The notes under the pieces: model-generated | What the model saw: the letters and a program-made list of their open reading frames with translations, nothing else | What the model was told of the DNA's origin: nothing | The model's database searches: none | Position numbers and translations under genes: made by a program | In this document: positions 1 to 64,000 of the stretch, in pieces | Position numbering within the stretch: the stretch's first letter is position 1 | Layout: every line of letters starts with the position of its first letter | Source: a virus | Length of the DNA: 64,000 nt | IMG/VR virus record: IMGVR_UViG_3300035703_000038 | Span: 37,245-101,244 of that record | Reading direction: 5' to 3' (one strand)

Positions 1-3000
1 ACAACAAACATCAACGCACCTGGCGCTCATAGATTAAAACTTGTATCAACACTTATTGCAAGAGATAAGGTTGGTGCCAACGCTATTTCAAATACCGATA
101 TTGCATTCCCAATTGTTGAGTTTGGAAACAATGGTCCAATCTTCCAAAGAACAAACACAGAGTATAACCTACTAGGTGAAGAGCTAGCTAAGAGAACATT
201 TGAAGAGTCCGGCCACTATATTGTCAAACCATTCAACCTAACAACCAAGCCTCATGAAAATGATACAACAAGATTGTTCTATGATGTAAGCCAAGGTTTA
301 GCTTATGTCAAGGGTCAAAGAAGAGAATTCATCAATAGACAAAATGTTCCAGGCAGAAGAGGTGTTGATACAATCAGCCGTGACCAGGCTATCACATCAA
401 TGTCATTTGGCAACTACACCCTTATAAATGATTTGAAGGGTTATTTCCCTGTAGATCAGTCAAGCGAAGTTGTATTCTATAATGCTGAGCAAAATGCTGT
501 ATCTGGTACTGCATACAGAGAACCAGGTTCAACAGCAAACGGCACAATCGTTGGCTATGCTAATATTAGAGCAATTAAGTACGTTGACTCAACAACAGCA
601 TTGAAGGGTGACCCTTCTGCAGTCTATAGATTATACATTTTTAACTACAGACCAGTTGGTACCTATACATTCCAAGATGCAAGATCAGTTGTTTACCACT
701 CAGGTGTTGCAAACTCTACAAATGCAGAAGCATTTGCCGATCTAATTCTAAACACAAATAATGTCCCTACAATCTTTGAACAATCATTAACGCCACTACT
801 ATTCAGTTTGAATACGACAGCTGTTAAGGATCTGAGAAATGCTAATGGTGTCTACGATACAAACTATTTCTATACAGCTGCTAATACTGCTGCAACTCTC
901 TCAGAAGCAGGTGTAATTACATTTGGTATTGGCGCCCAGCAAGGTATTCTAGGATTTAGTAACGGCTCCTCAATTGAGGAAGCCTTGGTGGATGTGGTAG
1001 TTGAAGCAAACTGTACTACAAATAACTTAGTAGGTACAATCAGTTGTAACAGCACTAGTACGACTGTAACAGGATCATCTACAACATTCACGCAAGACTT
1101 TGTTGTTGGTGAACATATTACTCTACCTTTCCATAGCCAGACTAGAAGAATCACAGCAATTGCTAGTGACACTTCGTTGACAGTCAATTCAGTATTCTCT
1201 ACTAGTGTCGCCAACAACTACCAAAGAACACACGTTAAGGGTTCAATTATTGCACTAAACCCAACAAGTGGTACAAAGAGAGTACTTGATCCATCTGAAG
1301 ATCAAGAGTCAGCAACAATTAACTTATCATCAGTATATAATGGTCAGACAGCAGTTACAGTTAGATTCTACGCATACAATAATGATGGTGCTACTCTAAA
1401 GAAAGAAATCACAAGAAATTCTCTTGTAATTATCAACACTGCCAACAACATTGCTAATAGCGCTACTGGCCCATGGAATTTGGGTGTACCAGATGTATTG
1501 AAGATTACAGGCGTATATGTTGGTACAAACTCATCAAACTTTATTCTAGATGTCAACAAGGCATCAGAGTTTGTTCTTGATAATGGTCAGCGCGACACAC
1601 ATTACGACCATGCTAAGATTTCATTATCACCTGAATCTTCAATGAACCTTGCTAACAACTGGCTACTAGTTCAGTTTGATTGCTTTACAGTAAACTCATC
1701 TGTTGGCCAAGGGTTCTTCTCTGTAGAATCATATCCAGTAAATGATCAGTTGAATGCAAACGTACAGACATATATCAAGACATACGAGATTCCAAGCTAC
1801 ACTGTAACAGTTGGCAATACCCCAGTCAAGTATGATCTAAGAGATGTTGTTGACTTTAGACCATATAAGTCTAACACAGCTGCAGTCACTACTTCATTCA
1901 CTGCTGCAACTATTAACCCTTCAGCAACAAATACATTCCAGACCAAGACTACAGAATATAATCCATGGCCTGGCTCTACAATGCAAACAAACTTCACCTA
2001 CTACCTAGGTAGAAAGGATAAGTTGGTATTGACAGCCGAAGGACAGTTTAAGGTAGAAGAAGGTATTCCAGATATTCTACCAAGAGCACTTCCAAATAGT
2101 CCTGAAGTGTTAACAATTGCTGATATTACAGTCCCTCCATATCCTTCATTGACAGATACTGAGAAGTTGTTCCTACAAAGAACTGACTATAACATCAAGT
2201 ATGATATTCTATCTCATAAGCGCTTCACAATGAAGGACATTTCGGTTCTTGAGAAGAGAATTGAGAGACTGGAATATTATACAACACTGAATATGCTAGA
2301 GAATCTAGCACTACAAACAACGATTGCTGATAGTAATGGCGACCAAAGATTCCAGAATGGCTTCTTTGTTGATCCATTCAACAATCACGTGTTTGGTAGA
2401 ACAGATGATGCTGAGTATAAGATTGCTATCGATGAAAAGAATGGCCTACTAAGACCAGCATTTGACCCAGAAGTTATTGAGATGGAGTTTGATACAGACA
2501 CATCATCATACGCTAATGTTCAGATCACAGGCTCAATGGTTACACTTCCATATACAGAAGAAGTATTCATCGACCAACCATACGCTTCCGATGTTGTAAA
2601 CATTTCAGGTTCACCTATCAAGTGGGTTGGTACAATTGATGTAAGACCTAAGGTTGCCAACGATATTGAATACTTGGCAAGAGCAGTTGCAGTTGGTAGT
2701 ACATCATCTGTAGCTCAGGCTTATGAAAACATGAAGTCTGTAACACCAGGTACAGCTCAGTATGGCTGGTGGAGAGATAATGTTCAGACATCTGCCGACT
2801 TCAATCCAGGTGCCGCAGCCAATGATGCAAGAGACAGAACAACAATCTCTGCTCAATCTGGCACATCTGTAACAACAGAAACAGGTGAGAAGGTTACAGC
2901 TGGTATTATCTACTACTCGAAGGAAAGAGTATATGGATTCAAGGCAGTTGGCCTAAAGCCAAATACTATCCACTACTTGTTTGTCAATGATAATGAAAAC

Positions 3001-4818
3001 TCACAGCTAGCAGCATTGGGTGAGCTAAGCGCAAATCCAAATGCTTCTGATGAAGGCTTTGTTACAAGAACGACAACATGGGGTACACCACTCGAGTCTG
3101 ACTCACGCGGTGAAATTATTGGTAAGTTTATTGCACCAGCATTCTCATTGAAGTCTGGTACACATAGACTATCACTAAGAGATAGAAGAACAAGAGCAAC
3201 TGGCTTAGATACATCATATGCTGATGCATACTTTGTGTTGGATGTTACAACACAAGATCCACCAGACATCGTCGAGCCACCTCCTCCTCCTCCTCCACCA
3301 CCACCTCCTCCTCCGCCACCAGGCAACACAACTCCACGTCCAAACTTGGATGCAAGATTTGTTGTAACTGGCAACACTACGATTTATGCTGAGGCAAATT
3401 CAACCGGTGGAATCCCAAGTGGTACATTTACGCTAACATTCACAAATGATAGCACCATCTCAAATGGTACCATCACAGGATATAATTGGAACTTTGGTGC
3501 AATACCAGGATCTGTAACGTGTTCATTGAATACAGCTGCAAATGCTGGTCCACATACAGTTAACATTACGCCAATTAATTCTGTTCAAGATATTAATGTA
3601 TCGTTGATTGTAACAGACAACACATCTCAGACGAAGGAACAAGTACAAACAATTAGACTAACTAAGCTACCTAAGGCTTCTCCACCATCCGCAAATGTTG
3701 TTCCAGGTAACACAAGCCCAGAAGGTATGAAGTTAACATTGTTTGCTTCAGTACTAAACCAGTTGTCAGACTCACTCGTATATAACGATCCAGCTCTAAG
3801 ACCTGACTTCTACACAAACTGGAACCCAGGTATTTCTGGATTTACTGATGCACAATTGTTGTCGCTAACATATGATACTGCAGCATCTCTTGGTACTAAC
3901 ACAGCACTAAGAATTATTGCTAAGCCAGAATATGATTATGAGGGTAATGTTGTTTGGACAATCACAAGTTCATCTGGTCCAGCTCTAACAAACTACTCAT
4001 ACGCTAACGTAACACAAATGTATGTTACAACTAGCGGTTCTGGTTATTCAAACAATGATACAATCAAGCTATCAAATGGCCAGGTAGATGCTACTGCAAC
4101 ATTGTTTACTGATTCATCTGGTGGTATCATCTATGTCAACTTGACATCAAGAGGTAACTTCTCTAATGGTGCAGTTGCCAATACTGAATCATTTACAGCA
4201 AATAGCACTGTAAACAATAACTTCACAATGAATAGAAGTGTTTCAAGCAACACAGATATTCAGGTTGCAGTTAATGGTCTACTACAAACACCAACAACTG
4301 ATTATGGTGTAAGTGGCTCAACATTGACATTCCCAACTAACCTAACAGTATCACCAAGTCCAGACATTGTACAGGTGACACACCTTGCATCGTTGACACC
4401 TGGTACTGGTTTGTTGGATGCAAGTCAAATTAGAGTCCAGGTTGCCAACTCAACTGCTCCTGCCAATAGCACAAACGGTAATACATCAGGTGGTAGTGGA
4501 GCTCAGTTTGCGATCATCCTTGGTGGAACAGCAAACTCCATTTCATCATCACCTAAGGTAACAAACGACACATTCACGTTGTACTCAAGCAGTACATCGA
4601 ATGCTGAGTCTACTGTTACAGTCCGCGCCCAGTTCTACCTAGCTAATGGCTACGCAAATGTTGTTGGTACAGCAGAGCAGTCATTCACACTAAGAAACAC
4701 TGCTGCAGTAACGCCAACTGCTCCAAACCCAGGTGGTGGTTCAACAGGTGTTGGATCTGGTAGCAATGGTGGTGGAGCTGGTAAGCGTGACGAAAGAGTT
4801 AATGTGAAGAGAAATTAA
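1..4818 (+). CDS. Large baseplate/virion structural protein (VrlC/DUF4815-like), 5'-truncated by the window edge, with poly-Pro linker, PKD/Ig-like domain and other inserted modules
   Basis: Frame 1 is open from base 1 (TTNINAPGAHRLKL). It carries VrlC-family motifs APGAHRLKL, DNGQRDTHYDH, YYLGRKDKL, RFTMKDISVLEKRIERLEYYTTL and GFFVDPF. A PKD-like segment (TFTNDST..ITGYNWNFG..VSLIVTD) follows the Pro15 tract. Confidence 0.8.
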   Translation, partial: TTNINAPGAHRLKLVSTLIARDKVGANAISNTDIAFPIVEFGNNGPIFQRTNTEYNLLGEELAKRTFEESGHYIVKPFNLTTKPHENDTTRLFYDVSQGLAYVKGQRREFINRQNVPGRRGVDTISRDQAITSMSFGNYTLINDLKGYFPVDQSSEVVFYNAEQNAVSGTAYREPGSTANGTIVGYANIRAIKYVDSTTALKGDPSAVYRLYIFNYRPVGTYTFQDARSVVYHSGVANSTNAEAFADLILNTNNVPTIFEQSLTPLLFSLNTTAVKDLRNANGVYDTNYFYTAANTAATLSEAGVITFGIGAQQGILGFSNGSSIEEALVDVVVEANCTTNNLVGTISCNSTSTTVTGSSTTFTQDFVVGEHITLPFHSQTRRITAIASDTSLTVNSVFSTSVANNYQRTHVKGSIIALNPTSGTKRVLDPSEDQESATINLSSVYNGQTAVTVRFYAYNNDGATLKKEITRNSLVIINTANNIANSATGPWNLGVPDVLKITGVYVGTNSSNFILDVNKASEFVLDNGQRDTHYDHAKISLSPESSMNLANNWLLVQFDCFTVNSSVGQGFFSVESYPVNDQLNANVQTYIKTYEIPSYTVTVGNTPVKYDLRDVVDFRPYKSNTAAVTTSFTAATINPSATNTFQTKTTEYNPWPGSTMQTNFTYYLGRKDKLVLTAEGQFKVEEGIPDILPRALPNSPEVLTIADITVPPYPSLTDTEKLFLQRTDYNIKYDILSHKRFTMKDISVLEKRIERLEYYTTLNMLENLALQTTIADSNGDQRFQNGFFVDPFNNHVFGRTDDAEYKIAIDEKNGLLRPAFDPEVIEMEFDTDTSSYANVQITGSMVTLPYTEEVFIDQPYASDVVNISGSPIKWVGTIDVRPKVANDIEYLARAVAVGSTSSVAQAYENMKSVTPGTAQYGWWRDNVQTSADFNPGAAANDARDRTTISAQSGTSVTTETGEKVTAGIIYYSKERVYGFKAVGLKPNTIHYLFVNDNENSQLAALGELSANPNASDEGFVTRTTTWGTPLESDSRGEIIGKFIAPAFSLKSGTHRLSLRDRRTRATGLDTSYADAYFVLDVTTQDPPDIVEPPPPPPPPPPPPPPPGNTTPRPNLDARFVVTGNTTIYAEANSTGGIPSGTFTLTFTNDSTISNGTITGYNWNFGAIPGSVTCSLNTAANAGPHTVNITPINSVQDINVSLIVTDNTSQTKEQVQTIRLTKLPKASPPSANVVPGNTSPEGMKLTLFASVLNQLSDSLVYNDPALRPDFYTNWNPGISGFTDAQLLSLTYDTAASLGTNTALRIIAKPEYDYEGNVVWTITSSSGPALTNYSYANVTQMYVTTSGSGYSNNDTIKLSNGQVDATATLFTDSSGGIIYVNLTSRGNFSNGAVANTESFTANSTVNNNFTMNRSVSSNTDIQVAVNGLLQTPTTDYGVSGSTLTFPTNLTVSPSPDIVQVTHLASLTPGTGLLDASQIRVQVANSTAPANSTNGNTSGGSGAQFAIILGGTANSISSSPKVTNDTFTLYSSSTSNAESTVTVRAQFYLANGYANVVGTAEQSFTLRNTAAVTPTAPNPGGGSTGVGSGSNGGGAGKRDERVNVKRN
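3277..3321 (+). repeat. Pro15-encoding CCN tract
   Basis: 15 consecutive CCN codons in frame. Confidence 0.95.
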
Positions 4819-4831
4819 TTGAGGAACGATA

Positions 4832-6553
4832 ATGTCTGATCCAACATCTACAAAGTATACAAGTTTAACACAGGTCTTTAGAGTAGCAGCACCAACTGGT
4901 ATTCCAGGTGTGTTTGTCTCAAAGATTGGCTTGTATTTCAAAGCGAAATCAGATTCGCTTGGTGCTCAGGTGTTTCTTGTTAGACTAACAAATGGTTTAC
5001 CAGATCAGGATAAGATTCTTCCAAACTCACTTGTTACAGTTAACCCAGAAGATGTTAATGTTTCAGCAGATGGTACTGCTGAGACAGTATTTACATTCCC
5101 ACAACTACAATATCTCGAGTCAGCACAAAGCTATGGCTTCTGTGTAAGACCAATTGGTAACTCACCAGATTATCTACTATGGGTGGGTGAGCTTGGTGGT
5201 CGTGATATTGGTGACGATAAGCCAATTGGCTCTAATCCATTAGTCGAGCAAGCTTATTATGCTGGTAACCAGCAAAGATATGCCGACATGATTAACCAGG
5301 ATATTAAGTTCAAGTTATATAGAGCTAAGTTCTCATCAACCTATGGCACAGCAGCAATTAGAAATAAGAATACAGACGTATTCTCAATTTCATCACTATC
5401 AACATTGACAGGTGTTGTTGGTATTAGGGCTGGTGATCAATTGTTTGGTTGGTCAAATGGGTTTGTCAATACTGCAATCAGTGGTACTGTAAGCAAACTA
5501 GACTTGACAAACAGCCTAGTCTACATTAAGAACTCAACTGGCAACTTTACTGCAAATAGTGATGTTGCATTTGTGAGAACTGGTAATGAGGAAGATACAG
5601 CGCTTTCAAATACAGCCGGTATTCTAGGCTTAGCTAAATTAGCTGCTGCTTCAAGCAATGGTCTTTACAAATTTAATTATCATGCAATTGTTCCAAAGTT
5701 AGGTATTGTCAAGACTCCTCTAACAGATATCACCTTGACGTATAAAGGTGCAATCTATAATGGTGCTGCCTACACTCAAGATACAAAAACATTCCGTGTT
5801 GATAATGATATTGAATACGAATTCCAAGATGCCACAAGAGTATGGCTTGGTGAGTCGGAAGAAGTCAATGCTGTAAACCAATTTAGAACTGGTGTTACAC
5901 CATCTGGCCTACAGTGTACAAATTCATCAATCATAATCGAAGCAACACTTTCATCAAACAATAACTTCATCTCACCTGTTATTGATCTAAGAAAGAATAA
6001 TGTTGTGTTGCTACGCAATCTAATCAATGCAAATACAACAAATGAACATACTAGAACTGGTGCGGCTGCATCCAAGTATGTTTCAAAGATTGTTACACTT
6101 GAAGATCAGATGGAAGCTGAAGATCTAAAGATCTACATTACAGCCAACAAGCCAGCTAACACAGACATTAAAGTTTACACTAAGGTGTGGAATGCTGCTG
6201 ACCCAGAATCGTTTGATTCAAAGGTCTGGTCACTAATGGCTCTAGAGAATATTGAAGGTTCTAGAAATACCAACTCACCAGACGAATATATTGAATATGT
6301 TTACTCGTTTGCTAATTCAGCAAGTGCTGCTGGTAATGCATTAGCTGCCTACCAGGCTAACAATTCAGTTCCTGTTGTTTATTATGCTGCCAACTCAACT
6401 GGTGGCGTAACAGGTGGTCCATTCTACGGTGGCGATGGATACGATAGAGTAATTAAGAAGTTTGCTGTCAAGTTAGTACTAACAGCAGATAGTGGTAAGG
6501 AATATGTTTATCCTAAGGTTAATGATCTAAGAGTAATTGCATTGCAGATATAA
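4832..6553 (+). CDS. Virion structural protein matching the C-terminal part of VrlC-like baseplate proteins
   Basis: SLTQVF..GVFVSKIGLYF, QDIKFKLYRAKF, ISPVIDL, SKYVSKIVTL and terminal PKVNDLRVIAL are typical of VrlC-like C-termini. RBS GAGG lies upstream. Confidence 0.7.
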   Translation: MSDPTSTKYTSLTQVFRVAAPTGIPGVFVSKIGLYFKAKSDSLGAQVFLVRLTNGLPDQDKILPNSLVTVNPEDVNVSADGTAETVFTFPQLQYLESAQSYGFCVRPIGNSPDYLLWVGELGGRDIGDDKPIGSNPLVEQAYYAGNQQRYADMINQDIKFKLYRAKFSSTYGTAAIRNKNTDVFSISSLSTLTGVVGIRAGDQLFGWSNGFVNTAISGTVSKLDLTNSLVYIKNSTGNFTANSDVAFVRTGNEEDTALSNTAGILGLAKLAAASSNGLYKFNYHAIVPKLGIVKTPLTDITLTYKGAIYNGAAYTQDTKTFRVDNDIEYEFQDATRVWLGESEEVNAVNQFRTGVTPSGLQCTNSSIIIEATLSSNNNFISPVIDLRKNNVVLLRNLINANTTNEHTRTGAAASKYVSKIVTLEDQMEAEDLKIYITANKPANTDIKVYTKVWNAADPESFDSKVWSLMALENIEGSRNTNSPDEYIEYVYSFANSASAAGNALAAYQANNSVPVVYYAANSTGGVTGGPFYGGDGYDRVIKKFAVKLVLTADSGKEYVYPKVNDLRVIALQI

Positions 6554-6554
6554 T

Positions 6555-6770
6555 ATGGAAAAAGAAATAGTTTATAGAGTGCAGGAAAATCCTGACTACA
6601 TAAAGGATCAAACAACTGGTGCTATATTAAATACTAATGTAGCTAAGCTGAGAGATTACAAGTTGAGAAAGAAACAAGGTCAAAAGATAGAAGACCTTCG
6701 AGAGGAAGTAGAGGAGCTAAAGAACCTGCTTAGACAGGTACTTGAGGAAAGAAAATGGCAAAATCAATAA
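6555..6770 (+). CDS. Small conserved coiled-coil protein following the VrlC-like gene
   Basis: ATG at 6555. KDQTTGAILNT motif plus a C-terminal coiled coil, in the position usual for marine/freshwater T4-like phages. Confidence 0.6.
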   Translation: MEKEIVYRVQENPDYIKDQTTGAILNTNVAKLRDYKLRKKQGQKIEDLREEVEELKNLLRQVLEERKWQNQ

Positions 6771-7885
6771 ATTCAGTTGATGCAAATGCAGACTCGTTTG
6801 CTACGTGGGTAAACATTACCAACGAATTGGCAAATGCAGTTAGCACTGTGGTCTTGACAGCCGGCAACTCTAGCGTCGAAGGTGTCACTGGATCCTCATC
6901 AAATAATCTTAACTCTAAGTTGTGGGGCCAGTTTGCGGCCAACACAATTCTAGTTGGCAACACAATTACATCAAATGTGACAGGTGCCAATGTTGCAATT
7001 GAAGCTAACCTAGAACTCAAGACAGCATATAAACTATACACAGTTGGTGATGTTAATATTAAAGGCAACTTTGTTGTCGACACAGTAACAAAGATTAAGA
7101 TTTCCGATAGAACATCACTACCAGGTAGTGGTACAACTGGTTGGTTAAAAGCAAACACAACAGGCTTTTTACAATTTGCCAACTTGGCAATCAAGGGCTC
7201 TGACTTTGATTCATCAGAGTTTATATGGACTGGTGCTATTGGTTATGCTAACTCAACAAATTCACAATATGATGTTCTAGTATATGACACAGCATCTAGC
7301 GCCTGGTTAAGAACAAGATTGACACATTTAGTGACCCAAGAAATTGATACGCTGACTCTTGGAACAGTAGTAGCTAATTCTTCTGGTGTTGTAACCCACA
7401 ATGCTAATACAAGATTTGGTAATCCATCATCTCCATCTTTATTTGTATCTAACACAACACAAAGAGTTGGTGTAGGTGGCATTACAGCACCAGCTGCAGC
7501 GCTACATGTAAATGGTGCCATCTACTCAACAGGTGATGTCACAACATTCTATACATCAGATAAGAATTTGAAGAAGAATGTTGAAAGAATTCCAGATGCT
7601 CTAGAAAAGGTTCGCTGGCTAAATGGCGTCTCTTTTGAATGGGATCAGGAAAAGATTGGTAATCTATCATTTGTTGGCCCAAAGCCTGACAAGGATATTG
7701 GTTTGATTGCCCAGGATGTCGAAAAGGTATTCCCTGAAGCTGTTATGTTAAGAGTTGATGGGTATAAGGCAGTTGATTATAGCAGGCTAGTACCTGTATT
7801 AATTGAGGCTATTAAGGAGCTCAGCTACAGATTAAATATCGTAGAAGCTGAGTTGGAAGACAAGTACCGCAGCAGTAGTAGGTAA
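6755..7885 (+). CDS. Tail fibre/spike with C-terminal intramolecular chaperone (peptidase S74-like)
   Basis: SDKNLKKNV...GVSFEW...IGLIAQDVEKVFPEAV...VDYSRLVPVLIEAIKEL. Confidence 0.85.
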   Translation: MAKSINSVDANADSFATWVNITNELANAVSTVVLTAGNSSVEGVTGSSSNNLNSKLWGQFAANTILVGNTITSNVTGANVAIEANLELKTAYKLYTVGDVNIKGNFVVDTVTKIKISDRTSLPGSGTTGWLKANTTGFLQFANLAIKGSDFDSSEFIWTGAIGYANSTNSQYDVLVYDTASSAWLRTRLTHLVTQEIDTLTLGTVVANSSGVVTHNANTRFGNPSSPSLFVSNTTQRVGVGGITAPAAALHVNGAIYSTGDVTTFYTSDKNLKKNVERIPDALEKVRWLNGVSFEWDQEKIGNLSFVGPKPDKDIGLIAQDVEKVFPEAVMLRVDGYKAVDYSRLVPVLIEAIKELSYRLNIVEAELEDKYRSSSR

Positions 7886-7886
7886 A

Positions 7887-8213
7887 ATGGCGACTAAAGT
7901 TAATCTGGTTGTAGACCAAGGCACAACATTTACTACATCTATTACCTTCAATGATGAGAATGGTAATACGATTAACTTTTCTACTTATTCTGGTGCTGCT
8001 CAAATGAGAAAGCACTTCACATCATCCAACTCAGTTACTTTTACTGTAGGATTAACATCTAATGGTGTTGTTACATTAGGCTTGACTGCAAACCAAACAG
8101 CAAACTTAGTAGCTGGTAGATATGTTTATGATTTGGAGGTAACTGATTCCTCTAATCAAATTTCAAGATTAATTGAGGGTATCGTTACTGTTACTCCAAA
8201 CGTAACTCGTTAA
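7887..8213 (+). CDS. Small virion structural protein (BppU-like beta-sandwich)
   Basis: NLVVDQGTTF...AQMRKH...GRYVYDLEV...RLIEGIVTVTPNVTR is a widespread family in T4-like tail regions. Confidence 0.65.
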   Translation: MATKVNLVVDQGTTFTTSITFNDENGNTINFSTYSGAAQMRKHFTSSNSVTFTVGLTSNGVVTLGLTANQTANLVAGRYVYDLEVTDSSNQISRLIEGIVTVTPNVTR

Positions 8214-8216
8214 AAA

Positions 8217-8224
8217 TATAAATA
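8217..8224 (+). promoter_or_regulatory. T4-type late promoter
   Basis: Intergenic TATAAATA 16 nt upstream of the ATG at 8240. Confidence 0.8.
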
Positions 8225-8239
8225 GAATAGTAGACAAAA

Positions 8240-8521
8240 ATGGCTATTATCACAAAAGTAACAGTTGCCAATCAAAGATTGAATGGTGCTGTTACAGTCA
8301 AAAATGTAAACGGCGGTCTACAACAAACTAATAAGGTCAATCCTATTAGTGTTGTAACTGGTGCTGCCGGTACAAGTGGTAATAGGTTTGATGAGCTACT
8401 CGACGTGACTGAAGGTACACCCGCCAATGGCGATGTTGTCGTATATAATGCTTCAAATGATAAGTACGAAGTAAAAAGTTTAAGCAATACGTCAATAACG
8501 CTTGACGGAGGCACGTTCTAA
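8240..8521 (+). CDS. Short tail-fibre-related protein
   Basis: Fibre motif DELLDV..PANGDVVVYNASNDKYE. Ends in LDGGTF, as does the next gene. Confidence 0.6.
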   Translation: MAIITKVTVANQRLNGAVTVKNVNGGLQQTNKVNPISVVTGAAGTSGNRFDELLDVTEGTPANGDVVVYNASNDKYEVKSLSNTSITLDGGTF

Positions 8522-8522
8522 A

Positions 8523-10943
8523 ATGGCAAATATAATCAAGATCAAAAGAAGTGCGGCAACGGATGCACCAACAAGTCTGAATGAAGGCGAGTTAGCATTT
8601 TCGTACTTATCAGGCAAGCTGTTTATTGGTAATAGCTCAGCTGTAATCCCAATTGGTGGTACACACAGCCCTGGTATCTTGACAGCTAACCAAGCGTTGG
8701 TAGCAAATGCCACAAGCGGCATTGATAAAGTAATTGTCGCTAACCTAGTACCGACATACTTATTTGCCAATGGTGCATCTGGTCAGGCTGGCCAGGTTCT
8801 TCTATCAAATTCAACTGGTGGTGTGTATTGGGGTGCCGCTGCTAGCGCACTCGATGACCTAACAGATGTCACGCTTTCTTCTGTCGCTAATAACGACTTA
8901 CTAATTTACGATGCTACTGCTGGCCAGTGGGAAAACCATACTGTCAGCGGTAACGGTGGCCAGGTTAATGTTGCATTTGCCAGCCAAGACATCACAGTAT
9001 CGTTGGCACCAGACGTAATTATTGATACAACTCTAACAGTTGGCAACTCTACCGTCAACTCCGTAGTTAACTCAACAGCTGTATCTACAAACACATTCAA
9101 TATTACTGGCGGTATTACAGTTGGCCAAAACGTGTCGATCAATACATCGACAATCTTTATTGGCAACTCAACTGTTAACACAACGATTCAAGCTGGCAAT
9201 ATTGCCCTACGTGGTACACAGATTTCGATTGGTCCAGATCTAGTTATTGATGGCAATACAATTATCGTTGGTAACTCAACTGTTAATACAGTTATCAATT
9301 CATCATCGATTAGTGTTGATGGTGAAGTAACATCCGGCAATACCAATATTACGGGCTTCATCAATGTTACATCAACAGCAAACATTGGTGGCGTAATTAC
9401 TGCAAGAGCTAATGTAACAGTTAATGGTGCATTGCTTGTTGCTAATACAGCTGATCTTGGTAACACGACTATTACCGGGTTTGCCAATGTTCATGGCAGC
9501 TTAAATGTCAATGGTAGTGTTGTAATTGGTGATGATGCATTGGTTGATCTTGTAGCATTCAATGCAACCGTAAACACAGACTTCGTATCAGCTGCAAACA
9601 ACCAGCACAAATTAGGTCTGGCTGATAAGAGATGGGGTGAAGTTAATACTGATAAGTTGCTAGCAACTAATGGTGCATTTGATACTACAGTAACAGTTGG
9701 TTCAAATGTTGTACTAACAACATCAACATTAACTGTTGGCAACTCAACTGTTAACTCAGTAGTCAACTCAACAGCAATTGATGTAATTACTGTCAATGCT
9801 GACACTGCAAGCCTTGGCAACACCACAATTACTGGCTTTGCTAATATTGTCGGCAATGCAATTATACATGGCAATGCTGAGCTAGGCAACAGCTTTGGCG
9901 TAGATGTTGTATCATTCAAGTCTACAGTTAATACAGAAATCTCTCCATCGGCTAATAACCAATATCAATTGGGTCGTGCAGATCTAAGATGGGGTGAAGT
10001 AAACGCTAACAATATCCTAGCAACAAATGTTGTATCAGATGGTACAATATCTGTTGGCTCAAATGTTGTATTGTCTACAGCAACATTGTCAATTGGTAAC
10101 TCCACTGTCAATACTGTTGTTAACTCAACAAGTGTTACAACTGGTTCCCTAGGCGTTGCCAACCTAACAGTAAGTGGCGATCTAACAGTACAAGGTAACA
10201 CTGCTCTAGGCAATGCTGTCACTGATGTTATTTCAATCAATGGTGTTGTCAACACTAACATCATTCCATCAGCTAACCTAACATATAGCTTAGGTAATAA
10301 CACTCTATATTGGGCTGAAGTTCACACTGGCAATGTCCATGCTGATTATGGCTACTTCCAGCATGATGTTGCAATCTACGGCGATTTGACAGTAACAGGC
10401 AATCTTGTTACAACAAACGTCCAATCGGTTGTTATTTCTGACCCATTAATCCAGCTAGCTGCCAATAACGATACATCAGATCTAGTTGACATTGGTTTTG
10501 TTGGTCACTATCACACCGGTGGTGCCAATCTCCATACAGGTTTGTTTAGAGATGCATCGGTTGATGAGTACTACCTATTTAAGGGGTTAACGCAAGATCT
10601 GTTTGGTGTATTGACAGTAAATGTTGCAGATCCAACATTTGCTCTAGCTGACTTAAATGCATGGTTGCTATCAGGTGCATTAGTATCCAATAGCACCACT
10701 GTAACAATCACAGCTAACTCAACTGTTAATGTCAACATCACTGCAAACAGCTTGTCACTATCAACAGCCCTAGATGTTCCATCTGGTGGTACTGGTGTTG
10801 GAACATTTACAACTCATGGCATCTTGTTTGGTAACACAACAGGTCCACTAGGCGTAACTGCAGCTGGTACAAATGGTCAAGTTCTTCAAGCAAACTCAAC
10901 TGGTGGTCCAGTATTTGCTGATCTTGATGGAGGCACTTTCTAA
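8523..10943 (+). CDS. Tail fibre protein with IKIKRS-type N-terminal anchor and internal ~119-aa repeats
   Basis: MANIIKIKRS..APTSLNEGELAFSY N-terminus, GNSTVN repeats, SGGTG motif and C-terminal LDGGTF. Confidence 0.75.
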   Translation: MANIIKIKRSAATDAPTSLNEGELAFSYLSGKLFIGNSSAVIPIGGTHSPGILTANQALVANATSGIDKVIVANLVPTYLFANGASGQAGQVLLSNSTGGVYWGAAASALDDLTDVTLSSVANNDLLIYDATAGQWENHTVSGNGGQVNVAFASQDITVSLAPDVIIDTTLTVGNSTVNSVVNSTAVSTNTFNITGGITVGQNVSINTSTIFIGNSTVNTTIQAGNIALRGTQISIGPDLVIDGNTIIVGNSTVNTVINSSSISVDGEVTSGNTNITGFINVTSTANIGGVITARANVTVNGALLVANTADLGNTTITGFANVHGSLNVNGSVVIGDDALVDLVAFNATVNTDFVSAANNQHKLGLADKRWGEVNTDKLLATNGAFDTTVTVGSNVVLTTSTLTVGNSTVNSVVNSTAIDVITVNADTASLGNTTITGFANIVGNAIIHGNAELGNSFGVDVVSFKSTVNTEISPSANNQYQLGRADLRWGEVNANNILATNVVSDGTISVGSNVVLSTATLSIGNSTVNTVVNSTSVTTGSLGVANLTVSGDLTVQGNTALGNAVTDVISINGVVNTNIIPSANLTYSLGNNTLYWAEVHTGNVHADYGYFQHDVAIYGDLTVTGNLVTTNVQSVVISDPLIQLAANNDTSDLVDIGFVGHYHTGGANLHTGLFRDASVDEYYLFKGLTQDLFGVLTVNVADPTFALADLNAWLLSGALVSNSTTVTITANSTVNVNITANSLSLSTALDVPSGGTGVGTFTTHGILFGNTTGPLGVTAAGTNGQVLQANSTGGPVFADLDGGTF

Positions 10944-10953
10944 GGAGTAGATA

Positions 10954-11172
10954 ATGGAAAATAATGAATTTAGTGAGAAATTGATTGCTGCTTATAGAGC
11001 TAACTGGCTGGAAACAATGGCCCAGCTAGTTGTTCTAAAGACACAACTAGATATAGTAACAGATAAACTAACTGCTAGTAGTAAGCTGGTAGAAGAATAT
11101 CAAAAGCAGATACAGATTGAAGCAGCAAAAGCTAGACCTGCTCAGCAGGCACCAAAACAAGAACAGAAATAA
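10954..11172 (+). CDS. Small coiled-coil hypothetical protein
   Basis: RBS AAGGAG, helical heptad character, followed by a terminator. Confidence 0.6.
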   Translation: MENNEFSEKLIAAYRANWLETMAQLVVLKTQLDIVTDKLTASSKLVEEYQKQIQIEAAKARPAQQAPKQEQK

Positions 11173-11190
11173 GCTTCAAATCTCAACTAG

Positions 11191-11223
11191 GGCTACGTAT
11201 AAATAGATACGTAGCCTTTTTTT
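11191..11223 (+). terminator. Rho-independent terminator
   Basis: Perfect 10-bp stem GGCTACGTAT/ATACGTAGCC, loop AAATAG, then T7. Confidence 0.85.
11198..11205 (+). promoter_or_regulatory. T4-type late promoter inside the terminator hairpin
   Basis: TATAAATA spans the stem end and loop, 31 nt upstream of the ATG at 11236. Confidence 0.75.
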
Positions 11224-11235
11224 ATAGGGTTTGAA

Positions 11236-14200
11236 ATGACCACCCCACAAGTACCTGGCAATCAGCTAAGCGCATCAGATATTTCAGATGAAATTAACCC
11301 TTCTGGTTATGTGCAGGGTGAACAGAGTATTGGGTCAAATGTAGTCATTAGAAAGCTTTCTGGTGACTTTGAAAAGTTTAGATCCAATACAGTTGAATTA
11401 TCATTTGGCGATCTATCCAACAAGACAGCATTCTCAGAAATTATCGCTACATCAACATCTAACACTCAGAGTGGTGTTAGTACCGTTGCTAATCCAGTTG
11501 CAGCAACTCTCACATTAACTGCTAACAGTGATATGGTTGAACCAGTTATTAACTGGTCATATGAGTTTTTACCTGGATCAACAGCTACTGCTGATGACAT
11601 CACAATTACAAGAAACATTGTATTTGCTCCTAATGGTAGACCATCTAGCAAGAGTGCTAATGTAAAGCTAACATCGCTGAGTGGAGATAAACACGCCAAT
11701 GTTAGAATCACAGCACAAATGGTTGTTCCAAACTATGATGCCCAAGGATTATTTGAAACTGGTAACCATATTGTCAATACATGCACCAAGGACGTTAAGT
11801 TAACTGTTGCTGCTGTCAATACAGCATTCCAAGTTACAGCAACGCCAAGCTTCACAGTTAACGCATCAGGTGTATCTGCACAGACAGCAACAATTACTGT
11901 TAAGGCGTCTGCAAATAGTTCTCTCAATCAATCGTTTGTATTCACTCCAACATTTGTTTCTGGTACAGGTGCATTGACACCTGTTATTGGACCTGACTCA
12001 ATTATATTCACAGCAACTGCACCTAGACCATTAACTAATTCAGCCATCTATAGTCTACTAACAGAATTTTATTCAGATGGTAAACTAGTTGCATCAAACA
12101 CATCAACAGTTGACTTGAGAGCACAGTTTATTGATAGACAGATCACCAGCTTCACCGCAGCTGCTACAACAAACAACCAATTCACAAATGCAGCTAGCCA
12201 GTATGCTACAATTGATGTCACAGCAGTACACAATGCTGTCGCACCTGGCTTCCCACAAGGTACAGTAACAGTCACAGTGGAGACTGTTGGTGATGCAGTT
12301 ACAACTCAAACAATTAGTTCAAACACATCTGCTAAGGTAGAGAGAATTTCTCTATTCCACGACTTTGCTACAGATGGCTTTGGATTTAAGAAAGCAGTTG
12401 TAAATGTTGTAGCCACTTTAAGATCACCAGACAACACAATTATGGACCAGAAGAGAATTACTGGTCTAGTACTAAGAGCTGGTGCATATGGCTTAGATGT
12501 CAAAGCACCAGCATCAAATACACAAAGTGGCTATGCAGCTCAGACTGCTGTCACATCTGGCTCAGCTACATGGAGAGCTACAGCAGCATCATTCAGATGG
12601 ACATCAAGACAGTTCAACGGTTCAGGTCCTATAACAGTAATTGATAATGCTCCTACATCAGCAACTATTAACATTACTGCTACAACGCCAACTGGTAAAA
12701 ATAGATCTCAGAGTATTTCAAATACATCCAACTATGATCTAACTGGTACATTAACATTTGATGGTGTGACAATAACAACAATTACACTAAGTGATATTCT
12801 TGTTAAGGCTGAATCCCTACCATACACATTCTCTGTTACACCAGCTGCTACTTCCAATGTACAAGTTGATGCAACAAATGCAACTACAGCATCACTACTA
12901 GTAACAGGCGCTGCTTCTATTGGTACTATTGCCTGGACAAAAAATAATGGCGATGTTGGTATTACAACAACATCTACCACAGCCAATGTGTTTGTTGTAT
13001 CATCAGCATCTGGTGGATCTAATAATCAAAATGTTATTGTGACAGGCACATTGTCTGATCCAGGTGCAAGAGTAGTTGAAGCTATTCCAACTGATGTTTT
13101 AAATATTGACGCAACAACAGCTGAATTGCAAATACTTGGTGCCAATGTTTCTATTAGTACAGATCAAAAGACAGCAACAGCCACTGGTATCTTTGAATCA
13201 ACAGCTGTTGTAGGAACACATTCATTAATATTTCCACCTACGAAACAATCTGGCGATGACTTAACATTATTAAAAGATACTGATCAAAAGATTACTATCC
13301 AAGCAACAGCAACACAGTCATCTAAGTCTGGTGTGTATAGAATTACAGGCCAGGTTATATATAGAGGGATTACAAGAACAACAACAAAGGATGTCAGCGT
13401 TGCAGTCAGTGCTCTTGCTCCATCACTAACTGCAACTAAGACGCAGTACAGTTATCTACAATACTCATCTATTTCCGGTGTCGACTTTACTGGCTTTGGA
13501 GGCCAGGTTATTGGTATTGGTGGCGAGACAGTACCTATTCAGATAACAGGAGAAGATGTTGTTGTTCAATCAGATTATCCTGGTACTATTAATGTTGATT
13601 ATGAGATTAGAAGAACAAACACAATAGTTGGTAAATTTGGTGAGGCTGAAACAACAACAGTCACTGGCCCATTCTATAATCAGGCTGCAAACACAAACCC
13701 TGCTCCAGCTGGATTTCCTGCATCTATTAACAAAAGAAGAGATAGATTTGAAATTGTACCATTTATTGGTTTATTGTTAGATTATGATGCTACGTACGAA
13801 TTATATGCACCAGCTGGTCCAAATGGTATATTCTTAAAAGATTTAAATGTAACAAGTAGGATTGGAGTACCAGCATCTGGTGCTGATGTAACATTGAAGT
13901 TTGATAATGTTACTGGTAAGACATTCACAGTTACAGATAAACCTCTTAATAATAATGGCTATAATGAACCTTATCCATTATCAGTAGAATATACTCAAAG
14001 AGCAGATTATACAGCAACATTTATAACGCAGCTAGCTCTAGATACACCAAGGTTTGTCTTTAGTACAGTTGCCACAGGTGGTATTAATGCACCTGTTGCA
14101 GCAGCTGGTGATATTACCGTTACATCTAATCCTGTTAATGGCCAGGCTAATGTTCTTGTAAAATCTATTTACTACGATCCAGGATCTAATTTTAACAATC

Positions 14201-15042
14201 CTCTTCCAACTATTACGGATTCAAGTGGTGGTGTTGGTTTACAAGCCCAGTTAACTGCATTAGATAATGGTACACTTAGATTTGTAAGTAAACCAGTAAC
14301 GCAGTCACGCAATTTTGAGCTTCCAATGCCACGTGGCCGATGCTATAGATTGGCAACATTCTCAGCTGGTGTTAGACAGTTTGATACTAGAGATGTATTT
14401 GGTAATGATAATGAAGTAATTGATTATGGACGTATACCTTCAAGTGGTTCACTAGATGGTCCTGAGACAAAGTGGATTGGTTTCCATGATGGTTCAAGAA
14501 TTTACGAACAGTCAAACAGACCACTATATGCAAATGATGCACAGAGAACAAGATACTATAGTAGTGCTGGCCATAGATCTGCTCACCATGCTCAGTTTCC
14601 AAAGGAAGCCAATTTTCCAAATCAGGTAATCCCAGCAAATTATTTCATGATCCTGTCATTCTCTGAAACTGGTACTCCATCAATTGGACAAATAACATTG
14701 CTTGGTTCAGATAATAACACATATGTGCTACCATCGCAGCCATGGGCATTTGGCAATCAAGATGATACAAGCAGAAGCAACTCTCAAAAGTTCCATTGGA
14801 TAATATATGCATGGTCGCCTCCTGCTGGCGTAACATTTAGCTATGCATTTGTTTCAAATATTGGTGGTTCTGAGCCACCTCCACCACCTCCAGTACTACC
14901 ACTAACATTTATTAAGGGTAACCCTGGATCTGCTTTATTAGCTGAAGATGTTAACGTGGACATTGGTACAGTATCTGGTGGATTTATTATTGAAGGTGAT
15001 TCGCAAGATGATCCAGATAGACTACGCGATTTGGTTTCGTAA
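11236..15042 (+). CDS. Large putative adhesin/fibre-tip protein with tandem Ig-like beta domains
   Basis: The N-terminus (QLSASDISDEI...IRKLSG...LSFGDLSNKT) resembles the ISLSD..FYGK anchor of phage adhesins. Thr/Ala/Val-rich ~100-aa beta units follow. Confidence 0.55.
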   Translation: MTTPQVPGNQLSASDISDEINPSGYVQGEQSIGSNVVIRKLSGDFEKFRSNTVELSFGDLSNKTAFSEIIATSTSNTQSGVSTVANPVAATLTLTANSDMVEPVINWSYEFLPGSTATADDITITRNIVFAPNGRPSSKSANVKLTSLSGDKHANVRITAQMVVPNYDAQGLFETGNHIVNTCTKDVKLTVAAVNTAFQVTATPSFTVNASGVSAQTATITVKASANSSLNQSFVFTPTFVSGTGALTPVIGPDSIIFTATAPRPLTNSAIYSLLTEFYSDGKLVASNTSTVDLRAQFIDRQITSFTAAATTNNQFTNAASQYATIDVTAVHNAVAPGFPQGTVTVTVETVGDAVTTQTISSNTSAKVERISLFHDFATDGFGFKKAVVNVVATLRSPDNTIMDQKRITGLVLRAGAYGLDVKAPASNTQSGYAAQTAVTSGSATWRATAASFRWTSRQFNGSGPITVIDNAPTSATINITATTPTGKNRSQSISNTSNYDLTGTLTFDGVTITTITLSDILVKAESLPYTFSVTPAATSNVQVDATNATTASLLVTGAASIGTIAWTKNNGDVGITTTSTTANVFVVSSASGGSNNQNVIVTGTLSDPGARVVEAIPTDVLNIDATTAELQILGANVSISTDQKTATATGIFESTAVVGTHSLIFPPTKQSGDDLTLLKDTDQKITIQATATQSSKSGVYRITGQVIYRGITRTTTKDVSVAVSALAPSLTATKTQYSYLQYSSISGVDFTGFGGQVIGIGGETVPIQITGEDVVVQSDYPGTINVDYEIRRTNTIVGKFGEAETTTVTGPFYNQAANTNPAPAGFPASINKRRDRFEIVPFIGLLLDYDATYELYAPAGPNGIFLKDLNVTSRIGVPASGADVTLKFDNVTGKTFTVTDKPLNNNGYNEPYPLSVEYTQRADYTATFITQLALDTPRFVFSTVATGGINAPVAAAGDITVTSNPVNGQANVLVKSIYYDPGSNFNNPLPTITDSSGGVGLQAQLTALDNGTLRFVSKPVTQSRNFELPMPRGRCYRLATFSAGVRQFDTRDVFGNDNEVIDYGRIPSSGSLDGPETKWIGFHDGSRIYEQSNRPLYANDAQRTRYYSSAGHRSAHHAQFPKEANFPNQVIPANYFMILSFSETGTPSIGQITLLGSDNNTYVLPSQPWAFGNQDDTSRSNSQKFHWIIYAWSPPAGVTFSYAFVSNIGGSEPPPPPPVLPLTFIKGNPGSALLAEDVNVDIGTVSGGFIIEGDSQDDPDRLRDLVS

Positions 15043-15053
15043 GGAGTAGGGTA

Positions 15054-17543
15054 ATGGGATATCAATGGAACGTAACAGGTAATCTACCAGATGGCTTAAA
15101 GCTGGTAACCGTCAATGGCGGTAGAAAAGGTTACCTTCAAGGTAAACCAACAAAGGTTGGTACGTTCAATTGGTCTATAACTGTTAGCGACGACTCTTCA
15201 CCAGATCCTCAGACAGCCACACAAAACTATTCAATGAGTATTTCATCTGCTTTGTACCTTGTTGGCTTTTTGGTTGATAGCTTTGGTCAGCTACCAAATG
15301 CAGTTAAGGGCGTAGCACTAAACACTGCATTCAATAGTAATAGATTGTCAGTACAAGAACTTGGCACTCACAATAGTGCATTTAGCGTGTCAGTTGTTAG
15401 AGGTACTGCACCTGCATGGATGACAATTACAGCTGGTGCCACAACTAACTATCAAGGTGATGGCGTTGGCCCAGCATTTAAATACTGTGCAGCTCCAATC
15501 ACGTTTAATGGAACACCAACTACTGTAGGATTGTTTTCATTCACTATTAGAGTTTCATCATCAACAACAGCGTTCCAGGATTTAGATGTCACGCTTGCTG
15601 TAGAGGAGCCAGGTACACAAGTAGAAAAGCTTGGCAATCTCTATATTCTCTCTGCTGAAAAGTCAGGCGTAAGTGAAGGTGAAACAATTAGAGTATATTT
15701 AAGAACAACCAACTTGACTGATGGTGCTACTGTTCCTTATAGAATACGTGGCATCAATGGTTTCACAGCACAAGACATTAATGTTGCTCTTGATGGAAAC
15801 TTCACAGTAACATCCACTGTATATAGAGAGCCAATATTTGTTACAATTGGTGGTATCCTGTCAGAACAAATTGTGGGATATAAAGAAACGGTATACTACG
15901 ATGGTTATATTGATATAACTGCTTCTGCTGATCTAACAACAGAAGGTGTTGAAACATTTAATATTGATTTACCTACAATCACTACACCTGAAATAGGTTG
16001 GGTAACAGTACTACCAATTCAGATTTATGATACATCATTATCACCTGTTGTTAAAACTTTAGTACCATCTGTAACAACTGTCCAGGAAGGTGGTTCATTT
16101 AATATTACACTAACCCACACTGGTGCATCACAAGGTACACAATTCTTCTATACAATTGAAGGCGTATCATCTACTGATCTATTTGGTGAACCTCTTGGTG
16201 GAGAGTTTGTAATTGGTTATGATAATGGCCAGTTAATTATTCCAACAGGCAGCCAGACAGCTGTAAAGACATTTAGAATCAAGCCAAATGGTATTGTTGA
16301 TAACAATAGACAATTCAGAATTAGAATACCAGGCCTTGGTTTAAGTACAGTTGTTAGCATTACTGATGCCAACCCAACATATAGTCTATCATCAACATCG
16401 GATGAGATTAAGGAAGGCCAAACGGTAACATTCACTCTATACACATCTACTGTGGCTGATGGTACAACAATTCCTTATTCTATAACAGGCGTATCATCAA
16501 CTGATGTTGGTGATTCTCTTGGCAACCCAATATCACTAAATGGATCGCTAACAATTAATAACAACTTAGCTGCCATAACAGTTAAGGCATTAGAGGATCT
16601 AACAACTGAAGCTGGCACTGAGACATTAACATTTAGCATCCCATCACTTGGCCTCATTAAGCAAGTTAATATTATTGATACATCAACAACACCTGATCCT
16701 ATTAATTATACAATGACGTTGTTGAAATCAAATGGCACTCCACTTGATGCATCTGACACATTAACAGAAGGTGACACATTCTTTGTACAGATTGACTCTT
16801 CTGTCAATGCTATTGGTTCTGGTGTAAGATATGCAATCACTGGTCTAACAGACGCAGTTCTTGATACAGCTAACCCAACACCTGGACAGGTCACAAGCCT
16901 GACAGGCACATGGCTAATGTATGAAAGAGAGTTCTTAGGGTTTGCATCATCTTGGTATATTGCTGTAGTTAAGACTAAGTCGGATGGTGGTGTTAATAAT
17001 CTAAGAACGGTTACTGTATCGCTACCAGATATTGGTAAGCAAGCATCATTTAAGTTGAAGAGTGTTGCTGCCCCTATACCTCCAGCACCTCCTCCTCCGC
17101 CTCCTCCTCCACCGCCACCTCCTCCTCCACCATCTGTGGATCCAGTTGAGTTGGTGATTGCGGCAACGCCAAAAGGATATGTTGGTGTCAACTATGGTAT
17201 TGCAGGTCAGCCAATCTACGTATCGTATACTGGTGGTACTGGTCCATTAACATGGTCCGTATCATCTGGTTCATTGCCAACAGGTATGACTGCCGCCACA
17301 GAAAATAATAACAATATTGGACACATTTATTATCTAAGTGGTGCTCCAACAACTGTAGGCACATACTCATTCCAGATTACTGGCACTGATACACTAAGCG
17401 TATCAGATACATTATCACTATCCATTGTTGTAGAAAATCCACCAGCAGATGGTGGTGGAGACAATCCTGGTGGCGGTGGTACAATTCCTGGTGGTGGCGA
17501 AAATACACTGGACCAGAATATTGATGACCTGTTTGATAGGTAG
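15054..17543 (+). CDS. Ig-like domain virion protein (putative Ig and Calx-beta-like repeats, Pro15 linker)
   Basis: GNLPDGL..LQGKPTKVGTFNWSITVSD and GSLPTGM..LSGAPTTVGTYSF repeats. EGETI..L.TT...DG.TVPY.I.G..D..TEG.E repeats. Confidence 0.7.
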   Translation: MGYQWNVTGNLPDGLKLVTVNGGRKGYLQGKPTKVGTFNWSITVSDDSSPDPQTATQNYSMSISSALYLVGFLVDSFGQLPNAVKGVALNTAFNSNRLSVQELGTHNSAFSVSVVRGTAPAWMTITAGATTNYQGDGVGPAFKYCAAPITFNGTPTTVGLFSFTIRVSSSTTAFQDLDVTLAVEEPGTQVEKLGNLYILSAEKSGVSEGETIRVYLRTTNLTDGATVPYRIRGINGFTAQDINVALDGNFTVTSTVYREPIFVTIGGILSEQIVGYKETVYYDGYIDITASADLTTEGVETFNIDLPTITTPEIGWVTVLPIQIYDTSLSPVVKTLVPSVTTVQEGGSFNITLTHTGASQGTQFFYTIEGVSSTDLFGEPLGGEFVIGYDNGQLIIPTGSQTAVKTFRIKPNGIVDNNRQFRIRIPGLGLSTVVSITDANPTYSLSSTSDEIKEGQTVTFTLYTSTVADGTTIPYSITGVSSTDVGDSLGNPISLNGSLTINNNLAAITVKALEDLTTEAGTETLTFSIPSLGLIKQVNIIDTSTTPDPINYTMTLLKSNGTPLDASDTLTEGDTFFVQIDSSVNAIGSGVRYAITGLTDAVLDTANPTPGQVTSLTGTWLMYEREFLGFASSWYIAVVKTKSDGGVNNLRTVTVSLPDIGKQASFKLKSVAAPIPPAPPPPPPPPPPPPPPPSVDPVELVIAATPKGYVGVNYGIAGQPIYVSYTGGTGPLTWSVSSGSLPTGMTAATENNNNIGHIYYLSGAPTTVGTYSFQITGTDTLSVSDTLSLSIVVENPPADGGGDNPGGGGTIPGGGENTLDQNIDDLFDR
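17088..17132 (+). repeat. Pro15-encoding CCN tract
   Basis: 15 consecutive CCN codons in frame. Confidence 0.95.
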
Positions 17544-17545
17544 AT

Positions 17546-17553
17546 TATAAATA
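17546..17553 (+). promoter_or_regulatory. T4-type late promoter
   Basis: Intergenic TATAAATA upstream of 17619. Confidence 0.8.
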
Positions 17554-17618
17554 ACTGAAAGGGGTCTATATAGACTCCATTATATCCCAGTACATACTGG
17601 TTACAATTTGAGGGCCAC

Positions 17619-20600
17619 ATGGCAACAAAGTTTCAGATTAAAAGAACGTCTGTATCTGGACGTACGCCTAACACAACAAATTCTGCAAACTCATCTTATA
17701 TTGCAGCAGGCGAGCTTGCCTTAAATTTAACTGATAAGAAGATGTATTCTTCTAATGGTACCAATTATTTTGAGATTGGTGCTTTCAAAGTTGAACTAAT
17801 TAATTCTACTTCAAATGTCTCCACATTCACTGAGATTTCAACACTCCAGTTTGATGAGGATAGTGGCTTTGATGTAACAAGCCCATCAGCTGGCGTCGCC
17901 AAAGTTGCGATGAATAGCACATTCAAGTACTGGCAGGTTGATGGCACAACAGAGCTTACAGCAACTGGATTAGATACTGTAAACTTCATTAGTGGTGATA
18001 ATATTACTATCACTGCAAATGGTGCCAACACTCCTCAGTCAATTGCATTCTCGACATCACTTACACCAACATTTACATCACTAACTGTCGGCAATAGTAC
18101 TGTTAACACTGTCGTCAACTCTACGGCGATTGCTGTATCTAAGATCTTTGCCAATGGTGGTGTTGGTTCAAGTGGCCAGGTTCTAACATCCAATGGTACT
18201 GGTATCTATTGGGAAGATAGTACTGGTGCTGCATTTTCCGTATCAAGTGAAACATTTAATGCTAATGGCTCAAACACCCAGTTTACATTAGCACAGACAA
18301 CAACATCACTTGAAACATTTGTGTTCTTAAATGGTGTTGCCCAAATACCAACAACAGATTATTCCATATCTGGTACAACTCTAACATTTGTAGTAGCACC
18401 ATCAAATGGTGATGTTATTGAAGTTAGAACAATTAACATTCCTACTGTATCAGGTATTACATTTACATTAGATAGTTTTACAGGTAATGGTAGCAATACA
18501 AACTACACATTATCTACAGCATTATCGTCTAACACAACTACGTTTGTTTATTTGAATGGTGTCGCTCAAGTACCAACTACAGATTATGGTGTAAGTGGTT
18601 CAACGTTAACCTTTTTATCGGCACCGCCAAACTTGGAGCAGATTCGCGCATTAACTATTAATCCAACTGGCGATTATGCATCTGATTCATTTACTGCAAA
18701 TAGTACAGTTAATAATAATTTTACATTATCTATTCCAACAACAACATTTAGAACCTTAGTATTCATTAATGGTGTTGCCCAAGCTCCATCTATAGATTAT
18801 ATTGTAAGTGGATTGACATTATCATTAACAAATAATGCCGCCGCCAATGATGTTGTTCAGGTAAGATCATTTTATGAAGAACCAAGTGCTAGTGGTGCCA
18901 ATACAACAATCCAATATAATGCATCAAGCAGACTAAAAGGTTCACTTGGATTTACATTTAACGAAACAACAAATAATGTAACAATTGGTAACACACTAAC
19001 TGTTCCAAACCTAAGAATTAATGCATCAAACCCTCCAGCAAATTCAACTTCAACCGGCTCTACTGGTACAGTTGCATGGGATAGTGATTATCTATATGTT
19101 GCAGTAGGAACAAATACTTGGAAGAAAACACCAATTACAACTGATGGTGCCGGTGGTGGTGGAGGCAGTGCCAACACAGCTGGTGCCAACACAGAAATCC
19201 AATTTAACGATAGTGGAGTACTTGGCGCTAATAATAAATTTACATTCAATAAAGATACATCAACACTAGCTGTTGGTTCAAATGTAACTGTTAACACAAG
19301 CACCATCTTTATTGGTAACAGCTCTGTTAATACTACAATCACTGCTGGTAATGTTCATCTACAGGGCACCCAGCTAACAGTTGGTAATGTTGTATTAACT
19401 GGCGAACAAATTACTATTGGTAATAGTACAGTGAATACTGTATTTACAGCCAACTCATTTGGCCTTGGTATGGCAAGACAGTCATTTGCTGGCAATGGTT
19501 CAAACACGCAGTTCACCCTGTCGGCAGAACCAACAAATGAAAGTCATACTCTTGTGTTTGTTGATAGAGTAATTCAAAGAGATTCTGATTATAACATTGC
19601 AGGTGCAGTACTAACATTTACATCAGCACCAGATAATGGATCTGATATTGACGTTTATGTGGCACGTGCTGGTGTATCAGCAGGTCCAAGTGTTGGATAT
19701 AGTGTAACAAGAAATGAATTCACTGGTAATGGTTCTAATACAAACTTCTCATTATCGGCAGCTCCGCAGTCTGAGTCCCATGTATTGGTATTTGTTGATG
19801 GTATGATTCAAAGGGATTCAGATTTTACTATATCTGGATCAACACTAATATTTGTGGCAGCACCAGATAATGGATCTGAGATTCAAACATTTGTATATCA
19901 GAGTGCAGTTGCTCTTGCTGGTGGCTCAAATACAAATATTGTATTTAACGACTCAACAGCAGCTAATGGTTCAGCTGGCTTTACATTCAACAAAACAACA
20001 AATAATGTTACAATTAGCAACACATTAAGTGTTGGTAATAGTACCGTCAACACAACCATACGTCCTAATGGTGCAACATTCAGTGGTGATCTAATGCCAT
20101 CTGCTAATGTTACCTATGATATTGGTAACTCATCAATGAGATGGAAAGATTTGTGGTTATCTGGTTCAACAATCAATCTTGGTGGTGCTTCCATTAAGAC
20201 TGACACTGATACTGGTGCCATTGCTCTCATCCCAAAGCCAACTGTTGCTAATCCAGATCCAGTTGCTATGGTCGTATCACCAACCGGTGGTATTACATCT
20301 GTACCAACAACAGGGGGTGTTCCGGCAGCAAATGCTGTTGCTGAGGCTGCAGAGTCTAATACAGCATCTCCTGTTCCAATTGATATCACGTCCACAGCAC
20401 CAGCAAATGGTCAGGCTCTAATTTGGAGTTCGTCTGCTAATACATTTGTTCCTGGTAATGTTGCAGCAGGCGGTGCTTCATCCGATATTCCAAAGATTAC
20501 TGGTCTTGTATATCCTAGTGATGATACTGCTGCCAACACATCTGGCGGTCAGACAGTGTATATTAGCGGATCTAACTTTGCTGCAAACTGTGTTGTGTAT

Positions 20601-22940
20601 ATTAATGGATCAGCTGCACCATCAATTTCTTTCATTAGTTCGAGCAATGTTGGCTTTACTACTCCGGCACTATCAGCTAACATATATCCAGTATATGTAA
20701 TTAATCCAGGCGATGGTGCAACTGCAATCCACATTCCTGGGTTGAATGTATCTGGTGTACCTAACTGGTCAACTGCAGCTGGCAGCCTTGGAGACGTGGA
20801 TGCAGCCAGCTCCTGGAGCTTCAGCGTATCTGCTACAAGTGACTCAAATGTTACATATACATTAGCTGGTGGCAGTTCGTTGCCAACTGGTATTACTCTA
20901 GCATCTAATGGTCTAATTAGTGGTACAATGTCATCGCCACCTGGATCTGAAACAACGTACAATTTCAGTGTTGTTGCTACGGACGGTGAAAACCAGGATG
21001 CTTCAAGATCATTTAGTGTGACTGTATCATTATTAGATCCATATTTTTACTTAACCACTTTGCTTGTCCACGCAGATGGTACCAATAATCAAAACAACCA
21101 TGCCTTTGTAGAGTCCACAGCTAATAATTTAACCATTACACGAACAGGCACTCCAACACAGGGAAGCTTTAGTCCATTTAGTCAGACTGGATGGGGTGCA
21201 TATTTTGATGGAACTGGTGACTATATTAGAAAATCAGGTAGTGGTGTTTTGACAGATTCTGGTAATGTTACAATTGAATGCTGGGCCTGGCCATTAACTT
21301 CGTCTGTTATAGGATTGTTTGATGGTGGACCTGGTCAAGCAACCATCTTAAGAAATTATCCTGCAAACAATATTGGAAAGCAGGGTGGCAATACCATCAG
21401 TTTTACAATGACGCAAAACGCTTGGAATCATTTAGCTTTGACTGTTACTAGTGGTGGCACTGCAACACTGTATATTAATGGAGCAAGCGTAGGGACATCA
21501 TCGTTTGGGTCTTATAGTGGTGGTAGTAATTTTGATATAGGAACTATTAATGGTGGTGGCGATGGCGCCTTCAATGGGTTTATTTCAAACTTTAGAGTAA
21601 CTAAATCCATCGTTTACAGTGGAAACTTCACACCCTCGACCACTCCTCTAACTGCAATCTCTAACACATCACTATTAACCTGCCAGTCTAATAGAGTTAT
21701 CGATAACTCTACAAACACATACGCGTTAGCTCGTAATGGTGATACTAAGATAATTCCATTCTCACCATTTGCTCCATCGGCTGCATACACTGGAGCAGGT
21801 ATTGGTGGCTCCGTCTATATTCCTGCAGGTACAAATGGATTAACTGTAGCAAGCGTTCCAACAATTGGATCAGGAAACTTTACTGTTGAGGGTTGGTTCT
21901 GGCCAACTAATGATACTGTTCGTTCAGAATTTGACTCTGCATGGTGTACAAATGCTGGCAACTTCAATGGTACAGACTCAATGCAAGGAGCTGTGAGAAG
22001 TAACCATGTAATTTTCAGATCCAATGGCACATCCGATATAACAGCTTCTGTGTCAATAGCAAATCAATGGAGTCACATTGCATGGGTCAGAAATGGCACA
22101 ACAGTAACCATATATGTAAATGGTACATCAGTGGTATCTGGAACATACAGCAATTCGTTGGCTGGAGGAAATCTTTTCATTAGCCGTCCTGACTCAAATC
22201 AATTCAGGTTTAATGGTTGGATTTCCGGATTCAGAATTTTAGCTGGAACTGCACTATATACTGGAAACTTCACGCCACCAACTTCTCCACCAACAACAAT
22301 TGCTAATACTATTGCATTACTCAACTTCACCAACGCAGGCATCTTTGATCAAACAGCGAAGAACGTTCTTGAAACAGTTGGCGATGCAAAAGTCAGTACA
22401 GCACAGTACAAGTATGGTACTGCATCGATGTATTTTGATGGGACTGGTGATTATTTAAAAATTCCAAATACACCAGCATTTAACCTTTCTGCTGGAGATT
22501 GGACAATTGAGTGCTGGATAAATTTATCTGCCCTCACCGCAGAAGCGCGTATATGGTCACTTGGAACATATGGATCAAATCCTGAAGTTGCTTTGCTTAT
22601 CGGTGGTGGTGGTGCTGGTGGAAGTTCGAACGATCTTCAATTTAATTACCTTGGAAACTCAACCTTAATAACTGCATCTAGTGTTAATTCTACAGGCGTA
22701 TGGATGCACGTTGCTGTTGTCAGATATTCAGGAACTACAACACTGTATGTAAACGGAGTTTCTAAAGGAACAACTGCAACAAACCCCTGGACTTCTTCAT
22801 CGACGAGTTTTTGGATTGGCGGTTGGTCACAAAACAATAACCAAATGACTGGATACATTGACGATCTTCGCATCACCAAAGGTTATGCTCGCTATACATC
22901 TAACTTTACACCACCAACATCAGCATTCAAGAATAGGTAA
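17619..22940 (+). CDS. Long tail fibre with five F.GNG/NGV.Q.P..DY modules, IPT/Ig-like domains and three C-terminal LamG/ConA-like lectin domains
   Basis: FQIKRTS..GELALNLTDKKMY anchor. LamG motifs YFDGTGDY, TIECW, W.H.A.VR and GYIDDLRITKG.ARY..NFTPPT. Confidence 0.8.
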   Translation: MATKFQIKRTSVSGRTPNTTNSANSSYIAAGELALNLTDKKMYSSNGTNYFEIGAFKVELINSTSNVSTFTEISTLQFDEDSGFDVTSPSAGVAKVAMNSTFKYWQVDGTTELTATGLDTVNFISGDNITITANGANTPQSIAFSTSLTPTFTSLTVGNSTVNTVVNSTAIAVSKIFANGGVGSSGQVLTSNGTGIYWEDSTGAAFSVSSETFNANGSNTQFTLAQTTTSLETFVFLNGVAQIPTTDYSISGTTLTFVVAPSNGDVIEVRTINIPTVSGITFTLDSFTGNGSNTNYTLSTALSSNTTTFVYLNGVAQVPTTDYGVSGSTLTFLSAPPNLEQIRALTINPTGDYASDSFTANSTVNNNFTLSIPTTTFRTLVFINGVAQAPSIDYIVSGLTLSLTNNAAANDVVQVRSFYEEPSASGANTTIQYNASSRLKGSLGFTFNETTNNVTIGNTLTVPNLRINASNPPANSTSTGSTGTVAWDSDYLYVAVGTNTWKKTPITTDGAGGGGGSANTAGANTEIQFNDSGVLGANNKFTFNKDTSTLAVGSNVTVNTSTIFIGNSSVNTTITAGNVHLQGTQLTVGNVVLTGEQITIGNSTVNTVFTANSFGLGMARQSFAGNGSNTQFTLSAEPTNESHTLVFVDRVIQRDSDYNIAGAVLTFTSAPDNGSDIDVYVARAGVSAGPSVGYSVTRNEFTGNGSNTNFSLSAAPQSESHVLVFVDGMIQRDSDFTISGSTLIFVAAPDNGSEIQTFVYQSAVALAGGSNTNIVFNDSTAANGSAGFTFNKTTNNVTISNTLSVGNSTVNTTIRPNGATFSGDLMPSANVTYDIGNSSMRWKDLWLSGSTINLGGASIKTDTDTGAIALIPKPTVANPDPVAMVVSPTGGITSVPTTGGVPAANAVAEAAESNTASPVPIDITSTAPANGQALIWSSSANTFVPGNVAAGGASSDIPKITGLVYPSDDTAANTSGGQTVYISGSNFAANCVVYINGSAAPSISFISSSNVGFTTPALSANIYPVYVINPGDGATAIHIPGLNVSGVPNWSTAAGSLGDVDAASSWSFSVSATSDSNVTYTLAGGSSLPTGITLASNGLISGTMSSPPGSETTYNFSVVATDGENQDASRSFSVTVSLLDPYFYLTTLLVHADGTNNQNNHAFVESTANNLTITRTGTPTQGSFSPFSQTGWGAYFDGTGDYIRKSGSGVLTDSGNVTIECWAWPLTSSVIGLFDGGPGQATILRNYPANNIGKQGGNTISFTMTQNAWNHLALTVTSGGTATLYINGASVGTSSFGSYSGGSNFDIGTINGGGDGAFNGFISNFRVTKSIVYSGNFTPSTTPLTAISNTSLLTCQSNRVIDNSTNTYALARNGDTKIIPFSPFAPSAAYTGAGIGGSVYIPAGTNGLTVASVPTIGSGNFTVEGWFWPTNDTVRSEFDSAWCTNAGNFNGTDSMQGAVRSNHVIFRSNGTSDITASVSIANQWSHIAWVRNGTTVTIYVNGTSVVSGTYSNSLAGGNLFISRPDSNQFRFNGWISGFRILAGTALYTGNFTPPTSPPTTIANTIALLNFTNAGIFDQTAKNVLETVGDAKVSTAQYKYGTASMYFDGTGDYLKIPNTPAFNLSAGDWTIECWINLSALTAEARIWSLGTYGSNPEVALLIGGGGAGGSSNDLQFNYLGNSTLITASSVNSTGVWMHVAVVRYSGTTTLYVNGVSKGTTATNPWTSSSTSFWIGGWSQNNNQMTGYIDDLRITKGYARYTSNFTPPTSAFKNR

Positions 22941-22947
22941 CTGAAAT

Positions 22948-24705
22948 ATGGCTCGTAAGTTTCCAGGTAGAGCATTTGATCCTAACTCATCAATAACAGT
23001 CACATCGATTGTAGTTGGTGGCGCTTCGATCCAAACAGATAGTAACACTGGTGCTATTGCTCTAATACCTAAGCCAACAGATTCCAACCCCAATCCAGTT
23101 GCAGCAGTCGTCGCTCCAACCGGTGGTATCACTACCGTTAACACAACAGCAGGTGTTGCTGCCACAAATGCTATTGGTGCTGCGGCAGCTGCCAATACAG
23201 CATCTCCAGTTGCTATTGATATAGCAACATCTGCTCCTGCAAATGGTCAAGCTTTAGTCTGGAATGCATCTGCTAGTAAGTTTGTTCCCGGCAACGTTGC
23301 AAGTGGTGGATCTGATATACCAAAGATTACTGGTCTTGTATATCCAGACGATGATACTGCAGCTAACACCTCAGGTGGCCAAACAATTTACATAACGGGC
23401 AATAACTTTGTAAGTAATTGCAAAGTTTACATTAATAATACACTAGCACCATCCATAACATTTGTCGGCTCTAGCAATGTTGGATTTACAACACCTGCCT
23501 TATCTGTTAACACATATCCATTGTATCTTGTAAATCCAGATGGTGGTACTGCAGTGTTTATTCCAGGCTTGGATGTGTCGTCTTTACCTACATGGGTAAC
23601 AAGCTCAGAACTTACTAGTTTTGGTGCCTCTGCTACAATTACCCGTACACTTGAGGCAACTAGTGATTCAACGGTTACATATTCACTAGCTGGTGGCAGC
23701 AGCTTACCGTCTGGTTTAACATTAGCATCTAATGGTGTATTGAGTGGAACATTAACATCCCCGCCGGCGTCTGCGACAACATATAATTTTAGTGTTGTGG
23801 CAACAGATGAAGAGATGCAAACAGCTACAAGAGCATTTAGTATTACAGCAACAGTTTATGACTTTGCAATTAGTCCTTCCGTTGGAGGTGTCTCTAACTG
23901 GACATTCGCAACAGACGGAAATCTAATATTGACTGACCCAGGTGAGTACACATTAACATTTGCAGCAAGTGTCACAAAAAATGTTAAGATGTGGGGTGCC
24001 GGTGGTAAGGCAGGTAGTGGTGGTGTTGATGGTTGGGGTAACGGTGGTGCTGGTGGTGCCGCAACTGGTAACGTAAGTTTTGCTTCTGGTAGCAGCTATA
24101 AAATTAGAGTTCCTGCTGCTGGTGCAACAGGAAATGCTCCAGCATTAGCATATGGGGCTGGTAATGGTGGTGGTGGTAGTTATGGTTGTGGATCTGCTGG
24201 CTCGGGTGGTGGTTATGCAGGTATATTCCTATCAAGCGTCACACAGGGCAATGCAATATTGATGGCTGGCGGTGGCGGTGGTGGCGCAAGTAGTAGAGGC
24301 GACTGTCGAGGCGGCCGTAGTGGTATGGCGGGTGGTGGTACTGCAGGACAGACAAATCCCGATGGATACCATGGTACACCAGGAACTCAGTCAGCAGGTG
24401 GTTCGGCCGGTGGCGGTGGCACAGCCGGCTCAGCGCTACAAGGTGGCAATGGTGGCACCGGTGGTGGCGGTGCTGGTGGTGGTTATTATGGTGGTGGCAC
24501 AGGAACAAACGCCAGCAGCGATGGTGGCGGTGGTGGAGGCGGTGGATCCGGTTATTTCAACCCAAGCCTCGTCTCAAGTGCTACCCTATATACAGGGTCT
24601 GGCACTACTCCAGGAAACAATAGTGATGGTAATAGGGGTACTGCAGGTGCTTCTGGAGTAGGCGGTTCAACACCAACAAACGGTAAAGTGGTTATTACCG
24701 CGTAA
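22948..24705 (+). CDS. Tail fibre/adhesin with IPT/Ig-like domains and a glycine-rich (polyglycine II-type) C-terminal domain
   Basis: KMWGAGG...AGGGGG...GGGYYGGG...GGGGGSGY...GKVVIT. The N-terminal half is paralogous to 20180-21030. Confidence 0.75.
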   Translation: MARKFPGRAFDPNSSITVTSIVVGGASIQTDSNTGAIALIPKPTDSNPNPVAAVVAPTGGITTVNTTAGVAATNAIGAAAAANTASPVAIDIATSAPANGQALVWNASASKFVPGNVASGGSDIPKITGLVYPDDDTAANTSGGQTIYITGNNFVSNCKVYINNTLAPSITFVGSSNVGFTTPALSVNTYPLYLVNPDGGTAVFIPGLDVSSLPTWVTSSELTSFGASATITRTLEATSDSTVTYSLAGGSSLPSGLTLASNGVLSGTLTSPPASATTYNFSVVATDEEMQTATRAFSITATVYDFAISPSVGGVSNWTFATDGNLILTDPGEYTLTFAASVTKNVKMWGAGGKAGSGGVDGWGNGGAGGAATGNVSFASGSSYKIRVPAAGATGNAPALAYGAGNGGGGSYGCGSAGSGGGYAGIFLSSVTQGNAILMAGGGGGGASSRGDCRGGRSGMAGGGTAGQTNPDGYHGTPGTQSAGGSAGGGGTAGSALQGGNGGTGGGGAGGGYYGGGTGTNASSDGGGGGGGGSGYFNPSLVSSATLYTGSGTTPGNNSDGNRGTAGASGVGGSTPTNGKVVITA

Positions 24706-24722
24706 TTTAAAAGGATTATCAA

Positions 24723-27700
24723 ATGGCAGGCAAATTACCAGGTAGAGCGTTAGATCCAACAACAACAATAACGATTAATAATATATCGTTTGGGGATAAT
24801 GTTGCTGTTAATTCATCTGTCGTTGTCTTAGGCAACTCTACAGTTAATACTGTAGTTAACTCTACAGCAGTTGTCACACCATCAGTCAATGTTGGTTCTA
24901 ATGTTTTTGTCAACACAAGTACTATACATCTTGGCAACTCTACAGTCAACACTGTCATTCATACAACAGGCTTTACTGGTAATGGTGCTGGCTTACATAG
25001 TGTCAATGCTGCAGCACTAGAAGGGAACACCGTTGCCAATATTTTAACATCTGCCAACACTGCTGCTAATACTTTGGCATCTGCTGCGTTCACTAATGCA
25101 GCCTCTAGAGCCGACTCAGCATATTCCAATGCAGCATCATATGCTGACACAAAGGCTGGTCAAGCATTTACTAATGCTGTATCCTATGCTGCATCCAACA
25201 CATATGTCAATAATACATTCCTACCTCTTGCTGGTGGCACATTAACTGGCAATCTAACTGTCAATGCAACGGCTAATATTGTTTCTAACTTATCAGCTAA
25301 TAATGTTACATTTAGAGGTGATGTTCAGATTGATGGTAACTTAGTTGTATCTGGTACAAGTGTTACATTGAATGCTGCTAGCTTAGCTATTGAAGATAAT
25401 ATGATCTATTTAAATAATGGATCTCAAGTTACCCACCCCGATCTTGGCTTCGCTGGTAACTATAATGACGGCAGCTACAAGCACGCTGGCTTCTTTAGAG
25501 ATGCCACAGATGGCGTTTGGAAAGTATATGATGGATACACTCCAGAGCCAGATGCTTCTGCATATATTGATACAAGTAATGCCTCATTTAGAATTGCTGA
25601 TTTTACTGCCAACGTTGTAACAGCGGCAAGTATTAATGTTGTAAGTGGAGCATTAACAACTATTGCGGCAGGTAATACTACCATTACTGGTTTTGCTAAT
25701 GTAATAGGCGTAAGTAACACAGATGGTTTGAGAGTAGTAAGAAATGCTGGCGTTACGTCGCAGTATATAGAATTGAATACAAATGCTAGTGCAGCTTATG
25801 TTACCTTTAATTCTAGTGCTAGTAACCCTAAAGATGTTTATTATGATATACCACCAGCTAATAACACATCTGATATATTCCACATGTTTAGAGTTAGCGC
25901 TCTAGATAAACTTAAAGTCAATACTTCTGTTGTAACTGTAAATGCACAATTATCTGCTGGTAATACTACTATTACTGGTTTGGCTAATGTATCAGGCAAT
26001 GTAACAGTATCAGGTTCATACCTGTTTGTAGGTCAAGATGTAAGATCTAATGGTCAAATTAGAGCTACTGGTTGGTATAACACACCATCATCCTCCAGAG
26101 ATGGACCAGCCATCGAGATAGGTATATCAACCCACGGGTACATTCTATCATATGATAGAGACACATCAGCGTATGGTAGAATGTATTTCAACGCCAACAG
26201 CTTTTATATACAAACCCAAGGTACACAAGATGGTACCTATATTGGCAATAGTGGTTCAACCCATGCCTACTTTGCATCCAACGGTAATGTGGGTATTGGT
26301 AATACAAGTCCAATTGATAGATTAGTAATTAGTGATACTAATACAATTATAGTTAGACCTAATTTTGCTGGCACGACTGGAATTCCAGCTGGTGTACTGT
26401 TTGCTAGCAGAAATACCGCTAACTTAACATTTGCTGCTGACAGTTCCTCAGGGGCAGCTGGCCAAGGTATAAACATTTCTGCTTATGGTGGCAGCCAATG
26501 GTATCGTGGTCTAACATATAACAACAAATCTGGAACACCAGATCTCATATTACAACAGGATGGTGGTAATGTTGGTATTGGTAACACAGCTCCTGCAGAG
26601 AAGTTAGTAGTAAATGGTCTGACCAGGTTAGGAGGTAATGTTGTTATAACATCCGCTGGCACACAATGTAAAATAGATTTTGGTAGCGCAACCCAAACAC
26701 AATGGACTGATTTGATTCTTAAAACAGATACTGGAACAGGTGAAATTTTCCGTGGCGGTTCTGGTTATTCTTCATACACTGGAACAGCTGGCCTTAATAT
26801 TTTTAACAGTAACGGAGCTGCTGGTCACATTGGATTTTTCCCAGGCGGTACTTCATCGCCTGTGTTGTTAGCAGCAGCAAATGGCAATGTTGGTATTGGC
26901 GATTCTTCACCATCCACAAGATTCAGAGTATCAGGTGGTAGATCTGTCTTTGCAGCTAACAGCGAATTCTATTCTATTGCTGTTCAACACAACAGTGGTG
27001 GTGTTGGTCAATTCTATATTGGTGCCACAAACTCAGCTTCACCAGATATGCTTATTAGCCAAACTGGAGGAACTGAGGTTCTTCGTATTGGTGACAATGG
27101 TGGTTTGAGTCTTAACACTGGGGTATCATATAATAATAATTTCTTGATCAATGGTTATGCATCCATGATTAGGATGTACTCAGGGGCAGATGCAGTATTT
27201 GGCCACAATGTATATGGAGATCCTAATAGTAGAGTCCTGAAGCAAGTTAACACTGGCTACTATGCTTCATGGATTAGAATGTACTACAACCAAGGTATAT
27301 ATTTTGGTACAAGAAATGTAGCTGGTACAGTAGGCGATACCGTAAGCGATCCAGCTGGTACAACAAACGATAAGATGGTTCTTGATATTGACGGTCGTTT
27401 GATGCTGAATACAACAACAGCTAATACAACTGCTAATACAATATTAACAGTCAAGGGGTTTACATCCAACACATCAGCATTCATGATTGAAGGTCGTGAT
27501 AGCAATGGCATATTGAGAACTGCAATAACTGACCGTGGCGCCCAGAACTGGTACATTATGGCTGGCGATGGTTTAGAAAAAGGATCAATCCGATATAGTA
27601 CTCCTGGTGGCTTTGTTGGTATTCTATACTTTGATAGTTCTGGCCTATCTAGATCTGACTTTAGACATGTAGCCAATGGTGGCTTCACATGGCATGCCCA

Positions 27701-28055
27701 TGCTTTGGGTACAGTACCACCAGAATTGATGAGACTAGACAACACTGGCAACTTAACTATTGTTGGTACTCTAACTGAGTCTTCATCCATTACATTGAAA
27801 GAAAACTTAGATCCAATTCAAGATGCGTTAGGTGCAATTACATCACTTACTGGTTACGTCTATGATCGTAAGGATGGCACAGCTAAACGTAGAGCTGGTT
27901 TGATTGCTGAAGAAGTAGAAACAATATTACCTAATGTAGTTAAGAAAGACAATGATGGTAACCCAACTGGTATTCAGTATACTAACTTAATAGCATATCT
28001 TGTTGAGTCTATTAAAGAGCTTAAAGCTGAGATTGATTTGTTGAAGGGTAGGTAG
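24723..28055 (+). CDS. Long tail fibre with GNVGIG repeats and C-terminal S74-like chaperone
   Basis: Three GNVGIG..P repeats. Ends ESSSITLKENL...GLIAEEV..ILPNVV...IQYTNLIAYLVESIKEL. Confidence 0.85.
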   Translation: MAGKLPGRALDPTTTITINNISFGDNVAVNSSVVVLGNSTVNTVVNSTAVVTPSVNVGSNVFVNTSTIHLGNSTVNTVIHTTGFTGNGAGLHSVNAAALEGNTVANILTSANTAANTLASAAFTNAASRADSAYSNAASYADTKAGQAFTNAVSYAASNTYVNNTFLPLAGGTLTGNLTVNATANIVSNLSANNVTFRGDVQIDGNLVVSGTSVTLNAASLAIEDNMIYLNNGSQVTHPDLGFAGNYNDGSYKHAGFFRDATDGVWKVYDGYTPEPDASAYIDTSNASFRIADFTANVVTAASINVVSGALTTIAAGNTTITGFANVIGVSNTDGLRVVRNAGVTSQYIELNTNASAAYVTFNSSASNPKDVYYDIPPANNTSDIFHMFRVSALDKLKVNTSVVTVNAQLSAGNTTITGLANVSGNVTVSGSYLFVGQDVRSNGQIRATGWYNTPSSSRDGPAIEIGISTHGYILSYDRDTSAYGRMYFNANSFYIQTQGTQDGTYIGNSGSTHAYFASNGNVGIGNTSPIDRLVISDTNTIIVRPNFAGTTGIPAGVLFASRNTANLTFAADSSSGAAGQGINISAYGGSQWYRGLTYNNKSGTPDLILQQDGGNVGIGNTAPAEKLVVNGLTRLGGNVVITSAGTQCKIDFGSATQTQWTDLILKTDTGTGEIFRGGSGYSSYTGTAGLNIFNSNGAAGHIGFFPGGTSSPVLLAAANGNVGIGDSSPSTRFRVSGGRSVFAANSEFYSIAVQHNSGGVGQFYIGATNSASPDMLISQTGGTEVLRIGDNGGLSLNTGVSYNNNFLINGYASMIRMYSGADAVFGHNVYGDPNSRVLKQVNTGYYASWIRMYYNQGIYFGTRNVAGTVGDTVSDPAGTTNDKMVLDIDGRLMLNTTTANTTANTILTVKGFTSNTSAFMIEGRDSNGILRTAITDRGAQNWYIMAGDGLEKGSIRYSTPGGFVGILYFDSSGLSRSDFRHVANGGFTWHAHALGTVPPELMRLDNTGNLTIVGTLTESSSITLKENLDPIQDALGAITSLTGYVYDRKDGTAKRRAGLIAEEVETILPNVVKKDNDGNPTGIQYTNLIAYLVESIKELKAEIDLLKGR

Positions 28056-28056
28056 T

Positions 28057-28884
28057 ATGGCTATCCTAAAAAATACAACAATTAACGATACTGGTTTTAT
28101 TAGGCTGCCAGTTGGCAATACAGCTCAAAGACCAACTGCTGCCAATGGTATGATGAGGTATAACACTGATACAAGTAAAGTTGAAATTTATTTGGGTACA
28201 GCGTGGAGTTTATTAGATCTCACTGGCGACCCAACAGATGTGTATGCAGGAGCTGCAGTATACGCTCCGCTTTCAAATAGTGCAATATTCAGTAGTGGTT
28301 CATTGACCGGCAATACTGTTGAAATAGTCCAATATGGATCTTACGGTACAGATGAATCAAACACCTCCGTAACAGTTCTAAAGATGAGCGGTGGGGCCCA
28401 AACACGTATACCTGCTGGTGATCCAGGATCTGCTCATACAGTTTCCGTTTGGTATAGAAGTAGCAGCGGTAGTGATTACGGTATGCTATTTTCAAAATAT
28501 CCTTCAGTTGGTACAAGCAGCTATGGTGTTGATATATGGGATGGTAATGGAAATGGAGCTATCTATTTGAATACGGGTGATGGCTCAGCTAACCCGTTCT
28601 CTGGATCAAGTGGTCATTATTTTAACCACAGTGACTGGAGACATTATTGTTTCACATTTGATGGGTCAACAGCTAGATACTATAGAAATGGTAGTTTAGT
28701 AGGTGCTGCTCCTACATACAGAACATTTTCTGGATACACGGGGCAATGGACAATTGGCACCTGGTCAGGACAATATTTTGGTCAGTATACACTTTCAGCT
28801 GGTAGATTCAGAAAGTTTGCAGTATGGCATGGCAGCGCATTATCAGCAACAGATGTGACAGCTCTTTACAACGCAGGGCTATAG
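28057..28884 (+). CDS. Short fibre/adhesin with LamG-like C-terminal domain
   Basis: LPVGNTAQRP..GMMRYNT anchor. WRHYCFTFDG..RYYRNG..ALSATDVTALYN. Confidence 0.7.
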   Translation: MAILKNTTINDTGFIRLPVGNTAQRPTAANGMMRYNTDTSKVEIYLGTAWSLLDLTGDPTDVYAGAAVYAPLSNSAIFSSGSLTGNTVEIVQYGSYGTDESNTSVTVLKMSGGAQTRIPAGDPGSAHTVSVWYRSSSGSDYGMLFSKYPSVGTSSYGVDIWDGNGNGAIYLNTGDGSANPFSGSSGHYFNHSDWRHYCFTFDGSTARYYRNGSLVGAAPTYRTFSGYTGQWTIGTWSGQYFGQYTLSAGRFRKFAVWHGSALSATDVTALYNAGL

Positions 28885-28893
28885 GAGAATTAG

Positions 28894-29601
28894 GTGGGTA
28901 GTCTCAAAAACACAACAATCAATGATACAGGATTTCTACAGCTACCTGTTGGTACCACTGCTCAAAGACCAACTGCTGCCAACGGTATGATGAGATATAA
29001 TTCCAATACTGGACTTGCAGAAGTGTATGCTGGTGGAGCGTGGAAAGGCTTAGCTCTTGGAAGTGAGTATGAAACACTCAACTTTGTTGGTAACAATGGC
29101 AACCTGACAATTACTAACAATGGAACAACATCAGTTGATATTGCTAAAACTCAGGGTAGTAACAGTTGGGATACGCAAGCATATGTAGCGACAGGATATA
29201 CAGCACCCGTAACTATGGAATTTAATAAGTTAGCGGATTCTGGTGACAATGGTGCTTCATATGCAATGATATCATGGAACGCTGATCCAACAACGGATGC
29301 AAGCTACACTTCTCTTGATCATGCATCATACCCATTCATGCAAAATGCTTACCACGTATATAATAATGGATCCAACCCGTTAAACACTGGTGCATGGTCA
29401 TCAGCCAGCAAGTTCTACTTAGTATACGCTACAAACGGATTCATGTATCACTATAATGGATCAACATTATTGTATTCCGTAAACTATGGATCAGGCACTG
29501 TCTACCTCGACACCTCATTTTATGCAGTAAACGGAACTTTCAGTAAATTTTCAAATATCAGAGTTATTAAAAAGGCCTGGAATGGTACAGCATACACTTA
29601 A
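28894..29601 (+). CDS. Short fibre/adhesin with a paralogous anchor and a different beta-sandwich tip
   Basis: GTG start with GGAG upstream. The first ~50 aa are nearly identical to the 28057 protein. Confidence 0.65.
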   Translation: MGSLKNTTINDTGFLQLPVGTTAQRPTAANGMMRYNSNTGLAEVYAGGAWKGLALGSEYETLNFVGNNGNLTITNNGTTSVDIAKTQGSNSWDTQAYVATGYTAPVTMEFNKLADSGDNGASYAMISWNADPTTDASYTSLDHASYPFMQNAYHVYNNGSNPLNTGAWSSASKFYLVYATNGFMYHYNGSTLLYSVNYGSGTVYLDTSFYAVNGTFSKFSNIRVIKKAWNGTAYT

Positions 29602-29613
29602 TCGGAGACTATA

Positions 29614-29937
29614 ATGTCAATTACCTATACATGGAACATAACACAACTAGAGACAGCACCATCTGAAAATGGTCTAGAGCATGTAGTCAAAACAATTCAT
29701 TGGCAGTATCATGCCACAGATGGTGTACATACAGCTGACATTATAGGGAGAGCGAGTCTCGATCCCCCTGACCCTATGGCTTATACTCCATATATGGAGT
29801 TAACAAAAGAACAGGTTATTAGTTGGTTGGAAGCAAAACTCGCTCCTGATATTGAAGAGATGAAGTTAGCTGTTGACCATAAACTGCAGAATATCGTCAC
29901 ACCACCAATAACAAGACCAAGCTTACCTTGGGTTTAA
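29614..29937 (+). CDS. Small fibre-associated/assembly protein
   Basis: TYTWNI..L......VVKTIHW....PY.ELTKEQVISWL...LPW, a family common next to phage fibre genes. Confidence 0.6.
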   Translation: MSITYTWNITQLETAPSENGLEHVVKTIHWQYHATDGVHTADIIGRASLDPPDPMAYTPYMELTKEQVISWLEAKLAPDIEEMKLAVDHKLQNIVTPPITRPSLPWV

Positions 29938-29945
29938 TCAATTAA

Positions 29946-31052
29946 ATGGCAACAACAGCAAGAATAGCTAGAACGGATGTACCTGGTGCAGTCCCAAATG
30001 TAACTGATACCACAAACACATCCTACATTGAACCAGGTGCATTGTTCATCAATGTCACTGATCAAAAGCTATACTCCTCAAATGGCACGAACTATTTTCA
30101 GATTAGCGGTGTTGGTGGTGGAGGAGCTGCAAGCAACGTCTCTATCATTTCTCAGTCATTTGCTGGTAATGGCACAAACACTCAATTTACATTACCAGCT
30201 AATGGTACTACACAAACAACATTTGTATTCCTAAATGGTGTTGCCCAAGCCCCAACTACAGACTTTTCTGTATCTGGTCCAACTCTAACATTCATAACAG
30301 CTCCAACTGTCACTGATACTGTATCAGCACACATTGTTGATATTAGTAGCCCCAATGATGTTGAGTTTACGAGTAACTTCTTTACTGGTAATGGAACAAA
30401 CACTCAGTTTACGTTAGGGTCATCTCTGGCTGGCAATTCTTATGCCTTGGTGTTCCTAAATGGTGTTGCCCAGGTTCCTACTACAGATTTTGGTGTCACA
30501 GGAACAACTCTATCATTTACCACTGCTCCAGCTAATTTAGATAATATCCAGGTTGTTAGTGTTAATGCTGCCAATAACTTGGCTACAACAACATTTACTG
30601 GTAATGGTACTAACAGAGTATTCACATTAACTGACCCATCAACAACTAAAAAGACATTTGTTTATATTAATGGCGTTACCCAAGTTCCAATAAACGACTA
30701 CTATGTCACTGGTAAAACACTAACATTTGTGGTTGCTCCTGCCAATAATGATAATATTGTTGTTAGAACATTCTTTGAGAGGCTGGATGCAAGTGGTGGA
30801 AATACCCATATTCAGTTTAATGATTCAGGTGATATTGGAGCATCAGATGGGTTTACATTCAATAAAACAACCAATAATGTTACAGTAGCTAATACATTAT
30901 CTGTCGCCAACTTTAGATTTACAGCTTCTAATCCTCCAGGCTCAGCTAGTGATACAGGAGTAGCTGGTACAGTAACTTGGGATTCAAATTACATCTATAT
31001 TTGCGTGGCAACTAACACATGGAAGCGCGTCCAAATAGCAACTTGGCCATAG
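29946..31052 (+). CDS. Virion fibre protein, short paralogue of the N-terminal part of 17619-22940
   Basis: Same anchor (KLYSSNGTNYF), three F.GNG modules and the same GTVTWDSNYIYICVATNTWKR end. Confidence 0.75.
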   Translation: MATTARIARTDVPGAVPNVTDTTNTSYIEPGALFINVTDQKLYSSNGTNYFQISGVGGGGAASNVSIISQSFAGNGTNTQFTLPANGTTQTTFVFLNGVAQAPTTDFSVSGPTLTFITAPTVTDTVSAHIVDISSPNDVEFTSNFFTGNGTNTQFTLGSSLAGNSYALVFLNGVAQVPTTDFGVTGTTLSFTTAPANLDNIQVVSVNAANNLATTTFTGNGTNRVFTLTDPSTTKKTFVYINGVTQVPINDYYVTGKTLTFVVAPANNDNIVVRTFFERLDASGGNTHIQFNDSGDIGASDGFTFNKTTNNVTVANTLSVANFRFTASNPPGSASDTGVAGTVTWDSNYIYICVATNTWKRVQIATWP

Positions 31053-31062
31053 TTTCTAATAA

Positions 31063-31070
31063 CATAAATA
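31063..31070 (+). promoter_or_regulatory. Late promoter variant
   Basis: Intergenic CATAAATA upstream of 31108. Confidence 0.6.
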
Positions 31071-31107
31071 AGTAGGACATTCACCTTTCAGTTTAGGAAT
31101 AGACTGT

Positions 31108-31296
31108 ATGACAACGAAAATTAAACCATCTAATGTTGAAGATGCTGTATATGAAGTTACAGCTAATAACGCCAACAATCTTGGTGGTACTCCAGCCAAT
31201 CAGCATTATACGGAAGCAAGAGTAACTATTACTGGTACTGCACCAACTAATGTTGGAGCAACATCAAACGGCCATATTTGGTTAGTTTACCAATAA
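31108..31296 (+). CDS. 62-aa mini-fibre/adaptor protein
   Basis: MTTKIKPSN anchor-like start, ANNLGG motif and TGTAPTN..NGHIWLVY fibre-terminal motif. RBS AGGA. Confidence 0.55.
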   Translation: MTTKIKPSNVEDAVYEVTANNANNLGGTPANQHYTEARVTITGTAPTNVGATSNGHIWLVYQ

Positions 31297-31308
31297 TAGG
31301 CTAGGGTA

Positions 31309-34300
31309 ATGCCAGGTAAATTATTCTTCAATGACAACGGCACTCTAAGAGAAGCCGAAATCCTAAAGGTTAACGATGGCGGTATTCTCCGTAGCATTAG
31401 AGATGCCTATGTTAACCAAAATGGAACATTGAGACAGATTTTCTCTGCAACAAGAGAAACATCATTTGAAACTTCTCGTACAACTGTATTTGATACGGCA
31501 ATCACAACAACATTTGATACAACAATTGCTACAAGTAAGAGCACTACAACTGCATTTGTTACAATCTTTGATACTGGTTATGATACAAGCAAATCTACAG
31601 CAACAAACAGAAGTACAGCAACAAGTAGATCTACAGCCTATGCTACAACAAGATCTACAACTACAGTATTTTTAACCAACACTGTATTTGAAACAACAAT
31701 TGGTACAAATAGAACCACAAGCACATCTAGATCTACTACTACAGCATTTGACACCAATACTGTATTTGAAACAACTATCGACACAAATAGAGTAACGGAT
31801 ACAAGTAGATCAACAACTACAGTATTTGATACCAACACTGTATTTGATACAACAATTAACACAAATAGAAATACAGCAACAAGTAGACTAACTGATTCTG
31901 TATTTGATACTGTTGTAACAACAAATAGATCAACTCTCTCTGTATTCAATACATCAACTGTATTTGACACAACAACAGCATTTGAAACATCTTACGCCAC
32001 AACAACTATATTCAGTACAACATCTACGTTTGATACTGTTATTGATACATCAAAGAATACAGCAACTACAAAATCTACTACAACAGCATTTGACACTGGC
32101 TACGACACAAGTAGATCCACTCTTTCTACATTTGACACATCGACAGTATTCCAGACAACTACTGTATTCAATACACTAAGTGTATTTGATACAACAATTG
32201 GAACAAGCAAGTCAACAGATACAAGTAGATCAACAACTACTGCATTTGAAACAGCCTATGCAACAAATAGATCTACAATAACAACAAAGAATACTACAAC
32301 TACTTTTGATACTGTTATCAATACTACCAGAGCAACTGATACATCTCGTGGTACTACAACTGTATTCCAAACAACAACTACATTTGATACAACTATTGGA
32401 ACAACAAGAGCTACTGATACAAGTAGAGCAACAACTACTGTATTCCAGACAACTACTACATTTGCCACAACAACAACATTTATTACAACACAAGGTGGTA
32501 CAACTGTATTCCAGACAACAACAACGTTTGCAACAACATTCTACTTCAATACATCTAGACAAACAACATCAACGTTTATTACAACGTTGGGTGGTACAAC
32601 AACATTTAATACTACAACAACGTTTGGTACAACATTCTACTTCAACACAAGTAGATCTACTACATTCTACTTCAATACCAGCGTTGCTACAACGTCAACA
32701 TTTATTACATCAGCTGGTGGCATAACAACATTTATTACTACTGCTGTAGCTGGTACAAGTAGAGGAACATCAGCTGGTGGTATCACTACATTCATCACTA
32801 CAGCAGTTGGTGGTACAAGTAGAGCAACAACATTCTACTTTATTACTACATTTGGTACTTCACTGGGTGGTAATACAACATTTGCCACAACATTCTACTT
32901 CAACACAAGTAGAGGAACATCAGCTGGTGGTATCACTACATTCATCACTACAGCAGTTGGTGGTACAAGTAGAGCAACAACATTCTACTTTATTACTACA
33001 TTTGGTACATCCGCTGTTGGTGGTACAAGTAGAGCAACAACATTCTACTTCAACACAAGTAGATCTACTACATTCTACTTCAACACATCAGTTCAAACAT
33101 TCACTGTTGTAGCTGTTAATTATTATAAAGGTATTCCTATACCTTACTACATCCAAACCGCTACTACATTTGGTACAGCAGCTGGCGGTATTACAACATT
33201 TATTACTACAGTTGGTGGCATTACCAGCTTCAACACGACATTCTACTTCAATACAACTCGGGCAACTTCGGCCGGCGGTAATACAGCATTTAATACTACA
33301 TTCTATTTCAACACAAGTAGAGCAACAACATTCTACTTTATTACAACGTTCATTACTACTGCTGTTAATAATACAAGTAGAGCAACAACATTCTACTTTA
33401 ATACATCACGTGGTACATCAGCTGGTGGCATTACCAGCTTCAACACTACATTCTACTTTAACACAAGTAGAGCAACAACATTCTACTTTATTACAACGTT
33501 CAACACAACATTTTACTTCAATACAAGTAAAGCAACAACATTCTACTTCAATACATCAGTAATTACTACAACAACATTCATTACAACACTTGGTGGTATT
33601 ACAACGTTTATTACAACACTTGGTGGTACAACATCTAGAGCAACTGCAACAAGTAGGGGTACTACTTTTTACTTTAACACATCTGTTATTACATCAACAA
33701 CATTCATTACAAGTGCTGTTAACAACACATCTAGAGCAACAGATACAAGTAGATCAACCACGTTTTACTTCAATACAAGTAGATCAACAGACACAACTAG
33801 AGCAACAGACACAAGCAGAGCAACAACTACTGTATTTCAAACAACAACTGCATTTGAAACATCATACGCTACAAATAGAGCAACTGACACGTCACGTGGT
33901 ACAACCACTGTATTTCAAACAACAACGACGTTTGAAACTGCTTATGCTACAAATAGAACAACATCTACATCATCAACAACCACAACAACGTTTGACACCG
34001 TAATTGGCACAAGTAGGTCAACAACATCTGTATTCCAAACAACTACAGCATTTGAAACATCATATGTTACAAACATTTTAACAGCAACTAGTGCTGCTAC
34101 TGATACAACAAGAGTTACAGAAACTAGTAGAAACACAACGACTGCTTTCAATACCTTAGTTGCAACAAGTAAGTCAACTACATCTACATTTGACACATCA
34201 ACAGCATATGAAACAGCATATGCCACAACAAGAGTAACTGATACAAGTAGATCAACTGATACAACAATTGACACAAGTAGAACAACTGCTACTGATAGAA

Positions 34301-34818
34301 CAACAGCTACCAATAGAAATACTACTACAGTATTTGAAACTGCTTATGCTACAAATATTGCAACTTCAACAGTATTTGATACTGTAACAACATTTGAAAC
34401 ATCATACGCTACAGGTAGAAACACATCTACAAGCAGATCTACGACGTCTGTCTTTGGTACAACAACAACGTTTGAAACAACATATGATACAAATATTGAT
34501 ACAGGAACAAGTAGAACAACAACTTCTGCGTTCAATACTGTAACAGCGTTTGAAACAACATATGATACTAACATTGATACAACAACAAGCAGATCCACAA
34601 CATCTACATTTGATACAGAAATTGTAACAACGTTTGATACTGTAACTATCTTTGATACAACAACAGCTTACGATTCTCAGTATGCTACAAACCGTAGCAC
34701 AAGTAGATCAACAACATCTACATTTGAAACTGCTTACGAGACAAGCCGTAACACAGCTTACAACACTTCCCAGAACACAGCTTATATTACAACATTTGAA
34801 ACCTACATTAATACCTAA
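31309..34818 (+). CDS. Thr-rich 1169-aa self-complementary repeat protein (predicted giant beta-hairpin fibre/adhesin)
   Basis: A 46-aa head of three NxxGxLR repeats is followed by ~150 units (Tx, TxXx, TxXXXx), a unique loop VVAVNYYKGIPIPYYIQ, and ~150 mirror-ordered complementary units. The ORF is secure; the function is inferred. Confidence 0.75.
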   Translation: MPGKLFFNDNGTLREAEILKVNDGGILRSIRDAYVNQNGTLRQIFSATRETSFETSRTTVFDTAITTTFDTTIATSKSTTTAFVTIFDTGYDTSKSTATNRSTATSRSTAYATTRSTTTVFLTNTVFETTIGTNRTTSTSRSTTTAFDTNTVFETTIDTNRVTDTSRSTTTVFDTNTVFDTTINTNRNTATSRLTDSVFDTVVTTNRSTLSVFNTSTVFDTTTAFETSYATTTIFSTTSTFDTVIDTSKNTATTKSTTTAFDTGYDTSRSTLSTFDTSTVFQTTTVFNTLSVFDTTIGTSKSTDTSRSTTTAFETAYATNRSTITTKNTTTTFDTVINTTRATDTSRGTTTVFQTTTTFDTTIGTTRATDTSRATTTVFQTTTTFATTTTFITTQGGTTVFQTTTTFATTFYFNTSRQTTSTFITTLGGTTTFNTTTTFGTTFYFNTSRSTTFYFNTSVATTSTFITSAGGITTFITTAVAGTSRGTSAGGITTFITTAVGGTSRATTFYFITTFGTSLGGNTTFATTFYFNTSRGTSAGGITTFITTAVGGTSRATTFYFITTFGTSAVGGTSRATTFYFNTSRSTTFYFNTSVQTFTVVAVNYYKGIPIPYYIQTATTFGTAAGGITTFITTVGGITSFNTTFYFNTTRATSAGGNTAFNTTFYFNTSRATTFYFITTFITTAVNNTSRATTFYFNTSRGTSAGGITSFNTTFYFNTSRATTFYFITTFNTTFYFNTSKATTFYFNTSVITTTTFITTLGGITTFITTLGGTTSRATATSRGTTFYFNTSVITSTTFITSAVNNTSRATDTSRSTTFYFNTSRSTDTTRATDTSRATTTVFQTTTAFETSYATNRATDTSRGTTTVFQTTTTFETAYATNRTTSTSSTTTTTFDTVIGTSRSTTSVFQTTTAFETSYVTNILTATSAATDTTRVTETSRNTTTAFNTLVATSKSTTSTFDTSTAYETAYATTRVTDTSRSTDTTIDTSRTTATDRTTATNRNTTTVFETAYATNIATSTVFDTVTTFETSYATGRNTSTSRSTTSVFGTTTTFETTYDTNIDTGTSRTTTSAFNTVTAFETTYDTNIDTTTSRSTTSTFDTEIVTTFDTVTIFDTTTAYDSQYATNRSTSRSTTSTFETAYETSRNTAYNTSQNTAYITTFETYINT
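32755..33008 (+). repeat. Exact 104-bp direct repeat (32755-32858 and 32905-33008), 150-bp period
   Basis: Direct comparison of the two copies. Confidence 0.9.
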
Positions 34819-34826
34819 CATAAATA
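34819..34826 (+). promoter_or_regulatory. Late promoter variant
   Basis: CATAAATA immediately after the stop at 34818. Confidence 0.6.
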
Positions 34827-34854
34827 TTAGTATGTCCTATTTGAGGTGATTATT

Positions 34855-35004
34855 ATGAGTGATGAACATAGAGTTAGTAATGAACAACTTGATAAGAAAT
34901 TAGAATCCTTTGTTGAAGTTGTTCTCCAAAAGATGATTGACCTTCATGCTGAAATCAAAGCATTGAAAAAGAAGGTCCATGAACTAGAAAAAGCAAAGGG
35001 TTGA
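34855..35004 (+). CDS. 49-aa coiled-coil protein (not in the ORF track)
   Basis: RBS GAGGTG. MSDEHRVSNEQLDKKLESFVEVVLQKMIDLHAEIKALKKKVHELEKAKG fills the intergenic gap. Confidence 0.75.
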   Translation: MSDEHRVSNEQLDKKLESFVEVVLQKMIDLHAEIKALKKKVHELEKAKG

Positions 35005-35008
35005 TATT

Positions 35009-35995
35009 ATGGTAGCTGAAGTCCCTGGTAAGGGTGGGAAGACTAAGTTCTTCACCATGTCCTCTAACGAGTGGGTAAATGATCCTGTAACCCACTTTAT
35101 GAAATCTGGCAATATGTTGAGATCTCCAGCCAACGATAGGCTATCAGAGATTGCTAATCTTATTCCTAAGAACCCAAATGGTTCTAAGATCGAGTATGAT
35201 ATTAACTACGGTAGTCCTAAAGACACCATTGCTGGTTACAAATATACTGACCTTCTAACACAGATGATCTATATGGCACCTTGCAACACAAGCATTGCCA
35301 CTAAGAATATTATCGAGTGTATCAGAAAGGGTATTACACCAGAAGGCCAAAGAATTACAGAGGCCCTGATAGCTAACCTAACAGACAAATACCTACTAGA
35401 TGAAGATCTAGATCTAGAGTATGGTGATGTAAATGAATTAGTGCTCCTCCCAGGTACTAACTTGATTGTTAAAGATGCAGTTGACTTTGAAAAAGTTGAC
35501 AACCTATTTGCCAACGGTGCTTGGGTGAAGTTACATCCAATCACTGCAAAGGTTTGGCAGACGATGCTTGAGAACAAATATAAAGGCAGAGTTGTTAAGA
35601 ATGATGCCTCAATGTATCCTATCCTAAAGCGCTGTAAGAAAGTCAACTTCACTCTATCGTCTGAGACTGGTTGTGCTGCTGTTCTATTAGGTAAGGGCAT
35701 TGGCTTAATCGACAATAAAGAAGCTAAGGTTGGCAAGACGTTTGAAGCAATCTATATGGCTCTAGATAAGTGTGGAGTTAAGGATAAGCTAATCAATAAG
35801 TTTGCTGCAATCATGTCACATCCTGAATCTGGTTTGATTACTGTTCACCATGAAAACAAACAAGAGTGTATCAATAGATTCTTCAATAACATGAAGCAAT
35901 ATAAACATATTACACTGAGTAAGAAGCCAGGTGAAGAAGGTGATCATGTTATTGAGCAAGAGTTGAAAGCACAAGGTGGGATTAGACAAGTATGA
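35009..35995 (+). CDS. Putative GT-B glycosyltransferase-like protein (KpsC/KpsS capsule-synthesis-like C-terminal domain)
   Basis: LVLLPG...WVKLHP...ILKRCKKV.FTLSSETGCAAVLLGKGIGLI matches the K.HP ... S..G.eA.l.GK pattern. Confidence 0.5.
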   Translation: MVAEVPGKGGKTKFFTMSSNEWVNDPVTHFMKSGNMLRSPANDRLSEIANLIPKNPNGSKIEYDINYGSPKDTIAGYKYTDLLTQMIYMAPCNTSIATKNIIECIRKGITPEGQRITEALIANLTDKYLLDEDLDLEYGDVNELVLLPGTNLIVKDAVDFEKVDNLFANGAWVKLHPITAKVWQTMLENKYKGRVVKNDASMYPILKRCKKVNFTLSSETGCAAVLLGKGIGLIDNKEAKVGKTFEAIYMALDKCGVKDKLINKFAAIMSHPESGLITVHHENKQECINRFFNNMKQYKHITLSKKPGEEGDHVIEQELKAQGGIRQV

Positions 35996-36885
35996 AAACC
36001 TTTGTAATTGCACAACACCATGGTGTGTTCCTTACTCTAAAGTCCATGCATGACTGTGGTATAGATGATATAGTTGTCATTGTACCAGGTGGGCAGGTGG
36101 AGAAATACAATAAGATGTATTCTGAAAAACCTGAAGATCCTGAGTACCAGGCATTTCAAAACTACGACAAAAGGATCAAAGAGTTTATTCAGAATAATAA
36201 TATCCAAGCTGAAGTGTTTGTTTATGATGGCTTTGATATTAGAAACACTGTTAGCTCAGCTCTGAGATTTGTTGATGCCTATGGGTGTAGAGAGATTGTA
36301 GCATGCCTACTATCAGGTACAATTGTTATTAAAGATTATAGAGATAACATTAAAGAGCAGCTGCTGATGAAAGAGATTGGTGCATGCTCTTCTAGAGTGT
36401 ATCAGAACCATAATCAGCTATCAATGTACCATATGATTGGATTGCCACAAATTGATAAGTCATTGGATGTTAATTTCTTTGCAGCTGACATGACTAAAAT
36501 TAGGCCAGCTCAGCTTGAGATGGATGATAGCAATCTTCTAAATGATGCTACTAAAAGAAAGCAACTTGCCCATATGTCTAGAGAGTTCAATGGTAAGGAT
36601 GACCCTCTAATTGGTACTGCTATTTCAGCTAGACAGACAATTGCTCATAATCTTAGAATCCAGGCTGGCTTCATTGTTAATCTATGGAATAAGTCAATTA
36701 AAGGTTCCGGCCAGTTAAAATCAGAAGAGTTATTTGGCTATCCATTTAACTATTATAGCAAATATGTTAGAGAAGTAGGCAGCTATCTACCAAAATCCAC
36801 AGTTAATAAGATAATTAATAATGGCGAAGAGACAGAAAAGTGGACAGGCGGTCTATATGATTGTCTGGATATAATTGATCTATAA
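35992..36885 (+). CDS. Putative GT-A (GT8-like) fold protein with degenerate DxD motif
   Basis: LTLKSM, ACLLSGTIVIKD (compare LYLDSDTIV.KD), NFFAADM and DDSNLLN (compare DQD.LN). ATGA overlap with the upstream gene. Confidence 0.4.
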   Translation: MKTFVIAQHHGVFLTLKSMHDCGIDDIVVIVPGGQVEKYNKMYSEKPEDPEYQAFQNYDKRIKEFIQNNNIQAEVFVYDGFDIRNTVSSALRFVDAYGCREIVACLLSGTIVIKDYRDNIKEQLLMKEIGACSSRVYQNHNQLSMYHMIGLPQIDKSLDVNFFAADMTKIRPAQLEMDDSNLLNDATKRKQLAHMSREFNGKDDPLIGTAISARQTIAHNLRIQAGFIVNLWNKSIKGSGQLKSEELFGYPFNYYSKYVREVGSYLPKSTVNKIINNGEETEKWTGGLYDCLDIIDL

Positions 36886-36888
36886 ATA
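36881..36888 (+). promoter_or_regulatory. T4-type late promoter
   Basis: TATAAATA upstream of gp13. Confidence 0.85.
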
Positions 36889-36921
36889 CCTTTACAAAGT
36901 GTATTTTAGAGGGTAAATCCC

Positions 36922-37662
36922 ATGGCAGTTCCAACAACCAGAGCTACTTTTAAAGAATATTGCCTTCGTAAACTTGGTAAGCCAGTTATTGAAATCAATG
37001 TGGATGATGACCAAGTGGAAGATCGTATTGATGAATCTTTAAGATATTATTGGGATTACCACTTCGATGGTGCCGAGAAATTATACTATAAGCACCAGAT
37101 TACATCAAATGATAAGACAAACAAGTATATAACCTTACCGGAAAATATCATCGGTGCGGTGAAGATATTCCCAGTTGGTCAAAGCATCAATACGATGAAT
37201 TTGTTTAACATTCGATACCAAATTGCATTGAATGATCTTTACACGTTGACCACTCAGTCAATGATTCCATATGTGATGGCAATGCAGCATATTCAGTTCC
37301 TAGAAGAAGTTTTAGTTGGCCAAAAACCAATCCGTTATAACAGACATAAGAATAGATTGTTTGTTGATATGGATTGGGATTTGGCTGTCGAAGGCGAATT
37401 CCTAGTTGTAGAGGCTTATGAAGTTGTGGACCCTGACACATTTGCTGATGTTTGGTCAGATCGTTGGTTAGCCCTTTATACAACAGCACAGATTAAGTAT
37501 CAGTGGGGTACAAACCTAACCAAGTTCACTGGTATGGTTCTTCCAGGTGGTGTTCAGTTCAATGGCGAGAAGATTCTAGATGATGCTAAGGCAGAAATTG
37601 AAGCACTGGAACAAGAAATGCAGACGTCCTATACATTACCAGCTTACCATATGGTAGGATAA
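36922..37662 (+). CDS. gp13: Neck protein gp13
   Basis: YCLRKLGKPVIEINVDDDQVEDRIDE, QWGTNLTKF.G..LPGGVQFNG, and gene order. Confidence 0.93.
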   Translation: MAVPTTRATFKEYCLRKLGKPVIEINVDDDQVEDRIDESLRYYWDYHFDGAEKLYYKHQITSNDKTNKYITLPENIIGAVKIFPVGQSINTMNLFNIRYQIALNDLYTLTTQSMIPYVMAMQHIQFLEEVLVGQKPIRYNRHKNRLFVDMDWDLAVEGEFLVVEAYEVVDPDTFADVWSDRWLALYTTAQIKYQWGTNLTKFTGMVLPGGVQFNGEKILDDAKAEIEALEQEMQTSYTLPAYHMVG

Positions 37663-37663
37663 C

Positions 37664-38332
37664 GTGGCCACAAATTTTTATTTCAACAATTTTAATAATA
37701 GTCAAGAACAGAACTTAATTGAAGATCTTGTTATCGAGTCAATTAAGATCTACGGCCATGAAGTTTGGTATTGCCCAAGAACTATTGTTAGTGAAGAAGA
37801 GGTATTCAGTGAAGATGAGTTAGCTTCATTTAACAATGCTTATTCAATTGAAATGTATATTAAGAATGTTGAAGGGTTTGAAGGTGAAGGTGACTTCCTA
37901 TCTAAGTTTGGTTTACAGATTAGAGACAGAATTACATTTACAGTCTCTAGGAGATCATTTACAGAAGAAATTCCTGGATTAGCAAGGCCAAGAGAAGGCG
38001 ACATGATTTTCTTCCCTCTAACATCTAAGGGGTATGTTGTTAGATTTGTTGAGCACGAGGCCATCTTTTATCAAATGGGTTCTCTACAGACCTATGATGT
38101 TGTTTGTGAGCTATTTGAGTTTAACCAAGAGACATTCAATACAGGTATTGATATTATTGATGATACCTATAATGATCTTAGCTTTGCAATGGCAAATAGC
38201 ACGCAAGCTGTCACAACATTTAATATTTCAACAATTGACAAGCAAGCACAAAATGAGCTATTTGAAACAAAGGGTGATGACATTCTTGACTTCACAGAAA
38301 TTAACCCATTCTCAGAGGCTAATACCTACTAA
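37664..38332 (+). CDS. gp14: Neck protein gp14
   Basis: EQNLIEDLVIESIKIYG, FLSKFGL, PREGD, VEHE..FYQ and DFTEINPF. Confidence 0.93.
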   Translation: MATNFYFNNFNNSQEQNLIEDLVIESIKIYGHEVWYCPRTIVSEEEVFSEDELASFNNAYSIEMYIKNVEGFEGEGDFLSKFGLQIRDRITFTVSRRSFTEEIPGLARPREGDMIFFPLTSKGYVVRFVEHEAIFYQMGSLQTYDVVCELFEFNQETFNTGIDIIDDTYNDLSFAMANSTQAVTTFNISTIDKQAQNELFETKGDDILDFTEINPFSEANTY

Positions 38333-39199
38333 TGTTTGGCAACGAATTTTATCACGAAACAATTAGACGCTATGTTATTGTCTTTGGTACAATGTTTAAT
38401 GACATGGTTGTTTGGAGAAGGAACACTGCTGGAGCAATCATCAAGCGCATCAAGGTTCCTATTGCCTATGGCCCAAGAGCTAAGTTCTTGTCGAGATTGA
38501 GGCAGGATCCAAACCTAACAAAGCCAGATGCTATTAGTCTCCCAAGAATGAGTTTTCAGATTGTTGGTTATAATTATGACCCAACAAGAAAGCTTCCAAC
38601 AGCTGGTCAAATAAAGGCACCAGTTGCCAATAATTCTGTTAACGGCTCTGTGTACAATCCTGTACCGTGGAATATAGACTTTGAGTTATCAATCTACGTT
38701 CTAAATGCTGAAGATGGCACTCAGCTTATTGAACAAATTATTCCATTCTTTACCCCTGAATGGACTAATACGATGAAGCTTGTTGATGATCTCGATATTC
38801 GTATGGATGTCCCGGTACTATTGAATACAATTACAACCGAAGACACCTATGAAGATGCATATGAGAATAGAAGAACCATTATCCACACATTAAACTTCAC
38901 AATGAAGGGATATTTGTTTGGACCAGTAAAGAATAAGGCAATTATTAATACAGCTGACACGAGAACATTTGTTATTGACGGCTTTGGTGATGATCTTGTG
39001 ACAGAGTCAACAGTAATTGCTGGTAATGCAGCATTAGCAAACTCATTATTCTTTACAACAACAAATGTACGTCCGGGCTTGGACGCCAACGGTAATCCAA
39101 CATCCGATCCTGCTATAACTATTCCTGTTGCTAATATTGCAGCAAATGATAACTGGGCATTTATTGTCACTACAAATACAAATCCTGATTTTCCAATAG

Positions 39200-39228
<29 letters not shown>
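38332..39228 (+). CDS. gp15: Tail sheath stabiliser/terminator gp15
   Basis: FYHETIRRYVIVFGTMFN, VPIAYGP..KFL, LPRMSF and EQIIPFF.P. Confidence 0.93.
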
Positions 39229-41303
<2,075 letters not shown>

Positions 41304-41321
41304 ACATGAACCCAGGGAATT

Positions 41322-41329
41322 TATAAATA
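41322..41329 (+). promoter_or_regulatory. T4-type late promoter
   Basis: TATAAATA upstream of gp18. Confidence 0.85.
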
Positions 41330-41375
41330 ATTTCAGTAGCTTTATTCAATAGATTTGTCTACGAGGAGAATCACA

Positions 41376-43688
41376 ATGGCATTTCAAGTTAGCCCAGGTG
41401 TAAATGTAAGCGAAATCGACTTGACAACAGTGGTTCCTGCCGTATCTTCAACAGAAGGTGGTATTGCAGGTACTTTCCGCTGGGGTCCAGTAGAGGACAG
41501 AGTTAATCTTTCATCAGAAGTTGAGCTAGTCAAGTCATTTGGCAAGCCAAGCGATGATAACTTTGAAACCTTCCACGTTGCATCTTCATTTTTAGCATAT
41601 GGCAATCAGCTATATGTTGTCCGTGCTGCCGACGCAAATGCTTACAACGCATATGCTAACACAACAGCCGCATCAAACTTACAAGTTAAGAATTCAGATG
41701 ATTATCTAACAAAGACAACAGGTGCTGCACAAGGTGCTATCTACCGTGCCAAGTATCCTGGTACAATTGGTAACTCCTTGAAGGTTTCCATTTGCGATTC
41801 TGCAAATGCTTACCAATCAAACCTAATGTCATCTGTAAATAACTCAAACAACACGATTGCATTTGCAGTAAGTGTTGGTGCAAATACAGGTACATTGACA
41901 GTAACACAAGCTGCACAAAACGTAACAACCATTGCTGTTTCATCTGGTGGTTCAGGTTATGACAACGCTGACGTTATTGTTCTATCAGGTGGTACGACAA
42001 ATACAGGCAACTGCACAATCACAACAAACTCAACTGGTGGTATTACAGCAGTAACAGTTGTTGGCGGTGGTCAGTTCCCAAATACTTCAGTAATTGTGGT
42101 CCAGGTTGCCAACTCAACTGCTGGAGCAAACTCAACTAATGGTAACACATCAGCTGGCTCAAGCGCTGCATTCACAATCTCGCTTGGTTCATCAGCTGCT
42201 GCTAACTCATTAGCAAACACAGAACTAAACACTCAGCTAGATCTTCTAACTGCTGGCGACAAGCTAAAGGTTGGCAGTCAGTATCTGAGAGTGACAGCTA
42301 TCGGTGCTGTATCAGGTGTTTCAAACGGTGTAGTAAGATCAACAATCAACTTTGAAGATCTATACACTGGTTCATCAGCAGTTGCTAAGTCAACAAACTC
42401 AACATCAGCAGAAGCTGTAACACGTTACTGGGAATACTTTGATCAAGTAGATTCAGCACCAGGCACATCAGCATATGTTGCTGAGCGTGGCGGTTCATCT
42501 GACGAGTTGCATGTGATTGTTGCTGACGAGGATGGTTTATTCTCAGGTGTCAAGGGCACAGTTCTAGAGAAGTTTGAAAGACTATCTCGTGCTACAGATG
42601 CTAAGAGAGAAGGCGCAACAATTTACTATAAGGACATCATCAACAATACATCTGAGTACTTGTGGTGGTTCAAGGACAACGGTTCTGCTTCTTCAAACAC
42701 AGCAAACAATATGTCCTCATCAGATACCAATGCTAAGCCAGTAACGAAGTCATTTGAAGGTGGTACAGATGGTGGTGGTGAAGCAAACGTTGCATTCTCA
42801 TACCTAGCAGCTGCATATGACAAGTTTGCATCAGCTGACGAAGTTGATATTTCCCTACTTCTAACAGGTAAGGCAAGAGGCGGCACATATGGTGAGCAGC
42901 TAGCTAACTACCTAATTGACAACATTGCTGAAGTACGTAAGGATTGCGTTGTATTTGCATCACCAGATAGAGGTGATGTAGTGAATGTTCAAGCTGGTAC
43001 ACAAGTAGACAATGTTGTAGAGTTTAGAAATGCTCTAAGATCAACATCTTACGGTGTTCTAGATTCTGGCTACAAGTACACATACGACCGCTACAATGAT
43101 GTATACCGCTTCGTACCACTAAATGGTGATACAGCTGGTCTATGCGTCAGAACTGATAACGTAAGAGATCCATGGTGGTCACCAGCTGGCTTCAATAGAG
43201 GCCAGATCAAGAACATTGTCAAGCTAGCATATAGCCCAGACAAGGCAGATAGAGATGTACTATACAAGGCAGGTGTAAACCCAGTTGTTACATTCCCTGG
43301 TCAAGGTACAGTTCTATTTGGTGACAAGACTCTACTTGCTAAGCCATCAGCATTCGATAGAATCAACGTACGCAGATTGTTCATTGTCCTAGAGAAGGCA
43401 ATTGCTACAGCTGCTAAGTTCACACTATTCGAGTTCAACGATGACTTCACAAGAGCTCAGTTCCGTAACTTGGTAGAGCCATATCTACGTGAGATCCAGG
43501 GACGTCGTGGTATCTATGACTTCAGAGTAGTCTGTGATACAACGAATAACACACCTGAAGTAATTGACAGCAATCAGTTCATTGGTGATATCTACATCAA
43601 GCCTGCTCGCTCAATCAACTTCATCCAACTAAACTTTGTTGCAGTTAGATCTGGTGTCGAATTCAGCGAAGTCGTTGGTCAGTTTTAA
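41376..43688 (+). CDS. gp18: Tail sheath protein gp18 with an inserted domain
   Basis: MAFQVSPGVNVSEIDLT, WWSPAGFNRG, FDRINVRRLF and IKPARSINFIQLNF. RBS GAGGAG. Confidence 0.97.
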   Translation: MAFQVSPGVNVSEIDLTTVVPAVSSTEGGIAGTFRWGPVEDRVNLSSEVELVKSFGKPSDDNFETFHVASSFLAYGNQLYVVRAADANAYNAYANTTAASNLQVKNSDDYLTKTTGAAQGAIYRAKYPGTIGNSLKVSICDSANAYQSNLMSSVNNSNNTIAFAVSVGANTGTLTVTQAAQNVTTIAVSSGGSGYDNADVIVLSGGTTNTGNCTITTNSTGGITAVTVVGGGQFPNTSVIVVQVANSTAGANSTNGNTSAGSSAAFTISLGSSAAANSLANTELNTQLDLLTAGDKLKVGSQYLRVTAIGAVSGVSNGVVRSTINFEDLYTGSSAVAKSTNSTSAEAVTRYWEYFDQVDSAPGTSAYVAERGGSSDELHVIVADEDGLFSGVKGTVLEKFERLSRATDAKREGATIYYKDIINNTSEYLWWFKDNGSASSNTANNMSSSDTNAKPVTKSFEGGTDGGGEANVAFSYLAAAYDKFASADEVDISLLLTGKARGGTYGEQLANYLIDNIAEVRKDCVVFASPDRGDVVNVQAGTQVDNVVEFRNALRSTSYGVLDSGYKYTYDRYNDVYRFVPLNGDTAGLCVRTDNVRDPWWSPAGFNRGQIKNIVKLAYSPDKADRDVLYKAGVNPVVTFPGQGTVLFGDKTLLAKPSAFDRINVRRLFIVLEKAIATAAKFTLFEFNDDFTRAQFRNLVEPYLREIQGRRGIYDFRVVCDTTNNTPEVIDSNQFIGDIYIKPARSINFIQLNFVAVRSGVEFSEVVGQF

Positions 43689-43706
43689 TCGATAGGAGAG
43701 ACGTAA

Positions 43707-44243
43707 ATGGCTTTCAACATTAACGAAATTAAGAGTCAGCTTGCACTTGGTGGTGCTCGCCCATCTCTTTTCCAAGTAAGACTAAGCAATCCAGCGACAA
43801 CTGAAGCTGATTCAGTAGTACCTTTCATGGTAAAGGCTGCTCAGATTCCAGCTTCGACAATTGCTCCAATTGAAGTATTCTACTTTGGCCGTCCAATTAA
43901 GTTGGCCGGTCAAAGAATCTTCGATAACTGGACAGTAACAGTTATTAATGATGAAGACTTCAAGGTACGCAAGGCGCTTGAGACATGGTCTTATAACATT
44001 AACTCATACTCAGGTAACATTCGCGAGTTTGCCACATCAGCACCAGCTGAGTATAAGGGCAGAGCAGAAGTTATCCAGTACAGCAAGACAGGTGAAGAAC
44101 TACGCACTTATGTCTTCGAAGGTATCTTCCCAATTGCTCTAGGTCCAATTGAGCTATCATGGGAAAATGGTAACGCTATCGAAGAGTTCCAGTGTGAGTT
44201 TGCTCTAGATTACTGGACAGTCCCAGCTGACGGTCAAGAGTAA
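43707..44243 (+). CDS. gp19: Tail tube protein gp19
   Basis: GGARPSLFQV, GR.IKLAG.R.FDNWTVTVINDEDF and IEEFQCEFALDYW. Confidence 0.95.
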   Translation: MAFNINEIKSQLALGGARPSLFQVRLSNPATTEADSVVPFMVKAAQIPASTIAPIEVFYFGRPIKLAGQRIFDNWTVTVINDEDFKVRKALETWSYNINSYSGNIREFATSAPAEYKGRAEVIQYSKTGEELRTYVFEGIFPIALGPIELSWENGNAIEEFQCEFALDYWTVPADGQE

Positions 44244-44254
44244 TAAGGGATAAA

Positions 44255-44281
44255 GAGGGCCGCTAAATATAAGCGGCCCTC
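44255..44281 (+). promoter_or_regulatory. GC-rich hairpin between gp19 and gp20 with late-promoter-like CTAAATA in its loop
   Basis: GAGGGCCGCT/AGCGGCCCTC 10-bp stem with no U-tract. Confidence 0.55.
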
Positions 44282-44307
44282 CTACTCTCTACTAGAGGTT
44301 ATATAAT

Positions 44308-45861
44308 ATGGAATTATTTGGGTTTGAGATAAAAAAGAAGCAAGAAGAGCTACCACAAGTAGTAGCTGTCACTCAGCCTTCCTTTGTTCCCCCAGTAAAT
44401 GACGACGGTGCCGTTATCGTATCAGGTGGCGGCGTTGTAGGTACCTATGTCGATCTTGAAGGTACTGCAAGAACTGAAGCTGAGTTAATTACAAGATATC
44501 GTCAACTATCTCTCCAGCCAGAAATTGAAACTGCCGTAGAAGAAATTGTAGGTGAGATGATCTCCTATGATTCAAACCAAGAGCAGGTTAATATCAATCT
44601 TGACGATCTAGAATTCTCAAAGCAACTTAAAGACAAGATTACAGATGAGTTTGATGAAGTGAAGAAACTTCTTGACTTCTCTTCATCTGGGTTTGATATC
44701 ATCAGAAGATGGTATGTTGATGGTAGATTATACTATCATGTAATAATTGATACAACTAATCCACAAGATGGCATCAAAGAGCTTCGCTATATTGATCCAA
44801 GAAAGATTAGAAAGATCAGAGAGATCAAAAAAGATAAGAAGACTGTTGCTGTACAAAATGAATACTACATGTACAACGATAAGGGATTCCAAGCTAAGGA
44901 AGTAACATCTTCCACGAATGGTTTGAGAATTGCCAAGGATTCAATTGTTCTAGTATCATCAGGCTTACTAGACGAAAACAACTCATACGTACTTTCCTAT
45001 CTTCATAAGGCTATCAAGCCAATGAACCAGCTACGTATGCTAGAGGATGCCTCTGTAATCTATAGATTAACAAGAGCACCAGAAAGAAGAGTATTCTATA
45101 TTGATGTTGGTAACCTTCCAAAGATGAAGGCAGAACAATATCTTGCTGACATGATGCAGCGTCATAAGAATAGATTAGTATATGATGCTACAACTGGTGA
45201 AGTCAGAGATGACAGAAAGTTCATGACAATGACAGAAGACTTCTGGATCCCACGCCGTGAAGGTGGTAAGGGTACAGAAATCCAAACTCTACCACCAGGC
45301 GCAAACCTAGGCCAAATGGAAGATGTTGTATACTTCCAAAAGAGATTGTATCAATCACTACATGTTCCTGTAACAAGATTGAATGCAGATCAATCATTTA
45401 ACTTAGGTCGCTCATCAGAAATTACTAGAGAAGAATTGAGATTCTCTAAGTTTATTGACCGTCTAAGAATGAAGTTCTCTGTATTGTTCAAAGACGCTCT
45501 TGGCAAGCAGCTAGTTCTAAAGGGTATTGTTGCACAAGAAGAACTATCTGAGATTATGTCAAAGATTAAATTTGACTATGTCCAAGATGGATACTTCACT
45601 GAGTTGAAAGAAGCAGAGATTATTACAAATAGAGTGAACACTGTTAAGAATATGGAAGATATGATTGGTGTTTACTACTCTCGCAACTTTGTCCGTAAGA
45701 AAGTTCTACGTCTATCTGATGATGACATTGAACAAATGGATAAAGAAAACCAAGAAGATCCAATCCTTCAACAGCAAGCTGAACAGCAAGATGCTCAGCA
45801 AGAGATGCAGCAACAGCAGACACAACTCCAGCAGCGCAAAGCTGATATGGAACAGGTTTAA
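44308..45861 (+). CDS. gp20: Portal protein gp20
   Basis: WYVDGR, YLHKAIKP.NQLRMLED, RAPERRVFYIDVGNLP and EDFWIPRREGGKGTEI. Confidence 0.97.
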   Translation: MELFGFEIKKKQEELPQVVAVTQPSFVPPVNDDGAVIVSGGGVVGTYVDLEGTARTEAELITRYRQLSLQPEIETAVEEIVGEMISYDSNQEQVNINLDDLEFSKQLKDKITDEFDEVKKLLDFSSSGFDIIRRWYVDGRLYYHVIIDTTNPQDGIKELRYIDPRKIRKIREIKKDKKTVAVQNEYYMYNDKGFQAKEVTSSTNGLRIAKDSIVLVSSGLLDENNSYVLSYLHKAIKPMNQLRMLEDASVIYRLTRAPERRVFYIDVGNLPKMKAEQYLADMMQRHKNRLVYDATTGEVRDDRKFMTMTEDFWIPRREGGKGTEIQTLPPGANLGQMEDVVYFQKRLYQSLHVPVTRLNADQSFNLGRSSEITREELRFSKFIDRLRMKFSVLFKDALGKQLVLKGIVAQEELSEIMSKIKFDYVQDGYFTELKEAEIITNRVNTVKNMEDMIGVYYSRNFVRKKVLRLSDDDIEQMDKENQEDPILQQQAEQQDAQQEMQQQQTQLQQRKADMEQV

Positions 45862-45872
45862 TTGAACAGATT

Positions 45873-45880
45873 GATAAATA
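45873..45880 (+). promoter_or_regulatory. Late promoter variant
   Basis: Intergenic GATAAATA upstream of 45903. Confidence 0.55.
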
Positions 45881-45902
45881 ATTAGAATATTGGAGTTATT
45901 AT

Positions 45903-46106
45903 ATGTCAGAGCACGTAAAAGATATGATTGATGCAGTTATCAACCAGGATGCCGCAGCATTCTTAGATAAGTTTGAAACTGCAATCAATACAAAGGTAGC
46001 AGCTAAGTTGGATACATTGTATCCAGAAGTTGCCCACGCAGTAATGAATCCACAAGCTGAAGCTCCTACGGTAGATGCTCCAGCTGATGTACCAGTAGAA
46101 CAATAA
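45903..46106 (+). CDS. Prohead core protein (gp67-like)
   Basis: Small acidic helical protein directly after the portal gene. Confidence 0.6.
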   Translation: MSEHVKDMIDAVINQDAAAFLDKFETAINTKVAAKLDTLYPEVAHAVMNPQAEAPTVDAPADVPVEQ

Positions 46107-46116
46107 GGGGATAGTA

Positions 46117-47241
46117 ATGGCCACAATTCGCGAATCATTAAAGAAGCTAGCAGAGGTTGCAAAGCCTGTTCCTGGTGATGAGCAGGAATTTGTGGCTAAG
46201 CATGGCTTGAAGGTTATGGACTTTCAAGGTAAAGATGCACTATCAGCAGAGTCACCATATGACCACATTCTAAAGAATGTTGCTGCTATCAAGAAGCCAG
46301 GTGATCCAGGTAAGGATGACCATGGCCATGATGCACCAGGTGAGTCAGAGGCTGCCTATCATATGCCAGAATCGAGAGATGAAAAGATTGCTAAGCTTTC
46401 CATGATGATGGAGGCAACAATCGACCCAAAAGAACAACAGCTAGCTGATTCATTAAAGAGTCTGCTAGCTGAGACATTCTCTATGTACTTAAAGGCCCAC
46501 CACTTCCACTGGAATGTAATGGGTCCAGACTTTGCACAGTATCACGACTTCCTAGGTGAACTATACAAGGAAGTCCATGGAGCAGTAGATATGATTGCTG
46601 AGAACATTAGAGTTCTTGGTGAGCTTGCTCCAGGCAATCTTCGTACAATGGAATCGAGTCAATACACAGACCCACATCTAATGGTTGTAGACCTAATGAT
46701 GGATAACGAAAAGGTTATTGAATCTCTAAAGGCCTCATACAAGTTAGCTGAGTCAATGGACAGACTAGGAATCTCAAACTTCCTACAAGACAGAATCACT
46801 GTCCACGAAAAGCATCATTGGATGCTTCAAGCTATTGCTGGCGTTAAGGGTGAAGAGCCAATGCAAGAGGCAAAGCAGGTTGTTGGTGTTGAAATGCACT
46901 ATAAGCATCCAACAAAGAAGCCTTTCAAGGTTACACACTTCTCTGTTCAAGATGCTGAGCGTGGCAGAAAGGAATATGAGAAGATGGGTTATAAGCTTGT
47001 TGGTAAGAAAGCACAGATGGGTGAAGAAGCCGAACAAGTAGAAGAGATGGCTCCATTGCTACCAAAGCAAAAAGTAATTGCTAAGGACTTGCTATCAAAA
47101 GAAATGCAGAAGCGTAAAGAAGAACGTGCTGCTAAAAAGCAAGCTGGTGTTCAGGGTCGCCCTTCAACAATCAGTGCAGAACTTGAAGCTATGAGAAGCA
47201 GACATCAAAGATTCAAGAAGCAGATTATCGACAAGACATGA
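46117..47241 (+). CDS. Prohead core/internal head protein containing a Dps (mini-ferritin) domain
   Basis: HHFHWNVMGPDFAQYHDFLGELY..V...VDMIAENIRVLG...HEKHHWML is a Dps signature. Lys/Glu-rich flanks. Confidence 0.85.
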   Translation: MATIRESLKKLAEVAKPVPGDEQEFVAKHGLKVMDFQGKDALSAESPYDHILKNVAAIKKPGDPGKDDHGHDAPGESEAAYHMPESRDEKIAKLSMMMEATIDPKEQQLADSLKSLLAETFSMYLKAHHFHWNVMGPDFAQYHDFLGELYKEVHGAVDMIAENIRVLGELAPGNLRTMESSQYTDPHLMVVDLMMDNEKVIESLKASYKLAESMDRLGISNFLQDRITVHEKHHWMLQAIAGVKGEEPMQEAKQVVGVEMHYKHPTKKPFKVTHFSVQDAERGRKEYEKMGYKLVGKKAQMGEEAEQVEEMAPLLPKQKVIAKDLLSKEMQKRKEERAAKKQAGVQGRPSTISAELEAMRSRHQRFKKQIIDKT

Positions 47242-47519
47242 AAAAGTTTTTAGACTATCTTAATGAAGAGGGTGAGCTACAAGGAGCCTTGCATAGCAAG
47301 AATCCAATGAAGGTTAGAAAAGCAGCAGGTGAGCTGAGAGCAGAAATGCGTAATAAGATTCCAGCTCACCATGCAGAGAGACTAATTAGCAAGTATAGTA
47401 ACCATCCTAAGCTTGCTTCTGAGTTAAGACAGGCAAAAGAAAAGTATCCAGAAGCTGACGTGAGACCAATACTAAAGACTCACGTTAGACAAATGAAGAT
47501 ACCATATATGGGTGTGTAA
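47238..47519 (+). CDS. Probable internal head protein
   Basis: N-terminus MKKFLDYLNEE resembles the T4 capsid-targeting sequence. The mature part is basic. Confidence 0.5.
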   Translation: MKKFLDYLNEEGELQGALHSKNPMKVRKAAGELRAEMRNKIPAHHAERLISKYSNHPKLASELRQAKEKYPEADVRPILKTHVRQMKIPYMGV

Positions 47520-47520
47520 A

Positions 47521-47787
47521 ATGACAGACGTAGTAAAATTTAAAGCAGCAGAGATTGCTCTATCAACTGCCAACAATGTCAATTTGGCAAGTGTTGTTAG
47601 ATTGCTAAATTCAAATACAACAACTGTTTCAACTATCACAATAGCCAATACAGGTGGTACAATTGCAACATTTACACTTGGATATGCTGGTACAGATGAG
47701 AGTGTAATTTACATTGCAAAGGAACCAACAGACACATTAGCTGCATCTGGTGGTACAGTTAAGGCTGCATCAGTTGCATACAAGTAA
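47521..47787 (+). CDS. Small beta-rich hypothetical protein upstream of gp21
   Basis: ATG at 47521 directly after the upstream stop. It fills the gap. Confidence 0.55.
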   Translation: MTDVVKFKAAEIALSTANNVNLASVVRLLNSNTTTVSTITIANTGGTIATFTLGYAGTDESVIYIAKEPTDTLAASGGTVKAASVAYK

Positions 47788-47799
47788 GAGAGAACAACA

Positions 47800-48459
47800 A
47801 TGAAACTAATCTGCGAAGTACTAGAAGAAGTACAACTAGTTACAGAAGAAAAGGAAGATGGTAAGAAGGACTTCTTTATTGAAGGTATCTTCATGCAAGC
47901 CGATCTACAAAATAGAAACGGCCGTATCTATCCAATGGCTGTAATGGAAAAAGAAGTTAACCGTTACGTTAAAGAATACGTAAACACAAAAAGAGCTTTT
48001 GGTGAGCTTGGTCATCCAGAAGGTCCACAAATCAACCTTGATCGTGTTTCACACATCATCACAGAGTTGAAGAGAGATGGATCAAATATTGTTGGTCGTG
48101 CCAAGATCCTTGAGACCCCAATGGGCAACATTGTTAGAAACATTATTCAAGGTGATGGTGCCGTAGGCGTTTCATCTCGTGGTCTGGGTTCACTAAAAGA
48201 AAGAAATGGTATCATGGAAGTCCAAGATGATTTCATGCTTGCCACAGCTGCTGATATTGTAGCTGATCCTTCAGCACCAAATGCATTTGTGACCGGTATT
48301 ATGGAAGGTGTAGAGTGGGTATGGGATAATGGTATCCTGAAGCAACAGCAGATTGAGATGTATAAGCAAGAGATTGAGAAGGCAGCAGCCAAGCCAAACA
48401 AGCGTGTTTTGGAAGAAGCAATGCTAAAAACCTGGTCTGACTTCCTGTCAAAACTTTAA
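47800..48459 (+). CDS. gp21: Prohead protease gp21
   Basis: IEGIFMQA..NRNGRIY, GELGHP, GVSSRGLGSL and DIVADPSAPNAFV. Confidence 0.97.
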   Translation: MKLICEVLEEVQLVTEEKEDGKKDFFIEGIFMQADLQNRNGRIYPMAVMEKEVNRYVKEYVNTKRAFGELGHPEGPQINLDRVSHIITELKRDGSNIVGRAKILETPMGNIVRNIIQGDGAVGVSSRGLGSLKERNGIMEVQDDFMLATAADIVADPSAPNAFVTGIMEGVEWVWDNGILKQQQIEMYKQEIEKAAAKPNKRVLEEAMLKTWSDFLSKL

Positions 48460-48462
48460 TTT

Positions 48463-48470
48463 TATAAATA
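48463..48470 (+). promoter_or_regulatory. T4-type late promoter
   Basis: TATAAATA upstream of gp22. Confidence 0.85.
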
Positions 48471-48511
48471 ATATTAACCAATTTACGTAAATTATTTGGG
48501 AGAAAAATACA

Positions 48512-49390
48512 ATGTCAGAAGTTAAAAACGAACTTCAAGAAGCAGACTTCACAGTACCAGGTGTTAATGCCTCAGTAGCAGGCCCAGTAACACCAGCTGG
48601 TGGTGAAGACTCATCAAAGGCCTCTAAGAAGGGCAAGGCTGAGATGCCAATGGAAAAGCTAAAGGCTGTCCAGGAAGATCTAGCTGCTCTATTTGATGGT
48701 TCAGAACTATCAGAAGATTTCAGAGAAAAAGCAACAGTTATTTTTGAAGCTGCTATCAACGAGAAGGTATCCGGCGTTGTAGCATCTCTAGAAGAGCAAT
48801 ACGAAGCACGTCTAACTGAAGAAGTTGGTGCTATCGAAGAAGCACTTGTAGAGAAAATTGACAGCTACCTAGACTACGTAGTAGAGCAATGGGTAGAAGA
48901 GAACAAGCTAGCAATTGAAAGCGGTATTAAGGCCGAAGTAGTTGAGAGCTTCATGGAAGGCCTAAAGGGTCTTTTCACAGAACATTATGTTGATGCTCCA
49001 CAAGAGAAGCTAGATGTTCTAGCTCAGACAGCCGCTGAAGTTGAAGAACTAAAGGCTAAGCTATCTGCATCAATCAATGAAAATATTGAACTATCTAAGA
49101 AGTTAGAATCCGTAGAAACAGAAAAGGCATTCATCGAAGTATCAGAAGGCCTAGCTGCTACACAGGTTGAAAAGCTTCGCACATTAGCAGAAGGCCTAGA
49201 GTATGCTGACGTTTCTTCATATAAGAAGAAGCTAGGCATGATCAAGGAATCATACTTTGCTGCTAAGAAGGTAGAGTCAAATGCTCAGCAACAGCTAAAT
49301 GAGGAAGTCGCTCCAACTCCAGCAGAGAAGGTAGTTGATCCAGTCATGAACAAGTACGCTGCAGCGATTTCTCGTTCGGTCCAAAAATAA
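48512..49390 (+). CDS. gp22: Prohead scaffold gp22
   Basis: LSEDFREKATVIFEAA and YLDYVVEQWVEENKLAIESG. Confidence 0.95.
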   Translation: MSEVKNELQEADFTVPGVNASVAGPVTPAGGEDSSKASKKGKAEMPMEKLKAVQEDLAALFDGSELSEDFREKATVIFEAAINEKVSGVVASLEEQYEARLTEEVGAIEEALVEKIDSYLDYVVEQWVEENKLAIESGIKAEVVESFMEGLKGLFTEHYVDAPQEKLDVLAQTAAEVEELKAKLSASINENIELSKKLESVETEKAFIEVSEGLAATQVEKLRTLAEGLEYADVSSYKKKLGMIKESYFAAKKVESNAQQQLNEEVAPTPAEKVVDPVMNKYAAAISRSVQK

Positions 49391-49396
49391 CCAATT

Positions 49397-49404
49397 TATA
49401 AATA
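49397..49404 (+). promoter_or_regulatory. T4-type late promoter
   Basis: TATAAATA upstream of gp23. RBS AAGGAG. Confidence 0.85.
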
Positions 49405-49432
49405 TTAGATAACCCCCAAAGGAGATATAAAG

Positions 49433-50776
49433 ATGTTTTCTAACGAACAACTTCTAAAGAAGTGGCAGCCAGTTCTTGAACACGCTGACCTTGCACCAAT
49501 CAAGGATTCACTACGTAAGTCAGTAACTGCTCAGCTACTAGAAAATACAGAGCGCTCAATGGCAGAGAACGGCGGTGGCGCACGTGCTCTATTGGAAGCT
49601 GGTACACACACACCAACAAACGCAACTGGCACAGCTGGTTTCGGTGATGGCGTTTCAAACTACGATCCAGTTCTAATCAGCTTGGTTCGTCGTTCAATGC
49701 CAAACCTAGTTGCTTATGACGTTTGCGGCGTTCAGCCAATGACAGGCCCAACAGGCTTGATCTTTGCAATGCGCAGCAAGTACAGCTCACAAGCTAACTC
49801 AGCAACAGAAGCATTCTATAACGAAGCAAACACAGCCTTCTCAACGATTGCCCTAGGTAACTCAACAGTTAACCTACCAGGTTATCGTAACGTAGGTACA
49901 ATGCCAGGTACAGCAAACAACGCAGAGTCCAACACATATAACTGGGCCGGCGGTATGTCAACAAACCAGGCAGAAGCACTAGGTAACGCTTCAAACGCAG
50001 CTTTCGCAAACATGGCTTTCTCAATTGAGAAGGTTTCTGTTGAAGCAAAGAGCCGCGCATTGAAGGCAGAGTACACAATGGAATTGGCACAAGACTTGAA
50101 GGCAATTCATGGTCTAGATGCTGAAGCCGAGTTGTCAAATATTCTGCAATCAGAAATCCTTGTAGAAATCAACCGTGAAGTTATCCGCACAATTAACGTA
50201 ACAGCTAAGCGCGGTGCCAACACAACAACATCAGCCGGTACATTTGACCTAGACGTCGATGCAAACGGTCGTTGGTCAGTTGAGAAGTTCAAGGGCCTAA
50301 TGTTCCAAGTAGAACGCGAAGCTAACCAAATTGCCAAAGACACACGTCGCGGTAAGGGTAACATCATCCTTTGCTCTTCAGATGTTGCATCTGCATTGCA
50401 AATGGCTGGTGTTCTAGACTACGCTCCTGCTCTAAACAGCAACGCTCTAAACGTTGACGACACAGGCAACACATTTGCTGGTGTTCTAAACGGTCGTATC
50501 AAGGTCTACATTGACCCATACGTAACAGACAACTACATGACAGTTGGCTATAAGGGCGCAAGCGCATTCGATGCTGGTATCTTCTACTGCCCATACGTTC
50601 CACTACAGATGGTTCGTGCAGTTGGTGAAGATTCATTCCAGCCAAAGATTGGCTTCAAGACACGCTACGGCATGGTCGCAAATCCATTCGCAGAAGGTGC
50701 TGCATATGGTAACGGCGCTATGACAAAGGACGCAAACGTATACTACAGACGCGTCATCGTAAGCAACCTACTATAA
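49433..50776 (+). CDS. gp23: Major capsid protein gp23
   Basis: GVQPMTGPTGLIFAMR, KSRALKAEYTMELAQDLKAIHGLDAE, FYCPYVPL and FQPKIGFKTRYG. Confidence 0.98.
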   Translation: MFSNEQLLKKWQPVLEHADLAPIKDSLRKSVTAQLLENTERSMAENGGGARALLEAGTHTPTNATGTAGFGDGVSNYDPVLISLVRRSMPNLVAYDVCGVQPMTGPTGLIFAMRSKYSSQANSATEAFYNEANTAFSTIALGNSTVNLPGYRNVGTMPGTANNAESNTYNWAGGMSTNQAEALGNASNAAFANMAFSIEKVSVEAKSRALKAEYTMELAQDLKAIHGLDAEAELSNILQSEILVEINREVIRTINVTAKRGANTTTSAGTFDLDVDANGRWSVEKFKGLMFQVEREANQIAKDTRRGKGNIILCSSDVASALQMAGVLDYAPALNSNALNVDDTGNTFAGVLNGRIKVYIDPYVTDNYMTVGYKGASAFDAGIFYCPYVPLQMVRAVGEDSFQPKIGFKTRYGMVANPFAEGAAYGNGAMTKDANVYYRRVIVSNLL

Positions 50777-50800
50777 TCCTTAACCGGATAATAGAAAGAG

Positions 50801-50827
50801 AGGGCCGCGAAAGCGGCCCTTTTTTTT
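50801..50827 (+). terminator. Rho-independent terminator after gp23
   Basis: AGGGCCGC-GAAA-GCGGCCCT followed by T7. Confidence 0.92.
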
Positions 50828-50831
50828 GCTT

Positions 50832-50839
50832 GATAAATA
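50832..50839 (+). promoter_or_regulatory. Late promoter variant
   Basis: GATAAATA just after the terminator. Confidence 0.55.
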
Positions 50840-50866
50840 TTGGTATGTAAAATGTGAGGTGCTACC

Positions 50867-51070
50867 ATGGTTGACAATGCTCGATATCTAACAAGATACA
50901 CTAAAGATAAAAGAACTGCTGAGCTATATGAGCTTGCAGATGGTTATGTTATCAGGTTTATTGACAATAAAGTAATTAGAGAAGATAGAGTTATTAAAGG
51001 CAAGTCTGTCTACTATGTTGTAGATGCTTGCGAGAACTGGTGTGAAGGAATAATTGATCCATGGATTTAA
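50867..51070 (+). CDS. Hypothetical protein
   Basis: RBS GAGGTG, 67 aa. Confidence 0.6.
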   Translation: MVDNARYLTRYTKDKRTAELYELADGYVIRFIDNKVIREDRVIKGKSVYYVVDACENWCEGIIDPWI

Positions 51071-52086
51071 TCCCAGTTGCCATAGATGAAAATGGAATCA
51101 AAAGACATCCATTATTCAACCATCTAGTTAGAATTGATCTTGACCTAACAGGACTTTGCAATAGGCAGTGTTCATTCTGCCCAAGAAGTCTTGATGCAGA
51201 CCCTGTATATCCAAATATCAATAAACAGATGTCTCTAGAAACAGTAGAGATTATAATCAAAGAATTACTCTCGATTGACTTTAAGGGTTGGTTTGAGTTA
51301 GCTGGTAGGGGTGAGAGTACTTTACATAAGAAGTTTGAAACTATTGTGGATATGATAACATCTGCCCCAGGTAGGAAGTGGAAAGTAAGATTAACTACAA
51401 ATGGTTACGAGCTTGATGATTGGTGGAACTCACCAGTTGGTATGAAACTTGATGAACTATATCTCAATAGCTATGAATCTAAAGAGCAGTATGAGGAAAG
51501 ACAACATAAATATACTAAACTGCCAAGTGGTGGATTAGTATATCATTACTATAAGCAAGATGGATTTACTATTGACCAGATTAATAGTATGCCAGCTTAT
51601 AAAGAAAATGGTAAAAGCTGGAAGCACGCATTCAATAATAGAGCTGGCTATTTCAAGCATCAAGATAGACGTAATCAACGACTAGATTACACAAACGTTG
51701 TGACACTGCCAGGTGGTGAGAAAATAAAAGTAAGTGATTCACCATGCTGGCATCCAATGAGACAGATATTCATTGACTTTGATGGTAATTATCAGATGTG
51801 CTGTAATGATTGGTCTAGTCAGATAAAAATTGGTAATGTCCATGAAAGATCATTAATGGATATGTACTTGAATGATCCAAAGATTAATAGAATCAGATGG
51901 AGATTATTGAATAAGGATAGATCACAAATTCTACCATGTGCAATGTGTGATGATATTCAAGGTGCCACAACAAACGCCATCAATACTGTTAACAAATTTA
52001 AAACATCAAGGGCTTACAAAGAACATGTTATTCCTCTTGCAAGACTTGGCAAGGACTTTGATGAAGGGTTAAAGAATGGCAAATAA
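51061..52086 (+). CDS. Radical SAM protein with SPASM/twitch domain
   Basis: CNRQCSFC motif, TTNG, and C-terminal CWHP..MCCNDW..IGNV..CAMCD. Confidence 0.9.
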   Translation: MDLIPVAIDENGIKRHPLFNHLVRIDLDLTGLCNRQCSFCPRSLDADPVYPNINKQMSLETVEIIIKELLSIDFKGWFELAGRGESTLHKKFETIVDMITSAPGRKWKVRLTTNGYELDDWWNSPVGMKLDELYLNSYESKEQYEERQHKYTKLPSGGLVYHYYKQDGFTIDQINSMPAYKENGKSWKHAFNNRAGYFKHQDRRNQRLDYTNVVTLPGGEKIKVSDSPCWHPMRQIFIDFDGNYQMCCNDWSSQIKIGNVHERSLMDMYLNDPKINRIRWRLLNKDRSQILPCAMCDDIQGATTNAINTVNKFKTSRAYKEHVIPLARLGKDFDEGLKNGK

Positions 52087-52696
52087 AATTATTGGTGAGG
52101 GTGTGTATAATCAACCAACAAGATTTAAAACACCATGGCCATTTTATATTGTTGATAATTTTTTGAGTGATCAATTATACACTAAGTTAATTATGTCAAG
52201 ACAACATCCTAAATTTGAAGTTGTTGATTCCTGGCATGACAATGCAATACGTACTTCATCTGATACTATACCTGGCTCTCCAACAAAAAGAGCCTTACCA
52301 TTATATCAAGACAAATCTGTAACAGAACAAATATCAGCTGAAATTAAAAATAAGCTGGCAGATATTGTAGATGACAGCTTATACTGCTTACCAGATTTGA
52401 TTAGGTGTGACCCAGGATATAGGTACACAATTCACACTGATTACTATCAAAAACTTTATTCAATAGTTGTATATCTTCACCCAACAATGTCAAATGCTAC
52501 TACGCTATTAGATGTTACTAATAATGAATATGATGTTATGTGGAGACAGAATAGAGCTTTAATATTTGCACAAGAAGATCATGGCTTACATTATTATAAA
52601 AACACAACTCAATACCCAAGACTTACATTGAATGTGTATATGACTAAGGAGTATCAAGGCTTTGGAATCGTGTATATAAATAGTTCTATACAATAG
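52076..52696 (+). CDS. 2OG-Fe(II) oxygenase superfamily protein
   Basis: PWPFYIVDNFL, HTD...SIVVYL...NRALIF...H...RLTLN. Confidence 0.75.
   Translation: MANKIIGEGVYNQPTRFKTPWPFYIVDNFLSDQLYTKLIMSRQHPKFEVVDSWHDNAIRTSSDTIPGSPTKRALPLYQDKSVTEQISAEIKNKLADIVDDSLYCLPDLIRCDPGYRYTIHTDYYQKLYSIVVYLHPTMSNATTLLDVTNNEYDVMWRQNRALIFAQEDHGLHYYKNTTQYPRLTLNVYMTKEYQGFGIVYINSSIQ
52675..52682 (+). promoter_or_regulatory. T4-type late promoter for gp3
   Basis: TATAAATA 26 nt upstream of the ATG at 52708. Confidence 0.75.
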
Positions 52697-52707
52697 GAAA
52701 CACAGCC

Positions 52708-53208
52708 ATGGCAATCCAAAAAAGCTTTCTATCACCACTTGGTTATCAATTAACTATTCAGAAGATACCAAACACTGTTATCAATGTTGTGTCAGTCAAC
52801 ATTCCTGGTATCACTGTAGAAGATAGTGAACTGCAGACGCCATTCAAGGTTATTAGATATCCTGACAAACTCGTATACAATGACCTAGTTGTAAGGTTCA
52901 AGGTTGATGAGGATATGTCTAACTATATAGAGATCTTCAACTGGATGAATCAGATTGGTAGACCAGAACAATTCAGTACGCCAAATCCCGACGCAATTGC
53001 TCCAAATGATATTTACAGTAACTATTCTTCAGACGGTACATTGCTAATTTTAAACTCAGCAAATAAAGGTAACATTGAGATTAGGTTCAAGGATCTATTC
53101 CCTGTTGTAATGAGTGATATTGAATTCACATCTCAAGAAACAGATGTAACTTATATTGATGCTACAGTGACCTTTAGAATGCTATCGTTTACAATTCACT
53201 CTGCATAG
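52708..53208 (+). CDS. gp3: Tail tube terminator/completion protein gp3
   Basis: FLSPLGY, NIPGI, F.VDEDMSNYIEIFNW and F.DLFP. Position before uvsY. Confidence 0.88.
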   Translation: MAIQKSFLSPLGYQLTIQKIPNTVINVVSVNIPGITVEDSELQTPFKVIRYPDKLVYNDLVVRFKVDEDMSNYIEIFNWMNQIGRPEQFSTPNPDAIAPNDIYSNYSSDGTLLILNSANKGNIEIRFKDLFPVVMSDIEFTSQETDVTYIDATVTFRMLSFTIHSA

Positions 53209-53216
53209 TGTATAAT
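53188..53216 (+). promoter_or_regulatory. Sigma70-type promoter for uvsY
   Basis: TTTACA-17 nt-TATAAT. Confidence 0.65.
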
Positions 53217-53245
53217 ATACCTACCAGTAGGGTAGGAACTTTATA

Positions 53246-53680
53246 ATGAAACTTGAAGATATATTTGGTGAGTGGGAGAAGGATAGTAAGGTTGACCGAA
53301 CAGAGCTCGGTGACGTTGCATTAAACATCCCTAAGTTACATCACAAGTACTTTAAACTATTTTCACACGAACGTCTACTGCTTCGTAAACTCGAACAGGA
53401 CATGAAGAAGCTGAAGAAGCTAAAGTGGGAATACTATACTGGCGTACTTGATGAAGAAACGCTTGAAGAGATGAAATGGGATCCGTTCCTACAAAAAATC
53501 CTGAAACAAGACGTGCCTACATATATTGACAGTGATTCAGATATCATCACTTTGAATCTTAGAATTGCTGTCCAACAAGAGAAGATTGATGCTCTTGAAT
53601 CTATTATCAAATCTATTATGAATTTAGGCTTCCAGGTCAAGAGTGCAATTGACTGGGAGAAGTTTAAAACTGGTCAATGA
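53246..53680 (+). CDS. uvsY: Recombination mediator UvsY
   Basis: WEKDSKVD, IPKLHHKY, KWEYYTG and FQVKSAIDWEKF. Confidence 0.92.
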   Translation: MKLEDIFGEWEKDSKVDRTELGDVALNIPKLHHKYFKLFSHERLLLRKLEQDMKKLKKLKWEYYTGVLDEETLEEMKWDPFLQKILKQDVPTYIDSDSDIITLNLRIAVQQEKIDALESIIKSIMNLGFQVKSAIDWEKFKTGQ

Positions 53681-55134
53681 CAGAAACCCTAGTTGTCTCA
53701 AAATTTAATGATGTATATGTAACAGTTGATTGTGACTCTAGTGTCGCAATGGAGCTAAGGGATTACTTTACCTTTAAAGTTCCTGGCTATAAGTTTATGC
53801 CTGCCTATCGCAACAAAGTATGGTCTGGCGATATTCATTTGTTTAATCCAATGAGTAGAAGAATTTACTACGGGTTGATTCCATACATTAGTAAATTTTG
53901 CGAGACTCGAGGCTATCAGGTTGTCTTTGATAAGACTGTTGATGGCTTTGCAGATGTTGACGAACAAACCATTGTAGACTTTATTCAAGGTCTCAATCTA
54001 CCTTTCAAGCCAAGAGGTTACCAGTTAGAAGCGTTCTTGCACGCTATCAGAACAAAAAGATCACTACTAGTATCACCCACTGCTTCTGGTAAATCACTAA
54101 TCATCTATATGATTACTAAGTGGTTCCTTGAGCACTATAAGGTATTGATCATTGTACCAACCATATCCCTAGTTGAGCAGATGAAAGGCGACTTTGTATC
54201 CTATGGTGGTGATGAGAATGAAATTCATACCATCATGTCTGGTAGAGAGAAGCATTCTGATATGCCAATTGTTATATCTACATGGCAGTCAATCTATAAG
54301 ATGCCAAGACAATGGTATGAACAATTTGATGTCATCATCGGTGATGAAGCACACCAATACAAAGCTAAGTCACTAACATCTATTCTTGAGAAGATGACTA
54401 AGTGTCCTATTAGATTAGGGTTTACTGGTACACTCGATGGTACACAAACTCATAAGCTAGTACTTGAAGGTTTGTTTGGTACAGTTAAGAAAGTTACAAC
54501 TACTGCTGAACTAATTGAACAGAAGCATCTTGCTGACTTTAAGATTCAGGCAATTGTACTAAAGCATACAGATGCCAATAAGAAAGAATTCTCTAGATGT
54601 GAATACCATGATGAAATTGATTTCCTTGTTCGTAATGAAGCAAGGAACAATTTTATATCTCAGTTGTCCTTACATCTAAAGGGCAACACTCTAATCCTCT
54701 TTCAATTTGTTGAGAAGCATGGTAAGCCTCTCCATCAACTGATTACAAATCAAAATAAGGATGATAGACATATCTTCTTTGTATCCGGAGAGGTAGAGGT
54801 TGAGGATAGAGAGCTTGTGAGAAAGATTACAGAGAAAGAAAGTAATGCTATCATTGTTGCCTCGTATGGCACATTTTCTACAGGCATAAATATTAGAAAC
54901 CTTCATAATGTTGTGTTTGCTTCTCCTACTAAGTCAAGAATTAGATCTCTACAATCAATTGGTAGAGCACTAAGAAAGAGTGACTCGAAGGACCAAGCTA
55001 CCCTGTATGATATTGCTGACGACCTATCCTGGAAGAAAGCTAAGAACCATACACTAAAGCATTTTATTGAGAGAGTGGGAATTTATACTAGTGAAAAGTT
55101 TGATTACAAAATCACAAGTTATCAGTTGAGGTAA
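53677..55134 (+). CDS. uvsW: SF2 helicase UvsW
   Basis: SPTASGKS, DEAH, GFTGTLDG, FSTGINI.NLHN and QSIGRALR. Confidence 0.96.
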   Translation: MTETLVVSKFNDVYVTVDCDSSVAMELRDYFTFKVPGYKFMPAYRNKVWSGDIHLFNPMSRRIYYGLIPYISKFCETRGYQVVFDKTVDGFADVDEQTIVDFIQGLNLPFKPRGYQLEAFLHAIRTKRSLLVSPTASGKSLIIYMITKWFLEHYKVLIIVPTISLVEQMKGDFVSYGGDENEIHTIMSGREKHSDMPIVISTWQSIYKMPRQWYEQFDVIIGDEAHQYKAKSLTSILEKMTKCPIRLGFTGTLDGTQTHKLVLEGLFGTVKKVTTTAELIEQKHLADFKIQAIVLKHTDANKKEFSRCEYHDEIDFLVRNEARNNFISQLSLHLKGNTLILFQFVEKHGKPLHQLITNQNKDDRHIFFVSGEVEVEDRELVRKITEKESNAIIVASYGTFSTGINIRNLHNVVFASPTKSRIRSLQSIGRALRKSDSKDQATLYDIADDLSWKKAKNHTLKHFIERVGIYTSEKFDYKITSYQLR

Positions 55135-55137
55135 TGT

Positions 55138-55545
55138 ATGGCAGCATTCATTCTAGTCAAACTGAGCGACGACGATTCATTCATCATTGGAGAACTTCAC
55201 AACGAAACAGAAGATGATGTTGTGATGAAGTACCCTGTTGTTGTTAGATTAAGAACAACAGTTAACCAAACTACCAATGTTACCACATCTAAGCTAATGC
55301 CATTCTCTGAGAACAACATTGTTGCTCTAAAGAAGACTTCAATCATTGCTTTCTCTAAACCTAATGAGAAGATCATTAAGTACTACTTAAAGTTTATGGA
55401 TAACTTTAGAAAGATCCTGGATGAGGATCTAGAGAATGACATCTGTGGAATACAAGATGAATACGGTGATTCTTTAGATTACGAAGATGAGGATGAAGCT
55501 GATTCAGTCCTTGCGTCTACGGGATCCACACCTATTTTGCATTAA
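55138..55545 (+). CDS. Conserved hypothetical protein (Sm-like N-terminus) between uvsW and gp55
   Basis: ILVKL....IIG pattern, acidic tail ending ILH, and usual position. Confidence 0.6.
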   Translation: MAAFILVKLSDDDSFIIGELHNETEDDVVMKYPVVVRLRTTVNQTTNVTTSKLMPFSENNIVALKKTSIIAFSKPNEKIIKYYLKFMDNFRKILDEDLENDICGIQDEYGDSLDYEDEDEADSVLASTGSTPILH

Positions 55546-55571
55546 TAATATATCTGACCCCGACAAAGGTG

Positions 55572-55600
55572 ATTATACTAAAGTGAACACTAAAAGTCAA
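55572..55600 (-). promoter_or_regulatory. Near-consensus sigma70 promoter on the minus strand
   Basis: Reverse complement reads TTGACT-17 nt-TATAAT. Confidence 0.7.
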
Positions 55601-55604
55601 CGGG

Positions 55605-55633
55605 TTGAATTAAATACTTGAATAGTATACAAT
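55605..55633 (+). promoter_or_regulatory. Sigma70-type promoter for gp55
   Basis: TTGAAT-17 nt-TACAAT. Confidence 0.6.
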
Positions 55634-55659
55634 ACTCATATGTTTGTAAAGGATTTATA

Positions 55660-56229
55660 ATGGAAGTTGTTAAAGATAAGGCTAACCACTATGTTAGCAA
55701 CGATGAGTTCTATAAGGCCATCGTAGAGTTTAGAAAGAAGGTTCTGGCAGCAGAGGCTCAGGGGCTACCTAGACCCGTGATTCCTTACTACATTGGTGAT
55801 TGTCTTATTAAGATTGCCAATAAGTTATCCTATAGCCCTAACTTCATTAATTACACATTCCGTGATGAGATGATTGCTGATGGTCTAGAGAACTGTATTA
55901 ACTACTTCCATAACTTTGATCCAGATAAGTCTACTAACCCATTTTCATACTTTACACAAATCATATACTTCGCTTTCCTTCGCCGTATCCAAAAGGAAAA
56001 GAAGTACATGTATGTTAAGCATAAGGTAACCCAGCAGAAGATGATTAGCCATGAGCTGATGAACCTTCAAGAGCTGGATGAGCTTGGTGAGTTTGATATA
56101 GAGATTACAGACTATACAACAAATGACTATATGGATAACTTCATCGAGCAGTTTGAAGCATCCGCATTGAAGAAGAAGGTCGAGAGGCAAGCAAAGAAGG
56201 GCCTTGAGAAGTTAATTAAGGAAGACTAA
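55660..56229 (+). CDS. gp55: Late-transcription sigma factor gp55
   Basis: HYVSNDEF, PNFINYTFRDEMIADGLENC and NPFSYFTQIIYFAFLRRIQKEKK. ATG 55660 has an AAGGA RBS. Confidence 0.96.
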   Translation: MEVVKDKANHYVSNDEFYKAIVEFRKKVLAAEAQGLPRPVIPYYIGDCLIKIANKLSYSPNFINYTFRDEMIADGLENCINYFHNFDPDKSTNPFSYFTQIIYFAFLRRIQKEKKYMYVKHKVTQQKMISHELMNLQELDELGEFDIEITDYTTNDYMDNFIEQFEASALKKKVERQAKKGLEKLIKED

Positions 56230-56232
56230 ATT

Positions 56233-57312
56233 ATGAAGATCGCTTTGATAACTGACACGCACTTTGGTGGGCGTGGCGATAGTCCTATATTTTCAGACTT
56301 CATTGGAAGATTCTATAACGAGGTATTCTTTCCTTATCTAAAAGAAAACAATATCACCTCTATCATCCACCTAGGGGATATTGTAGACCGTCGTAAGTAT
56401 ATCAGCTACCTCTCATTGAGAAGATTCAAAGAACAGTTCATTAAGCCTGTTCTTGATAACAATCTTGATCTTCATGTCATCATTGGCAACCATGACACAT
56501 TCTATAAGAATACCAACGAAGTAAACTGTATGACTGAGTTGTTTGGTACCAACAAGCCAGACAATGTTAATTGGTATACAGAAGCTACGAACATTAAGTT
56601 TGGTAGTACAGAGATCCTTTTCATTCCTTGGATGTGTACTGAGAACTTTGAATCTACAATTGAAAAGATTGCTGACACAGATGCACAAGTGTGCTTTGGC
56701 CATCTTGAGCTTGCTGGCTTTGAGATGCAGAAGGGTACAGTTATCGATCATGGCTATGATGCAAAGATCTTTAAAAAGTTTGATATTGTTCTCTCCGGTC
56801 ACTATCACCATAGATCAACAAAGGGTAATGTAACATACCTTGGCTGCCCATATGAGATTGTGTGGTCTGACTTTGATGACCCTAAGGGTTTCCATGTATT
56901 TGATACAGAGACAAGAGAGATTGAATTTGTTAAACATGACTTGACTCTATTTGAAAAGTACTACTACGATGACCTCGATCAGGAACGAGACCAAGTAGTC
57001 CTAGATGATTACTCCTTTCTCAAGGGTAAGTTTGTAAAGGTTATCGTAAAGAATAAAACTAACCCATACTGGTTTGATAGTGTTATCGACAGTGTCGAGA
57101 GAGCAGGGGTTGCAGATCTACAGGTAGTGGAGGACCACTTACATCTTGACTTAGAAGAAGATTCAAGTATAATATCAGAAGCTGAGGACACTCTAACAAT
57201 CATTAGAAAGTTCTCCGATCAATACATTGGTAATAAAGATAATGTACCAAAGCTCAATAAGCTACTTGGTGATCTTTATATCGAAGCAATGGAAATACAG
57301 ACTAAGCAATGA
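56233..57312 (+). CDS. gp47: Recombination nuclease gp47 (Mre11/SbcD-like)
   Basis: DTHFG, HLGD..DRR, GNHD, GHLE and SGHYH. Confidence 0.96.
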   Translation: MKIALITDTHFGGRGDSPIFSDFIGRFYNEVFFPYLKENNITSIIHLGDIVDRRKYISYLSLRRFKEQFIKPVLDNNLDLHVIIGNHDTFYKNTNEVNCMTELFGTNKPDNVNWYTEATNIKFGSTEILFIPWMCTENFESTIEKIADTDAQVCFGHLELAGFEMQKGTVIDHGYDAKIFKKFDIVLSGHYHHRSTKGNVTYLGCPYEIVWSDFDDPKGFHVFDTETREIEFVKHDLTLFEKYYYDDLDQERDQVVLDDYSFLKGKFVKVIVKNKTNPYWFDSVIDSVERAGVADLQVVEDHLHLDLEEDSSIISEAEDTLTIIRKFSDQYIGNKDNVPKLNKLLGDLYIEAMEIQTKQ

Positions 57313-59021
57313 TTCTATTTAAGAAAGTACGCTGGAAGAATTTTCTATCGACTGGTAACAACTTCACCGATATTGATCTTACCAAGCACAAGTCAACTCT
57401 GATTGTAGGTACGAATGGTTCTGGTAAGTCCACCATTCTCGATGCTATTTCATTTGCTCTCTACAATAAGCCATTTAGAAAGATTAATAAGCCTCAGCTC
57501 ATTAACTCTATCAATGGTAAAGATCTTTGCGTTGAGCTTGAGTTTATAATTGGTAATGCTAATTATAAGATCGTTAGGGGCATCAAGCCTACTAAGTTTG
57601 AGATCTATAAGAACGATGTATTGCTCAACCAAGATGCTGATAGTAAAGACTATCAAGAGGTGGTTGAGAAGCAGATTGTCAAGATGAACCATAGAACATT
57701 CTCTCAAGTAGTTGTTCTAGGTTCTTCTACCTATGTTCCATTCATGCAACTTCCTGCTGCCCAGCGAAGAGAGGTTATTGAGGACTTGCTTGACATCCAA
57801 GTGTTCACTACAATGAATACTTTGTTGAAGGGTAAGGTGTCTGCTAACCAAGATGATCTCAAACAAGCAAAGTATGATAGTGACCTTATTGATGAGAAGA
57901 TCAATATTCAGAACAGCTATATCAACTCACTAAAGAAAGATGTTCAGAATAAAGTTGATGAAAATGTAGAGAAGATACAGCAGACTCAAGATGAGATTAA
58001 TGTATGCAATGTTGATGTCACCACAAAGAGTGGTACAATTGCAGAGAAGATGAAAGAGACAGCTAACCTTGAGAAGCTGCAGAAGAGAATGGAGAAGTCT
58101 GTTATCCTAAAGGAAAAGACTATTGATAAGCTATCTAAGTTGAATAAGGAAATAAAATTCTTCCATGACAATGATGATTGTCCAACTTGTAAGCAAGGAA
58201 TTCCTCATGAGTTTAAGGCTGAGTCTATTACAACAAAGCAGACACAAGTAACAGAGATCCAAGAAAACCTTACACTACTAGAAGAAGACTATAATAACAC
58301 TGTTACAGAGATCACTAGAATCAATGGAATCCAAAAAGAGATTCAAACCATTCAACATGATATCACAAAGCTACAATCTGAAATACAATCAAAGAAAAAG
58401 TTTATTGATTATCTACAATCAGAAAATGATTCACTACAATCTGATACAGCAAACGTTGATGCAGAAAAACAAAAACTAAAAGAACTACAAAAGCAAAAGA
58501 CAGAAGCTGAGGATAAGAAGCAGAAGCTGCTAGAGGAGTATGAAATTCTACAGGCAGCTTCTGCTCTCTTGAAGGATGGTGGTATCAAGACTAGAATCCT
58601 TCGTCAGTATATGCCAATCATTAATAAGCTGATCAATAAGTACTTGGCAGCCATGGACTTCTTTGTTCAGTTTGAGATTGATGAGCAGTTCAATGAAACT
58701 ATTAAGTCTAGATTCAGAGATGAGTTTAGTTACAATTCATTCTCAGAAGGTGAGAAGATGAGAATTAACCTAGCTGTTCTCTTTACATGGAGAGCTATTG
58801 CCAAGATGAGAAATAGTGCTGCCACTAACTTACTTGTCATGGATGAAGTGTTTGATAGTTCTCTTGATAGCAATGGTACTGATGAATTCTTAAAGATCAT
58901 CCAGACCCTAACTGCTGATACTAACACGTTCATTATTAGTCATAAGACTGATCAGTTGTTTGATAAGTTCCATAATGTTATTAGATTTGAAAAGACAAAG
59001 AATTTTTCTAGAATCGTATGA
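57309..59021 (+). CDS. gp46: Recombination ATPase gp46 (Rad50/SbcC-like)
   Basis: GTNGSGKST, CPTC hook, FSEGEK, MDEVFDSSLD and ISH. Confidence 0.97.
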   Translation: MILFKKVRWKNFLSTGNNFTDIDLTKHKSTLIVGTNGSGKSTILDAISFALYNKPFRKINKPQLINSINGKDLCVELEFIIGNANYKIVRGIKPTKFEIYKNDVLLNQDADSKDYQEVVEKQIVKMNHRTFSQVVVLGSSTYVPFMQLPAAQRREVIEDLLDIQVFTTMNTLLKGKVSANQDDLKQAKYDSDLIDEKINIQNSYINSLKKDVQNKVDENVEKIQQTQDEINVCNVDVTTKSGTIAEKMKETANLEKLQKRMEKSVILKEKTIDKLSKLNKEIKFFHDNDDCPTCKQGIPHEFKAESITTKQTQVTEIQENLTLLEEDYNNTVTEITRINGIQKEIQTIQHDITKLQSEIQSKKKFIDYLQSENDSLQSDTANVDAEKQKLKELQKQKTEAEDKKQKLLEEYEILQAASALLKDGGIKTRILRQYMPIINKLINKYLAAMDFFVQFEIDEQFNETIKSRFRDEFSYNSFSEGEKMRINLAVLFTWRAIAKMRNSAATNLLVMDEVFDSSLDSNGTDEFLKIIQTLTADTNTFIISHKTDQLFDKFHNVIRFEKTKNFSRIV

Positions 59022-59566
59022 TATGGTCTAAGCAATACTTCAACAGTAGTTGGGTTGAGAATATACACAAAGTGTGCGAAAAGTATCCAGATGAACCTGG
59101 TGATTCGCATGTGTTATCATTAGATGGTAATACTGTAATGCCAGAAAACTATTTGATGAAAATTATTTCCTCTAAGAAAGAACCTCAAATAGTGGAGGCA
59201 TTGAAAGATATTGCAATGGCTGCAAACGAACGAATGTTTGGTTTTAACCTCTGGTTTGATATTGGTGCATTCCAATACACAACATATAAATCAGAACTGC
59301 AAATGGAATATGACTGGCATAGTGATTCAGTATGGGTCGTTAAGCCAGTTGTTCCCAAACTTACAGTAATTGTTGGCTTGACAGACAAGGACAATTATCA
59401 AGGTGGTGATTTTGTTCTTGCTGGTGGCAAAAAAAATAAAACTATCAAGTTAACTGCTGGTGAGGCAATAGTATTTCCATCGATTGCACTGCATAAGGTA
59501 ACGCCAGTAACAAGTGGAACAAGAAACACTTTAGTTGCTTGGTTTAAAGGACCAAGGTGGGTTTAA
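59018..59566 (+). CDS. 2OG-Fe(II) oxygenase (PKHD/P4H-like)
   Basis: YDWHSD, KLTVIV, YQGGDF, FPS..LHKVTPVTSGTR. Confidence 0.9.
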   Translation: MIWSKQYFNSSWVENIHKVCEKYPDEPGDSHVLSLDGNTVMPENYLMKIISSKKEPQIVEALKDIAMAANERMFGFNLWFDIGAFQYTTYKSELQMEYDWHSDSVWVVKPVVPKLTVIVGLTDKDNYQGGDFVLAGGKKNKTIKLTAGEAIVFPSIALHKVTPVTSGTRNTLVAWFKGPRWV

Positions 59567-59567
59567 A

Positions 59568-60137
59568 ATGATACCTAAGATTGTAGTAACACCAAATTAC
59601 TTTCCATCCACATGGTGCGATAATGTTAACAGCTGGATCATGGATAATGTACCAGCAGATCCATCGTTTGGTAAGACTGGAGTAAGAAGATGTGATGTTA
59701 GATTCTTATCATCTAACATGAAACCATTTGATGGCGTCTTCAAATCACTAATCGATTACACAAAAGCTAATATTGATAAGCTAGGCATTGATGTAGATTA
59801 TCAGATTGATGGAGCAATCCAACATATTACATACCTACCAGGCCATGGTGTGGGCTGGCATGATGATACAATGAATTATAAAATGGCTCTAAACAATCCT
59901 AGATATAGCAACCTTAAAACTGACAGAAAGCTTTCCCTAACTGTGATGCTATCAGATTCGACTGACTATGAGGGTGGTGATTTTATTTTTGAGCCTGGCT
60001 ACCCACTTCCAGCTAAAGTAGAAGGTAAGGGTACAGTCGCTTTATTTACATCATACACTCAACATAAGGTAGAACAGATAACATCTGGTGTAAGAAACAT
60101 TCTGTTTATCTTTATTACTGGTCCAACTTGGAAATAG
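59568..60137 (+). CDS. 2OG-Fe(II) oxygenase (PKHD/P4H-like)
   Basis: WHDD, RKLSLTVML, YEGGDF and HKVEQITSGVR. ATG at 59568. Confidence 0.9.
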   Translation: MIPKIVVTPNYFPSTWCDNVNSWIMDNVPADPSFGKTGVRRCDVRFLSSNMKPFDGVFKSLIDYTKANIDKLGIDVDYQIDGAIQHITYLPGHGVGWHDDTMNYKMALNNPRYSNLKTDRKLSLTVMLSDSTDYEGGDFIFEPGYPLPAKVEGKGTVALFTSYTQHKVEQITSGVRNILFIFITGPTWK

Positions 60138-60138
60138 T

Positions 60139-60693
60139 ATGTCCATCATAACTATTAAGTCAGCTATTTCAAAGGACCTACTTGACAGTTGGGATTCCAC
60201 AACCGAACGAATACCGACACGCCAAGGTCAGACTGTTGATAGTGGTTTGGAATCGGGTATATCAAACGATAAAAGTGTGAGGTCCTGCGAGACCCGGTTT
60301 GTAACTTTTAACAAGCACAGAAAATTTTATCTTGATATTCTTAATAACATTTATCCATTTATCGACTTCTATCATTATGCATTTGATGTTGAACTCTATA
60401 GAGTGCTAGAGATACAACATGTAACGTATTTTAAAGACGATCATTATGTGAGACACGTTGATACTATCTTTAACAACAAAACATCACGGCAAAGAAAAAT
60501 TAGTTTAGTTTTAATGTTATCAGATAGAAGTGAGTATAGTGGTGGTGAACTTATCATTAATGATGAGCCTGTTGATCTTGAGAAAGGTGATATTGTTATG
60601 TTTAAGCCAACAACATTTCACAGCGTTGAGAAGGTTCAGCAGGGCGTGAGAAAAACTTTAGTGATGTGGGCTCTGGGTCCACATTGGAAATAG
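60139..60693 (+). CDS. 2OG-Fe(II) oxygenase (PKHD/P4H-like)
   Basis: HVD, RKISLVLML, YSGGEL and HSVEKVQQGVR. Confidence 0.9.
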   Translation: MSIITIKSAISKDLLDSWDSTTERIPTRQGQTVDSGLESGISNDKSVRSCETRFVTFNKHRKFYLDILNNIYPFIDFYHYAFDVELYRVLEIQHVTYFKDDHYVRHVDTIFNNKTSRQRKISLVLMLSDRSEYSGGELIINDEPVDLEKGDIVMFKPTTFHSVEKVQQGVRKTLVMWALGPHWK

Positions 60694-60736
60694 TTGAAAG
60701 TAACCACAAATTATTGTATAGTGGTCGTTATAAATA
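60694..60736 (+). promoter_or_regulatory. Tandem sigma70-like and late promoters upstream of queE
   Basis: TTGAAA-17 nt-TATAGT (60694-60722) and TATAAATA (60729-60736). Confidence 0.6.
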
Positions 60737-60758
60737 ATGTTAATTTGAGGCTTCTGTA

Positions 60759-61679
60759 ATGCAAAAAGAATATCACTATTCTGAGATCTTCTATTCTATT
60801 CAGGGTGAAGGTCGATACACTGGTATACCAACAGCCTGGTTAAGATTCTTCCTCTGTAATCTCCAGTGTGATGGATTTGGTCAAAAAGATCCTACTGACC
60901 CATCTACATACAAACTACCATATAAAGAAATCAACGTCGACTTTATTAAGAGAGTTGAAGATCTTCCTGTATGGAAGTATGGTTGTGATTCATCATATTC
61001 GTGGTCGAAGAAGTTTAAGCATTTGATGCATAAGGGTACGCCTGAGTATATTGCTAATCAGATTCTTAACCACATCAGATCAGAACACAATATGGATGCC
61101 AAGTTTGACCATCCATCTGGCCAGCCAATCCATATGTGCTTCACTGGTGGTGAGCCTTTAATGAAGCATGCCCAGCAGTGTACTGTTGGCGTTCTAGATT
61201 ACTTTGAATCGATTAAGAATAGTCCTAAGTTTATTACATTTGAAACTAATGCCACACAAGCATTAACTACAGACTTTGTTAACTTCATGACTAACTGGAG
61301 AGAACAAGGTAGAGAGATCTTTATATCATCTTCTCCTAAGCTCTGGACAACATCTGGTGAGACGAATAAGGATGCTATTATCCCTGAAGTGTTGGCTGAG
61401 TATCATTCCCTATCTAGAGGCCATGGTCAGATTAAGTATGTTGTCAACGGTAAGAAGGAAACGTGGGATGAAGTAGACCATGTTACCAATGAGTTCAGAA
61501 AGGCAGGTGTGACATTCCCTGTTTGGATTATGCCAGTTGGTGCAACAGAGGAAGGTCAGACTGGTGAGCTAGAAGGCTACATGAGTGCTGGTGCAATTGC
61601 AGAACAAGCCTTTAAGAGAGGCTTCAACGTATCTGCTAGAGTGCATGTATACTTGTGGGGTAATACAATTGGTGTCTAA
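60759..61679 (+). CDS. queE: 7-carboxy-7-deazaguanine synthase (radical SAM)
   Basis: SEIFYSIQGEGRYTG.P..WLRF..CNLQC...CDS, TGGEPL, ETN, SPKL and RVHVYLWG. Confidence 0.92.
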   Translation: MQKEYHYSEIFYSIQGEGRYTGIPTAWLRFFLCNLQCDGFGQKDPTDPSTYKLPYKEINVDFIKRVEDLPVWKYGCDSSYSWSKKFKHLMHKGTPEYIANQILNHIRSEHNMDAKFDHPSGQPIHMCFTGGEPLMKHAQQCTVGVLDYFESIKNSPKFITFETNATQALTTDFVNFMTNWREQGREIFISSSPKLWTTSGETNKDAIIPEVLAEYHSLSRGHGQIKYVVNGKKETWDEVDHVTNEFRKAGVTFPVWIMPVGATEEGQTGELEGYMSAGAIAEQAFKRGFNVSARVHVYLWGNTIGV

Positions 61680-62253
61680 GAATAGAACCTTGGATTGGAA
61701 TGATATTGATTACCTTAATAATCTATATCAATCACTACAGGGTAAAAACTTTTCAAGATATTACAACTTGTTCTCTGTAACAAGGAAAGATGTGCCGCCT
61801 AAGCTGGATGATTATAGGTGGCTGACAGTAAAGAGTAAGTTGGATGTTGAGGGGTGTGGTGAGTGTATTACTAACTACTTCCTCTACTACGGTCCTGGTT
61901 CATTTACAATGCCACATACCGACTCACCACTGAGAGTAACAAAGACTGCAATTACATTGATTGATAAGTCAGCAGATCTTGTTGGTGGTGATATAATTGT
62001 AATAAGAAGAGTGAAGCAGTTCACTGGTAACATCCATATTCCAACTGATGAAGAAATTAAAAGAAAAAATGAGGCAGTACCTGTAATGAATAATGTTACG
62101 GCTGTCAATGTTATTAAGCAGGATGTTGGTGAAACGGTTTGGTATCCAGCTCAAATGAAACATGGAGTTAGCCAAGTTGAACAGGGTTATCGTTTAGTAT
62201 TAATATCATGGTATAAAAATGAAGACAATCAAGTACAAAAAGAAACAGTTTGA
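61672..62253 (+). CDS. 2OG-Fe(II) oxygenase
   Basis: PHTD, LVGGD and HGVSQVEQGYRLVLISW. GTG start at 61672 is likely. Confidence 0.8.
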   Translation: MSKNRTLDWNDIDYLNNLYQSLQGKNFSRYYNLFSVTRKDVPPKLDDYRWLTVKSKLDVEGCGECITNYFLYYGPGSFTMPHTDSPLRVTKTAITLIDKSADLVGGDIIVIRRVKQFTGNIHIPTDEEIKRKNEAVPVMNNVTAVNVIKQDVGETVWYPAQMKHGVSQVEQGYRLVLISWYKNEDNQVQKETV

Positions 62254-62680
62254 TCAAGATATCGAAACTCTAGTTGCCAAGATCCAAAGGTCAAAAGTTA
62301 AGTATAGCTACATTGTAGCACTATCAAGGGGCGGCCTGATCCCAGGTGTGATTCTTTCACATAAGCTAGGTCTAAAGTTAGTTCCTGTCACCTGGTCTAC
62401 AAGAGATGGTGGTGATAAAGAAAGCAATTGCTGGATCCCTGAAGATGTGAATGATGGTCATAAGATCCTCGTTGTCGATGACATTGTCGATAGTGGCGAA
62501 GCCCTAAAAACATTATTCGAAGATTGGAACAGCTCTATCTATAATCAGTTAATGATGGAAAATATCCATGTTGCAACCTTGATTTATAACAAGGATCAGG
62601 GTATAGTACCCAAGTATTATGCAAACAAAATTTCAAGAAAGAAAGTTCCAGAATGGTTTGAGTTCTGGTGGGAGGTATGA
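62219..62680 (+). CDS. Type I phosphoribosyltransferase (Gpt/xanthine-guanine PRT-like)
   Basis: IVALSRGGLIPG, PRPP loop ILVVDDIVDSGEAL and C-terminal W.EFWWE. Confidence 0.9.
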   Translation: MKTIKYKKKQFDQDIETLVAKIQRSKVKYSYIVALSRGGLIPGVILSHKLGLKLVPVTWSTRDGGDKESNCWIPEDVNDGHKILVVDDIVDSGEALKTLFEDWNSSIYNQLMMENIHVATLIYNKDQGIVPKYYANKISRKKVPEWFEFWWEV

Positions 62681-62681
62681 G

Positions 62682-63146
62682 ATGGTTAGTACGTTTTATT
62701 CTACAAAAAGGATTGGTCCCATATCCACTGGCCATCGTCAGTGGAGAGACGAAGGTCATTGCAAATGGGCTCATGGGTATGGTCGCTATATTAAGTTTAC
62801 CTTCGCTTGTACGACGCTAGATGACAAGATGTGGTGTATGGACTTTGGCGACCTAAAGTGGGTCAAGAAGTGGTTAGAGGAGCAATGGGACCATAGAATG
62901 CTCATTGCTTCTGATGATCCTCTACTTGATACATGGAAGCAATTACATGATATGGGCGGTATTAGCCTAAATGTAATGGATGTTACTAAGGGTCATGGTC
63001 CTGGTATCGAAGGGTCATGTAAGTTTGTATTTGATAACATTAATCCAAAGATAAAGGAGTTGACTAACAACCGCGTTTGGATTGATACTATTGAGATCTA
63101 CGAGCATGAGTTCAACTCTGCTCTTTATGTTAACCCCGAGGTGTGA
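62682..63146 (+). CDS. queD: 6-carboxytetrahydropterin synthase
   Basis: GHRQ..GHCKWAHGY, MDFGDLK, WDHRML and YEHE.NSA. RBS GGAGG at 62671. Confidence 0.9.
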   Translation: MVSTFYSTKRIGPISTGHRQWRDEGHCKWAHGYGRYIKFTFACTTLDDKMWCMDFGDLKWVKKWLEEQWDHRMLIASDDPLLDTWKQLHDMGGISLNVMDVTKGHGPGIEGSCKFVFDNINPKIKELTNNRVWIDTIEIYEHEFNSALYVNPEV

Positions 63147-63148
63147 AG

Positions 63149-64000
63149 ATGGGTATTGATTACTCCAGCAAGATGCCAGATCTTGTATTTAATTATGATA
63201 ATAATTTCTATTGTGAGGAGTTACCAGACCCTCAAGTAAATCCTGTTCTACCTGGTGCAAGAGTGCCCCTTCGTAAGGTTGGTATTGCTCCAGTTGACCT
63301 TCCTATCATGGTCAAGCGCCGTGATGGTAATACTCAGCAGTTGCAGGCAGAAGCTAGCCTTTATTGCTCTTTGGATGACCCTAATGCTAAGGGATTGAAT
63401 CTCTCGAGACTCTATCTCATTATGCATAATAAGATCAAAGACCACCTTTCGATCGATGGCATCCAAGGGGCACTGAAGGAGCTTGCTGAGAAGCAGAATA
63501 GTAAGAGCGCATATTGTAAGCTTCGCTTCAAGTATCCTTGGACACAAGAAGCTCTTCGCTCTCGTAGAGAAGATAACTTCGAAGAGAAGCTTCGCGGTCA
63601 TATTGCCTATAAGACCGAACTAGAGGGTCAATACCATGAAGGTCAATATAAGTTCTTTATTACTATTGATTATGTGTATAGTTCAACTTGCCCTTGTTCG
63701 TTTGAGTTAGCATATGATGCTCGTAAGCATAGAGATGCTGCTGCTAATGCTCATAGTCAGAGATCTATTCTAAAGGTCAAGGTCGAGTTTGACCCATCGA
63801 AGATCATTTGGTTTGAAGATCTAGTTGAGCTTTGCAGAAAGCATATTCCTACTGAGGTTCAGATTGTTGTTAAGAGACGTGATGAACAAGCGTTTGCAGA
63901 ACTAAATGGTGCCAACCTGTTGTTCTCCGAAGACGTTTGCCGTATCATGTACGCTGCTCTTGATGAGTGGTTCGCTAAGGGTCGTATTAAAGACTTCTCC
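63149..64000 (+). CDS. folE2: GTP cyclohydrolase IB (FolE2), 3'-truncated by the window edge (not in the ORF track)
   Basis: Open to the end of the window: LPDPQ, KVGI, AKGLNLSRLY, YSSTCPCS, AHSQRS and VKRRDEQAFAELNGANLLFSEDVCR. Confidence 0.92.
   Translation, partial: MGIDYSSKMPDLVFNYDNNFYCEELPDPQVNPVLPGARVPLRKVGIAPVDLPIMVKRRDGNTQQLQAEASLYCSLDDPNAKGLNLSRLYLIMHNKIKDHLSIDGIQGALKELAEKQNSKSAYCKLRFKYPWTQEALRSRREDNFEEKLRGHIAYKTELEGQYHEGQYKFFITIDYVYSSTCPCSFELAYDARKHRDAAANAHSQRSILKVKVEFDPSKIIWFEDLVELCRKHIPTEVQIVVKRRDEQAFAELNGANLLFSEDVCRIMYAALDEWFAKGRIKDFS

What the first reader, a model, noticed from the sequence alone, without database searches (positions are those of the whole stretch)
31309..34818. 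A protein that is its own 'reverse complement': a ~1120-aa self-pairing hairpin with an amino-acid pairing code
Seen in the sequence: after a 46-aa head, the protein parses into 2-, 4- and 6-residue Thr-initiated units. Reading outward from the unique loop (TVVAVNYYKGIPIPYYIQ, axis G608, nt 33130), unit lengths match pair by pair for all ~150 units, with no indel to the C-terminus. Residue i therefore faces residue 1216-i. The partners are complementary, not identical. Examples outward from the loop: TSVQ/TTFG, TTFYFN/TAAGGI, TSRS/TTFI, TTFYFN/TTVGGI, TSRA/TSFN, TSAVGG/TTFYFN, TTFG/TTRA. Examples further out: TTIG/TSYA, TAYA/TVIG, TAFE/TSRS, TSKS/STFE, TTFD/TSRN. The rules are F/Y opposite R/K/I/V, FYF opposite AGG/LGG/VGG/QGG/AVx, and Tx opposite Tx. 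Only a handful of pairs break them (TTKN/TSST, TVFN/TSAA, TGYD/SQYA, TVFD/TSQN and the outermost two). The order of units is aperiodic, so only one register satisfies all pairs, as in nucleic-acid base pairing. Inference: a single antiparallel beta-hairpin of two 552-residue strands, about 180 nm long at ~0.33 nm per residue. It would be zipped by cation-pi, aromatic-over-glycine and Thr-Thr ladders and would present a Tyr/Pro tip, acting as an ultra-long virion filament or adhesin. I know of no described fibre with such a code.
Basis: partly seen in the sequence, partly recalled or inferred. Interest (0 to 1): 0.97.

Follow-up and report, generated by a model that had tools for sequence, protein, structure and literature searches.

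The report
Mirror-coded fold-back phage fibre protein
A 1169-residue threonine-rich protein of an uncultivated T4-like phage has a second half that is the residue-by-residue complement of its first half read backwards, and relatives keep this through matched insertions, so the chain very probably folds back on itself into an extremely long thin beta fibre of a design I found in no paper or solved structure.

Summary
After a 46-residue head, residues 47-598 and 617-1169 mirror each other about G608 (i pairs with 1216-i) with no gap. On the Thr-rich face, 148 of 276 pairs are Thr/Ser opposite Thr/Ser. Of the 126 other pairs, 123 put an aromatic residue opposite a non-aromatic one (mostly F:R); other registers average 49%, at most 65%.

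The aromatic pattern along each arm is aperiodic. No DNA inverted repeat exists. Tandem DNA arrays (26-aa and 50-aa units) lie at mirrored places in both arms.

Ten complete orthologues (662-1319 aa) from independent assemblies keep the rule. In eight the axis fixes equal arms from head to C-terminus; two add a 54-aa tail. Indels between orthologues come as equal, even-length pairs at mirrored positions. Polarity flips occur (I:Y to F:R).

The same code occurs in a 2275-aa paralogue of this genome and in the C-terminal extensions of gp7-slot baseplate wedge proteins (Stenotrophomonas phage DLP6).

Antiparallel pairing of the arms is therefore well supported. Oligomeric state, length and function remain inferred, and structure predictors gave nothing usable. 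Earlier notes of this scan report the same design on other DNA. I found no published description.

The parts
31063..31070 (+). CATAAATA motif 38 nt upstream of the small ORF that precedes the fibre gene. It resembles the T4-type late promoter core (TATAAATA, recalled).
   Evidence: There are only 4 copies in the window, which is not above chance overall. Two of them flank this gene (31063 and 34819). This is a weak hint.
31108..31296 (+). Conserved 62-aa ORF directly upstream. It is a possible partner or assembly factor; its function is unknown.
   Evidence: It is found immediately upstream of the orthologue in L010 (95% identity), L013, L011 and L017. It has no family match.
31309..31446 (+). 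Head, residues 1-46. It consists of three tandem copies of a ~15-aa VNDNGTLR-type repeat and is the presumed attachment domain.
   Evidence: It matches phrog_13729 at E 3e-9. It is shared by about 20 small proteins that carry other C-terminal domains. AF2 with a 27-sequence alignment gives three beta-hairpins at pLDDT 68. It has no structural neighbour in the PDB.
31447..33102 (+). Outgoing arm, residues 47-598 (552 aa). It has strict dipeptide periodicity.
33103..33156 (+). Tip loop, residues 599-616, containing YYKGIPIPYY. The axis lies at G608 (nt 33130). It holds the only prolines of the repeat region.
   Evidence: The motif is conserved as YYKG(I/F)P(I/L)PY in L013, L027, L036 and L011.
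33157..34815 (+). Returning arm, residues 617-1169 (553 aa). It is the mirror complement of the outgoing arm and ends opposite residue 47.
31651..31887 (+). 78-nt (26-aa) tandem array of 3 copies, residues 115-193. It is the mirror partner of the array at 34351-34616.
34351..34616 (+). 78-nt array of 3 copies, residues 1015-1103. It faces residues 113-201.
   Evidence: families D2 and D3, spacing 78 and 78.
32296..32471 (+). 78-nt array of 2.3 copies, residues 330-388. Its mirror image is residues 828-886.
33793..33963 (+). 78-nt array of 2.2 copies, residues 829-885. It is the exact mirror partner of the previous array.
32755..33063 (+). 150-nt (50-aa) duplication at 91% identity, residues 483-585.
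33238..33558 (+). 150-nt duplication at 82% identity, residues 644-750. It lies opposite the left-arm duplication to within one 10-aa sub-repeat.
34855..35001 (+). Conserved 48-aa ORF directly downstream. It is rich in charged residues and heptad-like.
   Evidence: It is present downstream of all eight orthologous loci at 73-91% identity.

Best explanation
The gene encodes a structural fibre of an uncultivated T4-like myovirus. Its major capsid protein is closest to those of Stenotrophomonas phage DLP6, Methylophilales phage Melnitz and the Sinorhizobium phiM12 group.

A 46-residue head made of three small beta-hairpins anchors the protein. The chain then runs out as one continuous beta-strand of about 552 residues and reverses at the Tyr/Pro/Gly loop (YYKGIPIPYY). 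It returns antiparallel in strict register, so that residue i lies across from residue 1216-i and the C-terminus ends beside the head.

One face carries a Thr:Thr ladder interrupted by an aperiodic series of 126 positions. At each of these positions an aromatic residue in one arm faces Arg, Lys, Ile, Val, Ala or Gly in the other. This pattern fits only one register and works as an address code for zipping. The other face is small and polar and carries all the acidic residues.

Length evolves by even-numbered insertions, deletions and tandem duplications that become fixed only as matched pairs in both arms.

Shown: the mirror code, its significance, its conservation, and the compensatory indels and flips. 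Inferred: beta conformation, intramolecular pairing, fibre role and attachment by the head.

I lean to one chain per fibre. The same module is fused to, or encoded next to, the protein in the gp7 slot of the baseplate, and gp7 is a monomer in T4.
For: Mirror code:
- The axis c=1216 is unique.
- The pair table shows T:T 134 and F:R plus R:F 55, with no Thr opposite an aromatic.
- 123 of 126 binary pairs are complementary, against 49% at other shifts.

Not a DNA artefact:
- There are no inverted repeats.
- The arms are related by direct repeats, and direct repeats cannot by themselves produce a mirror image.

Co-evolution of the arms:
- Tandem arrays of the same period and copy number lie at mirrored places.
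- Ten complete orthologues of 662-1319 aa obey the rule at 98-99.6% on the Thr face, except two.
- In eight of them the axis satisfies c - length = 47-49.
- Window versus L011: indels of 6/6, 10/10, 4/4, 10/10, 8/8, 8/8 and 2/2 residues at mirrored positions. Window versus L013: 26/26, 40/40, 12/12, 6/6 and 12/12. Nearly all indels are even.
- Polarity flips occur (V:Y to Y:R, R:F to Y:I, I:Y to F:R), and the window's rule-breaking pairs are regular in orthologues.

Generality:
- A 2275-aa paralogue has arms 63-529 and 757-1223 around a Gly-rich head.
- Wedge proteins P0002-P0009 and P0027 each have a unique mirror peak.

Fibre role:
- The gene lies at the end of the tail-fibre module, just upstream of the neck, terminase, sheath, portal and capsid genes.
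- This synteny is conserved in eight loci. The neighbours are 83-89% identical, while this gene is 64-70% identical with many indels.
- The head domain is shared with small proteins that carry other distal domains.

One chain per fibre:
- The DLP6 hairpin-bearing protein sits in the gp7 slot.
- Its wedge domain gives T4 gp7 as best PDB sequence hit, though weakly (E 0.14).
- T4 gp7 is a monomer with 6 copies per tail (PMC3004832).
Against: - No structure supports it. AF2 on residues 508-708 gave pLDDT 36.
- A free two-stranded ribbon hundreds of residues long has no precedent, and both faces would be exposed.
- All R/K lie on one face and all D/E on the other. This hints at face-to-face packing with another ribbon or partner.
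- L011 shows a 35-residue register offset between the tip region and the outer arms, and L031 is only 84% regular. These could be real bulges or misassembly of periodic repeats.
- The periodic centre of the window is covered only by short contigs in the likely source run.
- Virion location is inferred from gene order only.
- The homology of the wedge domain to gp7 is weak.
Confidence: 0.75

Rival explanations
1. The same fold-back chain, but the functional fibre is a bundle of several hairpins. Most likely it would be a trimer forming a six-stranded antiparallel tube like the needle of T4 gp37. One face would be buried, and the aromatic/non-aromatic rule would reflect constant packing volume per layer.
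For: Most phage fibres are trimers (PMC3004832). The gp37 needle is a six-stranded antiparallel fold-back structure (PMC9659904). Basic and acidic residues are segregated on opposite faces, which suggests inter-ribbon contacts. The big-versus-small complementarity fits a tight core.
Against: The module is fused to a gp7-slot wedge protein, and gp7 is monomeric in T4. The head has three internal repeats within one chain. Burying 65 Arg/Lys in a narrow core, or all the acidic residues, is awkward. There are no His or other metal-binding residues such as the needle has.
Confidence: 0.3
2. The arms pair between molecules, not within one. Two extended chains would lie antiparallel, with the left arm of one on the right arm of the other. 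This would give a fibre twice as long with a head at each end.
For: The sequence code alone cannot distinguish intra- from intermolecular antiparallel pairing. Earlier notes of this scan report two-gene versions in which the arms are separate proteins (not tested here).
Against: A conserved Gly/Pro/Tyr turn sits exactly on the axis. In the paralogue and the wedge proteins the arms flank a globular tip and the N-terminus is anchored in the baseplate, which forces a return. Intramolecular closure is kinetically favoured.
Confidence: 0.07
3. The arms do not pair. The protein would be a beta-solenoid or a disordered, possibly glycosylated Thr-rich spacer, and the mirror pattern would be a by-product of repeats whose units are internally symmetric.
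For: The 26-aa unit has a cyclically palindromic Thr spacing, so secondary peaks at +/-20 and +/-26 exist. AF2 does not predict a hairpin.
Against: The secondary peaks are far lower (phi 0.34 against 0.55). The binary code is aperiodic and complementary only at shift 0. Paired indels, equal arms over a two-fold length range and polarity flips have no explanation without pairing. The best parallel alignment is poor.
Confidence: 0.03

Closest known systems
Needle domain of the T4 long-tail-fibre tip protein gp37 (Bartual et al. 2010, as described in PMC9659904)
   Same: It is a phage fibre in which the chain runs out to a tip and returns, giving antiparallel out-and-back strands with both ends at the base.
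   Different: There is no sequence relation. The needle arms are far shorter than the 552 residues here (from memory, tens of residues per chain). The needle is a trimeric six-stranded structure held, as I recall, by His-coordinated iron; this protein has no His at all. No mirror pairing code or Thr ladder is described for gp37. The oligomeric state here is unknown.
Single-layer beta-sheet of Borrelia OspA and the engineered PSAMs built on it (PMC9523718)
   Same: It is an antiparallel beta-sheet without a conventional hydrophobic core, stabilised by cross-strand side-chain ladders. Alternating residue patterns were used there to enforce antiparallel register.
   Different: OspA has a few short hairpins between two globular domains. 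It is not one hairpin of about 550 residues per strand, it is not a virion fibre, and it has no aperiodic address code.
T4 fibritin (wac), the collar and whisker fibre (PMC3004832)
   Same: The gene position is comparable: the last fibre gene before the neck genes, though two genes of unknown function intervene here. Both have an N-terminal attachment end and a long thin shape.
   Different: Fibritin is a parallel trimeric alpha-helical coiled coil of 53 nm. This protein has strict beta-type dipeptide periodicity and no heptads, and there is no homology.
C-terminal extensions of gp7-slot baseplate wedge proteins of DLP6-like phages (AMQ65900.1; P0002-P0009, P0027)
   Same: They have the same Thr-rich mirror code, with unique axes and arms of 250-315 residues ending at the C-terminus. 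They give weak sequence hits to this protein.
   Different: They are attached to a wedge domain instead of the VNDNGTLR head. They carry larger tip inserts and a globular domain inserted in one arm. They are annotated only as 'baseplate wedge subunit protein', with no note of the fibre.
RNA stem-loops (conceptual analogue)
   Same: Both show self-complementarity read antiparallel, a unique register from an aperiodic sequence, compensatory substitutions and paired indels, and occasional bulges.
   Different: The alphabet is protein side-chain classes (Thr:Thr, aromatic:non-aromatic) on alternate residues, not bases. Pairing chemistry is inferred, not shown.

Membership tests
phrog_13729 (VNDNGTLR-repeat head proteins, function unknown) | N-terminal domain of three ~15-aa repeats matching the family profile | tested here: met
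   Residues 2-48 match at E 3.2e-9. The alignment of 27 sequences has invariant D9, G11, N22, D23, G25, N36 and G39.
T4 gp37-type fold-back needle | Sequence homology to gp37 or long-tail-fibre distal subunit families | tested here: not met
   There is no PHROG, Pfam or PDB sequence match for the protein.
T4 gp37-type fold-back needle | Chain runs out and back, with antiparallel pairing of the two halves | tested here: met
   This is met at the level of sequence covariation only: the mirror code, paired indels and equal arms. There is no structure.
T4 gp37-type fold-back needle | His residues lining the core that coordinate metal ions (recalled from Bartual et al. 2010) | tested here: not met
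   The protein contains no His.
T4 gp37-type fold-back needle | Homotrimer | tested here: inconclusive
   The one computational attempt on three copies of the tip gave no verdict. Oligomeric state needs an experiment.
T4 fibritin (wac) | Segmented alpha-helical coiled coil with a C-terminal foldon | tested here: not met
   The arms have strict two-residue periodicity with Thr on alternate positions. There is no Pfam or PHROG match. Only the gene position is similar.
Thr-ladder beta-solenoids (insect antifreeze-type TxT proteins) | Constant coil length giving translational, not mirror, repeat symmetry | tested here: not met
   Direct-shift autocorrelation is weaker than the mirror correlation. 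The unit order is aperiodic.
Mirror-coded Thr-rich hairpin module (this scan's working class; not a published family) | A unique mirror axis with Thr:Thr and aromatic:non-aromatic pairing on one parity, and arms of equal length | tested here: met

The most novel reading that the evidence does not exclude
A single polypeptide forms a two-stranded beta-ribbon more than 150 nm long, free-standing or lightly bundled. Its register is written in a binary side-chain code (aromatic versus non-aromatic between Thr rungs). It would be a protein counterpart of a nucleic-acid duplex: it evolves by compensatory changes, it occurs as one-chain hairpins on several phage attachment domains, and it could in principle be reprogrammed.
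Probability: 0.4. Interest if true: 0.95.

Novelty: categorically new. Interest (0 to 1): 0.88.

Why it matters
It would be a new way to build a long protein fibre. One chain would zip onto itself with a sequence-encoded register, and covariation would be as readable as in RNA helices.

- It gives a rule for recognising and measuring such fibres from sequence alone: the axis and arm length follow from a reflection scan.
- It explains a class of Thr-rich 'hypothetical' giant ORFs in T4-like phages of soil, freshwater and estuarine samples.
- It offers a testable design principle for programmable protein nanofibres.
- It poses a clear evolutionary question: how do matched duplications in two distant parts of a gene become fixed?

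Tried and rejected
- AF2 single-sequence model of residues 508-708: mean pLDDT 35.8, unusable.
- Complex prediction with three copies of the 181-residue tip and a 6-row alignment: 'no answer', score 0.00, controls not run. This is no evidence either way.
- Foldseek of the head model against the PDB: nothing at E <= 0.001.
- blastn and tblastn of the gene against 50,697 phage records: no match, probably because of low-complexity masking.
- The search for homologous proteins with residues 1-110: nothing at E <= 1e-5.
- PDB sequence search with the whole protein: only a chance hit at E 2.8.
- ESM Atlas: only unnamed viral clusters below 0.9, and no model held.
- NCBIfam and PDB searches of the two conserved downstream genes (328 and 297 aa) and the small flanking ORFs: nothing informative. 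I had wondered whether they were glycosyltransferases for the Thr-rich fibre; nothing supports that.
- Sequencing runs: no RNA holder is listed. Contigs of four DNA runs laid on the gene are too fragmented in the repeats to show population indels. Joints reported there are repeat artefacts.
- DNA-level inverted repeat as the cause of the mirror symmetry: rejected, none found.
- CATAAATA as a late promoter: two of four copies flank the gene, but the count is not above chance.
- Literature searches: no description of such a fibre. The library lacks most subscription journals, so absence is not proof.
Full report
WHAT IS THERE

The ORF at 31309-34818 (+) encodes 1169 residues. Thr makes up 36% of them. 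There is no Cys, His or Trp, and the only prolines are P2, P610 and P612. It is the only Thr-rich ORF in the window.

The window is part of a 101-kb IMG/VR virus record. The record carries T4-type portal (gp20), major capsid (gp23), sheath and large terminase genes, all on one strand. The capsid protein is closest to those of Stenotrophomonas phage DLP6 (70%), Methylophilales phage Melnitz (66%) and the Sinorhizobium phiM12 group (65%).

The gene closes a block of tail-fibre-like genes, which include an S74-chaperone fibre, Laminin-G proteins and DUF7936. Downstream come a 48-aa ORF, two genes of unknown function, and then the neck, terminase and sheath genes.

CHECKING THE OBSERVATION

Both arms keep one dipeptide phase for about 552 residues each. 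A reflection scan over every possible axis has one best value, c=1216. This equals 47+1169, so the repeat region is exactly bisected by G608.

Printing the reversed left arm against the right arm shows Thr rungs in register from the loop to the ends, without a gap.

The pair table on the Thr-rich parity reads:
- T:T 134, and T:S plus S:T 14.
- F:R 30 and R:F 25.
- All other aromatics face I, A, G, K, V, L, Q or N.
- The only exceptions are F:F, Y:Y, R:I, K:S and A:T, once each.
- No Thr faces an aromatic residue.

Reduced to a binary string (aromatic or not), 123 of 126 positions are complementary. At all other shifts the mean is 49% and the maximum 65%. A first-order Markov null gives 62.9 +/- 5.6. 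The probability of alternation along a strand is 0.46, so the string is essentially aperiodic.

Shuffling units, with a scan over shifts, never exceeded phi 0.27 against the observed 0.55. A parallel alignment of the arms reaches only 0.35.

c=1216 is the best register both in the aperiodic outer arms and in the 10-residue quasi-periodic centre. In the centre, FYF faces AGG, VGG or LGG, and c=1217 is a close alternative there only.

One small correction: some 6-residue units face 4+2 in my parse.

NOT A TRIVIAL BY-PRODUCT

There is no inverted repeat at the DNA level. The two arms share direct DNA repeats of the same families, and direct repeats by themselves give translational symmetry, not mirror symmetry.

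The 26-aa unit has a cyclically symmetric Thr spacing. This explains the secondary peaks at +/-20 and +/-26, but they are much lower.

CO-EVOLUTION OF THE ARMS

Within the gene, every tandem array has a partner of the same period and copy number at the mirrored place:
- 26 aa x3 at residues 115-193 faces residues 1015-1103.
- 26 aa x2.3 at residues 330-388 faces residues 829-885.
- 50 aa x2.1 at residues 483-585 faces residues 644-750.

Ten complete orthologues were recovered from viral and metagenome contigs:

| Locus | Length (aa) | Axis c |
|---|---|---|
| Window | 1169 | 1216 |
| L017 | 662 | 710 |
| L036 | 1092 | 1140 |
| L027 | 1152 | 1200 |
| L011 | 1184 | 1232 |
| L031 | 1264 | 1313 |
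| L040 | 1286 | 1335 |
| L010 | 1319 | 1368 |
| L013 | 1287 | 1280 |
| L015 | 1299 | 1292 |

In the first eight, c minus length is 47-49. The hairpin therefore always starts right after the head and ends at the C-terminus, although arm length varies two-fold. L013 and L015 add a 54-aa C-terminal tail.

Rule compliance on the Thr face is 98-99.6% in eight of the ten.

Pairwise alignments show indels as equal, even-length pairs at mirrored positions:
- Window versus L011: 6/6, 10/10, 4/4, 10/10, 8/8, 8/8, 2/2.
- Window versus L013: 26/26, 40/40, 12/12, 6/6, 12/12.
- Window versus L010: 26/26, 12/12.

At aligned pairs, polarity flips occur (V:Y to Y:R, R:F to Y:I, Y:I to R:F, I:Y to F:R). The window's few irregular pairs are regular in relatives: R:I becomes K:F, F:F becomes Y:I, and K:S becomes R:F.

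Conservation differs by position:
- Thr rungs are 91-96% identical.
- Code positions are 57-67% identical, but about 98% are class-complementary.
- The other face is 50-57% identical.

EXCEPTIONS

L011 has its YKGFPIPY loop 17 residues off the axis set by its outer arms. The tip-proximal ~100 residues fit c=1197 and the rest fit c=1232, which is a 35-residue asymmetry. L031 is only 84% regular.

Both anomalies lie in the periodic region that short-read assemblers handle badly. Even for the window, the likely source run covers 32650-33480 only with short contigs. They may be real bulges, intermediates of uncompensated duplication, or misassemblies.

THE SAME MODULE ELSEWHERE

The weak sequence hits of the protein are 1075-1416-aa 'baseplate wedge subunit' proteins, including the DLP6 protein. 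Each has a unique mirror axis in its Thr-rich C-terminal half, with arms of 250-315 residues ending at the C-terminus.

In DLP6 this gene follows the gp25-like and gp6-like genes, which is the gp7 slot.

In the window's own genome the homologous wedge domain is a separate 664-aa gene (49% identity; phrog_17744). A 2275-aa Thr-rich protein is encoded directly after it. The arms of that protein, 63-529 and 757-1223, mirror each other around a 228-aa Gly-rich head.

The wedge domain's best PDB sequence hit is T4 gp7, though weakly (E 0.14).

So the module is a portable shaft that is mounted on different anchors and carries different tips.

THE HEAD

Residues 1-46 are three VNDNGTLR-type repeats (phrog_13729). 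About 20 small proteins share them, followed by unrelated globular domains; some of these proteins have signal peptides.

AF2 with this alignment gives three consecutive beta-hairpins at pLDDT 68. They have no PDB neighbour.

An anchor role is inferred from the modular architecture.

HOW IT MOST LIKELY WORKS

The chain folds back at the loop, and the arms zip antiparallel. The aperiodic aromatic/non-aromatic code and the irregularly spaced 2- and 6-residue units allow only one register.

Cross-strand Thr:Thr, aromatic:Arg/Lys and aromatic-over-Gly pairs are, from general knowledge of antiparallel sheets, favourable. That they provide the stability here is inference.

All Arg/Lys lie on the coded face and all Asp/Glu on the other. 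This is unexplained and may indicate packing against a second ribbon or partner.

I lean to one chain per fibre, because T4 gp7 is a monomer with six copies per tail (PMC3004832). A trimeric six-stranded tube like the gp37 needle (PMC9659904) remains a serious rival.

At 0.33 nm per residue the hairpin would be about 180 nm long. Twist or supercoiling would shorten it.

The gene sits close to where wac (fibritin) lies in T4, before the neck genes. The synteny small ORF - fibre - small ORF - two unknown genes - neck protein is conserved in eight loci. The neighbours are 83-89% identical, whereas the fibre gene is 64-70% identical and rich in indels.

That pattern is typical of an exposed, fast-evolving virion appendage. 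Whether it binds a receptor through its Tyr/Pro tip or serves as a whisker or spacer is open.

COMPARISON WITH THE KNOWN

There is no Pfam, PHROG, NCBIfam or PDB sequence match to the shaft.

The closest topology is the gp37 needle. It is far shorter, trimeric and His/iron-based, and it is not homologous. The closest physical analogue is the OspA single-layer sheet and its PSAM derivatives (PMC9523718).

Seven full-text searches found no description of a mirror-coded Thr-rich fold-back fibre. The library is incomplete for subscription journals.

EARLIER NOTES OF THIS SCAN

Earlier notes of this scan report the same design in other genomes, in the upstream paralogue and in this gene. I used them as leads and re-derived what I cite.

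VERDICT

Antiparallel self-pairing is strongly supported by covariation. Architecture beyond that, and function, are inferred. I rate it categorically new as a fibre design and of high interest.

Noticed in passing
L009:3332-10159 (own genome, C1:27331-34158, upstream of the window): A 2275-aa Thr-rich paralogue has mirror arms 63-529 and 757-1223 (c=1286) around a 228-aa Gly-rich head. A weaker second candidate hairpin lies at 1299-1448 and 1457-1606. A DSGAGTM(K/V)STSK motif recurs in its distal part and in the C-terminal tails of L013 and L015.
   Followed up: partly
L009:1341-3335 versus P0003 / DLP6 AAY80_265: The wedge domain and the hairpin fibre are two adjacent genes with overlapping stop and start in this genome. 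In DLP6-like phages they are one fused 1288-aa protein. This is a natural split/fusion pair in the gp7 slot.
   Followed up: partly
window 31447-34815 (arms): All 65 Arg/Lys of the arms sit on the Thr/aromatic face. All 62 Asp/Glu sit on the other face, so the two faces carry opposite charge. No explanation was tested.
   Followed up: no
L011:1855-5406 and L031:1535-5335: These orthologues have local register shifts: a 35-residue offset near the tip in L011, and 84% regularity in L031. They may be bulges, uncompensated duplications or misassembled repeats.
   Followed up: partly
P0014, P0020, P0022, P0023: Some small proteins with the same VNDNGTLR x3 head start with a signal-peptide-like hydrophobic segment. 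The head domain may therefore also occur on secreted, possibly cellular, proteins.
   Followed up: no
P0025 (498 aa): A Thr-rich protein with W/Y alternating with K/H/R, followed by a globular C-terminal domain, shows no unique mirror axis. It could be one strand of a two-chain version, as earlier notes suggest for other genomes.
   Followed up: no
window 31108-31296 and 34855-35001: Two small ORFs (62 and 48 aa) flank the fibre gene in all orthologous loci. Each is preceded by CATAAATA (31063 and 34819).
   Followed up: partly
window 46117-47241: A 374-aa protein with a ferritin-like domain (PF00210, E 6e-20) is encoded between the portal and capsid genes of the head module.
   Followed up: no
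window 28057-28884 and 28894-29601: Two adjacent proteins share a near-identical ~55-aa N-terminus (LKNTTINDTGF...GMMRYN) and have different C-terminal domains, one of them Laminin-G-like. This looks like interchangeable distal domains on a common adaptor.
   Followed up: no
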